DNA from: Myxococcota bacterium | GTDB taxonomy: Bacteria; Myxococcota_A; Polyangia; Polyangiales; Sandaracinaceae | Direction of reading: 5' to 3' | DNA length: 49,523 nt | Assembly (NCBI GenBank): GCA_036149055.1 | Contig: JAYZQJ010000260.1 | Location: 1-49,523, forward strand | In this document: positions 1 to 49,523 of the stretch, in pieces | Position numbering within the stretch: position 1 is the first letter of the stretch | Layout of the letters: the number at the start of each line of letters is the position of its first letter | Position numbers and translations under genes: made by a program | Notes under the pieces: model-generated | What the model was told of the DNA's origin: nothing | Databases searched by the model: none | Seen by the model: only the letters and a program-made list of their open reading frames with translations

Positions 1-209
1 GCTGCGCCGTCAGACCCGTGTCCGCTCCGGGTGCCTCCGCACCCTACGCAGACACGGGTCAGCCGGCTTCGCGGGGCCCCCCCACCCGAGTCGCGCGCCT
101 GCGTCGCGCGTGTCCCGCGCTCCGCGCGTGAGCCACGCGGCTCGCGCGCGCGCGTCGCGCGAGCTGGCCGCCCGCTGCCGCGGGATCGAACGGGGCGGGG
201 TGGTTCGTG

Positions 210-336
210 CGGCGACCTCGCTGCGCTCGTCGCCTGCCGTCGTCTCGGGGCAGTCGTCGTGAAAGCGGGTGTGGCCCCCCGGGCGTCGGCGACCTCGCTG
301 CGCTCGTCGCCTGCCGTCGTCTCGGGTCAGTCGTCG
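210..336. repeat. Intergenic tandem direct repeat (two 50-bp copies, 77-bp period), each containing a GGCGAC-N12-GTCGCC hairpin; REP-like
   Basis: CGGCGACCTCGCTGCGCTCGTCGCCTGCCGTCGTCTCGGG(G/T)CAGTCGTCG at 210-259 and 287-336, 49/50 identical; weaker similarity continues (AGCGGG..TGGCC). Confidence 0.85.
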
Positions 337-383
337 CGGTAGCGGGCTTGGCCGCCCCCGCGCCATCGTTGCCACCTCTCGAG

Positions 384-2030
384 TCAGGAGAGGGCGTCGT
401 GGGCGGCCTGGAGCAGCTCGCGGCGGTGGAAGGGCTTGCGCACCACGCGGTAGCCGCGGTGGGCCGAGAGGCGGCGCAGCGAGCCGTCGGAGCGGTGGCC
501 GCTGACGACCACCACCGGGACGCCGAGCACGTGGGCGCGCTCCGCCATCTGCAGGCCGTCGCCGTCCGGCAGCTCGAGGTCCGTCACCACCAGGTCGAAG
601 CCGGCCGGGAGCGCGCCGAGCGCCTCTCGCAGGGTGCCCACCGCGCTGACCGACCAGCCGTGCGCCTCCATCACGCGGCCGATCACCACCCGCACCGCGC
701 GGTCGTCCTCGAGCAGGAGCACCCGCTCGCCGCTCCGGCGGGGCGGGGTGTCCTCGCCCTGCGCGGGCGCCTTCGGGTTCTCGACCGAGGTCGGCAGGTA
801 CACGCGGAAGGTCGTGCCCGCGCCGAGGGTGCTCTCGACGTCGACGCGGCCCGCGTTGCGGTCGACGATGTCCCGCACGAGGGCGAGGCCGAGCCCGGTG
901 CCGGAGGCCTTCGTGGTGAACATCGGCTCGAACACCCGGGCCCGGGTCTCCTCGCTCATGCCCTCGCCGTCGTCGTGAATGGCCAGCTGCACCCAGGGCC
1001 CGGCGCGGCGTGTGCCCGGCGCCTCGGACACCACCGCCGAGGTCCAGCGCACGGTGCCGCGGTCCGCGATCGCCTCCCGCGCGTTCAGGGTGAGGTTGAG
1101 CACCAGCTGGTCGAGCGAGCCGCGGTCGATCGCCACCGCCGGCAGCGGCTCGTCGTGCACGACCTCGAGCTGGATCTCGGGCGGCATCACCCGCCGGATC
1201 AGCCGGGTGACCGAGTCGAGCGCGTCGCGCGCGTCGGCGACCCGGCGGCCGCTCGTCCGGCGCCCGAAGCCGAGGAGCAGCCGGGTCAGGTCGGAGGCGT
1301 GCTGGCTGGCGTCGAGGATCTCCTCCACGTCGCGCAGCCGGTCGGGCTCCTGGATCTGGCTGTGGAGGAGGTCGGCGTAGTTCTCGACCACGGTGAGCAG
1401 GTTGTTGAGATCGTGGGCGGCGCCGCTCGCGAGCAGGGCGATCGCCTCCATGCGCTTGGCCTCCGACAGCGCGACGCTCCGGAGCCGGTCGCGCTCCACC
1501 CGCATGCGCTCGAGGGTGAGCGCCCGGCCGAGGATCTGCGCGACGACGTAGAGCAGCTCGATGTCGCGCCCGGTCCAGGGATCCTCCTCGGACACGTCGT
1601 CGAGCCCGATGAAGCCGCCGAGGGTGTGCTGGATCTGCACCGGGAAGGCGGCGAGCGACTGGATGTCCTGGGCCGCGAGCAGCTCGCGCTCGGCCTCCGC
1701 CTCCGGGGGGAGCTCGGCGAGGGAGGCGACGTGCACGGCGCGGCCACGCTCCATCTCGCGCATCCACCAGGGGAACAGATCGCGCGGGAGCCGCTGGAGG
1801 TGCTCCTTCTGCGGGGTGACGCCGGCCCGACACCACTCGTGGGTGTTGTCGAGCAGGGTCGCGTCGTCGACCCGCAGCAAGAAGAGGTACACCCGGTCGG
1901 CCCCGGTGGCGTCGCCCATCTCGCGCAGCGTGTCGTCGATCGCGCGGTCGAGATCGGCCGCGCCGACGAAGCGCGTCGAGATCGTGTGCACGATGCGCTG
2001 CAGCGCGTCGGCGCGATCACTCTCGACCAT
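384..2030 (-). CDS. Cytoplasmic hybrid sensor histidine kinase (GAF-HisKA-HATPase-REC)
   Basis: N-terminal GAF (ADRVYLF, NTHEWC, GFIGLD); H-box GAAHDLNNLLT; N-box LNLTLNAREA; DDGEGM, FEPMFTTK, GTGLGL; receiver LLLEDD..VVTDLELPDGDG..RKPF. ATG at 2030 chosen; in-frame GTG at 2051 is an alternative. Confidence 0.93.
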   Translation of the reverse strand: MVESDRADALQRIVHTISTRFVGAADLDRAIDDTLREMGDATGADRVYLFLLRVDDATLLDNTHEWCRAGVTPQKEHLQRLPRDLFPWWMREMERGRAVHVASLAELPPEAEAERELLAAQDIQSLAAFPVQIQHTLGGFIGLDDVSEEDPWTGRDIELLYVVAQILGRALTLERMRVERDRLRSVALSEAKRMEAIALLASGAAHDLNNLLTVVENYADLLHSQIQEPDRLRDVEEILDASQHASDLTRLLLGFGRRTSGRRVADARDALDSVTRLIRRVMPPEIQLEVVHDEPLPAVAIDRGSLDQLVLNLTLNAREAIADRGTVRWTSAVVSEAPGTRRAGPWVQLAIHDDGEGMSEETRARVFEPMFTTKASGTGLGLALVRDIVDRNAGRVDVESTLGAGTTFRVYLPTSVENPKAPAQGEDTPPRRSGERVLLLEDDRAVRVVIGRVMEAHGWSVSAVGTLREALGALPAGFDLVVTDLELPDGDGLQMAERAHVLGVPVVVVSGHRSDGSLRRLSAHRGYRVVRKPFHRRELLQAAHDALS

Positions 2031-2087
2031 GAGCCCCCCAGGCTCCCCCACTCCTTCATGGTGTGGTGGAGGGGGTACGGTTACAAG

Positions 2088-3971
2088 TCAGGCGGCGGGG
2101 GGAAGGCTGGGTTTCGTGGTGCTTTGCGGCGCGCCAGGACGCTTGCCGGCCGCGGAGGCCGGTTCGTCGGAGGTCAGCACCCGAACATGCTCCCCGATGT
2201 CGGACGTCAGGTCCGCCTCGAGCTCCTCGGGCACGTCGAAGAGGCCGCGCCCCTCGAGCGCGAGCCCGTGCGCCTCGGGGTAATCGATCTGTCCGACGTC
2301 GAGCCCCTCGATGCGGGCGAGCGCGTTCGCGTAGATGACGAGGTTGGGGAGGCTTCGTGGGCTGGCCAGGTCGTAGCGATCGGACTGCTCGATCGTCTTC
2401 GTCACCGGCTCGGGCAGCTCCCACTCCTTCGCGAGCGCCTTGCCCGCCTCGCGGTGGAACTGCTCGACGATGCCGAGCCACACGCCGTCGTTCATCCAGC
2501 TCGCCCCGAGCGCGTCGAGCAGGTTGCGCTCCGCGTCGAGCAGGTAGGCGGCGACGATCGGCTTGCCGACGTCGTGGAGCAGGCCGCCGAGGTAGGCCAC
2601 GTCGGGCTCGGGGCCGTCGTCGACGTGCTGGGCGAGCCCGCGCGCGAGCGTGCCCACCGCGAGGCAGTGCTCCCAGAGACGCCGGAAGGTCTGGCGGATG
2701 CGCGGATCGCGCGAGACGAAGACCTGACGCACGCTCAGCTCGAGGAGGAGCGAGCGCGTCCGCTTGATGCCGATCCGGCTGACCGCCTGGCGGATGGAGG
2801 CGATGCGACCGCGGCCGCCGAACGCCGGGCTGTTCACCACCCGCATGACCTTGCTGGACACGAGCGGGTCGCGCTCGATCAGCGCGGCGACCTTGCCGAG
2901 GTCGGCGTCCGGATCGGACAGCTCCTCCAGGCAGACGGTGACCACGGTGGGGATGCCCGGGAGCTGGGCGCGCCCGTAGGCGAGGCGGCGGCGCAGGATC
3001 TTGGTCAGCTCGCGCCCGACGGTCACGCTCTGGCGGCGCTCCATCTCGCGCTTGCCCTTGTAGGTCACCGGCTCGGGCTTGCCTTCGGCCGCCTCCTCGA
3101 GCGCGGCGGCGAACGCGCGCACGTCCTCGAAGCGATCCTCCGGCCGCTTCGCCAGCGCCCGCCGGACCACGGCGTCGAGCGCGGCCGGCAGCTCCGGGGC
3201 GTGCTTCTGGAGCGGCGCCGGGTCCTCGGTGGAGTGCATCACGACCAGGCGCCCGAAGCTGTCGCTCTCGAAGGGCGGCAGGCCGGTGAGCATCTCGTAG
3301 GTGACCACGCCGAGGGCGTACTGGTCCGAGCGCGCGTCGATCTCCGCGTCCCCGAGGCACTGCTCCGGGGACATGTAGGTCGGCGTGCCGAGCACCATGC
3401 CGGGGCGGGTCCCGCGCCCGAAGATGCCGGGGCCGGCGAGCTTGGCGATGCCGAAGTCCAGGACCTTCACCCGGTCCGGGTAGTCGGCGTGCGCACAGAG
3501 GAAGATGTTCTCCGGCTTGAGATCCCGGTGCACCACGCCCCGCTCGTGCGCGGCGGAGAGCGCCAGCGCGATCTGCTTCACCATCGTGAGGGTGGGGGCG
3601 AGCGCGATTCGCTCGTCCCGGTCGAGGCGAGCGCCGAGGGTCTCGCCCTCGAGCAGCTCCATCACCAGGTAGACCAGCCCGGCCTCGTCGCCGAAGTCGG
3701 TGATGTCGACGATGTTCGGGTGGCGGATGGCGTTGACCGCGCGGGCCTCGCGCACGAAGCGGCCGACCGGCTCGGGGTCGACCGAGAGCTCGGGGCGGAG
3801 CACCTTGATGGCGACCCGCCGCCCGATGCGCACGTGCTCGGCGTACCAGACGGTGCCCATGCCGCCCGCGCCCAGCTCGGTGACGATGCGGTAGGAGCCG
3901 AGCATGCGGCCCGCCAGCGTCGGCTCACGCTCCGGCGGCAGGGTGTTCCCCATCTCGAGGCTCTCGCTCAC
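2088..3971 (-). CDS. Ser/Thr protein kinase fused to a C-terminal HDOD domain
   Basis: Intact kinase motifs GAGGMG, VAIK, HRDLKPEN, DFG, GTPTYMSPE; then HDOD hallmarks LPGIP, IERDPLVSSKVMRVVNSPAF, SIRQAVSRIG, LWEHCLAVG, GLLHDVGK, LAKEWELP. Confidence 0.93.
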   Translation of the reverse strand: MSESLEMGNTLPPEREPTLAGRMLGSYRIVTELGAGGMGTVWYAEHVRIGRRVAIKVLRPELSVDPEPVGRFVREARAVNAIRHPNIVDITDFGDEAGLVYLVMELLEGETLGARLDRDERIALAPTLTMVKQIALALSAAHERGVVHRDLKPENIFLCAHADYPDRVKVLDFGIAKLAGPGIFGRGTRPGMVLGTPTYMSPEQCLGDAEIDARSDQYALGVVTYEMLTGLPPFESDSFGRLVVMHSTEDPAPLQKHAPELPAALDAVVRRALAKRPEDRFEDVRAFAAALEEAAEGKPEPVTYKGKREMERRQSVTVGRELTKILRRRLAYGRAQLPGIPTVVTVCLEELSDPDADLGKVAALIERDPLVSSKVMRVVNSPAFGGRGRIASIRQAVSRIGIKRTRSLLLELSVRQVFVSRDPRIRQTFRRLWEHCLAVGTLARGLAQHVDDGPEPDVAYLGGLLHDVGKPIVAAYLLDAERNLLDALGASWMNDGVWLGIVEQFHREAGKALAKEWELPEPVTKTIEQSDRYDLASPRSLPNLVIYANALARIEGLDVGQIDYPEAHGLALEGRGLFDVPEELEADLTSDIGEHVRVLTSDEPASAAGKRPGAPQSTTKPSLPPAA

Positions 3972-4007
3972 CGGACCTTCGAACGGTCGGTTCGACTGCG
4001 CCTTTAG

Positions 4008-5729
4008 TCAGGATCCGCCGGACGCGAGCGGGAAGACGATCTCGAAGGTCGTGCCGCGCCCAAGCTCGCTCCGGACGTCGACCGCGCCGCCCCACTGCTG
4101 GGCGATGCCGTGCACGGTCGCGAGGCCGAGCCCGGTGCCTCGGTCGTTCTCCTTGGTGGTGAAGAAGGGCTCGAAGATCCGGGCCGCGGTCGCCGGGTCC
4201 ATGCCCACGCCGGTGTCGGAGACCTCGAGGCGGCCCGCGCCGTCTTCGACCCGCACGGTCAGCGAGAGCGCGCCGCCCTCCGGCATCGCGTCCCGCGCGT
4301 TCACGGCCAGGTTCATCACGACCTGCTCGAGCTGCGAGCCGTCCACCCGCGCCACGCACGGGCCGGGCGCGTCGATCGAGAGCGCGATCTCCGGGCCCAC
4401 CAGCCGGGACAGGAGCGGCCGAAGCCCGCGCACCACCGCGGCCACGTCGAGCTCCCGGGGCTGACCCGGCTGCTCGCGGGCGAAGGTCAGCAGCTGGCGC
4501 ACCAGCCCGTTCGCGCGGTCGGTGACGTCGCCCATGTCGGTGACCAGGGCCTTGGCGCTCGGGGTGAGCGGCTCCGACTCGAGCAGCACCCGCACGCTCA
4601 TCAGCACAGTGAGCAGGTTGCCGAAGTCGTGGGCCACCCCGCCGGCGAGCGCGCCGAGGGCCTCCATGCGCTGAGACGCCGCCAGCCGCCGGGCCAGCTC
4701 CCGCCGCTCGCGCTGCGCCCGCCGCCGCGCGGTCACGTCCCGGGCCACCAGCTGCAGACAAGGCCCGCCGCCGGTGGTCGCCACCCGCACGTTGACCTCG
4801 AGGTCCCGGCGCTCCCCGTCCGGCCGCACGATCTGGAAGGTCGAGAGCCGGCTGTCGGTGCTCGCGTCGGAGATGGGATCGTCGTCCCCGGAGAGATCGA
4901 AGCCGAGCGCGTCGAGGGGGAGCCCGACGATCTCGTCGCGCCCTCGGCCGAGGAGCCGCTCGGCCGCCGGGTTGCACATCGCGACGGTGCCGGCCGGCCC
5001 GACGGTCACGATCGCGTCCGGCGAGCCCTGCACCATGTCCGCGAGCTCGCGCTCGCCCTGCGTGGCGGCGGCGACGGCGGCCCGGTGCCGGAGCGCGGTC
5101 GCGACGAGGTGGAGCACGGCCTCGACGAGCTCGGCGTCGTGAGACTTGGCCGCCCCGTCGAGCTCGACGACGAGCGCCGCCGCGCCCTGGTCCATCGCCA
5201 CCACGCTGACGATGCGGTCGCCCCGCGGACCGGCCTCCACCCGCGCCTGCTCCCGGCTCTCGGCCCGCTCGAGGGAGACGCGGTCGGAGCGGGCGTCGCC
5301 GGGCGCCCCTCGCTCCGCCCGCACGCTCCAGGCGTGACCCCCACGCTGGAGCCAGGCCACGCGGAGGGGCGCGAGGAGCACGTCGACCTGCGCCACGGCG
5401 CGCTCGCGCAGCTCGGCCGCCTCGAGGCCCTCGGCGATGGCGCGGCCGAGGCTGGCCAGCGCCTCGCCTCGGGCGGCGCGCTGGGCGAGGCGCGCGTGCG
5501 CTCGCTGCAGCTCGAAGGCGCGCTCGGCGTGCCCGGCCCGCGCGTGCCGCGACCGACGTAGCTGGAGCGCGGCTAGCCCGAGCCCGGCGAGCCCGGCGAC
5601 CGCCGCGGCTCCGGCCGCGACCCGCCAGCCCTCGGTCGCCCAGACGACCGCGGTCCCGAGCGCGACCGCGACGAGGGGGAGCAGCGCGGCGCTCGAACGC
5701 CCCAGCCACTCCGACCCGTCTCGCCCCAT
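4008..5729 (-). CDS. Membrane sensor histidine kinase (short TM region, GAF-like, PAS, HisKA-HATPase); paralogue 1 of 3
   Basis: Hydrophobic N-terminus; PAS (GSPDAIVTV..CNPAAERLLG); GGVAHDFGNLLT, NLAVNARDAMP, DTGVGM, FEPFFTTK, GTGLGL. ATG 5729 chosen by analogy to the paralogue starts and promoter position. Confidence 0.92.
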   Translation of the reverse strand: MGRDGSEWLGRSSAALLPLVAVALGTAVVWATEGWRVAAGAAAVAGLAGLGLAALQLRRSRHARAGHAERAFELQRAHARLAQRAARGEALASLGRAIAEGLEAAELRERAVAQVDVLLAPLRVAWLQRGGHAWSVRAERGAPGDARSDRVSLERAESREQARVEAGPRGDRIVSVVAMDQGAAALVVELDGAAKSHDAELVEAVLHLVATALRHRAAVAAATQGERELADMVQGSPDAIVTVGPAGTVAMCNPAAERLLGRGRDEIVGLPLDALGFDLSGDDDPISDASTDSRLSTFQIVRPDGERRDLEVNVRVATTGGGPCLQLVARDVTARRRAQRERRELARRLAASQRMEALGALAGGVAHDFGNLLTVLMSVRVLLESEPLTPSAKALVTDMGDVTDRANGLVRQLLTFAREQPGQPRELDVAAVVRGLRPLLSRLVGPEIALSIDAPGPCVARVDGSQLEQVVMNLAVNARDAMPEGGALSLTVRVEDGAGRLEVSDTGVGMDPATAARIFEPFFTTKENDRGTGLGLATVHGIAQQWGGAVDVRSELGRGTTFEIVFPLASGGS

Positions 5730-5748
5730 CCCCACGCCCCCCGGCATA

Positions 5749-5763
5749 TCACCCCTCGTGCCA
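5749..5763 (-). promoter_or_regulatory. Putative sigma54 (-24/-12) promoter, variant -12 (GA instead of GC)
   Basis: Minus strand TGGCACG-AGGG-GTGA, about 20 nt upstream of the 5729 start; comparable position to the boxes before the two paralogues. Confidence 0.5.
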
Positions 5764-5860
5764 AGGCGGCGAACGGCGTCGAGCGCGCAATCCGAAGGGG
5801 GTGTTGCGGGGGTCCGCCCACGCGATCGGGGGCCGCGCCTACGCCCTCACCGAGCGGGAA

Positions 5861-8509
<2,649 letters not shown>

Positions 8510-8544
8510 CCCACCCTCACCGTGTTCACCGACTCGTCCCGGTC

Positions 8545-8559
8545 GCACCGGTCGTGCCA
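8545..8559 (-). promoter_or_regulatory. Putative sigma54 promoter
   Basis: Minus strand TGGCACG-ACCG-GTGC (GG-N10-GC) upstream of the 8509 start. Confidence 0.7.
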
Positions 8560-8686
8560 CCGGGGCGCACGCTGGGTTCGGGGCGCTCGCTCCGCCACGT
8601 GTCGGGCGCGCCCCACAGCCGACCGCGGCGCTATCCACCGAGTGGCCTGAATGGTCGGGGGGCGTCGCCAGCCAGGAAATGGCCAG

Positions 8687-10486
8687 CTACTCGGCGACGT
8701 CCGCCAGAGGGGGTTCCCGATCGGGGGCTTCCGAGTCGATCGGGAGCCGCACTCGGAAGATCGTGCCCGCGCCCGGGCGGCTCTCCACCTCGATGTCCCC
8801 GCGCGCGCGGCGCACGATGCCGTGCACGGTCGCGAGGCCGAGGCCGGTGCCGCCCTCGTCGCCCTTGGTCGTGAAGAAGGGCTCGAAGATCTGGGCGGCG
8901 ATCTCCTCCGACATGCCGACGCCGCTGTCGCGAACGGCGATCACGATCTCTTCGCCCTCGCGGTCGACCGCGATCTCGAGGCGACCGTCGCCCCGCATCG
9001 CGTCGCGCGCGTTGACGGCGAGGTTCATGACCACCTGCTCGAGCTGCGAGGGATCGATGTGCGCGTGAGTCTCCGCCGCGGCGTCCACCGTGAGCGCGAC
9101 CGACGGACCGACCAGGCGGCGCAGCAGGGGCTCGAGCCCGGCGACCGCCTGCCCCACGTCGACGCGACGGGGCGCGCCCGCGCGCTTGCGGGCGAAGGTG
9201 AGGAGCTGACCGGTCAGCGCGGACGCCCGCTCGGAGAGATCGCCCATCTCGTCGATGAGCTCGCGGGCCGAGTCGGGGAGGGGTTCCGACTCGAGCAGCT
9301 CGCGGAGGCCGATCAGGATCGTCAGGAGGTTGTTGAAGTCGTGCGCGACGCCGCCCGCGAGCTTGCCGAGCGCCTCCATGCGTTGTGAGGCGGCCAGCTG
9401 CCGCTGCCCCGCCTGCACCTCCTCGGCGGCCGCGCGGTGTCGGAGCGCGGTGGCGACGAGGTGCGCGATCGCCTCCAGGAACTCGGCGTCGTGCTCGCCC
9501 GGCGACGCGCCCGGCGGGAAGAAGGCGACGATGCCGGCCGCGCCGCCGCCGAGCGACACGGCCGCCGCCATCGTCACCCCGCCGCGCGTCGGCGCGTCGC
9601 CTCTCACCACCTGCCCGAGCGTCTCGGAGGCATCGAGCAGGGGGCTCGCCGCCTCTTCCGGCGCGCCCGGAGCGGCGGAGGCCAGCACGCGCCAGGTCGG
9701 ACCCTCGCGCTTCTCGAGCCACCACACGTCGCGCGCGCGAAGCTCCGCCGCCGCGCGAGAGATCGCGCTCCCGCGGAGCGTCTCGGCGTCCATGTCCTCC
9801 GCGATGTCGCGGCCGAGCGCCGCGAGCGCCTCGCCTCGGGCGGCGCGAATCGTCAGCGCGTCTCGCGCCTCGGCCAGCGCCTCCGCGCGCTCCTCGGCTC
9901 GCACGAGCGCCCGCTCGGTCCCGCGCGCGCCGAACGCCGCGTAGAGCGTGAGGAGCACCAGCATGATCCCGTAGCCGACGGCGTAGGACCGCACCGAGTT
10001 GGGCCAGCCGGGGCCCGGCAGCGGGCCGTCGGCCGAGAGCGCGAAGAAGCCGACGCCGAGCGCGACGCCGACGGCCCCGAAGATCAGCGCGCCGCGCGTC
10101 CCGAGCAGGAGCGCGCCGGCCAGCACCATGAGCGGCAGCGCCCAGGCGAGCGGGCTCTGGAACGGCGGGCCGCCCAGGCTGAAGATGTAGCCGGCCATCG
10201 CGAGCAGGCTCAGGGGGAGCAGCCAGGACGCCGGGCGTTCGCGGCCCGCGAGGACGAGGCCGAAGCCGGCGGCGGTGGGGACGAAGAACACCCAGAACTG
10301 CGCGGTCCGCAGCATCTCGGGTTGCACGAACGCGACCGCGAGGGCGTCCAGCGAGAGGGACACGAGCATGACCGCGTAGACCACCCACGCCGTCTTCGCG
10401 CGCCGCGTCCGAGCCGGGTCCTCGTATGACGGCGGCCCGAGCCAGCGCGCCCCTCTCCAGTCGTGCGTTCGTGTTCGCGGACCCAT
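8687..10486 (-). CDS. Membrane sensor histidine kinase (multi-TM, GAF-like, HisKA-HATPase; no PAS, no REC); paralogue 3 of 3
   Basis: TM region homologous to the 5861-8509 protein; LEAIAHLVATALRHRAA; GGVAHDFNNLLT; DSGVGM, FEPFFTTK, GTGLGL. Confidence 0.93.
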   Translation of the reverse strand: MGPRTRTHDWRGARWLGPPSYEDPARTRRAKTAWVVYAVMLVSLSLDALAVAFVQPEMLRTAQFWVFFVPTAAGFGLVLAGRERPASWLLPLSLLAMAGYIFSLGGPPFQSPLAWALPLMVLAGALLLGTRGALIFGAVGVALGVGFFALSADGPLPGPGWPNSVRSYAVGYGIMLVLLTLYAAFGARGTERALVRAEERAEALAEARDALTIRAARGEALAALGRDIAEDMDAETLRGSAISRAAAELRARDVWWLEKREGPTWRVLASAAPGAPEEAASPLLDASETLGQVVRGDAPTRGGVTMAAAVSLGGGAAGIVAFFPPGASPGEHDAEFLEAIAHLVATALRHRAAAEEVQAGQRQLAASQRMEALGKLAGGVAHDFNNLLTILIGLRELLESEPLPDSARELIDEMGDLSERASALTGQLLTFARKRAGAPRRVDVGQAVAGLEPLLRRLVGPSVALTVDAAAETHAHIDPSQLEQVVMNLAVNARDAMRGDGRLEIAVDREGEEIVIAVRDSGVGMSEEIAAQIFEPFFTTKGDEGGTGLGLATVHGIVRRARGDIEVESRPGAGTIFRVRLPIDSEAPDREPPLADVAE

Positions 10487-10507
10487 CCCACCCCCACCGC
10501 AGAGTAC

Positions 10508-10522
10508 GCACCGCGCGTGCCA
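10508..10522 (-). promoter_or_regulatory. Putative sigma54 promoter
   Basis: Minus strand TGGCACG-CGCG-GTGC (GG-N10-GC) upstream of the 10486 start. Confidence 0.7.
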
Positions 10523-10625
10523 CGGCTGAGACTGGTGTGAGAGCGAGCCTCAGGACGAGACTCGTAGGGTCCACCCGACGCGTTGCGTCGGCTGCCGCGG
10601 GCTGACATGGCAAAGCGAGCGAGGC

Positions 10626-11336
10626 ATGGCCGACCAAGGGCGAAAGCGCGCCGTCGAGGAGGCGACCGATCGGATCCGGGAGGACATCCTCACCGGGAGA
10701 CATCCGGCCGGGAGCCGGCTCCCCGGCGAGCGCGAGCTGTCGACCCAGCTCGGCGTCAGCCGGCTCACCCTGCGCTCGGCGATCGCGCGCCTCGAGGGCG
10801 AGGGGCTCGTGCGCGCGGTGCACGGCTCGGGCAACCTGGTGCTCTCCTACCGCGAGCACGGCGGCATCGAGCTGCTCGGCTACCTGGCGGAGCTCGCGCT
10901 CCAGGGGCGGGCGCTCGACCTCTCGATGCTCGGTGAGCTGCTCGAGCTCCGGCGCGCGATCGCGGTCGAGGCGCTCGGGCTCGCCGCCGAGCGGGGCACC
11001 GACGAGGAGCTGGCGGCGCTGCGCGCGCACGTGGCCCGGCAACGCGAGGTGCTCGATCGGCCGCGCGAGCTGATGGAGATGGACCTGACGTTCGCCCGCC
11101 TCGTGGTGCGCGCGACCCACAACATCGCCTTCGAGCTGGTGACCAACACGGTGTCCCGGGCGCTCGGTCGGAGCGCGCTCGAGCTCGCGTTCCAGGCGAA
11201 CGCCGAGCAGACCCTGCAGGTCTACGAGCGGCTCATCGACCTGATGGAGCGTCGGGAGGCCGATCGGGTGCGTCAGGTGACGGTGCGGCTCTTGACCCGC
11301 CTCGACCGTCAGCTGCTCGCCGCGTTCGGGGGCTGA
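10626..11336 (+). CDS. GntR-family transcriptional regulator, FadR subfamily (wHTH + FCD)
   Basis: GSRLPGERELSTQLGVSRLTLRSAIARLEGEGLV..HGSG; C-terminal ELLELRRAI..DLTFARLVVRATHN; GAGG RBS. Confidence 0.93.
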   Translation: MADQGRKRAVEEATDRIREDILTGRHPAGSRLPGERELSTQLGVSRLTLRSAIARLEGEGLVRAVHGSGNLVLSYREHGGIELLGYLAELALQGRALDLSMLGELLELRRAIAVEALGLAAERGTDEELAALRAHVARQREVLDRPRELMEMDLTFARLVVRATHNIAFELVTNTVSRALGRSALELAFQANAEQTLQVYERLIDLMERREADRVRQVTVRLLTRLDRQLLAAFGG

Positions 11337-11870
11337 TCAGCGCCGCGGGTCGGCGAAGAGGTTCTCGTGGACCTCGCGGAGGAGATCCTGGCTCTCCTCC
11401 TTCTCGAAGCCGAAGGCCTGGGCGAGGGAGTCGATGGCCGCCGCCTCCGCGTGGGCCACGAAGTCGTCGACGAAGGCCACGCTCGCGGCCAGCTGGAACG
11501 CGAAGGAGCGCGCCTCGGGCGCCTTGATCGCGGCCGCCGCCTTCTCCAGGCGCTGCTTCCAGCCCTCGGCGGCCAGCCGCTCGCCGAGCTCCTCGAGGAC
11601 CGCCTCGAGCTCGAAGCCCGGGAGCTCGTTCATGTCGCGGATGGCCTGGAGCGACGCGCGCAGCTCGCGGATCTCGTCCTCGGAGACCTCGCCGTCCACC
11701 GCGGCCATCAGGAACATGACCTCGACGATCGCCATCATCTCGGCGCGCGCCTCGGCGGCGGGATCGTCGACCGGCGTCCCGTTGGCCTCCAGCTCGTCCA
11801 TGTACGAGCCGATGGCGTCCGAGACGCTCATGCCGGTGGCGATCTTCTCGAGCCTCTCTTCGAGCTTCAT
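11337..11870 (-). CDS. TerB-family (tellurite resistance-like) protein
   Basis: Two TerB half-motifs: MFLMAAVDGEVSEDE and VAFVDDFVAHAEAAAIDSLAQAFG. Confidence 0.8.
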   Translation of the reverse strand: MKLEERLEKIATGMSVSDAIGSYMDELEANGTPVDDPAAEARAEMMAIVEVMFLMAAVDGEVSEDEIRELRASLQAIRDMNELPGFELEAVLEELGERLAAEGWKQRLEKAAAAIKAPEARSFAFQLAASVAFVDDFVAHAEAAAIDSLAQAFGFEKEESQDLLREVHENLFADPRR

Positions 11871-11895
11871 GCGCGCATGGTAGCCCCGAACTCGC

Positions 11896-13179
11896 TCACC
11901 GTAAGGTGAAGGTTCGCCGGAGCGTGCCTCGGTGGCTTCCGTCGGCTTCGTAGGTGTCGATCTCGAACTGGCGCCGGCCCAGCGTCTCGAAGCTCGAGCG
12001 CACCGCGTTCCGGGTGCTCCAGCTCGATCCGCTCACCCCGTCGCGGAGCAGGAAGCCGTCCGCCCGGACCTCGATCGCGGCCACCTCGGCCGGGGCGCGC
12101 TCGAGGCCGATCTCGTAGACCCCCTCGCCCTGCTGCCGGATGAACACGGCGACCCCGTCGGAGACGTCGATGAGCCCGAGCCCGAGGCCGACCTCACGGC
12201 CCTCGGCGTCGAAGCCGGTCACCTCCACCAGCCGCTCGTCGGTGTGGAAGTTGAAGTCGTAGTGGAGGTGGAAGTCGTCGCCGTCGGCGCGGCTCGCCCG
12301 GCCGATCACGTAGTCGTCGATGGCGTAGACCACCCGGGCGACGTCCTCGGGCGCCTCGGCCCGGAAGTCGTAGGTGGCGTCCGCCCGGCGCTCCCAGTGC
12401 ACCGCGATCGCCTGCTGCTCCACCGGCTCGGTCGCGCCGCAGCTCGCCCCCACCCGGAAGCCCTCGGCCGGGGCCCGCGCGAGCCGGGCTTCGGTCTGCG
12501 GCCCGTAGTCGCCGTCCTCGGCGATCCGGTCCTCGGGGTGGTTGCGGTTCCACAGGCGCTGGAAGGCGAGCACCGAGAGCCGGCGCAGGTCGGTCCCGCC
12601 GTTCACGAAGTCGAAGTGCACCGGGTCGCGCGAGCCCAGCCAGCGGAAGCCCTCGGCCGAGAGCGCGCTGCGCCACGAGCCGTTGTCGTCGATGTCGATC
12701 GCGAGCCCGGACTCGTGGTTGCTGCGCCCGGGGCGCGCCGCCAGGCCGATGCCGCAGCGCCCGCGGCGGTACCACTGGTAGAGGAGGTACTGGGCCGGCA
12801 GGGTGCGGAGCCCCGAGTTCAGGTAGATGGTGCGGCCCCGCCGGTCGACCGCCCGCTCGAGCGCGTCGGCGGCCGGGGTCTGGAGGACCGGGAAGGTCGC
12901 CGAGGAGAGCGAGATCCCCGGGATGTCGTCGATCCGGCGCATGCGGCCGGGCTCGAGGCACTGGACCTCCTCGATCAGCTGCTCCGAGAGCGGGGCCACG
13001 CTCGTCGTGCTGCAGCGCGAGCCGGCGGCGCCCCCGACGGTGAGCCCCTCGGCGATCGTCTCGAAGTCGTCCCCGTGGCCGCCCTCCTCTCCGGCCCCCG
13101 AGGGCGCGGCGCAGGCGGTGAGCAGGGAGAGGGCGAGCAGGGTGCGCAGTCGGGTCACGTCCGCCCTTTGCGCAATCAT
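11896..13179 (-). CDS. Lipoprotein, M15 (VanY-like) D,D-carboxypeptidase with peptidoglycan-binding-like segment and two C-terminal beta-rich repeats
   Basis: Lipobox LLTAC; NSGLRT..Q..LY, ARPGRSNHESGLAIDI (SxHxxGxAxD), DPVHFD; FQRLWN..EDGDYGPQT PG-binding-like motif. Start 13179 (ATG) or 13158 (GTG). Confidence 0.85.
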   Translation of the reverse strand: MIAQRADVTRLRTLLALSLLTACAAPSGAGEEGGHGDDFETIAEGLTVGGAAGSRCSTTSVAPLSEQLIEEVQCLEPGRMRRIDDIPGISLSSATFPVLQTPAADALERAVDRRGRTIYLNSGLRTLPAQYLLYQWYRRGRCGIGLAARPGRSNHESGLAIDIDDNGSWRSALSAEGFRWLGSRDPVHFDFVNGGTDLRRLSVLAFQRLWNRNHPEDRIAEDGDYGPQTEARLARAPAEGFRVGASCGATEPVEQQAIAVHWERRADATYDFRAEAPEDVARVVYAIDDYVIGRASRADGDDFHLHYDFNFHTDERLVEVTGFDAEGREVGLGLGLIDVSDGVAVFIRQQGEGVYEIGLERAPAEVAAIEVRADGFLLRDGVSGSSWSTRNAVRSSFETLGRRQFEIDTYEADGSHRGTLRRTFTLR

Positions 13180-13363
13180 CGTGCCGCCTGGAGTTGGCAC
13201 CGCGCCCCCTCGAGATGCGGACTCGGCTCCGCGTCCGACGGGCGAATCTGCACGTGTCGCGCGCGCGGGTCCCGAAAACGAGGGTCCAGGCGCTCGGCCG
13301 CGGCTCGCCCCGAGTGTTCAGGATCTGATCGATCGGCCCGCCCGGAGCTGCTACCAGGATCTC

Positions 13364-14281
13364 GTGGTCCCGCTGCTCGTCGCGTTGCTGGTCGCCTGCG
13401 TGCTGGGCGTCGTGGTCATCCTGGCGCGCGGGCGAAGGCGCGCCGTTCGGAGCGAGGGGCGGGCGGCGCAGGTCCAGGCCGCGCAGATCGACGCGGCGCC
13501 GGTCGAGGAGGCGTCGAGGTGGCTCGACGACCTCGACGCGCGGGCGACCGAGGAGCTGCGCGCGCTGCTGTTGGCGCTCCGGCGCAACGACCCGATGAAC
13601 CAGGGAGCCTCGGGCGCCGCCGCGTGTCTGCGGGCCTGCGCCGCGCTCACCGGGCGCGCCGATCCCCCGATGGCGTTCGGCATCGCGCTCTCGCCTGGGC
13701 TGATCGGCGCGCACGGCCCGAGCCTCGCCGACCGCGTGCGCGCGAGGGTGGCGGAGTGGCGTACACTGCTGACGCCGCCCGAGCGAGCGCGCCTCTGGGA
13801 TCAGCTCGGCCCGGCGGCGGCGCGCGATCTGGGGATCGCGGAGCCGCGGCGGAGCGTGGTGCGCCGGGTGGAGCTCGCGTATCCGGCGACGCTCGACCGG
13901 GTCGACGAGGACGGGGCCGACGCGCCGATCGTGGACGCCGCCGCCCTCGGCCACTGGGACGGAGTCCGCTGCCTGGATCCGTTCGACCCGTTCGACCCCG
14001 TGTTCCAGGGCCTGCCCTTGCACGAGATCGACGTCACGCTGGCGGTGCTCGACGGTCGGCTCCGGGCGGTGGTGCGCCTCGGCCTCCATCGGGAGCCCAG
14101 CGAGGCGGAGCTCCGCCGGATGCGCGCCGGCCTCGGGGTGGAGCTCTGGGAGCTCGGGCGGCTGCAGAGCTGGGACACGCCGCCGTCGACGCCTCCCGGA
14201 TGGGGCGACGACCACTTCGCCAACATCACCGTGCACGCGGAGCCGGTCACGCTGACGCGCTCGGGCCCCGTCGCTGGCTGA
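13364..14281 (+). CDS. Hypothetical protein with N-terminal membrane anchor
   Basis: GTG start, VVPLLVALLVACVLGVVVILARGRRR, typical GC3 codon bias, fills the gap between neighbours; no recognised family. Confidence 0.7.
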   Translation: MVPLLVALLVACVLGVVVILARGRRRAVRSEGRAAQVQAAQIDAAPVEEASRWLDDLDARATEELRALLLALRRNDPMNQGASGAAACLRACAALTGRADPPMAFGIALSPGLIGAHGPSLADRVRARVAEWRTLLTPPERARLWDQLGPAAARDLGIAEPRRSVVRRVELAYPATLDRVDEDGADAPIVDAAALGHWDGVRCLDPFDPFDPVFQGLPLHEIDVTLAVLDGRLRAVVRLGLHREPSEAELRRMRAGLGVELWELGRLQSWDTPPSTPPGWGDDHFANITVHAEPVTLTRSGPVAG

Positions 14282-14283
14282 CG

Positions 14284-16980
14284 TCACTCGGGGACGAGCG
14301 CGAGCGGGACCTCGGGATCGAAGCGGTAGCCGCCCTCGACCAGCTGCAGGGTCTCGGAGAGCCCGAGCTGGCGGAGCCGGTTGATGGTCACGTAGAGCCG
14401 GTTCTGGGCGCTCGCGGCGCTCATCTTCTCGTCGGGCCAGCCGGCCCCGATCAGGGCGTCGGGGGAGATGGGCACGCCGGGCTGCTGCACGCGCTGTCGG
14501 GCGAGCCGGATCAGGATCCGGCGGAGGGCCTGACGGCGGCGGCAGTCGACCCGCTCGGCCCCGGGGGGCTCGAACCAGGCGCCGCCGGGGTCGACCCGGA
14601 GCGCGTCCTCGCTCGCGCCCGCCTGCTCGAGCGCGTCGAGCGCGTGCCGCACGATCCGGAGCGCGATGCGCACGTCGGCCGAGCTCTCCTCGGGCTGGGT
14701 GAGGGTGCCCCGGGGCGCGAGCGCCGCCTCGAGCTGTCGGTCGGCTTCGGGCCGGGCGTCCGCGTCGCCCCGCGCCGCCCGGGTGACCGGGACCAGCACG
14801 CCGAGCACGGCCACGCTCGCCTCCATCTTCAGGTCCGGGTGCTGCGCGAGCACCGCGCGGGCCCGCTCGAGGTGCTCGAGCGCGTCGTCGGGCCGGCCGG
14901 CCAGGGCCTCCACCGCGCCCGCGTAGGCGCGGAAGAGCGCCCCGTGACGGTGCTCGCGCACCAGGCGGCTCGTGCGGCAGGCCTCCTCGAGGTGCTCGCG
15001 CGCCGCCTCGAGATCGCCGAGCTCCAGCTCCGCCACCCCGCGATAGCCCAGGCCGGTGCCGAGCAGCCGCTGGGCCCCGAGCCCCGCCGAGAGCTCCGCG
15101 CTCTCCGCGTAGCAGTCGCGCGCCTCCTCGAGCTCGCCCTCCACGTGGGCGGTGCCGCCGAGGCACTGCAGCATCAGGGCCTCGGCCACCCGGATGCCGA
15201 ACTCGCGGTGCACGGTCAGCGCCTCCTGCGCGTGCTCGCGGGCCTCGCGGATGTGGCCGTGCTCCAGGTGCAGGATCGCCAGCCGCGTGTGGGCCAGGCC
15301 CTCGTACCAGCGGTTGCCGGTCTCGCGGTGGATCGACAGCGCCTCGCGGTAGAGCTTGGCCGCCTTGGCGTCCTCGCCCCGCTCCTTGGGCGGCGCGCCC
15401 AGGGCTCCGAGCGCCATCCCCTCGAGCTGCCGATCGTCGGCCTCGCGGGCCCGCTCCAGCGCCTGCCCGCAGAGCGCCTCGACCTTCGGCAGATCGCGCT
15501 CCCTCAGATAGGTCCACGAGAGATCGAGCAGCGCCCGACCGTGCTCTCCGGGGGCGCCCTCGGTCAGCTCCACCGCGCGCTCGAGGTCCTTGCGGCTCCG
15601 GTCGATCTCGCCGCGGCCCGCGGTCAGGAGCCCTCGGGCCCGGAGCGCGCGCGCGTGCTTCAGCGGGTCGACGCCCTGGCCCTCGCAGGCGCCGAGCACC
15701 GCGTCGAGCAGCTCCGCGTTGCCGCCGGTGGGGCCGCGGGTGGTGAAGACCGCGTCGGCCGCGAGCATCGCGTCGAGCGCGTCGTCCAGCTCGGCCGCGT
15801 CCGCGTCCCGCCGGGCCACCGCGCGCTCGGCGACGACCAGGAAGTTGTCGAGGTCGGCCGCGAGGTCGAAGAGCGCGTCGGCGCCCTGCGGGCCCAGGCT
15901 CGCGTCCACCAGCGCGCGGCCGAACGCCGCGTAGAAGCGCCCGTGCCGGCGCTCGGTCTCGAAGGCGCCGTCGGGATCCTCGCGCAGCCGGCGGGTCCCG
16001 TAGTCGCGGATCGTCGCGTAGGCGGTCAGCCGCCCCGGCTGGTCCTCGATCCGCCGGAGCAGGCTCTTGTCCCGCAGCGCCTGGAGCACGTCGAGCACCG
16101 GAGGCGCGTCCTCGTCGAGCGCCACCGTCGCCTCTGCGCCGTCGAGCGAGAAGCCGCCGCGGAAGACCGAGCACTGCGAGAGCGCGGTCTGCTCGGCCGG
16201 CTCGAGCAGCTCCCAGCTCCAGTCCAGCGCGCCCTCCATCGTGGCCCGGCGGGCCGAGCGATCCCGGGCCCGCCCGCGCAGCACGTCGAAGCGCCGGTTG
16301 AGCCGGTCGCGAAGCTGCTGGGTGCTCATCAGGTTGGCGCGCGCGGCGGCCAGCTCGATCGCGAGCGGGATGCCGTCGAGCCGCGAGACGATCTCGATCA
16401 GCGCCCCCTCGTCGTCGGTCGACACGCTGTAGCTCGGGTCGATCCGTTGACGCGCCGCCGACCAGAGCTGGAGCGCCTCGCTCGGCCGATCCTCGTCCTC
16501 GGGCACGGTCAGCTCGAGCGGGCCGAGCTCCAGCACCACCTCGCCGTCGAGCCGGAGCAGCTCCCGCGAGGTCACCAGCAGCCGCAGCTCCGGGCAGGCC
16601 AGCCGCCAGCGGCCGACCTTGGGCGCCTGATCCATGAGCTGCTCGAAGTTGTCGAGCACGAGCAGGCCGCGGCGCAGGCGGCGGAGCGTGGTGACCACCT
16701 CCTCCTCGCTCGCGTCGCGCGCCCCGATGCAGTGGGCGACCGCGGTGACGAAGCCCTCCTCGTCGTGCGCCTCGGTCAGGTCGCAGAAGCGCACCGTGTC
16801 GCCCCGCTCGGCGCGCTTGCGACCGGCCTCGATGGAGAGACGCGTCTTGCCGATCCCCCCCGCGCCCACCACGGTGACGAGGCTCTCGCCTCGCTCGAAG
16901 AGATCGAGCAAGGTCCGGAGCGGGCGGCGCCGTCCGATGAAGGCGGTCGCCGGCGCAGGGAGCTTCACGTCGCGCACCAC
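14284..16980 (-). CDS. STAND-type (AfsR/NB-ARC-like) ATPase with TPR repeats and C-terminal winged-helix DNA-binding domain
   Basis: FIGRR, Walker A GAGGIGKT, Walker B LLVLDNFEQ, LVTSRE, LDGIPLAIELAAAR, LDWSWELL; TPR array; C-terminal LIGAGWPDE..NRLYVTINRLRQLGL..GGYRF. Confidence 0.88.
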   Translation of the reverse strand: MVRDVKLPAPATAFIGRRRPLRTLLDLFERGESLVTVVGAGGIGKTRLSIEAGRKRAERGDTVRFCDLTEAHDEEGFVTAVAHCIGARDASEEEVVTTLRRLRRGLLVLDNFEQLMDQAPKVGRWRLACPELRLLVTSRELLRLDGEVVLELGPLELTVPEDEDRPSEALQLWSAARQRIDPSYSVSTDDEGALIEIVSRLDGIPLAIELAAARANLMSTQQLRDRLNRRFDVLRGRARDRSARRATMEGALDWSWELLEPAEQTALSQCSVFRGGFSLDGAEATVALDEDAPPVLDVLQALRDKSLLRRIEDQPGRLTAYATIRDYGTRRLREDPDGAFETERRHGRFYAAFGRALVDASLGPQGADALFDLAADLDNFLVVAERAVARRDADAAELDDALDAMLAADAVFTTRGPTGGNAELLDAVLGACEGQGVDPLKHARALRARGLLTAGRGEIDRSRKDLERAVELTEGAPGEHGRALLDLSWTYLRERDLPKVEALCGQALERAREADDRQLEGMALGALGAPPKERGEDAKAAKLYREALSIHRETGNRWYEGLAHTRLAILHLEHGHIREAREHAQEALTVHREFGIRVAEALMLQCLGGTAHVEGELEEARDCYAESAELSAGLGAQRLLGTGLGYRGVAELELGDLEAAREHLEEACRTSRLVREHRHGALFRAYAGAVEALAGRPDDALEHLERARAVLAQHPDLKMEASVAVLGVLVPVTRAARGDADARPEADRQLEAALAPRGTLTQPEESSADVRIALRIVRHALDALEQAGASEDALRVDPGGAWFEPPGAERVDCRRRQALRRILIRLARQRVQQPGVPISPDALIGAGWPDEKMSAASAQNRLYVTINRLRQLGLSETLQLVEGGYRFDPEVPLALVPE

Positions 16981-16992
16981 GGCGCGAATCTA

Positions 16993-17646
16993 TCACCGAA
17001 CCGAGTTCAGTAGCGAAGGCAGCGTCGCCTCCACCTGCTCCAGGGAGCCGAGCACGCGGTCGGCGATGCAGAACCGCGGGTCGTCCCGCTCGGGCACCGC
17101 CACGCAGGTCATCCGGGCGGCCTTGGCCGCGAGCACGCCGTTGAGGGAGTCCTCGAAGACGAGGCAGTCGGCGGCCTCTACGCCGAGGTCTTCGGCGGTG
17201 CGGAGGAAGACCGCCGGGTGCGGCTTGCCCAGCTCCTCGTGCTCGGCCGAGCGGCGTATCACGAAGCGCTCCCTGAGCCCCAGCCGCGCGAGGGTCGCGT
17301 CGATCAGCCGCTCGGGGGAGCTCGAGGCGAGGGCCAGGGTGAGCCCGGCCCGCGCGCAGGCGTCGATCGCCGCGTGGGCGCCCGGCTGGGCCGCACCCTC
17401 CTCGGCCACCAGCCCGATCATGCGCTCCACGATCCGGCCGGCGACGGAGGCCACCGACTCGCCCTCCCACGGCTGGCGGCGGTGCCAGTGAGCGGCCACC
17501 TCGTCGATGCGCAGGCCGGTGGTCGCCTCGCACATCGCCTCGGTCAGCGGGACGCCGACGGTGGCGAAGACCTCCACCTCGGCCCGCCGCCAGAGCGGCT
17601 CCGAGTCGATGAGGAGGCCATCCATGTCGAAGATGGCGGCGCGCAT
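16993..17646 (-). CDS. hxpB: HAD-family sugar/hexitol phosphatase (HxpB/YniC-like)
   Basis: AIFDMDGLLIDSEPLW, ALASSS, GKPHPAVF, VFEDSLNGVLAAKAARM; start overlaps the pirin stop (TGATG). Confidence 0.85.
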   Translation of the reverse strand: MRAAIFDMDGLLIDSEPLWRRAEVEVFATVGVPLTEAMCEATTGLRIDEVAAHWHRRQPWEGESVASVAGRIVERMIGLVAEEGAAQPGAHAAIDACARAGLTLALASSSPERLIDATLARLGLRERFVIRRSAEHEELGKPHPAVFLRTAEDLGVEAADCLVFEDSLNGVLAAKAARMTCVAVPERDDPRFCIADRVLGSLEQVEATLPSLLNSVR

Positions 17647-18563
17647 CAGGGGTAGGGGATCCGCTCGGCCTCGTCGCCGGGGACGAGCGGGAAGCGCGCG
17701 GTGTCCTCGGCGCTCCACGCGTCGCGGGCGGCGGCGATGCGCTCCTTCGAGCTGGCCACGAAGTTCCACTCGATGTGGCGCGGGCCGAGCGGCTCGCCGC
17801 CGAGCAGCATCACGCGGCTCTCGGACTTCGCCTCGATGCGGGCGTGGCCGGGCTCGAACACCAGCATGCGGCCGGGCCCGTGGCGCTCGCCGTTCACCGC
17901 CACCTCCCCCGCGACCACGTAGGCGGCGCGCTCGGTCGGCCCGTCCGGGAGCGGCAGCTGCGTGCCCTCCGGGAGCTTCGCGTCGACGTAGAACATCGGC
18001 GAGAGCGTCTTCAGGGGCGAGCGCTTCCCGTAGACGTCGCCCGCGATCACCCTGAGGGTCGCGCCGTCGCGCTCCAGCTCGGGGAGCGCCTCGGCGTCGT
18101 GATGGGCGAACCAGGGCTCGTCGTCCTCGTGCGCCTCCGGGAGCGCGATCCAGGACTGGATGCCGTGCACCCGCCCGCCCCGCTCCCGCACCTCGTCGCG
18201 GGTCCGCTCGGAGTGGGTCACCCCACGCCCCGCCGTCATCCAGTTCACCTCGCCCGGCCGGATCGCCACCGCGGTGCCGAGGCTGTCGCGGTGGAAGATC
18301 TCGCCCTCGAAGAGATAGGTGAGGGTGGCGAGCCCGATGTGCGGGTGCGGCCGCACGTCGAGGCCCTGACCGGGCGCGAAGGTCACCGGGCCCATCTCGT
18401 CCCAGAAGATGAAGGGCCCGACCATGCGGCGGCGCTTGGCGGGCAGCACGCGGCGCACGACGAAGCCGTCCCCGAGGTCCTTCTCGCGGGGCTCGATCAG
18501 CTGCGCGACGGCGTGGTCGCGATCCTCGTGGCACTCGGGCTCGGGCGCGGGCATCCAGCTCAT
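17646..18563 (-). CDS. Pirin family protein
   Basis: VGPFIFWD, PHPHIGLATLTYLFEGEIFHRDSLG, VNWMTAGRGVTHSE, IQSWIALP, WNFVASS. Confidence 0.95.
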   Translation of the reverse strand: MSWMPAPEPECHEDRDHAVAQLIEPREKDLGDGFVVRRVLPAKRRRMVGPFIFWDEMGPVTFAPGQGLDVRPHPHIGLATLTYLFEGEIFHRDSLGTAVAIRPGEVNWMTAGRGVTHSERTRDEVRERGGRVHGIQSWIALPEAHEDDEPWFAHHDAEALPELERDGATLRVIAGDVYGKRSPLKTLSPMFYVDAKLPEGTQLPLPDGPTERAAYVVAGEVAVNGERHGPGRMLVFEPGHARIEAKSESRVMLLGGEPLGPRHIEWNFVASSKERIAAARDAWSAEDTARFPLVPGDEAERIPYP

Positions 18564-18690
18564 GGCGTGCACATGGGGCCCTGGCGGCGGAAACGCAACG
18601 CGAGCGGGGGACCGCAACCCTGCGGCTGGACCTTGCGACACGGGGGGCGCGACCGCCGTCCGAAATGCGAGCCGAGGCGCGGCGCCACGC

Positions 18691-18700
18691 GTGATATCAC
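18691..18700. promoter_or_regulatory. Perfect palindrome GTGATATCAC in the divergent pirin/SDR intergenic region; possible operator
   Basis: AT-centred 10-bp palindrome 8 nt upstream of the SDR ATG in a GC-rich background. Confidence 0.35.
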
Positions 18701-18708
18701 CGATCTCG

Positions 18709-19527
18709 ATGACCTTTCGTGGGCGGGTGGTGGCCATCACCGGGGCGGCGTCGGGGATCGGCCGGGCGCTGGCGGTCGAGCTGGCGGGGCGGGGCGCGGA
18801 TCTCGCGCTCTCGGACGTGAGCGAGGAGGGGCTGGCGGAGACGGCGGCCCAGGTCGAGCGGGCCGGGCGCCAGGCGAGCACCGCGCGGGTCGACGTGGCC
18901 GATCGCGAGGCGGTGTACGCCTGGGCGGAGTCGGTGGTGGCGGATCACGGGCGCGTCGACGGCGTGGTCAACAACGCCGGCGTGAGCCTCACCGACACCA
19001 TCGAGCACCTCGACTACGACGACTTCGAGTGGATCGTGGGCATCAACTTCTGGGGTGTCGTCTACGGTACCAAGGCGTTCCTGCCCTATCTGCTCGGGCG
19101 GGGCGACGGCTGGGTGGTCAACGTCTCGAGCGTGTTCGGCATCATCTCGGTGCCGAGCCAGGGCGCCTACAACGCGACCAAGTTCGCGGTGCGCGGCTTC
19201 ACCGAGTGCCTGCGGCAAGAGCTCGACGGGACCGGGGTGACCGCGAGCTGCGTGCACCCGGGCGGCATCAAGACGAACATCGCGCGCGGTGGGCGCTTCC
19301 GTCACAGCGTCGAGGGCTTCGAGAGCCTCGAGGAGGCGGCCGACCACTTCGAGAACGACCTCGCGCGCACCACCGCCGAGGAGGCGGGCCGGGTGATCGC
19401 CGACGGCATGGCCGAGCGCGCCCCGCGCATCCTCATCGGCAACGACGCGCGGCTGATCGACGTCGTGCAGCGGACGATGCCCGTCCGATACACGACGCTC
19501 GTGAAGAAGCTCGCCCGCCGCCGATGA
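18709..19527 (+). CDS. Short-chain dehydrogenase/reductase
   Basis: ITGAASGIG, VNNAG, VNVSS, YNATK catalytic motif, VHPGGIKT. Confidence 0.95.
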   Translation: MTFRGRVVAITGAASGIGRALAVELAGRGADLALSDVSEEGLAETAAQVERAGRQASTARVDVADREAVYAWAESVVADHGRVDGVVNNAGVSLTDTIEHLDYDDFEWIVGINFWGVVYGTKAFLPYLLGRGDGWVVNVSSVFGIISVPSQGAYNATKFAVRGFTECLRQELDGTGVTASCVHPGGIKTNIARGGRFRHSVEGFESLEEAADHFENDLARTTAEEAGRVIADGMAERAPRILIGNDARLIDVVQRTMPVRYTTLVKKLARRR

Positions 19528-19593
19528 CGATCGGGCTGTCAGCCTGGCATTGCGGGGCTATCGCTACGCTCCGATGAGCCCTAGGACCCGACG

Positions 19594-21357
19594 GTGTCGG
19601 TGAACCCCTTGGAGCAGGAGCGCGACCGCGCGCTCGACGACCCGGCCCTCGAGGCGGCGCTCGCCCGCGCTCACGCGCGCTGCGTGGCGCTGGGCCTGCG
19701 CTCGCCGGAGGCGGGGGACGACCGGGAGTCGCGGCTCGCCGCGCTCCGGGCGATGCGCAGCGCCGTCGCGCTCGTGGAGCAGAGCCGCGCGCTCGAGGTG
19801 GAGCGCAGGAGATACGAGGAGACCGGCAGCGCCGAGGCGCCGATCACGCGCAGCGTCGAGATGCTCGCCGACACCCTGCCGCAGATGGTCTGGATCACGC
19901 GGCCCGACGGTTATCACAAGTACTACAATCGCTACTGGTTCGAGTACACCGGGCTGACCTACGCGGAGGCCAAGGGCACCGGCTGGAACATCCTCCTCCA
20001 CCCGGACGACGTCGAGCGCTCGGTGCAGCGGTGGACGCGCTCGCTCCAGACCGGCGAGGCCTACGAGGTGGAGTACCGCTTCCGCCGCGCCTCGGACGGG
20101 GCCTATCGCTGGTTCCTCGGCCGCGCCCTGCCGCGCCTGGACGAGGACGGGACCATCATCGAGTGGTTCGGCACCTGCACCGACATCCACGACCAGAAGT
20201 CCGCGCAGGAGGCGATGCGGGTCGCGAACGTCTCGAAGGACCAGTTCCTCGCGATGCTCTCGCACGAGCTCCGCACGCCGCTCAACGCGATCCTCGGCTG
20301 GACCCAGCTGATGACGATGGACGAGCTCGGGGCCCCCGAGCGCGCCCGGGCCCTCGACGCGATCGAGCGCAACGCCAAGCTCCAGGCGCAGCTCATCGAG
20401 GACATCCTCGACGCGAGCCGGATCACGAACGACAAGCTGAGCATCGAGAAGGCGCCGCTCCACGCGCACGAGATCGTCGACGCCGCGCTCGCCACCGCGG
20501 CCCCGCTGGCGGCCAAGAAGGACATCACCCTCGACGTGGCCGACGTCGACCACGCGGTGTGGATCGAGGGGGACGCGGCGCGCTTCCACCAGATCGTCTC
20601 GAACCTCCTCGCCAACGCCATCAAGTTCACGCCCCGCGGCGGCCGGGTCAGCCTGCGCTTCGTGCGCGAGGACTCGCGGGCCACGCTCGAGGTCACCGAC
20701 ACCGGGCAGGGGATCGACCCCGAGTTCCTGCCCCACGTCTTCGAGCGCTTCCGGCAGGCGGACAGCCGGAGCACCCGCGGTCACGGCGGCCTGGGCCTCG
20801 GGCTGACCATCGTGAAGAGCCTGGTCGAGCTGCACGGCGGAGACGTCGAGGCGCGGAGCGACGGCGCGGGCCAGGGGGCGACGTTCCGGGTGCGGCTCCC
20901 GGTCCTCGCGGTCCGGCCCGAGGGCGCGCCGAGCACCGACTCGCAGCCGATGATGTACGAGACGATGCCGGGGGACGCGCTCGTCGGGGTGCGCTGCGTG
21001 CTCGTCGACGACGAGCCGAGCGCGCGGGAGGTCGTCACCGCGACCCTCCGGCGCTTCGGGGCCGAGGTCCGGGCGGTGGCGCGGGCGGCCGACGCGCTCG
21101 AGGCGCTCGAGGCCGACCCGCCGCACGTGCTCGTGAGCGACATCGCGATGCCCGAGACGAGCGGCTACGACCTGATCCGCAGCGTGCGAGCGCACCGCGA
21201 CCCCCGGGTCGCCGAGCTCCCGGCCCTCGCCCTGACCGCCTACGCCAGCGTGCAGGACCGGCGGGAGGCGACCGCCGCCGGCTTCGACCGCCACCTCCCG
21301 AAGCCGGTCGAGGCGAACGCCCTCGTCGGGACCGTCAAAGACCTCGCCTCCGCGTAG
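19594..21357 (+). CDS. Hybrid histidine kinase (PAS/PAC-HisKA-HATPase-REC)
   Basis: PAS_3 YYNRYWFEYTG..LHPDD..YRWFLGRA; FLAMLSHELRTPLNAI; NLLANAIKFT; DTGQGI, GLGLGL; REC LVDDE..LVSDIAMP..LTA..KP. Confidence 0.95.
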   Translation: MSVNPLEQERDRALDDPALEAALARAHARCVALGLRSPEAGDDRESRLAALRAMRSAVALVEQSRALEVERRRYEETGSAEAPITRSVEMLADTLPQMVWITRPDGYHKYYNRYWFEYTGLTYAEAKGTGWNILLHPDDVERSVQRWTRSLQTGEAYEVEYRFRRASDGAYRWFLGRALPRLDEDGTIIEWFGTCTDIHDQKSAQEAMRVANVSKDQFLAMLSHELRTPLNAILGWTQLMTMDELGAPERARALDAIERNAKLQAQLIEDILDASRITNDKLSIEKAPLHAHEIVDAALATAAPLAAKKDITLDVADVDHAVWIEGDAARFHQIVSNLLANAIKFTPRGGRVSLRFVREDSRATLEVTDTGQGIDPEFLPHVFERFRQADSRSTRGHGGLGLGLTIVKSLVELHGGDVEARSDGAGQGATFRVRLPVLAVRPEGAPSTDSQPMMYETMPGDALVGVRCVLVDDEPSAREVVTATLRRFGAEVRAVARAADALEALEADPPHVLVSDIAMPETSGYDLIRSVRAHRDPRVAELPALALTAYASVQDRREATAAGFDRHLPKPVEANALVGTVKDLASA

Positions 21358-21366
21358 GTCGACGGA

Positions 21367-21404
21367 CTACGTAAGTTCACAAGTTCACTCCGTCCCCCCC
21401 TCCC
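21367..21404 (+). repeat. Left inverted repeat CTACGTAAGTTCACAAGTTCACTCCGTCCCCCCCTCCC
   Basis: Reverse complement of 22341-22377 (33 bp perfect, then a one-C indel); contains tandem AAGTTCAC x2. Confidence 0.97.
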
Positions 21405-21405
21405 C

Positions 21406-22299
21406 TCAGGAGGCGTCGAAGCAGATCTCGACGCGGTTGACGATGAGGGCGTTGGACGGGGGGCCGGCTTCGATGCGGAGGAGGGTGCCGGAGTCGCCGG
21501 CGGGGAGCGCGAGGGTCGCGTCGGCGGTGTACCAGCGGTAGGGCGCGACGTTCGAGACGCTCGCGTAGCCGGAGCTGCCCGAGCCGGAGAAGCTCATCCA
21601 CTCGAAGCTGCCGCTCGAGCCGGTCGAGTAGCTGCGGCCGTAGATCGCCAGGGTCGCGCTCCGCACCCGGGAGAGCATCGCGGTGCTCAGCTCCACGTCG
21701 ATGAAGACCGTGCCCGACATCTCGAGGCCGCCCTCGCCGAGGAAGGGATCGCGGAACACCGGCGAGTACCCGATCGAGCGCGAGTAAGCCCCCGCGCGCC
21801 ACCGCGAGGTGTCCGGCAACGTGTTCGCCTCGTACACGACGTAAGCACGCGACCCGGAGCCCGAGCCCGCCCACCGGAAACGAACCGCGTGCGTCCCGAC
21901 CGCCCCCGAGATGCACCCCCCCGTGACCCCCGAGTCGATCCCGGAGTCCACACCCGAGTCGATCCCGGAGTCCACGCCCGAGTCGACGCCCGAGTCGATC
22001 CCGGAGTCGACGCCCGAGTCGATCCCCGAGTCGAGGTCGAACCCGGAGTCGAGGTCGATCCCGGAGTCGAGGTCGATCCCGGAGTCGGCGCCGGACCCCG
22101 AGTCGACGTCGGTCGTCCCGGAGTCGACGCTGCCGTCCCCGACCATGCTCGCGTCGACGGCGGCGCCGGCATCGCTCCCGCCATCGGACATCACCGCGCC
22201 CCCGTCGAGCCCCGAGGCGTCCGCCCCGAGCCCTCCGTCGTCCGGGCGAGGATCTCCGCAGGCGGAGAGGATCAGGGCGGCGACGATCCAGCGCTTCAC
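21406..22299 (-). CDS. Lipoprotein with DSG(I/V) low-complexity stalk and ~170-aa Cys-bounded beta-rich C-terminal domain; cargo of the IR-flanked cassette
   Basis: GTG start, MKRWIVAALILSAC lipobox; (DSGI/DSGV/DSGIDL)n; CISG...EICFDAS; stop codon abuts the left IR. Confidence 0.85.
   Translation of the reverse strand: MKRWIVAALILSACGDPRPDDGGLGADASGLDGGAVMSDGGSDAGAAVDASMVGDGSVDSGTTDVDSGSGADSGIDLDSGIDLDSGFDLDSGIDSGVDSGIDSGVDSGVDSGIDSGVDSGIDSGVTGGCISGAVGTHAVRFRWAGSGSGSRAYVVYEANTLPDTSRWRAGAYSRSIGYSPVFRDPFLGEGGLEMSGTVFIDVELSTAMLSRVRSATLAIYGRSYSTGSSGSFEWMSFSGSGSSGYASVSNVAPYRWYTADATLALPAGDSGTLLRIEAGPPSNALIVNRVEICFDAS
21929..22128 (-). repeat. Coding minisatellite (12- and 18-bp units) encoding DSGI/DSGV/DSGIDL
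   Basis: Repeated GAGTCGATCCC / GAGTCGACGCC / GAGTCGAGGTCGA units. Confidence 0.9.
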
Positions 22300-22340
22300 G
22301 CCCGCAGCATACGACGCGCGCCCCCGTTCTTCCCCGGATC

Positions 22341-22377
22341 GGGAGGGGGGACGGAGTGAACTTGTGAACTTACGTAG
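22341..22377 (-). repeat. Right inverted repeat GGGAGGGGGGACGGAGTGAACTTGTGAACTTACGTAG
   Basis: Reverse complement of 21367-21404. Confidence 0.97.
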
Positions 22378-22402
22378 GTCGATTGCCTACAGAGCGCGTG
22401 AT

Positions 22403-23182
22403 CTACATCATCGCGGCGCGGACCGCGTCGTAGTCGGCGGGGTGGGCGCCGATGAGCTTGTCGCCGCCGAAGAACTCGTCGAGCAGCCGGCTGTCGTCCG
22501 ACTCGTGCAGGCGGAGCAGGGCCTCGCGCACCTCGTCGAGCGAGTCGGCGTCGAGGGCGCTCGACGCGCAGACCACGTCCGGCGGGATCGGCGGGGTCAC
22601 CAGGAGCGCGCGCATGCCGTCGTGGCCGGCGTAGGGCTGCCAGCCGGCGAGCATCAGGGTCTCGCCGTCGTCCAGGGTCTGCGCGTGCGTCGCCCCGCAG
22701 TCGGCGTCGCCGCGCATCACCGCGCGCACCACGCTGCCGTGCGAGCCCTCGAACCTCTGCTCGGCGAAGAGCTCCGCGGGATCGTGCCCGGCCTGCCTCA
22801 GCGCGAGCCGCGGGAAGAGGTGCCCGGCGCAGCTGTCCCGGTCGACCCAGGCCACCCGCTTGCCCGCGAGATCCGCCGGCGTCGTGACCTCGGAGTCGCT
22901 CGGCACGAAGAGCACGCCGCGATACCCGGCGCCGCGCGAGCGCTCGACCGCGCAGAGGAGGCGGACCGGCGAGGCCTGCTCGGCGCGCACGAAGATGGCG
23001 GGCGGGAGCCAGGCGAGCTCGGCGTCTCCGCGGCCCACCATCTCCGCCACCGACGCGTAGGAGCGCGAGGCCACTACCTGCACCGGCTGACCGACCGCCT
23101 CCGCGAGGTGCAGGGCGAGCTTCGTGCGCAGCTCCTCGCCTTCGTCGTCGAGGTGAACGGGCCCGGTCAGAAACCTCAGCAT
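22403..23182 (-). CDS. PhnD-like phosphate/phosphonate-binding-fold protein, orphan, no signal peptide
   Basis: SYASVAEMV..ELAWLPP, YRGVLFV, DLAGKRVAWVDRDSCAGHLFP, GSHGSVVRAV..DCGAT, TPPIPPD, DYDAVR; start MLRFLTG. Confidence 0.85.
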   Translation of the reverse strand: MLRFLTGPVHLDDEGEELRTKLALHLAEAVGQPVQVVASRSYASVAEMVGRGDAELAWLPPAIFVRAEQASPVRLLCAVERSRGAGYRGVLFVPSDSEVTTPADLAGKRVAWVDRDSCAGHLFPRLALRQAGHDPAELFAEQRFEGSHGSVVRAVMRGDADCGATHAQTLDDGETLMLAGWQPYAGHDGMRALLVTPPIPPDVVCASSALDADSLDEVREALLRLHESDDSRLLDEFFGGDKLIGAHPADYDAVRAAMM

Positions 23183-23221
23183 CCTTCGCGATCCTCCCAG
23201 CCTCGTGCGACCTTCTCGCGC

Positions 23222-23710
23222 ATGCAGGACGGTAGCACTCTCGACGGCTCCCTGTTCGGCGAGCCTCAGCCTTGCTTCGGCTGCGCGCCGGCCCATCCGA
23301 CCGGGTTCCGGCTGCGGTTCACCCGTGAGGGTGACGCCGTCACCACGAAGTTCACGCCCACCGAGCACCACCAGGGCCCGCCCGGCATCATGCACGGGGG
23401 CCTGGTGATGGCGCTCGCCGACGAGCTCGGCGCGTGGGCGATCATCGGCCTGCTCGAGCAGTTCGGCTTCACCGCCGACTTCTCCGGCAAGCTCCACTCG
23501 CCGGTGCGGGTGGGCGAGGAGGTCGTCGGCCGCGCGCGCATCGCCAAGCCCGGCACCCGGGTGGTCTCGGTCGAGGTGGAGCTGCAGCAGGGCGACGTGC
23601 TTCGCTACACGAGCGCCCTGCGCTTCGTCATCCTCGACGAGGCAGGGGCCGAGCGCATCCTCGGTCAGCCCCTGCCGGAGGCCTGGCGCCGCTTCGGGCG
23701 CAAGGCCTGA
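23222..23710 (+). CDS. PaaI/hotdog-fold thioesterase
   Basis: CFGC..HPTGFRLRF, HQGPPGIMHGGLVMALADE, SPVRVG. Confidence 0.92.
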   Translation: MQDGSTLDGSLFGEPQPCFGCAPAHPTGFRLRFTREGDAVTTKFTPTEHHQGPPGIMHGGLVMALADELGAWAIIGLLEQFGFTADFSGKLHSPVRVGEEVVGRARIAKPGTRVVSVEVELQQGDVLRYTSALRFVILDEAGAERILGQPLPEAWRRFGRKA

Positions 23711-23713
23711 GGA

Positions 23714-24793
23714 TCACTCGGCGCGCAGCTGGACGCTGCGGGCCGCGGACGCGAAGCGCGGCTGCCAGGTCTCGACGTCGTCGGCGGCGACGCTCGCGGT
23801 GACCAGGAGCGGCGCGCCCTCGTGGAAGACGAGGCCGGCGTAGGTGGCGACCCGGTCGCCGCTCTCGGTGTCCATCAGCGCGAGGCGCTCGCAGCCGGGC
23901 AGGGAGCCGTCGTCGATCACGCCCTCGAGCTCCACGTCGGCGGACGGCGCGGGCACGAGGCGCGCGGCGATCTGCGGGCAGGCGCGCGCGACCTGATCGG
24001 GCGGGACCGCCATCGGCAGCGGCGACACCGTGAGGACCGGCGTGTTCGGCTCGGGCGGGAAGGGCGAGCCCGGCGGGAGGTAGACGACGTTCGCGGTCGA
24101 GCGCCGGCTGAGCTCCATGCCCTCGATCGGGCCGAGCTGGATGCCGAGCGCGGCCGCCGCGTCGATGGTGGCCTCGCGGTCCCACTCGACCGACTCGAGC
24201 GCCTCGCGGATGCCGCCGCGGTAGGCCTCGGCCCGCTCGGCCTCGTACATCGCGATGACGCCGAGGGCGCGCGAGCCGTCGTGGGCCATCAGCCACATGC
24301 GCTCGAGCACGCCGGCCTGGGTCTGCACCCGGTCGCGGCCGATGCGCGCGTCGACGCCGGCGAGGGTCACCTCGTCCTCGGCGTCGGGCTCGGGCGCCTC
24401 GCCGGAGCCGCCGGTCCGCATCGCCTCGAGCAGCTCCTCGCCGCCCTGGGCCACGACCACGCTGAGCTGCACGCGGCTGCGGCGCGAGACGAAGCCACCG
24501 CCGAAGGGCATCGGCTCCGAGCCGAGGGGCGGGCGCAGGGTCACCCCGGTGCCGGGCACCGCGGTCGCCTCGCCGAGCCCGAGGGGCCGCGCGCCGGTGA
24601 GGGCCGCGTCGATCGTCGCGGCGCCGCCGCTCGTCTCGTCGTCGTCTTCGTCTTCGTCGTCGTCGTCCCGCGAGGCGCGGCGCTCCTCCTCTTCGGGCTC
24701 GGCCTCGGCCTCGGCGCGCTCGCCGGGCGGGCGGTAGTGACCGGCGCAGCCCGCGAGGGCGGCGCAGGTGGAGAGGAGCAGGATCGATCGCAT
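23714..24793 (-). CDS. Lipoprotein with acidic linker and two tandem PsbP/DcrB-like alpha-beta domains
   Basis: MRSILLLSTCAALAGC lipobox; EEEERRASRDDDDEDEDDDE tract; two modules ending in ..IREALESVEW and ..FASAARSVQL. Fold call is tentative. Confidence 0.75.
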   Translation of the reverse strand: MRSILLLSTCAALAGCAGHYRPPGERAEAEAEPEEEERRASRDDDDEDEDDDETSGGAATIDAALTGARPLGLGEATAVPGTGVTLRPPLGSEPMPFGGGFVSRRSRVQLSVVVAQGGEELLEAMRTGGSGEAPEPDAEDEVTLAGVDARIGRDRVQTQAGVLERMWLMAHDGSRALGVIAMYEAERAEAYRGGIREALESVEWDREATIDAAAALGIQLGPIEGMELSRRSTANVVYLPPGSPFPPEPNTPVLTVSPLPMAVPPDQVARACPQIAARLVPAPSADVELEGVIDDGSLPGCERLALMDTESGDRVATYAGLVFHEGAPLLVTASVAADDVETWQPRFASAARSVQLRAE

Positions 24794-24955
24794 GGAGGTC
24801 CTTTCGCGCCGGCGCACCGCCGACGGGCTGCGTGTAGCACGCCGGGGCTCAACGAGGGGCGCAGCGGCGTATTCCTGACGCCTTGGGGGGGCAGACCGCC
24901 ACGATCCGCGCAAACCCGCACGCGCCGAGGCGCATCGCAGCGGGGCGCCGCGGGC

Positions 24956-24971
24956 TGGCAGTGAGTTTGCA
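24956..24971 (+). promoter_or_regulatory. Putative sigma54 promoter
   Basis: TGGCAGT-GAGT-TTGCA (near-consensus GG-N10-GC) followed by AGGAGG RBS and ATG at 24995. Confidence 0.78.
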
Positions 24972-24994
24972 CAGAAGCTCCGCCAGGAGGCGGC

Positions 24995-25405
24995 ATGATG
25001 ACAGCTCGGTGGTTGGCGTGTTGGCTGGCGGTCCTCGCCCTGGGCTGCGGTCAGCTGGAGGTCGGGAGCGCGGCGGCGCCGCTCGGGGAGACCGTGCCCG
25101 CGGACCGCACGCCACCGATCTTGGAGTCCACCGACGGAGGCACGCCGACCCTCGAGGCGCGCGCGCGCCGACACGAGGAGCGCAGCGGACCGGCCGAGGG
25201 ACCGGCGTTCGGCGACCGCCCCGCCTTCGAGCCCTGCCGGACCGGGTGCCGCGCGCCTTGCCCGATCGGGACCGTCTGCTGCCGGGCCACCCAGCAGTGC
25301 GTCGACGTGGACTGCCCGAGCTGCTGCTCGGACGATCGCGCCGACCGCATCCGCGAGGCGAGCCCGGGCGCGTGCCGCTACTGCGATCGCGACGCCGGCA
25401 CCTGA
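24995..25405 (+). CDS. Small Cys-rich secreted lipoprotein
   Basis: AGGAGG RBS; WLAVLALGC lipobox; C-terminal CRTGCRAPCPIGTVCCRATQQCVDVDCPSCC..CRYC. Confidence 0.8.
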   Translation: MMTARWLACWLAVLALGCGQLEVGSAAAPLGETVPADRTPPILESTDGGTPTLEARARRHEERSGPAEGPAFGDRPAFEPCRTGCRAPCPIGTVCCRATQQCVDVDCPSCCSDDRADRIREASPGACRYCDRDAGT

Positions 25406-26337
25406 GCGCCGCGCGAGCCGAGCCACCTGACGATGGCCTCGATCCGGCGCGGGCCGAGCGCCGCCGGATAGAGCGCGAGCGCGGCGAGCGAGAACGGCCC
25501 GACCTCCATCGTCAGCTCGATGCCCACGTGCATCGCCGCGCCGAACGCGAGGTAGATCGAGACGAAGTGGACGCGCTCGAGCCGCTCCTTCAGCCGGCGC
25601 AGCCACCGCCGCCGGGGCTCGATCTGCTCGAGCACGATCGCGAAGAAGAGCAGCGGGCCGCCGACCTCGTAGAACCAGGTGAGGGTGGTCGCGACCTGGG
25701 TGACCGGGAAGCTCCAGAGCGGCAGCCCCGGGAAGCGCGCCCAGGTCGGCTGCTGGAGGATGTACCAGAGCGCGTCGGCCGAGCCGCCGGGCACCCAGCT
25801 CGCCGAGAGCTTGGTGATCCCGCTGCCGATGTAGAGCAGCCCCAGCTGGAACACGAGCAGGAAGCGCGCCCACCGCATCGCCGGCCCGCCCTCGCCGCGC
25901 AGCCGGGCGTCGAGGGAGAGCGCCTTGCCGCAGTCGGACAGCATCAGCACGAAGAGCGTGTCGATCAGCAGCGAGTCGTAGGAGCCGTGCGCGCTCGGGT
26001 TGAGGCTCGTGATCGCGCGCAGCGACAGCCACGTCACCGCGAGGCTCGGCCGGGTGAAGAGCCCCAGCGCGGCGCTGGCCCCCGCGATCGCGCAGACCGC
26101 GCACAGGATGCGGAGCGACGCAATCGTGGCGCCGCCCACCGGCTCCAGCCAGCCGTGCGTGTAGCTCAGGCCCCCGTAGTCGGCGTGGAGCAGGGCCGCG
26201 TCCGCGGCTCCGGTCAACACGAAGCGCCCGACGTGGAGCGCGACGGTGCCGGCGCAGATCACCCGGCAGAGCGCGAGCGGGAGCGCGTCCTCTTCCGCCG
26301 TGAGCCAGGCCGTCCAGCGCTGCCAGCGCGTCGTCAT
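25378..26337 (-). CDS. HTTM-domain membrane protein (vitamin K-dependent carboxylase / SdpB-like)
   Basis: LALCRV, ALGLFTRPS, GSYDSLL, ALSLDARL, WARFLLVFQLGLLYIGSGITKL..W, TWFYEVGGPLL, AMHVGIELTMEVGPFS. Confidence 0.88.
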   Translation of the reverse strand: MTTRWQRWTAWLTAEEDALPLALCRVICAGTVALHVGRFVLTGAADAALLHADYGGLSYTHGWLEPVGGATIASLRILCAVCAIAGASAALGLFTRPSLAVTWLSLRAITSLNPSAHGSYDSLLIDTLFVLMLSDCGKALSLDARLRGEGGPAMRWARFLLVFQLGLLYIGSGITKLSASWVPGGSADALWYILQQPTWARFPGLPLWSFPVTQVATTLTWFYEVGGPLLFFAIVLEQIEPRRRWLRRLKERLERVHFVSIYLAFGAAMHVGIELTMEVGPFSLAALALYPAALGPRRIEAIVRWLGSRGAQVPASRSQ

Positions 26338-27032
26338 GGGCTCGGTCGCCTCACGGTGATCGGAAACTCCCAGCGCGGCGGGGGCGGCGTGGGGTGGTCC
26401 GGCGAGTGGCTCGTGCTGCTCTCGAAGCGGCACTGCACCACCCGGGCGTCGGGGAAGTCGTCGAAGGCGAGGTTCGCGATCGCGCGGCAGCCGTGCTCGT
26501 AGCTGCCGCGGAAGGACGACCAGCTCCAGCGCGCGATCATCGAGCGGACGCGCGGGTGGCCCAGCTGCGCGGCGCGCCAGTCGTGCTCCGGGTCGGCGTG
26601 CACGAAGAGCGTCTCCCAGTCGCAGTCGCGCCCCTCGCACCGGCGCGCGCGCACTCCGAACCGGTAGCTCTGCTCGGTCCCGGCGTTGAACATCAGCCAG
26701 CTCTGCCGCAGCCCCGCCGCGCTCAGGTAGGGCTCGAAGGGCGACAGCAGCGTCTCGCGCGTCTTCTGGTAGCCCACGCCGAGCCCGAAGATCGTCTCCT
26801 CGAACGTCTCCCGCTCGACGCCGATCAGGGTGGCCCAGCGATCGAGCTCGCGCCGGGCCCGCGCGTCGGCCCACACGCGCCGGTTCAGCCCGTGCCCGAC
26901 GTTCGGGAGCGCGCCGAGGCAGTTGGCGCAGAGATGGAAGAGCACGAACGCCGCGATGGCGTGTTTCCACCACGCCGACCCTGCGGTCTTCGCCTCCTCC
27001 GGCGCCTTCTTCCTGCGACGACGCTTCGCCAC
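26334..27032 (-). CDS. Membrane-anchored partner of the HTTM protein (SdpA/DUF5819-like)
   Basis: N-terminal TM (AFVLFHL), PYLSAAGLRQSWLMF motif; 4-bp ATGA overlap with the HTTM gene. Confidence 0.7.
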   Translation of the reverse strand: MAKRRRRKKAPEEAKTAGSAWWKHAIAAFVLFHLCANCLGALPNVGHGLNRRVWADARARRELDRWATLIGVERETFEETIFGLGVGYQKTRETLLSPFEPYLSAAGLRQSWLMFNAGTEQSYRFGVRARRCEGRDCDWETLFVHADPEHDWRAAQLGHPRVRSMIARWSWSSFRGSYEHGCRAIANLAFDDFPDARVVQCRFESSTSHSPDHPTPPPPRWEFPITVRRPSP

Positions 27033-27060
27033 CGGCGGACCCTAGCAGCTGCGAGCAGCG

Positions 27061-28503
27061 TCAGGCGGGGGCGTGCGCGCGAGCGAGCTCTCGGAGCTCC
27101 TCGAGGGTCGGCAGCGGGGGGAGGCCGCGGGTGACCGCGCTGCCCGAGGGGCGCCGCTTCGGGGGCTCGCTCTCCCCGCGCTCGAGCGCCTTCAGCCGCG
27201 CCTTCGCGTCGGCGTGGTCCGGGTCGGTCTCCAGCACCTTGGCGAGGCAGCGCTCGGCGCCGCGGGGGAAGCGGGTGGCCACGAAGAGCTCGGCGAGCTG
27301 CAGATAGGTGGGGATCTCGTCGCGGTCCTGCGGCCCCTCCTCGACGAAGCGGCTCAGGAAACGGTCGATGTCGAAGTCGAGGCGGTTCAGCTCGGTGGCG
27401 ACCGGGATCAGCTCGAAGCACGCCTTGCGGTAGGAGCTCCCCTCGGGGTCCTCCTGCAGCAGCTCGGCGAGCGCCTCCTCGGGCTTGCCCATCGCGCGCA
27501 GGCACGCGCCGGCCGGCATGTGGAGGTCGAGCTCGCGGAACCACGCCAGCGCCTGCTCGTAGCGGCCGACGTCGCGCGCGATGCGCGCCGCCGCGCCCTT
27601 CCGGCCGGCCTCGAGGTGCTCCTGGATCGAGCGGTCGATGTCCTCGTCGCCCGCGTCGCGCCAGCCGGCCGCGCGCGAGCCCGAGTACTCCGTCACCTCC
27701 TCGCCGGAGGCGGAGAGCGCGTGTCCGGCGGGCGCCTTCGGCCTCTCGGGATGCGGGGTCTCGGGCGGCGGTGTCCTCGGCGGCGGGCTCTGAGCCGGCG
27801 GGCTCGGAGGAGGCGGCGGGGCGGCCTCCGCGGGCGTCGGCGCGCTCCGGCGCTCGGGCGGGGCGGAGGTCTTCGGGCGCGCGGGCGGCGGGCTCTTGGG
27901 CGGCGGCAGCGGCACGTCCCTCGGCACCGCGGCCGGCTTCGGGGGGTGGACGCTCGCGGTCACGCCGCTCGGGGGCCGGAACGAGCCCGCGGGGGGCCGG
28001 AACGAAGGCGAGCTCGACGCGGCGGGCGGGCGGAACGAGATGCTCGGCGGCGCGACCTTCGGCGGCGCGACCTTCGGCGCCGCGGGCGTCGACGAGCGCG
28101 GAGGCGAGGGCTTCGAGGGGGGCGCGGACGAGCCGGCCGCGCTCGGGAGCCCCAGCGCACGGGGCGACGAATCGGACGGCGCGGCGCCGGAGAGCGCCCG
28201 CTCCAGGGCGTCGGCGCGCCCGCCCTCGCTCGCCTGCCGGAAGAACACCACCGCCTGCTTCACCAGCTCGAGATCGCTCGCCGCGAGCCCGTCCAGCGCG
28301 TCGTCGCTCACCTTCAGGCCGTCCAGGATGGCCTGGCCGGCGTCCTTCAGCCGCCCCTTCGACGCGAGCAGCCGGGCCGCCTCGCTCGGCGCCTTCGCCT
28401 TGAGGTACTCGCGGACCGCGTGGTCGACGTGACCGCGCCCCTCGAGCTCGCGGGCGGTGTCGATCCGGCGCGCGCGGGCGCGCTCCTTCTTGTCGTCGCT
28501 CAC
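27061..28503 (-). CDS. Cytoplasmic helical-repeat (TPR-like) protein with long central Pro/Ser-rich linker
   Basis: GTG start overlapping the pilT-like stop (GTGA); helical N- and C-terminal blocks (YLQLAELF..AERCLAKVLETDPDHADAKARL); PPKVA, SFRPP repeats. Confidence 0.8.
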   Translation of the reverse strand: MSDDKKERARARRIDTARELEGRGHVDHAVREYLKAKAPSEAARLLASKGRLKDAGQAILDGLKVSDDALDGLAASDLELVKQAVVFFRQASEGGRADALERALSGAAPSDSSPRALGLPSAAGSSAPPSKPSPPRSSTPAAPKVAPPKVAPPSISFRPPAASSSPSFRPPAGSFRPPSGVTASVHPPKPAAVPRDVPLPPPKSPPPARPKTSAPPERRSAPTPAEAAPPPPPSPPAQSPPPRTPPPETPHPERPKAPAGHALSASGEEVTEYSGSRAAGWRDAGDEDIDRSIQEHLEAGRKGAAARIARDVGRYEQALAWFRELDLHMPAGACLRAMGKPEEALAELLQEDPEGSSYRKACFELIPVATELNRLDFDIDRFLSRFVEEGPQDRDEIPTYLQLAELFVATRFPRGAERCLAKVLETDPDHADAKARLKALERGESEPPKRRPSGSAVTRGLPPLPTLEELRELARAHAPA

Positions 28504-29579
28504 GCCGCCTCCCCCTTGGCGAGCGACGCGGCGACGCTCTCCGGATCGTTGGCGTGCGACAGCGCCTCCGCCCGGGTCACGCGCCCCTCGCGCACCAGCC
28601 GGACGAGCGACTGCTCCAGGCTCACCATGCCCTGCGACGCCTGCTCGCCGCCGCGCAGGTAGGCGTCGATCTGGTGCACCTTGCGCTCGCGGATCAGGTG
28701 ACTGATCGACACCGACTGGAGCAGGATCTCGGCCGCGACCGCGCGCCCCTGTCCGTCGGCGAGCCGGCACAGCCGCTGCGAGAGCACCCCGCGCAGCAGC
28801 ACCGAGAGGACCTCCCGCACCTGCTCCTGCTGGTCGGCGGGGGCGGCGCCCATCATGCGGTCGAGCGCCTTGGCCGCCGAGCCGGTGTGCAGGGTGGCGA
28901 AGACGAGGATGCCGGCCTCGGCCGCGGTCAGCGCCAGGGAGATGGTCTCGAAGTCGCGCATCTCGCCGACCACGAGCACGTCGGGCGCCTCGCGCAGCGC
29001 CGAGCGGAGGGCCGAGGCGAAGCTCTGCGCGTGCAGGCCGACCTCGCGCTGGGTCACCAGCCCCTGCTTCGGCGGGTGCACGAACTCGATCGGATCCTCG
29101 ACCGTGATCACGTGCCGCCCCGAGGTGCGGTTGATGAGGTCCACCATCGCGGCCAGCGTGGTCGTCTTGCCCGAGCCGGTGGGCCCGGTGATCAGCACCA
29201 GCCCGTTGGCGTGCCGCGTGAACCCGGCGACGGCGGCGGGGACCTCGAGATCCGACAGGTGCGGCAGCCCGTTCGGGATCACGCGGAACACCGCGCTGAG
29301 GCCGCCGCTCTGCTCGCACACGCTGGCGCGGAAGCGGCCGACCTCGTCGAGGTCGTAGGCGAAGTCGACCTGCTGCTCCGCCTCGAGCGTCGCGCGCTGG
29401 CCGGGCGTCAGGATCTCGTCGAGGAACGCCCGCACCTGCGGCGCGCTCAGCACCCGGAAGGGCAGCGTGCTCAGCTCGCCGTGGTGCCGGACCATCGGCA
29501 CCTTGCCGGCGTGGAAGTGCAGATCGCTCGCCTTCTGATCGGCGGCGATGCGCAGGAACGTGTCGAGCCGCGCGCTCAC
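28500..29579 (-). CDS. PilT/PilU-family ATPase paralogue
   Basis: ASDLHF, GRFRASV, Walker A GPTGSGKTT, TVEDPIE, QREVG, ALREAPDVLVVGEMRD, VFATLH, SISHLIRE; GTG start overlaps the upstream stop. Confidence 0.93.
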   Translation of the reverse strand: MSARLDTFLRIAADQKASDLHFHAGKVPMVRHHGELSTLPFRVLSAPQVRAFLDEILTPGQRATLEAEQQVDFAYDLDEVGRFRASVCEQSGGLSAVFRVIPNGLPHLSDLEVPAAVAGFTRHANGLVLITGPTGSGKTTTLAAMVDLINRTSGRHVITVEDPIEFVHPPKQGLVTQREVGLHAQSFASALRSALREAPDVLVVGEMRDFETISLALTAAEAGILVFATLHTGSAAKALDRMMGAAPADQQEQVREVLSVLLRGVLSQRLCRLADGQGRAVAAEILLQSVSISHLIRERKVHQIDAYLRGGEQASQGMVSLEQSLVRLVREGRVTRAEALSHANDPESVAASLAKGEAA

Positions 29580-32416
29580 GCGCCCTCTCCTCCGCCCACC
29601 GCGCCGTACGCGCCGGAGCGCGGCGGAGGCGCCTGGGTCGTGCTGGGCGGCGGCCGCAGGCTGCGCTGCGCCTCCTTGCCCTCGCGGAGGGCGTCCAGCG
29701 CGGCCGCGAACGCCGCCTTGTCGAGGGCCTTCATCATCGCGTCCTGGGGATCGACCGTGCCGGTCTTCACCAGCCGGACCAGGTGATCGTCCATCAGCTG
29801 CATGCCGACCTCGGCGTGGGTCGTCATCACCGAGGGGAGCTGGAACGCCTTGTCCTTGCGGAGGAGGTTCGAGACCGCGTCGTTGTTCAGCAGCACCTCG
29901 CAGGCGAGGACTCGCCGCTCCTCGTCGTCCGAGCGGCGCAGCAGCTGCTGGCAGAGCACGGCCCGCAGGGACTCGGCGACCATCGAGCGGATCACCGGCT
30001 GCCGGGACGCTTCGCAGGCGTGGATGAGGCGGTCGAGGCTCGTGGCCGCGCTCGTGGTGTGCACGGTGGCGAAGACCAGGTGGCCGGTCTCGGCGGCGTT
30101 GACCGCGAACTCGATGGTCTCGCGATCGCGCAGCTCGCCCACCAGGATCACGTCCGGGTCCTGTCGCAGGGTGGCCCGCAGCGCGGCGGCGAAGGTCGGG
30201 GCGTGGGTGCCGACCTCGCGCTGGTTGATCAGGCTCTCCTTCTGCGGGTGCACGACCTCGACCGGATCCTCGATGGTCACGATGTGCCGGCCGTGGTGGG
30301 TGTTGATGTAGTCGATCAGCGCGGCGAGCGTGGTGGACTTGCCGGAGCCGGTGGGGCCGCCGACGAGCACGAGGCCGTTGGGGAAGTCGGCGAAGGTCTT
30401 CACCACGTCGGGCAGCCCCAGCTCGTCGAGCTTGGGCACGTGCTGATGGATCCGCCGGAACACCGCGCTGAGCCCGGGCAGCTGCCGGAAGACGTTGATG
30501 CGGTAGCGGAGGTCGAAGCCCGGCACGTCGTAGGAGAGGTCGACGTCGCCGCCCTCCTCGAGCTGCGCGCGCTGCGTCTCGGTGAGGAGCGGGATCAGCA
30601 TGCGCTCCATCTCGAGCGGGGAGACGGTGCCCTTGCTGATCGGCGTGACGCTGCCGAGGTGCTTCACGTACGGCGGCCGGCCGGGGCTCAGCAAGAGATC
30701 GTCGGCGCCCTTGCGGGAGGCGGCCACGAGCAGCCGATCGAGCAGCCCGACCGCCGCGTCGTCGCTCTCCGCCGCGACCTGCCAGCGCTCCAGGATCTTG
30801 CGCGCCGCCTGGGCGACGCTCGGCTCGTCGTCGTGCACGCAGGCCTGCACGTAGAAGGACGCCTCCCGGCCCCGGCGCAGGCGACCGAGCGTCTCGACCA
30901 TCGCGAGCCGGACCGCGGCGTCTTCGTCGGAGGTGAGCTCGGCCAGGGCCAGCAGCTCCCGCTCCGCGCCGAGGCCCCCGAGCGCCTCCAGGCAGGCCAC
31001 CCTCAGATCCGGTCGCTCCCGGACGAGCATCTCCAGGTAGGGCACGGCGCGCTCGTCGCGCAGCTCCCCCACCGCGAGCAGCGCCTGCTCCCGGACCCAC
31101 CAGTCGTCGTCGGTGACCGCGGTCCGGAGCATCGCGCCGAGGGTCGCCGGATCCTGCAGCCGGAGCAGGCCGTAGACCGCGTAGCGCCGGATCACCGGCG
31201 ACGGATCGGCGAGCAGCTCGACCAGCCCGTCCGCGAGGGCGGCGAAGCCCATCTCCACGATGGCGTCCAGCACGCGCTCCCGGACCCACCAGTCCTCGTC
31301 CCGCAGGGCGCTCAGCAGCTCGCGCGTCAGGTCGTCCGTCGTCTCGGTGGTGGTCGGCGCGAGCTGGGCGGCGGCGCGGCGGACGTGAGGCAGCGGGCTC
31401 GCCAACAGCCGCAGGAGGAGGCGCGCGACGTCGACGGTGCCCGAGCGGCCGAGCTGCGTGAGCGCCTCCGAGGCGGTGCGCCGCACGGTGGGGTCCTCCT
31501 GGTGCAGCGCCTCGACCAGGCCGTCGATCACCCGGTCGCCGCCGATCTGCTCCAGGGCCCGCAGCGCCGCGAGCTGCACGGGCACCGGGCCGCGCCGGAG
31601 CCGGGTCGTCAGGAGCTTGGCCGTGCGCTCGCTCTTGACCGCGCCGAGCGCCTCGACCAGGACCGGGCTGACGTCGGGCGACTCCAGGCGCGGCGCGAGC
31701 GCCTCGACGAAGCGATCCTCGTCGGCGAGCCGGGCGAAGGCGTCGAAGGCGGCCTGGGCCACCCGCGGATCGCGGTCGTCGACCGCGCCGAACACCACAC
31801 CGATCGCGCGCTCGAGGCCGCCGCTCATCGCCTTCGGGTCGCCGACCAGCGCGACCGCGCGCAGCTTGTCCGGCGTGTTGCCGTGCCGCAGCACCGCCTC
31901 GATCAGATCGAGGGCGCGATGCCGGGCCTTCGGCACGAGCACGTCGAGGGCCTCGCGTCGGCCGCCGAAGGCGGGCCGGGACACGAGCTGGGTGAGCACC
32001 CGCAGCGCGCTCGGCCCGGCGATCGGCTCGAGCACCGCCGCGGCGACCGCGCGCGCGTCGGGGTCGCTCGAGCCGAGCACCTCGCAGAGCACGTCGTGGC
32101 GCCCGACGTCGTTGCACTTGGGCAGCGCGGCCGCGATCGCCCGGCGCAGCATCGGGTCGGCGCGCTCGAGCGCCCGCGCGAGCGGCACGAAGAGCGAGGG
32201 ATCGGCCGAGGCGAGGCAGATGTTCTTCAGCGCCGAGCAGCGGTTCTTGTGGAACGGCCCGGCCGCGTCGACCGAGGGATCGAGCAGCACCTCGAGCAGC
32301 GCCTGCACGTCGCGCTTCGACGCCGGGGCCGCCTCCTCGACGAAGGCGCGCAGCTCGTCGACGGAGCGCCACGGCGCGTCCCTCATCTCGCGAAGCTGCT
32401 TGCGGCCCACCCCCAT
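29576..32416 (-). CDS. HEAT-repeat-PilT/PilU-family ATPase fusion
   Basis: About 550 aa of HEAT_2-like repeats (DEDWWVRERV, DPSPVIRRYA, DDDWWVREQA, DEDAAVRLAM), then full PilT domain: ADDLLL, RYRINVF, GPTGSGKST, TIEDPVE, LRQDPDVILVGELRD, ETGHLVFATVH, AVSNLLRK. Confidence 0.93.
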   Translation of the reverse strand: MGVGRKQLREMRDAPWRSVDELRAFVEEAAPASKRDVQALLEVLLDPSVDAAGPFHKNRCSALKNICLASADPSLFVPLARALERADPMLRRAIAAALPKCNDVGRHDVLCEVLGSSDPDARAVAAAVLEPIAGPSALRVLTQLVSRPAFGGRREALDVLVPKARHRALDLIEAVLRHGNTPDKLRAVALVGDPKAMSGGLERAIGVVFGAVDDRDPRVAQAAFDAFARLADEDRFVEALAPRLESPDVSPVLVEALGAVKSERTAKLLTTRLRRGPVPVQLAALRALEQIGGDRVIDGLVEALHQEDPTVRRTASEALTQLGRSGTVDVARLLLRLLASPLPHVRRAAAQLAPTTTETTDDLTRELLSALRDEDWWVRERVLDAIVEMGFAALADGLVELLADPSPVIRRYAVYGLLRLQDPATLGAMLRTAVTDDDWWVREQALLAVGELRDERAVPYLEMLVRERPDLRVACLEALGGLGAERELLALAELTSDEDAAVRLAMVETLGRLRRGREASFYVQACVHDDEPSVAQAARKILERWQVAAESDDAAVGLLDRLLVAASRKGADDLLLSPGRPPYVKHLGSVTPISKGTVSPLEMERMLIPLLTETQRAQLEEGGDVDLSYDVPGFDLRYRINVFRQLPGLSAVFRRIHQHVPKLDELGLPDVVKTFADFPNGLVLVGGPTGSGKSTTLAALIDYINTHHGRHIVTIEDPVEVVHPQKESLINQREVGTHAPTFAAALRATLRQDPDVILVGELRDRETIEFAVNAAETGHLVFATVHTTSAATSLDRLIHACEASRQPVIRSMVAESLRAVLCQQLLRRSDDEERRVLACEVLLNNDAVSNLLRKDKAFQLPSVMTTHAEVGMQLMDDHLVRLVKTGTVDPQDAMMKALDKAAFAAALDALREGKEAQRSLRPPPSTTQAPPPRSGAYGAVGGGEGA

Positions 32417-32460
32417 GAGCGAGGGAGCTTATCGCAGCTCGTCGCGTTCTGCCCCGTCCC

Positions 32461-33486
32461 TCAACGGTCGTTCTCTGACCGCTCTTCGGGCGGGCACGAG
32501 CCGCGGTGTCGATGCGGTCGGCCGGGGCAGGTCATCGACGCCCGGAAGGTCTCGCCGTCGCAGCTGCAGAACCGCTGGGTGTCGGCCACGCAGCGCTCGG
32601 GCGGCCGGCCGCACGTCCACTCGCCGCCGCAGCCCTCGGGCCCCTGGCAGACCTCGCCCCGCGGGCAGTCCCGGTTCGACGTGCAGGTCGCCGGCGCGGG
32701 CTCCGGCGCAGGGCTCGGCGGCGGCGTGGGTCTCGGCTGCGGCTGCGGCGTGGGTCTCGGCTGTGGCTGTGGCTGCGGCTGCGGTCGCGGCTGGGGTCTC
32801 GGCTGCGGCTGCGGTCTCGGCTGCGGAGCGGGCGGCGGCTCGGCCTCGGCGACCGGCTCGGGCGCCGGCTCGTCTCCCGGGCAGTAGCCGCGGTGCGCGA
32901 GCGGCCGGCCGGGGCAGGTCTCGCTCGCCTCGAACGTCTCGCCGTCGCAGCTGCAGAAGCGCGCCTCTCGGCGGGCGCAGCGCGGGCGCATCCGGCCCCG
33001 GCGCACGCAGGTCCAGAACGTCGCGCAGCCGGGCGCGCCGGCGCAGACCCAGCCGCGCGGGCAGTCGTCGGCGCTGGTGCAGATCCGGTTGCCCTCGACC
33101 GTGTCCTGGGAGACGTCGACCTCCTCGCCGAGCGACTCGCAGGGGCCCACGTGCTGATAGGCTCGCCCCGGGCAGTTCTCGAGCGCGTAGAACGTCATCG
33201 CGTCGCAGCCGCAGTAGGCCACGGTGTCCTCGCCGCACTCCCGCGCCGGGCCGCAGGCGAAGTCCGCGTCGCAGCCCGCGGGGCCGCGGCAGTGGCCGCC
33301 CTCGCAGTCCTCGCTCCGCTCGCAGGCCGGTCCGTCGGGGGTCGCGTCCTCCTCGAGCGCCGGGGGCTCCGGCTCGGGCTCCGGCTCGGGGGCCGGGGCG
33401 GGAGGCGGCGGCGGCTCGGGCGGAGGCGGCGGAGGCGCGCTCGCGCACCCGGCGAGCACGAGCGACAGGACGACGACGACGCGCAT
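32461..33486 (-). CDS. Lipoprotein with three 10-Cys Kazal-like repeats and Pro-rich linkers
   Basis: LVLAGC lipobox; three units each with C(G/S)CDxxTF..CPGR..H.G.C; (PQPR/PQPQ)n linker. Confidence 0.85.
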   Translation of the reverse strand: MRVVVVLSLVLAGCASAPPPPPPEPPPPPAPAPEPEPEPEPPALEEDATPDGPACERSEDCEGGHCRGPAGCDADFACGPARECGEDTVAYCGCDAMTFYALENCPGRAYQHVGPCESLGEEVDVSQDTVEGNRICTSADDCPRGWVCAGAPGCATFWTCVRRGRMRPRCARREARFCSCDGETFEASETCPGRPLAHRGYCPGDEPAPEPVAEAEPPPAPQPRPQPQPRPQPRPQPQPQPQPRPTPQPQPRPTPPPSPAPEPAPATCTSNRDCPRGEVCQGPEGCGGEWTCGRPPERCVADTQRFCSCDGETFRASMTCPGRPHRHRGSCPPEERSENDR

Positions 33487-33546
33487 GCGGGCCGGAGCAT
33501 ACGCGGACCGCGCGTGTGCTGTCTTCGATGCGCGCTATGGTCCCGC

Positions 33547-34257
33547 ATGTCCGCCGGCGAGCAGCCCGATCTCTTCGACGACGACGTGGTGGTCCTCACC
33601 GCGCCGGTCGACGAGGGGCACATCGCGCGCCTGACCGAGCGGGAGCGCGAGGCGGTCGCCAAGGCGTCGATCAAGCGCCAGCGGGAGTTCGCCACCGCCC
33701 GGGTGCTCGCCCGCGACGCGCTCGCCCGGATCGGCGTCGAGGGCTTCGAGGTCCTCAACCGCGAGGACCGCTCGCCGATCTGGCCCGACGGCGTCGCCGG
33801 CAGCATCTCGCACTGCGACACCCGGGTCTTCGTGGCGGTGACCGAGCAGGCCCGGGTCGGCACCGTCGGCGTCGACGTCGAGCACCGGGACGAGCTCGCC
33901 CGGCGGCTCTGGCGGCACACCATGCTGCCCGAGGAGATCGCCTGGCTCGACGGCCGCCCCGAGGTCGAGCGGGGGCGCCTCGCGCTGACCCTCTTCACCG
34001 CCAAGGAGGCGCTCTACAAGGCGCAGTACCCCTGGTCGGAGACTTACATGGGCTTCCACGCGCTGCGGGTGGTGCTGCATCCCGGCGAGCGCCGCATCGA
34101 CTGCGTCTTCCAGCGCGACGTCGGCCCCTTCCCCGAGGGCACGGTCGTGCACGGCCGCTGGACCGAGTCGGCCACCGGAGAGCTGGTGGCCGGCGTGCAC
34201 ATCGCTCCGGGCGTGCCCGGGCCGCTCCATGCGCGGGGCGAGCCCGACGAGGCGTAG
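33547..34257 (+). CDS. 4'-phosphopantetheinyl transferase (EntD/Sfp-type)
   Basis: KRQREFATAR, PIWPDGVAGSISHC, VGVDVE, FTAKEALYKA. Confidence 0.93.
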   Translation: MSAGEQPDLFDDDVVVLTAPVDEGHIARLTEREREAVAKASIKRQREFATARVLARDALARIGVEGFEVLNREDRSPIWPDGVAGSISHCDTRVFVAVTEQARVGTVGVDVEHRDELARRLWRHTMLPEEIAWLDGRPEVERGRLALTLFTAKEALYKAQYPWSETYMGFHALRVVLHPGERRIDCVFQRDVGPFPEGTVVHGRWTESATGELVAGVHIAPGVPGPLHARGEPDEA

Positions 34258-34312
34258 GGAGAACCCCCGACACGTCCCTGCGGTGAGAATGCGTCCTCAC
34301 GGCAAGGCGCCG

Positions 34313-34327
34313 TGGCACGGATGCTGA
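34313..34327 (+). promoter_or_regulatory. Possible sigma54-type promoter with GA at -12
   Basis: TGGCACG-GATG-CTGA immediately upstream of the kinase start; non-canonical -12. Confidence 0.4.
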
Positions 34328-34340
34328 AGTCGACCGGCCC

Positions 34341-35378
<1,038 letters not shown>

Positions 35379-35381
35379 TCG

Positions 35382-36317
35382 TCAGGCGCCCCCGGCCACG
35401 CAGCGCGCGTCGCGCTCCCGCTGACACTCCCGGAACCCCGCGCTCGCCGCCGCGCAGCTCGAGGCGGCGGCGCTCTCGGCGTCGCACGTCCCGCCGAGGG
35501 CGCGGCAGCGCAAGACCGACAGCATCTCTACCGGGCACGCGTCGAAGAGGCAGCTCTGGGTCTGCACGTTCACGCAGACGGCGCAGTCGACGGGCACGGG
35601 GCCGGCCGCGGTGCCGAGCGTCGCGTTCGGGGTCTCGTCGGCGGCGAGCGCCTCGCCCTGGCAGGTCTGCGGGTCCGCGTCCTCCCGACACGCGACCACG
35701 CGCCGCCAGGTCTCGGCGCTGCAACGGGGGAGGCAGGCGCTCGGGAGCGGCGGGATCCCGCGCCCGGCCAGCGAGCAGGTGGCGGGCTCGGGCTCCGGCG
35801 CGGGCGGCGCGGGCAGGGGGCCGCGGGGCGCTCCCCCCTCCAGCCACGCCTCGATGAGCGCGAGCCCGTCCGGCGAGAGCACGCCGGCGGGGAGGTTGGT
35901 GTCCTGCGCGTGGAGGTACAGCTCGCTCTCCTCCGGCGCCCCCGGCACGACGAAGCGGCGTCCGGTGGTGAGCGAGGCGCGCTGGAGCTCCAGCCACGCC
36001 ACCTCCGCGCTCCCGAGGTAGAGGAGGAGGCCCGCTCCGTCGGGGCTGAGCTCCGGGAGGGGGCTCCCGTGGCACGCCGCGGTGGTGCACCCGGAGTCGA
36101 CGAAGAGGGGGTGGATGTCCTCGCCGTAGGTCGGCCCGCTCGCCGCGGCGTCGTCCGGCGTCGACGCGTCCCGGGGCCGCGCTGCGGCGTCCCATCGGCC
36201 CGCGTCCCGAGCGGCGGCGTCCGGAGCGGCGGCGTCCGGAGGGGTCGCGTCGAGCGGCGCGGGGTCGGCGCTGCACGAGGCGAGGGCGAGGCAAGTGAAG
36301 AGCGAGAAGCGGCGCAT
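35382..36317 (-). CDS. Lipoprotein with planctomycete-cytochrome-c-like domain (CX4CH) and Cys-rich C-terminus
   Basis: LALASC lipobox; PTYGEDIHPLF..GCTTAACHG..VVPGAPEESELY..IEAWLEGGAP; C-terminal multi-Cys helical region. Confidence 0.78.
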   Translation of the reverse strand: MRRFSLFTCLALASCSADPAPLDATPPDAAAPDAAARDAGRWDAAARPRDASTPDDAAASGPTYGEDIHPLFVDSGCTTAACHGSPLPELSPDGAGLLLYLGSAEVAWLELQRASLTTGRRFVVPGAPEESELYLHAQDTNLPAGVLSPDGLALIEAWLEGGAPRGPLPAPPAPEPEPATCSLAGRGIPPLPSACLPRCSAETWRRVVACREDADPQTCQGEALAADETPNATLGTAAGPVPVDCAVCVNVQTQSCLFDACPVEMLSVLRCRALGGTCDAESAAASSCAAASAGFRECQRERDARCVAGGA

Positions 36318-36333
36318 CGTGAACGACCTCCGC

Positions 36334-36366
36334 CCCACAGTGCGCCCCGGCCCCGGAACGGCTCAC
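36334..36366 (-). promoter_or_regulatory. Putative ECF promoter (leftward): GTGAGCCGTTC-N11-CGCACTGTGGG
   Basis: Two 11-bp boxes identical to those of the rightward copy at 36378-36411. Confidence 0.7.
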
Positions 36367-36377
36367 CGGATCTTCGT

Positions 36378-36411
36378 GTGAGCCGTTCTTGGGGGGCTCC
36401 CGCACTGTGGG
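36378..36411 (+). promoter_or_regulatory. Putative ECF promoter (rightward): GTGAGCCGTTC-N12-CGCACTGTGGG
   Basis: Inverted copy of 36334-36366; precedes the operon containing the ECF sigma factor. Confidence 0.7.
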
Positions 36412-36509
36412 TGATCTCCGCCGCCGCGGTGGTGGAGATGACCCACCGATGGACACGCGCCCCTCACGAGCTACCTCGTGCCGGGCGGTCTCGACCTGGA
36501 GTCGCTGTT

Positions 36510-38582
36510 TTGAAGGAGCTCACAGTCTTCGTCGCCGCGCTGGCGGCGCTCTCGCCGGGGTGCAGCGAGTCGATCACCGTGATCGTGCCCGTCGCCGACG
36601 GCGGCGCGCCCGCTCGAGACGCGGGCCCGGCCCCCGACGCAGGGCGCGCGTGGTCTTGCCGGGTGGACGAGGGGGCCGCGTGGACGGAGCTGCCGCCGGT
36701 GGCCACCGCGGGGCGCGCGCTCGGCCCGCTCACCTTCGCGATCGCGGCCCGGGCGGCGGACGACGTGCTCGTCGGGGGCTTCGACCTGCTGGTCCGCTTC
36801 GACGGCGCGCGGCTCGTCGACGTGCCCCGCGCCGGCCTGCCGTCCTCCCCTCACATCGGCGCCGTGGGCTGGCACGCGGGCGAGCCGTACGTGGGCCTCG
36901 ACGGCGGCCGGCCGAACGTCTTCCGGTGGGACGGCTCGAGCTGGATCGCGGAGCCGCCGCTGCCGGCGCCCGCGGCGCGCTTCTTCTCGCGCGGCGGCGC
37001 CCTGCTCGCCTTCGACCGCACGCGGCTGCACCGGCTCACCGCCGAGGGCTGGGTGTCTCTCTTCGAGGCGGGGGTGACCGACGTCGTCGAGACGGATGGC
37101 TTCGTCTACGCGGTCGAGCGCGGCCGGGAGCCCCGGGTGCAGCGCAGCGCGGACGGGGTCGCCTGGGAGGTCGTGCCCGCCGAGGCGCCGATCGGCGTCG
37201 ACCTCGCGGCCGGCGGCGGCCGGGTCTACGCGATCCCCTTCGAGGCCGGCGCGCCGCTGGTGCTCGACGAGTCGGGCTCGGCGCCCGCGTTCCGGCGCAG
37301 CCCGCACGACGGCGCCGGGGTGCGGCTCGAGTGGGTGGGCGCCACCGGCCGCGTGATCGGCCAGCGCGACGGCGGCATGTTCCTCGCCGACGCCTGGGGC
37401 GGCGAGTGGAGGCCGGCGCCGCTCCTGGCGCCGCGTCGAGACACCAACGGGCTCGCCAGCTTCTGGGACTTCGCCGCGCTCGGCGACGACGTGGTGGCGA
37501 TCTCGATGACCGAGGATCGGAGCGAGGCGCGCCTGCTCGTCTCCCGGGCCGGGGCCCCGTTCACGCTCCTCGAGGAGGCGTCCGAGCCCACGACGGTGCG
37601 CGGCATCGCCAGCGACGGCCAGCGGCTCGTGAGCCTGGCCCGCGACGCGCGCGGCGCGCTGCGGCTCTACCGCTGGACCGGGGAGGGCTGGGAGGAGCGC
37701 GGCGAAGGCCTGCCTCGCACCCCGGGCGGCGCCGCCGACTACGAGGGCGTCCTCGGCACCGAGGGGGGCCTCCTCACCCGCCCCGGCCCCGGGGCGCAGC
37801 ACGCGCCGTTCTTCTCGGACGACGGCGCCGAGACCTGGCGGGAGCTCGACCGGGGCTTCCCGACCTTCGCCAGCGCGGTGGGCCTCGCCTACCGAGACGT
37901 CGGCGCCTTCACGATCGACGCGGAGGGGCGCCTCGTGGTCGGCACGATCGGGGGGCCGACGTCGCTGTCGACGGGATCCGGGGCCCGCACCGGGCGGCTC
38001 CCGGGATCCGGGGTCTGGAGGGCCGCGCCGGGCGAGCCGTGGCACCCGCTCAACGCGGGCTTCCCGGTGGAGCGCGGCCCGGAGGGGCTCCGGGGACCTC
38101 CGTTCCGCGCCGACGTGGCGACCGTCGTCCGGACCGCCTCGGGGCTGCTCGCCTGGCCGACGCCGTCGCCGCCTCGCGCGGTGACCTACGGGGTGCTCGG
38201 GCTCGTGGGCGATCGCTGGGTCCCGGACGCGGTCGGGCTGCCCTGGGGGGCGGACGTCGCGCTGATCGAGGTCGGCGACCTCGCGGCGGCCCGGGTCGAC
38301 GGGAGCGTCTTCGTGCGAGGCCTGTCCGGCGCGTGGCGCCCTCGCTCGGCGCCCGCCGCGGTCGAGGTCTGGGGCTCGCTCGAGGGGCTCCTCTTCGTCT
38401 CGACGGCGTCCGGCGCCTTCGTCTCGGGCGACGCCGGCGAGGGCTGGGCGGCGCTCCCCCCGCTCGACGACCGCGTGGTGCAGATGGCCCTGGACCGGCG
38501 CGGGGAGGAGGGCGGGCTGACCGTGCGCGCCTCGTCGCACCGGCTCTACCGGCTCCCGATCCGCTGCGGGGGTGAGCGATGA
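36510..38582 (+). CDS. Secreted beta-propeller lipoprotein with BNR/Asp-box-like repeats
   Basis: GGAG RBS + TTG start; ALAALSPGC; SADGVAW, SDDGAETW, SGDAGEGW, FRWDGSSW repeats. Confidence 0.8.
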   Translation: MKELTVFVAALAALSPGCSESITVIVPVADGGAPARDAGPAPDAGRAWSCRVDEGAAWTELPPVATAGRALGPLTFAIAARAADDVLVGGFDLLVRFDGARLVDVPRAGLPSSPHIGAVGWHAGEPYVGLDGGRPNVFRWDGSSWIAEPPLPAPAARFFSRGGALLAFDRTRLHRLTAEGWVSLFEAGVTDVVETDGFVYAVERGREPRVQRSADGVAWEVVPAEAPIGVDLAAGGGRVYAIPFEAGAPLVLDESGSAPAFRRSPHDGAGVRLEWVGATGRVIGQRDGGMFLADAWGGEWRPAPLLAPRRDTNGLASFWDFAALGDDVVAISMTEDRSEARLLVSRAGAPFTLLEEASEPTTVRGIASDGQRLVSLARDARGALRLYRWTGEGWEERGEGLPRTPGGAADYEGVLGTEGGLLTRPGPGAQHAPFFSDDGAETWRELDRGFPTFASAVGLAYRDVGAFTIDAEGRLVVGTIGGPTSLSTGSGARTGRLPGSGVWRAAPGEPWHPLNAGFPVERGPEGLRGPPFRADVATVVRTASGLLAWPTPSPPRAVTYGVLGLVGDRWVPDAVGLPWGADVALIEVGDLAAARVDGSVFVRGLSGAWRPRSAPAAVEVWGSLEGLLFVSTASGAFVSGDAGEGWAALPPLDDRVVQMALDRRGEEGGLTVRASSHRLYRLPIRCGGER

Positions 38583-39037
38583 GGGCGACCCTCTGGCTCG
38601 CCATCGCGGTCGCGGCGACCGGGTGTCGATCGCACGAGGTGATCGTCGCGCCCGACGGGGGCGGACCGGACGCTCGCGTCGCCGCCTCGGACGGCGGACC
38701 CGACGCCGCCGCGGACGCGGGGACGCGGCGCGAGCCGGTGGGCGGCAGCGAGTGCGATCAACAAGATCACTGCGACACCTGCGCGACGTGCTCGGTCGCC
38801 CCGCGCCAGGTCTGCAACGCGGTCGCGCTCGCCTGCGAGGAGCGGCCCGCGTGCCTCCGGCTGCTGGAGTGTCTCCACGGCTGCCCGGACGACGAGCCGA
38901 GCTGCGCCCGCGCCTGCGCCGAGGCCTCCCCCGAGGGCCGGGAGGGCGTGCTCGCGCTCCAGCGCTGCCTGGCCTGCGACGCCTGCCCGGCCGACTGCCG
39001 GGACCACCGCGCGTGGTGCGTGGAGCCGCCGATATGA
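38579..39037 (+). CDS. Small Cys-rich lipoprotein
   Basis: AVAATGC lipobox; CDTCATC, CLECLHGC-like and CLACDACPADC clusters; ATGA overlaps on both sides. Confidence 0.85.
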   Translation: MRATLWLAIAVAATGCRSHEVIVAPDGGGPDARVAASDGGPDAAADAGTRREPVGGSECDQQDHCDTCATCSVAPRQVCNAVALACEERPACLRLLECLHGCPDDEPSCARACAEASPEGREGVLALQRCLACDACPADCRDHRAWCVEPPI

Positions 39038-39666
39038 GCGCGACCCGACGCGCGGCGCCTCGCCTCCGGCTCGTCTCGGACGGGCCGCCGAAGGGCGCCG
39101 AACGGGGGGCCGCGCCGAGCGACGCGCAACTCCTCGCGGGCCTCGCGCGGGGGGATCGCGCGTGCGCCGACGCCATGTACGACCGGTACGCGGCGGACGC
39201 GGAGCGCATGCTCGTGAGGCTGTGCGGTCAGGGGCCGGAGATCGCCGACCTGCTGCACGACGTCTTTCTCCGGGCGTTCGAGCGAGCCCACACCATCCGC
39301 GACCCCGCGGCGCTCCGGTCGTGGATCGTGAGCGTGGCGGTGAGGCGCGCCCGGGAGCACCTCCGCCGGGTCGCGCGCAGCCGCCCTCGCCTCGACGAGG
39401 TGCCGCCCGCGCAGGCCGCCGCGCGCGATCCCGAGGCGTCCCTCGCCGTGCGGCGCGTGTACCAGCTGCTCGATCGCCTGCCGCCCGATGACCGCATCGC
39501 GTTCGCCCTCCGCCAGATCGAGGGGATGAAGCTGACCGAGGTGGCGGAGGTCTGCGGCGTGTCCCTGGCGACCGCGAAGCGGCGCATCAAGCGAGGGAGC
39601 GCTCGCTTCCGGGAGATGGCGCAGCGCGACGAGCTGCTCGCGACCTGGATGGGGGAGGACCGATGA
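39034..39666 (+). CDS. ECF RNA polymerase sigma factor
   Basis: DAQLLAGL..GD..MYDRY, ADLLHDVFLRAF, LRSWIVSVAVR (region 2); LDRLPPDDRIAFALRQIEGMKLTEVAEVCGVSLATAKRRI (region 4). Confidence 0.93.
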   Translation: MSATRRAAPRLRLVSDGPPKGAERGAAPSDAQLLAGLARGDRACADAMYDRYAADAERMLVRLCGQGPEIADLLHDVFLRAFERAHTIRDPAALRSWIVSVAVRRAREHLRRVARSRPRLDEVPPAQAAARDPEASLAVRRVYQLLDRLPPDDRIAFALRQIEGMKLTEVAEVCGVSLATAKRRIKRGSARFREMAQRDELLATWMGEDR

Positions 39667-40859
39667 AGGAGCTCTTCGAGGAGGTGCGCGCCGAACAGGA
39701 CCGGCAGCTGTCGGACGATCACGTGCGGCGCGACGTGGCCTCGCGGCTGCGAGACGCGCCCCTGCCCGCCCCGGCTCGGCCCGCCCGCGCGCGGTGGCTC
39801 GAGCTGGCGGCGGCGGCGGCGGTCGCCGGGCTCACGGTCGGCGCCGCGGCCTGGTGGCGGGCCGCGAGCGATCCGCCGGCGCCGCCCGAGCATGCAGCCG
39901 AGCGCACGGTCGAGCGAACGGTCGAGCGCGCCGCCCCCGAGCCCGCGCTCACCTACACCGCCGCGCCCGAGGTCCAGGAAGCCGCCGGCGGCTTCCTCGC
40001 CGCGGCCGACGCGCCCGGAGAGGTGCGCTTCTCCGACGGGAGCGCGCTCACCCTCGCGCCCGAGGCGCAGGCGCGCGTGGTCTCCCTGGACGGCGCGGGC
40101 GCCGCCGTCGCGATCGAGCGCGGCCGGGTCCACGCCGACGTGCGGCACCGGGAGGACACCCGCTGGCGCATGCTCGCCGGGCCCTTCGTCGTGCACGTGG
40201 TGGGGACCCGCCTCGCGGTCGCGTGGAGCGGCGTCGACGCGAGCCTGGTGGTCGAGGTCACCGAGGGCGCCGTCCGGGTCGACGGGGGCTGCCTGCAGGC
40301 GCCTCACCCGGTGGCGGCGGGAGACTCCCTCCGGGTGACCTGCCCCGAGCTCGCGCTCGCGCCCGCCGCCTCGACCGAGCCCCGGGCCGCCCTTCGGCCG
40401 CGGGGTGAGGGGGCGCGCGTCGATACTGCGCCTGACGACACTGCGCCTGACGACACTGCGCCTGACCATGCTGCGGGCGTCGACACCGGCTCGGCGCTGG
40501 CGGAGGCGCGGCGCTCGGCCGCGGCCGGCGAGCTCGAGCGGGCCGCGCGCCTCCTCGCCGCCGTGCGGTCGGAGGCGCCCGGATCGGACGACGCCGCGCT
40601 CGCCGCGTTCCTGCTCGGGCGGCTCGCGTTCGACGAGCAGGACGATCACGAGGCGGCGGCCCGGTGGTTCCGCACCTACCGAAGGGAGCGCCCCGGCGGC
40701 GCGCTCGCCCGGGAGGCCCACGGCCGCCTCATGGAGGCCCTGCAGCGCGCCGGGCACGCCGACGAGGCGCGGGCGCTCGCGGTCGACTACCTGGCGCGCC
40801 ACCCCCAGGGCCCCCACGCGTCCGTCGCCCGGCGGCTCACGGAGGCGCGCGCCCCTTGA
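39663..40859 (+). CDS. FecR-domain anti-sigma factor with C-terminal TPR
   Basis: Single TM; FSDGSALTL, IERGRVHADV, VHVVGTRL, VEVTEGAVRV; C-terminal YRRERPGG..YLARHPQGPH. Confidence 0.88.
   Translation: MKELFEEVRAEQDRQLSDDHVRRDVASRLRDAPLPAPARPARARWLELAAAAAVAGLTVGAAAWWRAASDPPAPPEHAAERTVERTVERAAPEPALTYTAAPEVQEAAGGFLAAADAPGEVRFSDGSALTLAPEAQARVVSLDGAGAAVAIERGRVHADVRHREDTRWRMLAGPFVVHVVGTRLAVAWSGVDASLVVEVTEGAVRVDGGCLQAPHPVAAGDSLRVTCPELALAPAASTEPRAALRPRGEGARVDTAPDDTAPDDTAPDHAAGVDTGSALAEARRSAAAGELERAARLLAAVRSEAPGSDDAALAAFLLGRLAFDEQDDHEAAARWFRTYRRERPGGALAREAHGRLMEALQRAGHADEARALAVDYLARHPQGPHASVARRLTEARAP
40422..40466 (+). repeat. 15-bp VNTR x3 (GA(T/C)ACTGCGCCTGAC) encoding DTAPD in the FecR-TPR linker
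   Basis: Three consecutive copies, one mismatch. Confidence 0.92.
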
Positions 40860-41806
40860 GCCGCTGGAGCGCCATCTGCTGCGTCGCGATGATCGCGCTG
40901 CCGGGGCTCGCCCGGGCGCAGCGGGTCGGCGTGCATGGCCCCGAGGAGCGGAGCCGGCCCCTGCGCGCCGAGCTGCGCGGGCGCGGCTACGAGGCCACCG
41001 GGCTCTCCGATCCGCACGCCCTCGAGGGGCTCGCGGCCACCGTCTGGCTCGAGCCGGAGACCCCGACCGCGCGGGTCTGCGTGTTCGTCGTGCGCCCGCC
41101 TCGCTGCGAGCGCATCGAGGCGGAGAGCTGGACCATCCTCTCGATCCGGGTGGTCGAGTCGGTGCGGGCGCAGCTCGCGGTCGCGGCCCCCGAGGTCGCG
41201 CCGCCGCCCTCGTCGTCCCCGCCATCGCCGCCGCCATCGCCGCCGCCCGCGGTCGAGCCCGAGCCGGACTCCGCGCCGGCCGAGCGCTTCGAGTGGGAGC
41301 TCGGGGTCGCGGGCGCCTGGATCGTGCCGAGCGGCGGCCTGGACGGGGGCGCCTCGCTCGAGCTGTCGGCGCGGTGGATCCCGCGCGACCTCTCCGGCTG
41401 GCTGGTCCTCGAGCTGGGCGGCTGGACGGGGCTCGTGGACCCGGCGGTGACCGGCCCCGAGGGGCGGTCGTCGGTGCGCAGCCACGGGGGCTGGCTGGCG
41501 GCGCAGCTCCGGGCGGACCTCGGGGCCCTGCGGCTCACGGGCGGCGCGGGGGTGGGCCTCGTCGGGGCGCGGGTGGACGCGGAGGCGGGCGACGGCTTCG
41601 ACGCGCGCCCGGCCGAGGCCTGGGGCGCCTACGTGGCCGCCCTCGGGGCCGCGTCGGTCCGGGTCCTGGATCGCCTCGCGCTCGTCCTGTCGGTGCGCGT
41701 GGGAGGCGTGCTCCCGGCCCCCGAGCTCCGCTTCGCGGGCCGGGAGGTGGGCGCGTTCGGCGCCCCCCTCGTCACGCTCGCCCTCGGCGTCGCCGTCGCG
41801 CTCTGA
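40856..41806 (+). CDS. Exported protein with probable C-terminal outer-membrane beta-barrel
   Basis: TTGA overlap with the FecR stop; signal peptide ..LARA/Q; Pro linker; alternating amphipathic strands ending LALGVAVAL. Confidence 0.72.
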   Translation: MSRWSAICCVAMIALPGLARAQRVGVHGPEERSRPLRAELRGRGYEATGLSDPHALEGLAATVWLEPETPTARVCVFVVRPPRCERIEAESWTILSIRVVESVRAQLAVAAPEVAPPPSSSPPSPPPSPPPAVEPEPDSAPAERFEWELGVAGAWIVPSGGLDGGASLELSARWIPRDLSGWLVLELGGWTGLVDPAVTGPEGRSSVRSHGGWLAAQLRADLGALRLTGGAGVGLVGARVDAEAGDGFDARPAEAWGAYVAALGAASVRVLDRLALVLSVRVGGVLPAPELRFAGREVGAFGAPLVTLALGVAVAL

Positions 41807-41809
41807 GTG

Positions 41810-43111
41810 TCAGAACGCGTGGTCGACGGGGAGGCCGCTGGGGACCACCGGGGGCTCGCCGGCGCCGGGGAAGACCTCGACCTCGGTGCGAGACGACAGC
41901 GAGCGCAGGAACTCGGCGAGCAGGAAGACCTCCTCGTCGCTCAGCGGGCGGAGCGGGGCCGCGTCGGGGTCGAGGGTGCGGCGGATCTCGGCGCTGATCG
42001 CCGGGTCGGGCGAGATCCAGTCACCGTCAGGGCCGCGCACCGGGCCGCCGAGCGCGATCTCGGGGTCGAGGTGATGCCGGACGGCGTCCTCGAGCGTGTC
42101 CAGGCTGCCGTTGTGCATGTAGGGCGGCGTCAGCGCGACGTTGCGGAGCGGCGGCGTGCGGAAGGCGAAGCGGTCGGCGGGATCGCCGGTCACCAGGAAG
42201 CGCCCCTCGTCGAGGCCGCCCTCCTTGCCGGGCCCGGAGTGCGGCACGCCGATGTTGTGGAAGGCGTCGTCGCTCAGCAGCGGGCCGGAGTGGCAGCGGT
42301 GGCAGCCCGCGTCGCCGAAGAAGAGGTCCGCGCCCTGCCGCGCCACCGGATCGAGCGCGTGCTCGTCGGGGAAGCGGTGCTCGGTCCCGAGCCACCGATC
42401 GAAGGGCGTGTCGGTCAGCTCCCAGAGATGCATCTCGAAGCGCGCGATCGCCTCCGCGAGGTGCCCGATGTCGTGCGCGCCCTCGGGCACGCGCGGGAAG
42501 GCGTCGGCGAACAGGCGGCGGTACTCGGGGATGGCCATCACCCGGGCCATGATCGCGCTCCAGATCGCGTCCGACTCCGCGTCGTCGAAGGCGGCGAGCT
42601 CGTTGTCGGCGCCGAAGACGTCGCGGTCGCCCGGCTGCCCGCGCATCTCGTCGCGGTCGAGCAGCGGCAGGAGCGCCTGGGCCGCGAGCGGAGACCGGAC
42701 GCTCGCGGGGAGCGGCACCGGGGCGCGCACGCTTCCGTCCGGCATGCGCTCCACCCGGCCGTCCCAGAGCAGGCTGTCGGCGAAGCTCCGGTTGAAGGGC
42801 GCGATGGTGTTGCGCGGCAGCACCGGCCCGCCGGTCCGGGTCTGCCCGAGCCCCTCCGCCCCCTGCCCCCGGCCGAGCGGGAGCTGATCCTGCGCGTGGT
42901 GGAAGGGCATGTGACACGACGCGCAGGCGATGTTCCGGTTGCCCGACAGCTCGCGGTCGAAGAAGAGGAGCCGGCCGAGCTCGACCTCGCGGCGGCCCGC
43001 GTCGGTGCGGCTGGGCGAGAAGACCCCCGCCGCCTCCACCCGCGTCCGCAGGTCCGAGTCCGCGCACCCGAAGAGCGCGAGCGCGCTCAGCACCGCGATG
43101 ATCTGCTTCAT
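41810..43111 (-). CDS. Di-heme cytochrome c peroxidase / MauG-family lipoprotein
   Basis: LALFGC lipobox; LGRLLFFDRELSG..CASCH; RNT, LWDGR; GADLFFGDAGCHRCHSG, FHNIG, FRTPPLRNVALTPPYMHNG. Confidence 0.93.
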   Translation of the reverse strand: MKQIIAVLSALALFGCADSDLRTRVEAAGVFSPSRTDAGRREVELGRLLFFDRELSGNRNIACASCHMPFHHAQDQLPLGRGQGAEGLGQTRTGGPVLPRNTIAPFNRSFADSLLWDGRVERMPDGSVRAPVPLPASVRSPLAAQALLPLLDRDEMRGQPGDRDVFGADNELAAFDDAESDAIWSAIMARVMAIPEYRRLFADAFPRVPEGAHDIGHLAEAIARFEMHLWELTDTPFDRWLGTEHRFPDEHALDPVARQGADLFFGDAGCHRCHSGPLLSDDAFHNIGVPHSGPGKEGGLDEGRFLVTGDPADRFAFRTPPLRNVALTPPYMHNGSLDTLEDAVRHHLDPEIALGGPVRGPDGDWISPDPAISAEIRRTLDPDAAPLRPLSDEEVFLLAEFLRSLSSRTEVEVFPGAGEPPVVPSGLPVDHAF

Positions 43112-43128
43112 CGGCCGGCTCCTCCCTC

Positions 43129-43695
43129 TCAGCCCGCCTCGGTGTAGCGGAGCGCGATGCTCAGCTGCTCGCCGCCGTGGCCGTAGCAGTCGATCAGCGC
43201 GCGCCGCCCGCCCGCGGTCTCCACGATCTCCACCGTGAAGTCCGCCGCCGGCTGACACGTGGAGCCGTTGCAGACGGTGAGGCTCGCGCCCGGGCCGCCG
43301 GGCAGGCCGGGCTCGCCGAAGCCCGCGTCGACCGGGATCGGGCGGCCGATCGGCTCTCCCGGATCGCCCGGGTGCCCCGGCTCGCCGGTGTACGGGTTGT
43401 TGCTCGAGGTCTCGCTGGCCACGCTCAGCGACAGCTGGATGTCCTGACCGACCAGCTGGAACTCCAGCCCCTCGCCGAAGCGATCGCCGAGCGCGCGGAG
43501 CTCGTCCGGCGCGATCACCCGCCCGTCGATCGATCCCTCGACCGACTCGATCTCGACCAGGAGCGGCGCGCTCTCGGACGCGACCGGACCGTCGTCCTTC
43601 GTGGCCTCGCCGATGGCGAGCGGGATGAGCGCCTCGCAGCCGGTCGCCGCGAGCGCCGCCATCAGCGCCATCACTACCAGTGAACTCTTCCTCAT
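43129..43695 (-). CDS. Hypothetical lipoprotein, co-transcribed upstream of the di-heme enzyme
   Basis: GGAGG RBS; ALAATGC lipobox; Gly/Pro-rich insert; 17-bp gap to the peroxidase. Confidence 0.8.
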   Translation of the reverse strand: MRKSSLVVMALMAALAATGCEALIPLAIGEATKDDGPVASESAPLLVEIESVEGSIDGRVIAPDELRALGDRFGEGLEFQLVGQDIQLSLSVASETSSNNPYTGEPGHPGDPGEPIGRPIPVDAGFGEPGLPGGPGASLTVCNGSTCQPAADFTVEIVETAGGRRALIDCYGHGGEQLSIALRYTEAG

Positions 43696-43786
43696 GTGTC
43701 CTCCATGGCCCGATCCCCGGGCCTCTCGAACACGCAGTGCGGCGGGAGCGTCGCGGCGTTGCAGATCCCGGGGCTACGTCTCCCGC

Positions 43787-44104
43787 GTGAAGACCACCCC
43801 CGACGGCCGCTACCTCGTGATCGACGGCGTGCTCTGGCGGCGCACCGACCCGTCGCTCTCCGAGGAAGAGGTGGCGGCGCTGAAGAGCGCGCTCGGGCGG
43901 GCGCGCGCCGCGGTGAAGGCGGCGAAGCGCGCCGGCGACGAGGAGGCGCTCCGGGCCGCGCGGCGCCGCGTGCACGAGGCGAAGGTCGGGCTCGGCGAGC
44001 GAGGGTCCGTGTGGTGGGACGATGGATCCCCCGATCTCACGCGCCGTCACGTCGCGAACACCGTCTACGCCGACTGGTTTCTTCGGAGCGACGACGAATC
44101 GTGA
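43787..44104 (+). CDS. Small conserved hypothetical protein (TPDGRY..W..DP / GLGERG.VWW.DG type)
   Basis: Recognisable widespread motif TPDGRYLVIDGVLWRRTDP..AKVGLGERGSVWWDDGSPD; function unknown. Confidence 0.8.
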   Translation: MKTTPDGRYLVIDGVLWRRTDPSLSEEEVAALKSALGRARAAVKAAKRAGDEEALRAARRRVHEAKVGLGERGSVWWDDGSPDLTRRHVANTVYADWFLRSDDES

Positions 44105-44116
44105 GACGCTCCGCCC

Positions 44117-44632
44117 ATGCGGAGGCGGAGGGCGTCCCGGACCCGGGCGAGGCGGGTGCACGACATGCGCCCCGGGCGCTACGTCGAGGTCGTCGGCGTG
44201 CTCTCGAGCGCGTCCCCGGCGCCGGGCCCGGTCAGCGGCGATCCCCTGGTCGGCTGGGACCTGCTCTGCACCGTCTTCGTGAAGGACGACGTCATCCGTC
44301 TGGACGCGCACCGCTGGGGCGCGGTGATCCTGCGCGACGCGAGCGGCGAGGTCCCGGTGGTGCTCGAGGGCTCCACCAAGAAGGTGCCCGCGCACGCCGA
44401 GGCGACCTACGACGACCCTGGCGAGATCGCGGCGCTCGCGCGGCGCGCCGGGATCACCTTCCCCGAGGGCGCGCGCGAGGTGCAGGCGCTCGAGCGCGGT
44501 GTACCGAGCGGCAAGCCCGCCGCGGTCCAGGGCTACGTCGGTCCGATCGACGCCGACGCCGGCGACCGCGTCTCGGTCGGCCGCGCGCTCCGCGGCGACC
44601 CCCGCAGACCGCTCGTGATCCTGCCGCGCTGA
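44117..44632 (+). CDS. Hypothetical protein, possibly GIDE-like beta domain
   Basis: GRYVEVVGVL, ILRDASGEVPV, LERGVPSGKPAAVQG pattern; good codon bias; family call tentative. Confidence 0.6.
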   Translation: MRRRRASRTRARRVHDMRPGRYVEVVGVLSSASPAPGPVSGDPLVGWDLLCTVFVKDDVIRLDAHRWGAVILRDASGEVPVVLEGSTKKVPAHAEATYDDPGEIAALARRAGITFPEGAREVQALERGVPSGKPAAVQGYVGPIDADAGDRVSVGRALRGDPRRPLVILPR

Positions 44633-44651
44633 CCTGCGATACTCCCGCGCG

Positions 44652-46046
44652 ATGTCACTCGCGGTAGGCCGCTACGAGCTCGAGACCCGCGTCGCCGAAG
44701 GCGCGCTCGGCCCCCTCTGGCGGGCCCGGATGAAGGGCGACGCCGGCTTCTCCCGCCCCGTCGCGGTGCGCTCGCTCCCGTCGGCGCTCGGGGGCGATCG
44801 CCGCTTCGTCGCCGCCTATACCGCCGCCGCGTCTGAGCTGATGGAGCTCGCGTCGCCGCACGTCGAGCAGATCCTCGACCTGGTGGTGGACGACGGCGTG
44901 CACGTGGTCACCGAGTGGCTCGAGGGCCTCTCGGTGCGCGCGTGGATGGACGCCCACGACGGCCCGGTGCCCTGGCAGCTCGCGGTCGAGATCGCCATCG
45001 AGGCGCTCCGCGGCCTCGCGCCCGCGCACGCCGTTCGACTCACGCACGACGGCTTGCGCCCCGAGGCGCTCCGCATCTCGCCCGACGGCTCGGTCAAGCT
45101 CACCCGCTTCGGCGTCGCCGCCGCGCTCGCCGCCTCCGGGGCCGGCCGCCGCGACGTCGAGGCGAAGGGCCTGCGTCACCCCGCGCCCGAGCTGCTCGAG
45201 AGCGGCGGCACCACCCCGGCCACCGATCTCTTCGGCCTCGGCGCCCTCCTCTTCGAGATCCTCGCCGGCCGCCCCCCGCACGACGCCCCGGCCGGCCCCG
45301 CGCGCGACGCCCAGGTCGCCCAGCTCGCCCCCGACCTCGCGGCCCTGCGCGCCGACGTCCCGCCGCTCCTCGTCGCCATCATCGAGCGCGCGCTCAGCGT
45401 CGACCCCGCCGGCCGCCACGCCTCGGCCCGGGCGATGATCGACGCCCTCTCGGCCCTCTCCCGCAGCGAGCCCGAGCTCGCCGGCCCCGACGCCCTCGGC
45501 CTCTCGGTCCGCGAAGCGCTGGAAGCTCGATCCTCCGCCCCGAGCGCCCCCGCTCCGAGCGCCCCCGGTGGCCCGGCCGCGCTCGCCGCCTCCATTCGCG
45601 GCATGGTCGGCGACCCCTCCCCGCCCAAGAAGCCCCGCGGCCTCACCGCGCAGCGCACCATGCACGTCGACGCCGAGGAGCTGAGCGAGCTGATCGGCGA
45701 CACCGACGGCCCGATCGCCGAGGTCCTCGAGTCGCGGCCGCCGCCCGACGTCGAGGAGGACGAGGCGCCCAAGCGCTACCGCTTCGAGAAGAAGGAGCGC
45801 ACCGCGAGCGCCAAGGCGAGCGCCCAGCGCGGCCTGCGCCCGGTGGTCAGCGAGGCCGAGCCCCTGCCCCTCACCAAGCGCTCCCGCCCCCAGGGCCTGG
45901 CCCCGGCCAAGACCGAGTTCCTCGACGAAGCCGAGGTCGACGCGCTCACCGTCACCCCCGACAAGCGCGAGCCCCGCGGCCTCTCCCCCGCCAAGACCGA
46001 GTTCCTCGACGAGGACCAGGTCGACGCCCTCGAGATCGACGACTGA
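44652..46046 (+). CDS. Ser/Thr pseudokinase with repeated C-terminal Thr motifs
   Basis: Kinase fold (GRYEL, VTEWLEG, APE, TDLFGLGALLFEILAG) but VAVR, HDGLRPEA, RFG replace VAIK, HRDxKxxN, DFG. Confidence 0.88.
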   Translation: MSLAVGRYELETRVAEGALGPLWRARMKGDAGFSRPVAVRSLPSALGGDRRFVAAYTAAASELMELASPHVEQILDLVVDDGVHVVTEWLEGLSVRAWMDAHDGPVPWQLAVEIAIEALRGLAPAHAVRLTHDGLRPEALRISPDGSVKLTRFGVAAALAASGAGRRDVEAKGLRHPAPELLESGGTTPATDLFGLGALLFEILAGRPPHDAPAGPARDAQVAQLAPDLAALRADVPPLLVAIIERALSVDPAGRHASARAMIDALSALSRSEPELAGPDALGLSVREALEARSSAPSAPAPSAPGGPAALAASIRGMVGDPSPPKKPRGLTAQRTMHVDAEELSELIGDTDGPIAEVLESRPPPDVEEDEAPKRYRFEKKERTASAKASAQRGLRPVVSEAEPLPLTKRSRPQGLAPAKTEFLDEAEVDALTVTPDKREPRGLSPAKTEFLDEDQVDALEIDD

Positions 46047-46122
46047 AGCTACGGCGCTCGCGCGACGGACCGCGGCCGACCTTGGCCCCGGGCCCGGTCG
46101 CGCTTAGGGGCTCCGGCGAACG

Positions 46123-47664
46123 ATGCCCTCCGCGCCTCGCAGCTCTCCGCGCGTTCGGGACCGTCGCCTCGCGCGGCAGGCGCTGGCCCTCATGGCGCCG
46201 GTCCTGCTGGCCCCCGGCGCGCTCTCGCTGCTCGCGCTGCCGGTGTGCATCGGGGACGGGCCGCGCTGCTGGGTCGCGTTCGGAGCCACCGTCGCGGTGT
46301 CCGCGGCGGCTTACGGCGCGCTCCGCCTCCTGTTCGGCCCCGCGGACGGCCGGGTCGCGGTCCCGACGCGCATGGTCGCGGTGGCGGGCGGGTGGCTCCT
46401 CGTCGCCGTCATCGGGATGCTCCCGTTCCTGATCATCGGTCACGGAGAGGGCGCCAACGCGCAGACCGCGCGCTTCACCGACGTGCAGAGCGTCTTCTTC
46501 GAGAGCATGTCCACGTTCACCAGCACGGGGCTCTCGATGATCTCCAAGCCGAGCGAGCTGCCAGCCTCGCTGCAGCTCTGGCGGAGCCTCGGTCAGTGGG
46601 TGGGCGGCCTCGGCATGACGGTCTTCGTCTACGCGGTGGCGCGCCCCGACGAGGACGCGTTCCAGGTGATGACCGCCGAGCTGTCGGTGGACGAGCTCGA
46701 GCTGGGGCCCGGCGCGGCGATGCGCCGGCTGCTCGCGATCTACGGCGGGCTGACCGCGCTCTCGGTCGGCCTCTTCGCCGCGCTCGGCATGCCGCCGTGG
46801 GAGGCGCTCAACCACGGGCTCACCGGGATCGCCACCGCGGGCATGACCGTCACCGACGACAGCTTCCGGGGCTACGGACCCCCGCTGAAGCTCGCGGCGA
46901 TGCTCGTCATGTTGCTCGGCGGCGTCAGCATGGTGTCTCACCACCTCCTCCTCTTCCGCCGCCGGCTCGGCGCGCTGCTGCGGCGGACCGAGCTCCGCAC
47001 CGTCGCGGCGCTGCTGCTCCTCGGCGGCGCGGTCGCGGTGGGCGCGCACGTCCGCCTTGGCGCGGGCGGCGGCACGCTCGACGCCGCGTTCACCTGGGTC
47101 TCCGCGCTCACCACCTGCGGTTTCAGCGCGGTGGACCTCGCCGCCTACCCGGCGCCGCTGCTGCTGCTGCTCGGGGTCGCGATGGTCGTCGGGGCCGAGA
47201 GCGGCTCCACCTGCGGCGGCATCAAAGCGCGGCGCCTGGCCTGGCTGCTGCGGGGCGTCGTCGGTCGCGTCGGCTGGGAGGCCACGCACCAAGAGCGGCG
47301 GCCGGCGCACCGCTTCGACGGCGAGCGGGTCGAGCCCGAGGAGGCGGCGAGGCAGATGCAGTCGGCGGGCGTCGTGGCCTCGCTCTGGCTGCTGATCATC
47401 CTGGCGGCCGCCCTCGGCGCGCAGCTCCTCGGCGCCGGCGCCGCCCCCTTCGACGACGTGCTCTTCGACTGCGCGTCCGCGCTCGGGGGCGTGGGGCTGA
47501 GCGCGGGCTGGGTCTCGAGCGGAATGCCCGACGCGAGCAAGATCGGCCTCGCGCTGATGATGTGGATGGGCCGCCTCGAGGTGCTCGCGGTCCTGGTCTT
47601 GATCTTCGCGCCCATTCGCCGCCTGCTCGCCCGCCGGCTCACCGTGCCGATCGAAGATCGCTGA
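46123..47664 (+). CDS. trkH: TrkH-family potassium uptake membrane protein
   Basis: FFESMSTFTSTGLS, QWVGGLG, IATAGM, LTTCGF, GSTCGGIK, SALGGVGLS, MWMGRLE; exact start uncertain. Confidence 0.92.
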   Translation: MPSAPRSSPRVRDRRLARQALALMAPVLLAPGALSLLALPVCIGDGPRCWVAFGATVAVSAAAYGALRLLFGPADGRVAVPTRMVAVAGGWLLVAVIGMLPFLIIGHGEGANAQTARFTDVQSVFFESMSTFTSTGLSMISKPSELPASLQLWRSLGQWVGGLGMTVFVYAVARPDEDAFQVMTAELSVDELELGPGAAMRRLLAIYGGLTALSVGLFAALGMPPWEALNHGLTGIATAGMTVTDDSFRGYGPPLKLAAMLVMLLGGVSMVSHHLLLFRRRLGALLRRTELRTVAALLLLGGAVAVGAHVRLGAGGGTLDAAFTWVSALTTCGFSAVDLAAYPAPLLLLLGVAMVVGAESGSTCGGIKARRLAWLLRGVVGRVGWEATHQERRPAHRFDGERVEPEEAARQMQSAGVVASLWLLIILAAALGAQLLGAGAAPFDDVLFDCASALGGVGLSAGWVSSGMPDASKIGLALMMWMGRLEVLAVLVLIFAPIRRLLARRLTVPIEDR

Positions 47665-47745
47665 CGTGCGGTGCAGATCGTCGCGCCGTGGCGGCGCTGC
47701 GGCCGCGTGGACGCCGTGAAGGGCCGTGCTCCCGCCGGGCGTGGG

Positions 47746-47760
47746 GGGCACCGTCCTTGC
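47746..47760 (+). promoter_or_regulatory. Putative sigma54 promoter of the three-gene stress cluster
   Basis: GGGCACC-GTCC-TTGC (GG-N10-GC), followed by AAGGAGA RBS and GTG at 47799. Confidence 0.65.
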
Positions 47761-47798
47761 GTGATCTCCTCGAGAACCCACGCGGAAGGAGAACGCAC

Positions 47799-48299
47799 GT
47801 GGAGACACGACATGGAACCGACAACGGTCGGAGCCGTCACGCGACGGCCCTGAGCCGATCCTCCGAGGCGACCAGCCCGGATCTGACCGAGAAGGCGAAG
47901 CGCGAGGCGAAGAGCCGCGCTCAGGACGCCAAGCAGCAAGTCGCTGCGATGGCGGACATGGGGCGCGACCAGGTCGCTGGCCAGCTCGAGGCCGTGAGCC
48001 GCGCTTTCAAGACGAGCGCCGAGCAGCTGCGCGCCGAGGGCCAGGAGGCCGGCTCCTACGTCGAGGCCATCGGCGATCAGGCGGACCGCGCGGCGCGCTA
48101 CCTGCGCGACCGCGACGCCGCCGCCCTCACCGAGGACGTCTCGCGAACCGCCCGCGCCAACCCCGCGCTCTTCCTCGGCGGCTGCGCGCTCGTCGGCTTC
48201 GCGATCGGGCGCTTCCTCAACGCCACGCCGCCGCGCCGCGAGCCCGAGCTCCCCGCGCGGGTCACCGACCCCGCGTGGACCGGACCGGAGGAGTACTGA
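47799..48299 (+). CDS. LEA/DUF883-like tail-anchored helical protein
   Basis: AAGGAG RBS + GTG; Ala/Lys/Gln-rich helices; ARANPALFLGGCALVGFAIGRFL anchor. Confidence 0.82.
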   Translation: METRHGTDNGRSRHATALSRSSEATSPDLTEKAKREAKSRAQDAKQQVAAMADMGRDQVAGQLEAVSRAFKTSAEQLRAEGQEAGSYVEAIGDQADRAARYLRDRDAAALTEDVSRTARANPALFLGGCALVGFAIGRFLNATPPRREPELPARVTDPAWTGPEEY

Positions 48300-48733
48300 T
48301 GCAGGCCCAGCAGATCCCGCGGAGCAACGGCCACGGCCCGGCGCGCGTCGATCTCGAGGAGCGGAAGATCGGGCAGCTGATGAGCGCGATCTCGAGGGAC
48401 ACCTCGCTGCTCGTCGATCAGGAGCTCGAGCTCTTCCGTCGCGAGATGGACGCGCGCATCAGCCGCGTGGAGAAGCACGGCGCCGTGCTCGGGGCCGGGA
48501 GCCTGATCGCGTACGTCGGCGTCCTCGCGCTGACGGCCGCGCTGATCCTCGGGCTCGCCACGTTCATGAGCGGCTGGATCGCCGCCCTCCTCGTCGGCGC
48601 GCTCTACGCGGGGATCGGCGGGGTGATGGTCCTGCGCGGCAAGCGGAAGCTCGCCGAGACCGAGCTCCGTCCCGACAAGACCATTCGCAGCGTGAAGACC
48701 GACGCCTGGACCCTGAAGGAGGCGGCCCGATGA
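48299..48733 (+). CDS. YhjD/DUF1469 ('phage holin family') membrane protein
   Basis: IGQLMSAISRDTSLLVDQELELFRREM, two TM segments, PDKTIRSVKTD; TGATG overlap. Confidence 0.88.
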   Translation: MQAQQIPRSNGHGPARVDLEERKIGQLMSAISRDTSLLVDQELELFRREMDARISRVEKHGAVLGAGSLIAYVGVLALTAALILGLATFMSGWIAALLVGALYAGIGGVMVLRGKRKLAETELRPDKTIRSVKTDAWTLKEAAR

Positions 48734-49488
48734 ACGACGACAACAACGAAATTCAGGAGCTCCGCGCCAACATCGTGGAGACCCGAGAGCGGCTCGCCGC
48801 GGAGGTCGAGGAGGTCGGCGACCGGCTGACCCCGGGCCACGCCAAGGAGGTCGCGAAGGAGAAGATCTTGGAAGCCAAGGACCAAGCCATCGAGACGGCG
48901 CGAGACGGCGCCATCCGCGCGGGCCGCACGTTCGCGGACACCGTGAGAGACAACCCCATCCCCACCGCCATGGTCGCGGTCGGCGCCGGCTGGCTGCTCT
49001 ACGAGACCTTCGGCCCCAAGCGGAAGGTCGAGCGGGTCGCGCGCGACGCCGCGTCCAGCGCCCGCGGCGCGGTGGCCGACACGGCCGACGTCGCGCGCGC
49101 GAAGCTCGAGCGAGCCGGATCCGTCGCCGGTGACAAGGCGGCGCGGGTCCGCGATCGCGCGAGCGAGCTCGTCGACGAGGGGCGCTACCAGGCGCAGCGG
49201 GGCTGGGTCCGCACGCAGGACGCGTACGACGCCCAGCCGCTGGCGTTCGGGGCCGCGGCCCTCGTCGCCGGCATCGGGCTCGGCATGCTCATGCCCTCCA
49301 CCCGGCGCGAGGACGAGCTGCTCGGCGAGCGTCGCCAGCAGGTGATCGACCGCGCCAAGCACCTCGGCGAGGAGGCCAAGCAGGTCGCGCTCGCCTCGGC
49401 CCGCGAGGGCGCCCAGCGCGCGAAGCAGACCGCGAAGCGCGAGGTGCGACGGAGCGAGCTGCCCAGCAACGGCCGCTCGTACAGCTGA
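48730..49488 (+). CDS. DUF3618-domain protein
   Basis: ELRANIVETRERLAAEVEEVGDRLTP; VRDNPIPTAMVAVGAGWL; QPLAFGAAALVAGIGLGMLMPSTRREDELLG. Confidence 0.88.
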   Translation: MNDDNNEIQELRANIVETRERLAAEVEEVGDRLTPGHAKEVAKEKILEAKDQAIETARDGAIRAGRTFADTVRDNPIPTAMVAVGAGWLLYETFGPKRKVERVARDAASSARGAVADTADVARAKLERAGSVAGDKAARVRDRASELVDEGRYQAQRGWVRTQDAYDAQPLAFGAAALVAGIGLGMLMPSTRREDELLGERRQQVIDRAKHLGEEAKQVALASAREGAQRAKQTAKREVRRSELPSNGRSYS

Positions 49489-49523
49489 CTTGTCGGGCAG
49501 GGGCGGGTCCGCCCCCGCCCCCC

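Follow-up and report, generated by a model that had tools for sequence, protein, structure and literature searches.

The closest described counterparts of the repeats analyzed here are the TIRtrons and their TIRYT transposases (Di Nocera et al. 2013, PMC3733652), in which the terminal motif GGGGWSAS is not carried by all TIRs. In Quentin et al. 2018 (PMC6006769), TnpA-REP subclass 2.1 is equated with RAYT group 1. Both accounts treat TIRYT transposases, like the repeats that go with them, at the sequence level alone and ask that function be tested. The system reported below appears to match the TIRtron/TIRYT class and probably belongs to TnpA-REP subclass 2.1. No description of this particular repeat family was found in the open literature, supplements aside, under its end motif, TIRYT, or Sandaracinus repeats.

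The locus lies in the window, by which we mean the whole 49,523-nucleotide stretch of DNA analyzed, in the genome (G000) of a marine species that no fewer than 12 studies have encountered, one of them possibly the source. A preliminary description of the window had proposed a one-gene mobile cassette of unknown type, the ends of which would be the two halves of a single hairpin. The geometry was largely borne out. A sequence check confirmed that the two 33-bp arms are perfect reverse complements enclosing a single ORF and that the 10-bp direct repeat is present in two copies; the ORF stop is indeed close to the left arm, at 6 nt, while the start lies 45 nt, not 41 nt, from the right arm. Building the predicted circle junction in a script reproduced a circle of 1,020 bp and a long perfect stem of −42.4 kcal/mol with zero extrahelical bases, and the hairpin form of which the arms are halves occurs intact elsewhere in the genome. 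The features are listed in Table 1.

Table 1. Features of the locus and of the candidate transposase region (window positions unless a contig is named).
Feature	Position	Strand	Remarks
PAS-histidine kinase-receiver gene	19594..21357	+	TAG stop inside left GTAG
10-bp direct repeat, two copies	21353-21362 / 22373-22382		
Left GTAG-N9-CTAC mini-hairpin	21354..21370	+	inner end of solo arm
Left arm, TIR-type repeat family A	21367..21399	+	polymorphic among strains
Enclosed gene, 297 aa	21406..22299	-	lipoprotein-type N-terminus (read from sequence), DSG-repeat linker
Right arm, family A	22345..22377	-	no strain seen without it; X5 and X13 carry two substitutions
Right GTAG-N9-CTAC mini-hairpin	22374..22390	.	
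16-bp segment between two CTAC/GTAG tetramers	22391..22406	.	
Two-gene block	22398..23717	.	phosphonate-binding-family gene and thioesterase-like gene
6-bp inverted repeat	22398-22403 / 23712-23717		bounds the two-gene block
Phosphonate-binding-family gene (phnD)	22403-23182	-	
Gene presumed to be thioesterase-like	23222-23710	+	
Y1/HUH transposase gene region	C63:7855-9094		family B copies inverted on both flanks

A genome-wide search for the arm at no more than three mismatches gave 55 matches and none for the reversed control; at the genome level, the arm match is above chance. Within the family to which the arms belong, here called family A, their perfect 33-bp identity is unremarkable, because the exact 33-mer occurs nine times in the genome and 7% of random solo pairs are identical across 33 nt. 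The direct repeat is suggestive but weak evidence, since it is partly family consensus and, of 650 ordered pairs of solos, 18 (2.8%) have five or more loop letters in common.

Family A is a dispersed intergenic repeat. At eight mismatches or fewer, the genome holds 64 arms: 22 in 11 intact hairpins, 10 in five hairpins with short inserts, and 32 as solos, 26 of which end at GTAG-N9-CTAC. Conservation is 0.84–0.97 inside GTAG and 0.31–0.47 at the next two positions outside; GTAG-N9-CTAC is thus a real conserved boundary of family A, in line with the weight that the preliminary description had given to GTAG. Elements lie at convergent intergenic sites in 37 of 63 cases, compared with 1,375 of 7,685 background junctions, and solo arms fold no better than shuffles (z 0.24 and −0.07). 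No GC drop was seen beside solos (0.733 and 0.729, background 0.731), and solos therefore do not generally border foreign-looking DNA; no recurrent mobile-element family occurred among 240 neighboring proteins. The preliminary description had asked whether copies pair around single genes, and had counted an abundant solo intergenic repeat without such pairing against a cassette. The latter is largely what we found, as only one of eight close pairs of arms faces inward, and this sole inward pair in the genome is that of the window. The arm was absent from all 40 other genomes, and degenerate-pattern scans of the collection returned 13 genome and three viral matches, none with arm A, four Myxococcota matches among them being another repeat.

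The enclosed gene is host-like in composition (GC 0.717, GC3 0.95), and Atlas feature matches, all at or below 0.85, point to a probable beta-sandwich as the C-terminal domain of its product. Homologues were present in 17 of the 40 other genomes, among the matches listed and with G023 left out. In a congeneric genome, G001, an ortholog (73% amino acid identity) occupies the same locus in the opposite orientation and without repeats, and the kinase gene is not at that locus. The neighboring two-gene block is inverted relative to all five relatives whose loci show all three marker genes. In the sister strain L062 (97.8–99.4% nucleotide identity), the gene is in place and in the window's orientation, accompanied by no arm other than the right one; some 600 bp of foreign DNA, carrying a lipoprotein-like ORF and bearing element-like ends on both sides, replaces positions 21365–21400. 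Contigs of the runs X5 and X13, from two further studies, have the window's orientation and break at the same left-arm position, where foreign DNA has probably replaced the arm as well. Strains without the left arm keep positions 21354–21364, the first 11 nt of the left mini-hairpin, and the 16-bp segment is absent from L062 and present in the runs X1, X5, X13, and X16, of which X1 and X16 are of the two-arm type. The site has three alleles, and the SNP polarity of the left alleles relative to G001 is mixed, marking none as older. The repeats sit at spots of DNA gain, loss, or flipping, and a one-gene mobile cassette is not supported, because the arms are two of about 64 scattered repeat copies and the gene stays put in one-arm sister strains. 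Relatives with the gene and without the repeats, which the preliminary description had also set against a cassette, are represented fully by G001 and in part by these sister strains.

Family A has its terminal 11 nt in common with a sister family, B. The two are mixed in 7 of 70 repeat clusters, and one hairpin is a hybrid with a left arm of B and a right arm of A; overall, 64 A arms and 69 B-pattern matches, some of which overlap A arms, form singles, dimers, and clusters in extragenic DNA. On contig C63, a 344-aa ORF in which the motifs HIH and YIHNNP occur lies between B doublets; the Pfam Y1_Tnp search missed it, and it was recognized from the gap between the doublets. The predicted protein carries an HUH motif and the Y---NP catalytic signature, with H60, H62, Y123, N127, and P128 invariant in seven of seven aligned homologues. 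Its matches to NF047646 (E 2.8e-8, 33.8 bits, cut-off 80) and PF01797 (E 0.005) fall under the cut-offs, as does a weak MarR_2 match at residues 292–314 (E 0.025), and no relative was found in the PDB. The syntenic G001 ortholog (50% amino acid identity) has as its flanking repeat a sequence that agrees with arm A at 20 of 25 positions and occurs 67 times in that genome. These G001 repeats are without the GTAG-N9-CTAC end, and recognition of that end by the transposase is therefore hypothetical. The arm end GGGGACGG fits GGGGWSAS at seven of eight positions; ends at homologous loci are mostly GGGGACGS, with an exact fit at one, L100.

No HUH/Y1 gene flanked by family A itself was found in the genome. 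The nine genome matches to PF01797, seven of them one family situated mostly amid a different repeat, have no A or B repeat within 25 kb, four lying at contig ends with one flank unseen. Copies beside a Y1/RAYT gene, as envisaged in the preliminary description, thus exist for family B at C63 and not at the PF01797 matches. The link between the C63 transposase and family A, through the family B flanks, is an indirect one. An HUH/Y1 transposase acting in trans, also suggested in the preliminary description, is the best mobilizer candidate for family A, and the family is most likely that of a transposase that acts on single-stranded DNA and is encoded at another place in the genome. Four-helix-bundle genes (TIGR02436) were considered as partners and rejected: such genes lie beside a cousin repeat in G008, but none of nine homologues in G000 adjoins an A or B cluster.

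We therefore favor, as the likelier reading, that the arms are solo copies of a dispersed non-autonomous TIR family of the C63 TIRYT-type Y1/HUH transposase and that the enclosed gene is a bystander, not cargo; of the readings in the preliminary description, its alternative of two REP-like insertions fits best. What was directly observed is the repeat family, with hairpins, solos, and arrays as its forms, the position of the transposase gene amid sister repeats, and differences among strains at each of the two arms. The transposase would nick and rejoin single-stranded hairpin copies, and breakage and rejoining at the GTAG-N9-CTAC inner end would yield the 44-bp solos. Rejoining might sometimes delete or swap neighboring DNA, as in the 16-bp GTAG-to-GTAG loss and the 600-bp swap, and arms would come to flank an ordinary, inherited gene at a spot prone to rearrangement. 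Several observations run against it. The C63 transposase is flanked by B, not A, and the arm end departs from GGGGWSAS at one position; L062, which is without the arm, retains the direct repeat's left 9 bp, a kind of match seen in 2.8% of solo pairs; the gene is inverted relative to G001, the G001 repeats lack the GTAG-N9-CTAC end, and SNP polarity is mixed. Moreover, single genes with a repeat on each side exceed chance expectation (4 observed, 0.56 expected, P = 0.003, the crude gene caller having missed two further cases). Three things are still unusual: how sharply the family ends at GTAG, the greater uniformity of solos compared with hairpins, and the differences among strains at either arm.

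It is unlikely, in our view, that in the species ancestor the gene, together with an adjacent hairpin, was cut out as a single-stranded circle that then reinserted close by via the hairpin loop. Such an event would give inward arms and the inversion, foreign DNA later replacing the left arm in some strains, and the repeats would truly move flanking genes, if rarely. The 9–10-bp direct repeat rebuilds two proper 9-nt loops, the kinase and phnD stops both lie within a GTAG in L062, element-like ends flank the foreign-insert allele, and the gene has the opposite orientation in G001, all of which are consistent with it; flanking-gene sequestration by TnpA-REP/BIME units has been proposed by Ton-Hoang et al. 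(PMC3333891). Synteny also breaks at 13 of 17 repeat sites compared with 67 of 134 background junctions (P = 0.04), but the regions were chosen around elements and E-value thresholds were mixed. Against it, no clean empty site or circle was present in G000, the fetched loci, or the listed joints of four contig sets, all of them contigs, which drop rare variants and break at the repeated arm. The empty kinase–phnD junction sought in relatives was not found in the fetched loci either; of the empty site, circle, and inversion that the preliminary description had looked to, only an inversion, that relative to G001, was seen. Contig joints of the "goes back" type were rejected as circle junctions, as they carry loop letters of hairpins from other loci. 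Furthermore, the inward pair is single in the genome, G001 shows the genes enclosed by the C221 pair in colinear order, and four elements, three of them solos and one a hairpin, have simply inserted at syntenic sites that are otherwise intact. Decidedly doubtful is a bolder version in which a TIRYT subfamily gained a GTAG-N9-CTAC strand-exchange loop, so that hairpins split, a neighbor gene is excised and re-enters, and foreign genes such as the 600-bp lipoprotein-like ORF are swapped in.

An account with no transposase chemistry at GTAG is improbable too: unstable hairpins would lose one arm by replication slippage or repair, gene conversion would homogenize the solos, and the pair here would be a coincidence of two remnants. 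All 11 intact hairpins have two to five arm-to-arm mismatches and none has an exact arm, compared with 13 of 32 solos (P = 0.0003), the 16-bp loss lies between 4-bp direct repeats, and REPIN singlets have been described as doublet remnants (PMC3116915). Slippage should nevertheless leave scattered breakpoints, yet conservation drops sharply outside GTAG, and remnants should have diverged further than doublets (PMC3116915), whereas the solos here have diverged less. A switch that flips the segment between its arms within the population would fit the perfect inverted arms and the orientation in G001, but is very hard to credit: L062, X5, and X13 are oriented like the window although each has a single arm, the upstream region of the gene would flip along, and none of four matches to tyrosine recombinases, the recombinase class searched and the neighbors raised in the preliminary description, lies on a repeat-bearing contig. 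Next to no credence is left for an integron-like cassette whose folded site would be the substrate of a tyrosine recombinase, a reading for which the long hairpin of the rebuilt junction had spoken, and integron-cassette membership is refuted: GTTRRRY and RYYYAAC are absent from the junction and both ends, none of the 11 hairpins contains GTTRRRY, extrahelical bases are absent from the stem, no integron integrase exceeds the TIGR02249 cut-off (best 87.7 of 265 bits; genome 96% complete), and the gene is host-like and inherited in place.

The locus offers a compact test case, with one candidate enzyme, two repeat subfamilies, a GTAG boundary predicting the cut site, and three alleles. Should the enzyme cut at that boundary, TIR repeats would drive gene gain and rearrangement; should it not, the repeat family is an ordinary one, and the case cautions that a gene between inverted repeats can be mistaken for a cassette. 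If the strand-exchange reading were true, it would mean HUH-driven gain and shuffling of accessory genes, and a single locus would show it in polymorphisms that are still live among strains.

Integron attC cassettes are defined by core sites, extrahelical bases, and an integron integrase. The locus resembles them in that it has one ORF and would form a hairpin once the junction is rebuilt, and differs in being without all three and in that its gene is apparently not mobile. With REPINs and the REP-RAYT system (Bertels and Rainey 2011, PMC3116915; PMC3333891) it shares hairpin doublets and singlets, convergent intergenic sites, a single domesticated Y1 transposase, the GTAG tetramer, and a proposed capture of flanking genes. 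Here, however, GTAG marks the inner end, where it is base-paired to a CTAC 9 nt away, whereas the REP GTAG is unpaired and tags the outer foot of a self-contained palindrome; singlets are less diverged than doublets, and no RAYT flanked by the arm motif was found in the genome. From the TIRtron/TIRYT class as described (PMC3733652), family A differs in its imperfect end motif, in a fixed GTAG-N9-CTAC inner end at which solos stop exactly, in solos more uniform than hairpins, and in a transposase that scores under the Pfam and NCBIfam cut-offs. The likenesses are a Y1/HUH gene between terminal inverted repeats that begin with a GGGG motif, extragenic dispersal as singles, dimers, and clusters, the Y---NP signature, and possibly, as the weak MarR_2 match may indicate, a C-terminal helix-turn-helix like that of subclass 2.1.

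The two 33-bp arms around the enclosed gene are exact reverse complements, as the preliminary description had held, and the 10-bp direct repeat that it reported is likewise in place; a direct-repeat match of this kind is expected in 2.8% of pairs of lone arms (solos). The arms enclose one ORF of 297 aa, as claimed, but its distances are 6 nt to the left arm, which it does not abut, and 45 rather than 41 nt to the right arm. A whole-genome scan of the host assembly G000 (9.9 Mb, 73% GC, 289 contigs, 96% complete; marine, judging by the sequencing runs containing the locus, and presumably a myxobacterium, judging by gene content) recovered 64 arms at up to 8 mismatches over 31 nt. The arm thus belongs to a dispersed family in which intact hairpins of paired arms do exist, but inward pairing at a distance is confined to the window: the eight arm pairs spaced 120-6,000 bp apart comprise four direct, three outward, and one inward, the window pair. 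Repeat sites lie chiefly between convergent genes (37 of 63, with approximate gene calls from a codon-usage script). A 9-nt loop on contig C1 differs at two positions from its counterpart, L061, in a strain otherwise 98.8% identical, and the L061 loop is identical to the loop at a further site, on contig C244, hinting at conversion between copies. Three same-direction solos on contig C9 form an array-like arrangement around lower-GC genes, which we take to resemble SMI1/KNR4-type immunity proteins. An abundant repeat of about 190 bp (at least 28 copies, many at contig ends) often adjoins solo arms and assembly breaks.

Coordinates and counts of the features discussed
Feature	Location	Strand	Remarks
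Left and right arms	window 21367-21399 and 22345-22377		arm A family
Arms in intact hairpins	G000		22 arms = 11 hairpins; 9-nt loop
Arms in hairpins with short inserts	G000		10 arms = 5 hairpins
Solo arms	G000		32; one (C143) proves to be a hairpin whose left arm is of the sister family
Variable 9-nt loop	C1:24654-24666		compared with L061
Three-solo array	C9:29644-35035 (L043)
Repeat of about 190 bp	C128:129354-129545 (L046:7355-7546)
Kinase-like repeats	window about 800-9900		four paralogous units, ~2.3 kb spacing (repeat families D2-D15)
Tandem 12-bp repeats	window 21900-22110		encode DSG linker
phnD-like and thioesterase-like block	window 22398-23717
Cysteine-rich lipoprotein-like ORF, 150 aa	L062:3516-3968	minus	strain-specific, low GC; within 600-bp insert replacing left arm
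Intact TIRtron with intact Y1 transposase ORF of 344 aa	C63:7855-9094 (L087:1056-2295)		HIH and YIHNNP motifs; bracketed by doublets of family B
Second TIRYT-like homologue	C209:58106-58723 (L104)		without A or B repeats

The enclosed gene is most likely not mobile cargo. The one-gene mobile cassette proposed earlier is not supported, given the gene's host-like composition (GC3 0.95, the 24th percentile of 7,072 genes), its presence at the same locus in the congeneric genome G001, and its persistence in a sister strain with the right arm only. The G001 ortholog (73% amino acid identity) has the same outer neighbors, opposite orientation, and different genes alongside. Among the matches listed, with G023 left out, homologues occur in at least 17 of 40 other genomes, and arm A is found in none of those 40. 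The copy pattern of the tandem repeats encoding the DSG linker differs among strains, and a tract of kinase-like repeats also lies in the window. To the right, the block of the phnD-like and presumably thioesterase-like genes is inverted relative to all five relatives having all three marker genes; it is bounded by 6-bp inverted repeats beginning 7 bp from the right element, and its orientation in the sister strain is that of the window.

A metagenome scan yielded seven loci from one other assembly, at 97.8-99.7% identity to G000. One, L062, from the sister strain mentioned above, is the window locus, with the enclosed gene in place and in window orientation. Here, 600 bp of DNA (64.5% GC) replaces window positions 21365-21400, and the 16 bp between two GTAG tetramers next to the right arm are absent. 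The ORF of this insert matches no Pfam family and lacks a clear G000 homologue. Since the insert allele retains 11 loop-side nucleotides and terminates in an 8-nt match to the repeat end, either the arm was patched in via short homologies or foreign DNA replaced the arm core; SNP polarity favored neither direction of change. The locus is present in 20 of 24 runs listed (12 studies), and four were compared in detail as contigs, from which rare forms drop out. X1, which may be the window's source, agrees with the window sequence. In X5 and X13 the sequence diverges at 21364 and continues for about 600 letters, X5 rejoining at 21396; by position and length this is probably the L062 insert. X16 contigs enter the left arm from both sides, each by slightly less than 31 letters. 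All four runs have the right arm, with two substitutions in X5 and X13, and also the 16 bp.

Some observations, the insert-allele ends and the direct repeat among them, suggest more than a chance pairing of arms. Single genes with repeats on both sides number four against 0.56 expected (P = 0.003). Relative to G001, synteny is broken at 13 of the 17 repeat sites compared; of the other junctions in those 13 regions, 67 of 134 are breaks (P = 0.04). This excess is weak because regions were chosen around repeats, thresholds were unequal, and the window's two sites were counted. Four repeat sites are plain insertions at an intact junction, and genes within the arm pair on contig C221 are colinear in G001.

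We consider it probable that both arms are solo members of a TIRYT-associated family and that the gene they flank is native. At the GTAG-N9-CTAC end, single-strand nicking and rejoining would produce solo arms and local loss or swap of DNA. GTAG-N9 precedes the arm in 26 of 32 solos, conservation falls sharply beyond GTAG, and GTAG-N9-CTAC occurs 36 times in the genome versus 16, 8, 7, and 3 times at spacers of 7, 8, 10, and 11. Local excision of the gene and re-entry through the hairpin loop, which retains part of the idea first proposed, seems unlikely. PMC3333891 offers a precedent for it, as a proposal. The empty-site and circle junctions foreseen for excision occur neither in G000 nor in the fetched loci, and no empty-site joint or zero-gap circle joint was among the joints listed for the four runs, as contigs that lose rare forms. 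Comparably doubtful is hairpin decay without enzyme chemistry, which is compatible with a bystander gene. Arm-to-arm mismatches number 2-5 in every hairpin; exact matches to the window arm occur in 13 of 32 solos and in none of the 22 hairpin arms (P = 0.0003), a test biased by taking a solo as the reference arm. An invertible switch is very improbable: although the gene is reversed in G001, it keeps window orientation in the sister strain, which has only one arm. An integron-like cassette, lacking core sites and integrase, can practically be dismissed.

For the favored solo-arm reading, the transposase on contig C63 is the likely mobilizer of arm A, judged from shared repeat ends. Its bracketing family B has the 11 nt at its terminus in common with arm A, and both families occur together in seven clusters. 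The protein is divergent and was missed by the Pfam search of the genome; it matches REP_Tyr_transpos (E = 2.8e-8) and Y1_Tnp (E = 0.005), each under the cut-off. Nine of 31 other genomes in the family encode homologues, several at loci carrying their own repeats ending in GGGGACG. The G001 ortholog is syntenic, and its flanking repeat (67 copies, mostly doublets) shares 20 of 25 positions with arm A, the GTAG-N9-CTAC end being absent in the 30 loci read. A second TIRYT-like homologue lies on contig C209. Three G008 loci (L026, L028, L029) have four-helix-bundle (TIGR02436) genes surrounded by a cousin repeat whose terminal motif is the same; G008 also has a TIRYT-like gene (L105) with one internal stop and related ends. 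G000 also contains a second multicopy Y1 element cut by contig ends (L008, L009).

A literature search of openly accessible main texts found no paper on this repeat; arm A would be a new family of a class itself known from sequence. Seven near-identical RAYT-like genes of about 235 aa (L001-L007), most within dense arrays of another repeat of about 16 bp, are multicopy, whereas typical RAYTs are single-copy. The C63 transposase and its bracketing repeats have the same architecture as the TIRtron/TIRYT described in PMC3733652, a type that PMC6006769 places in TnpA-REP subclass 2.1.
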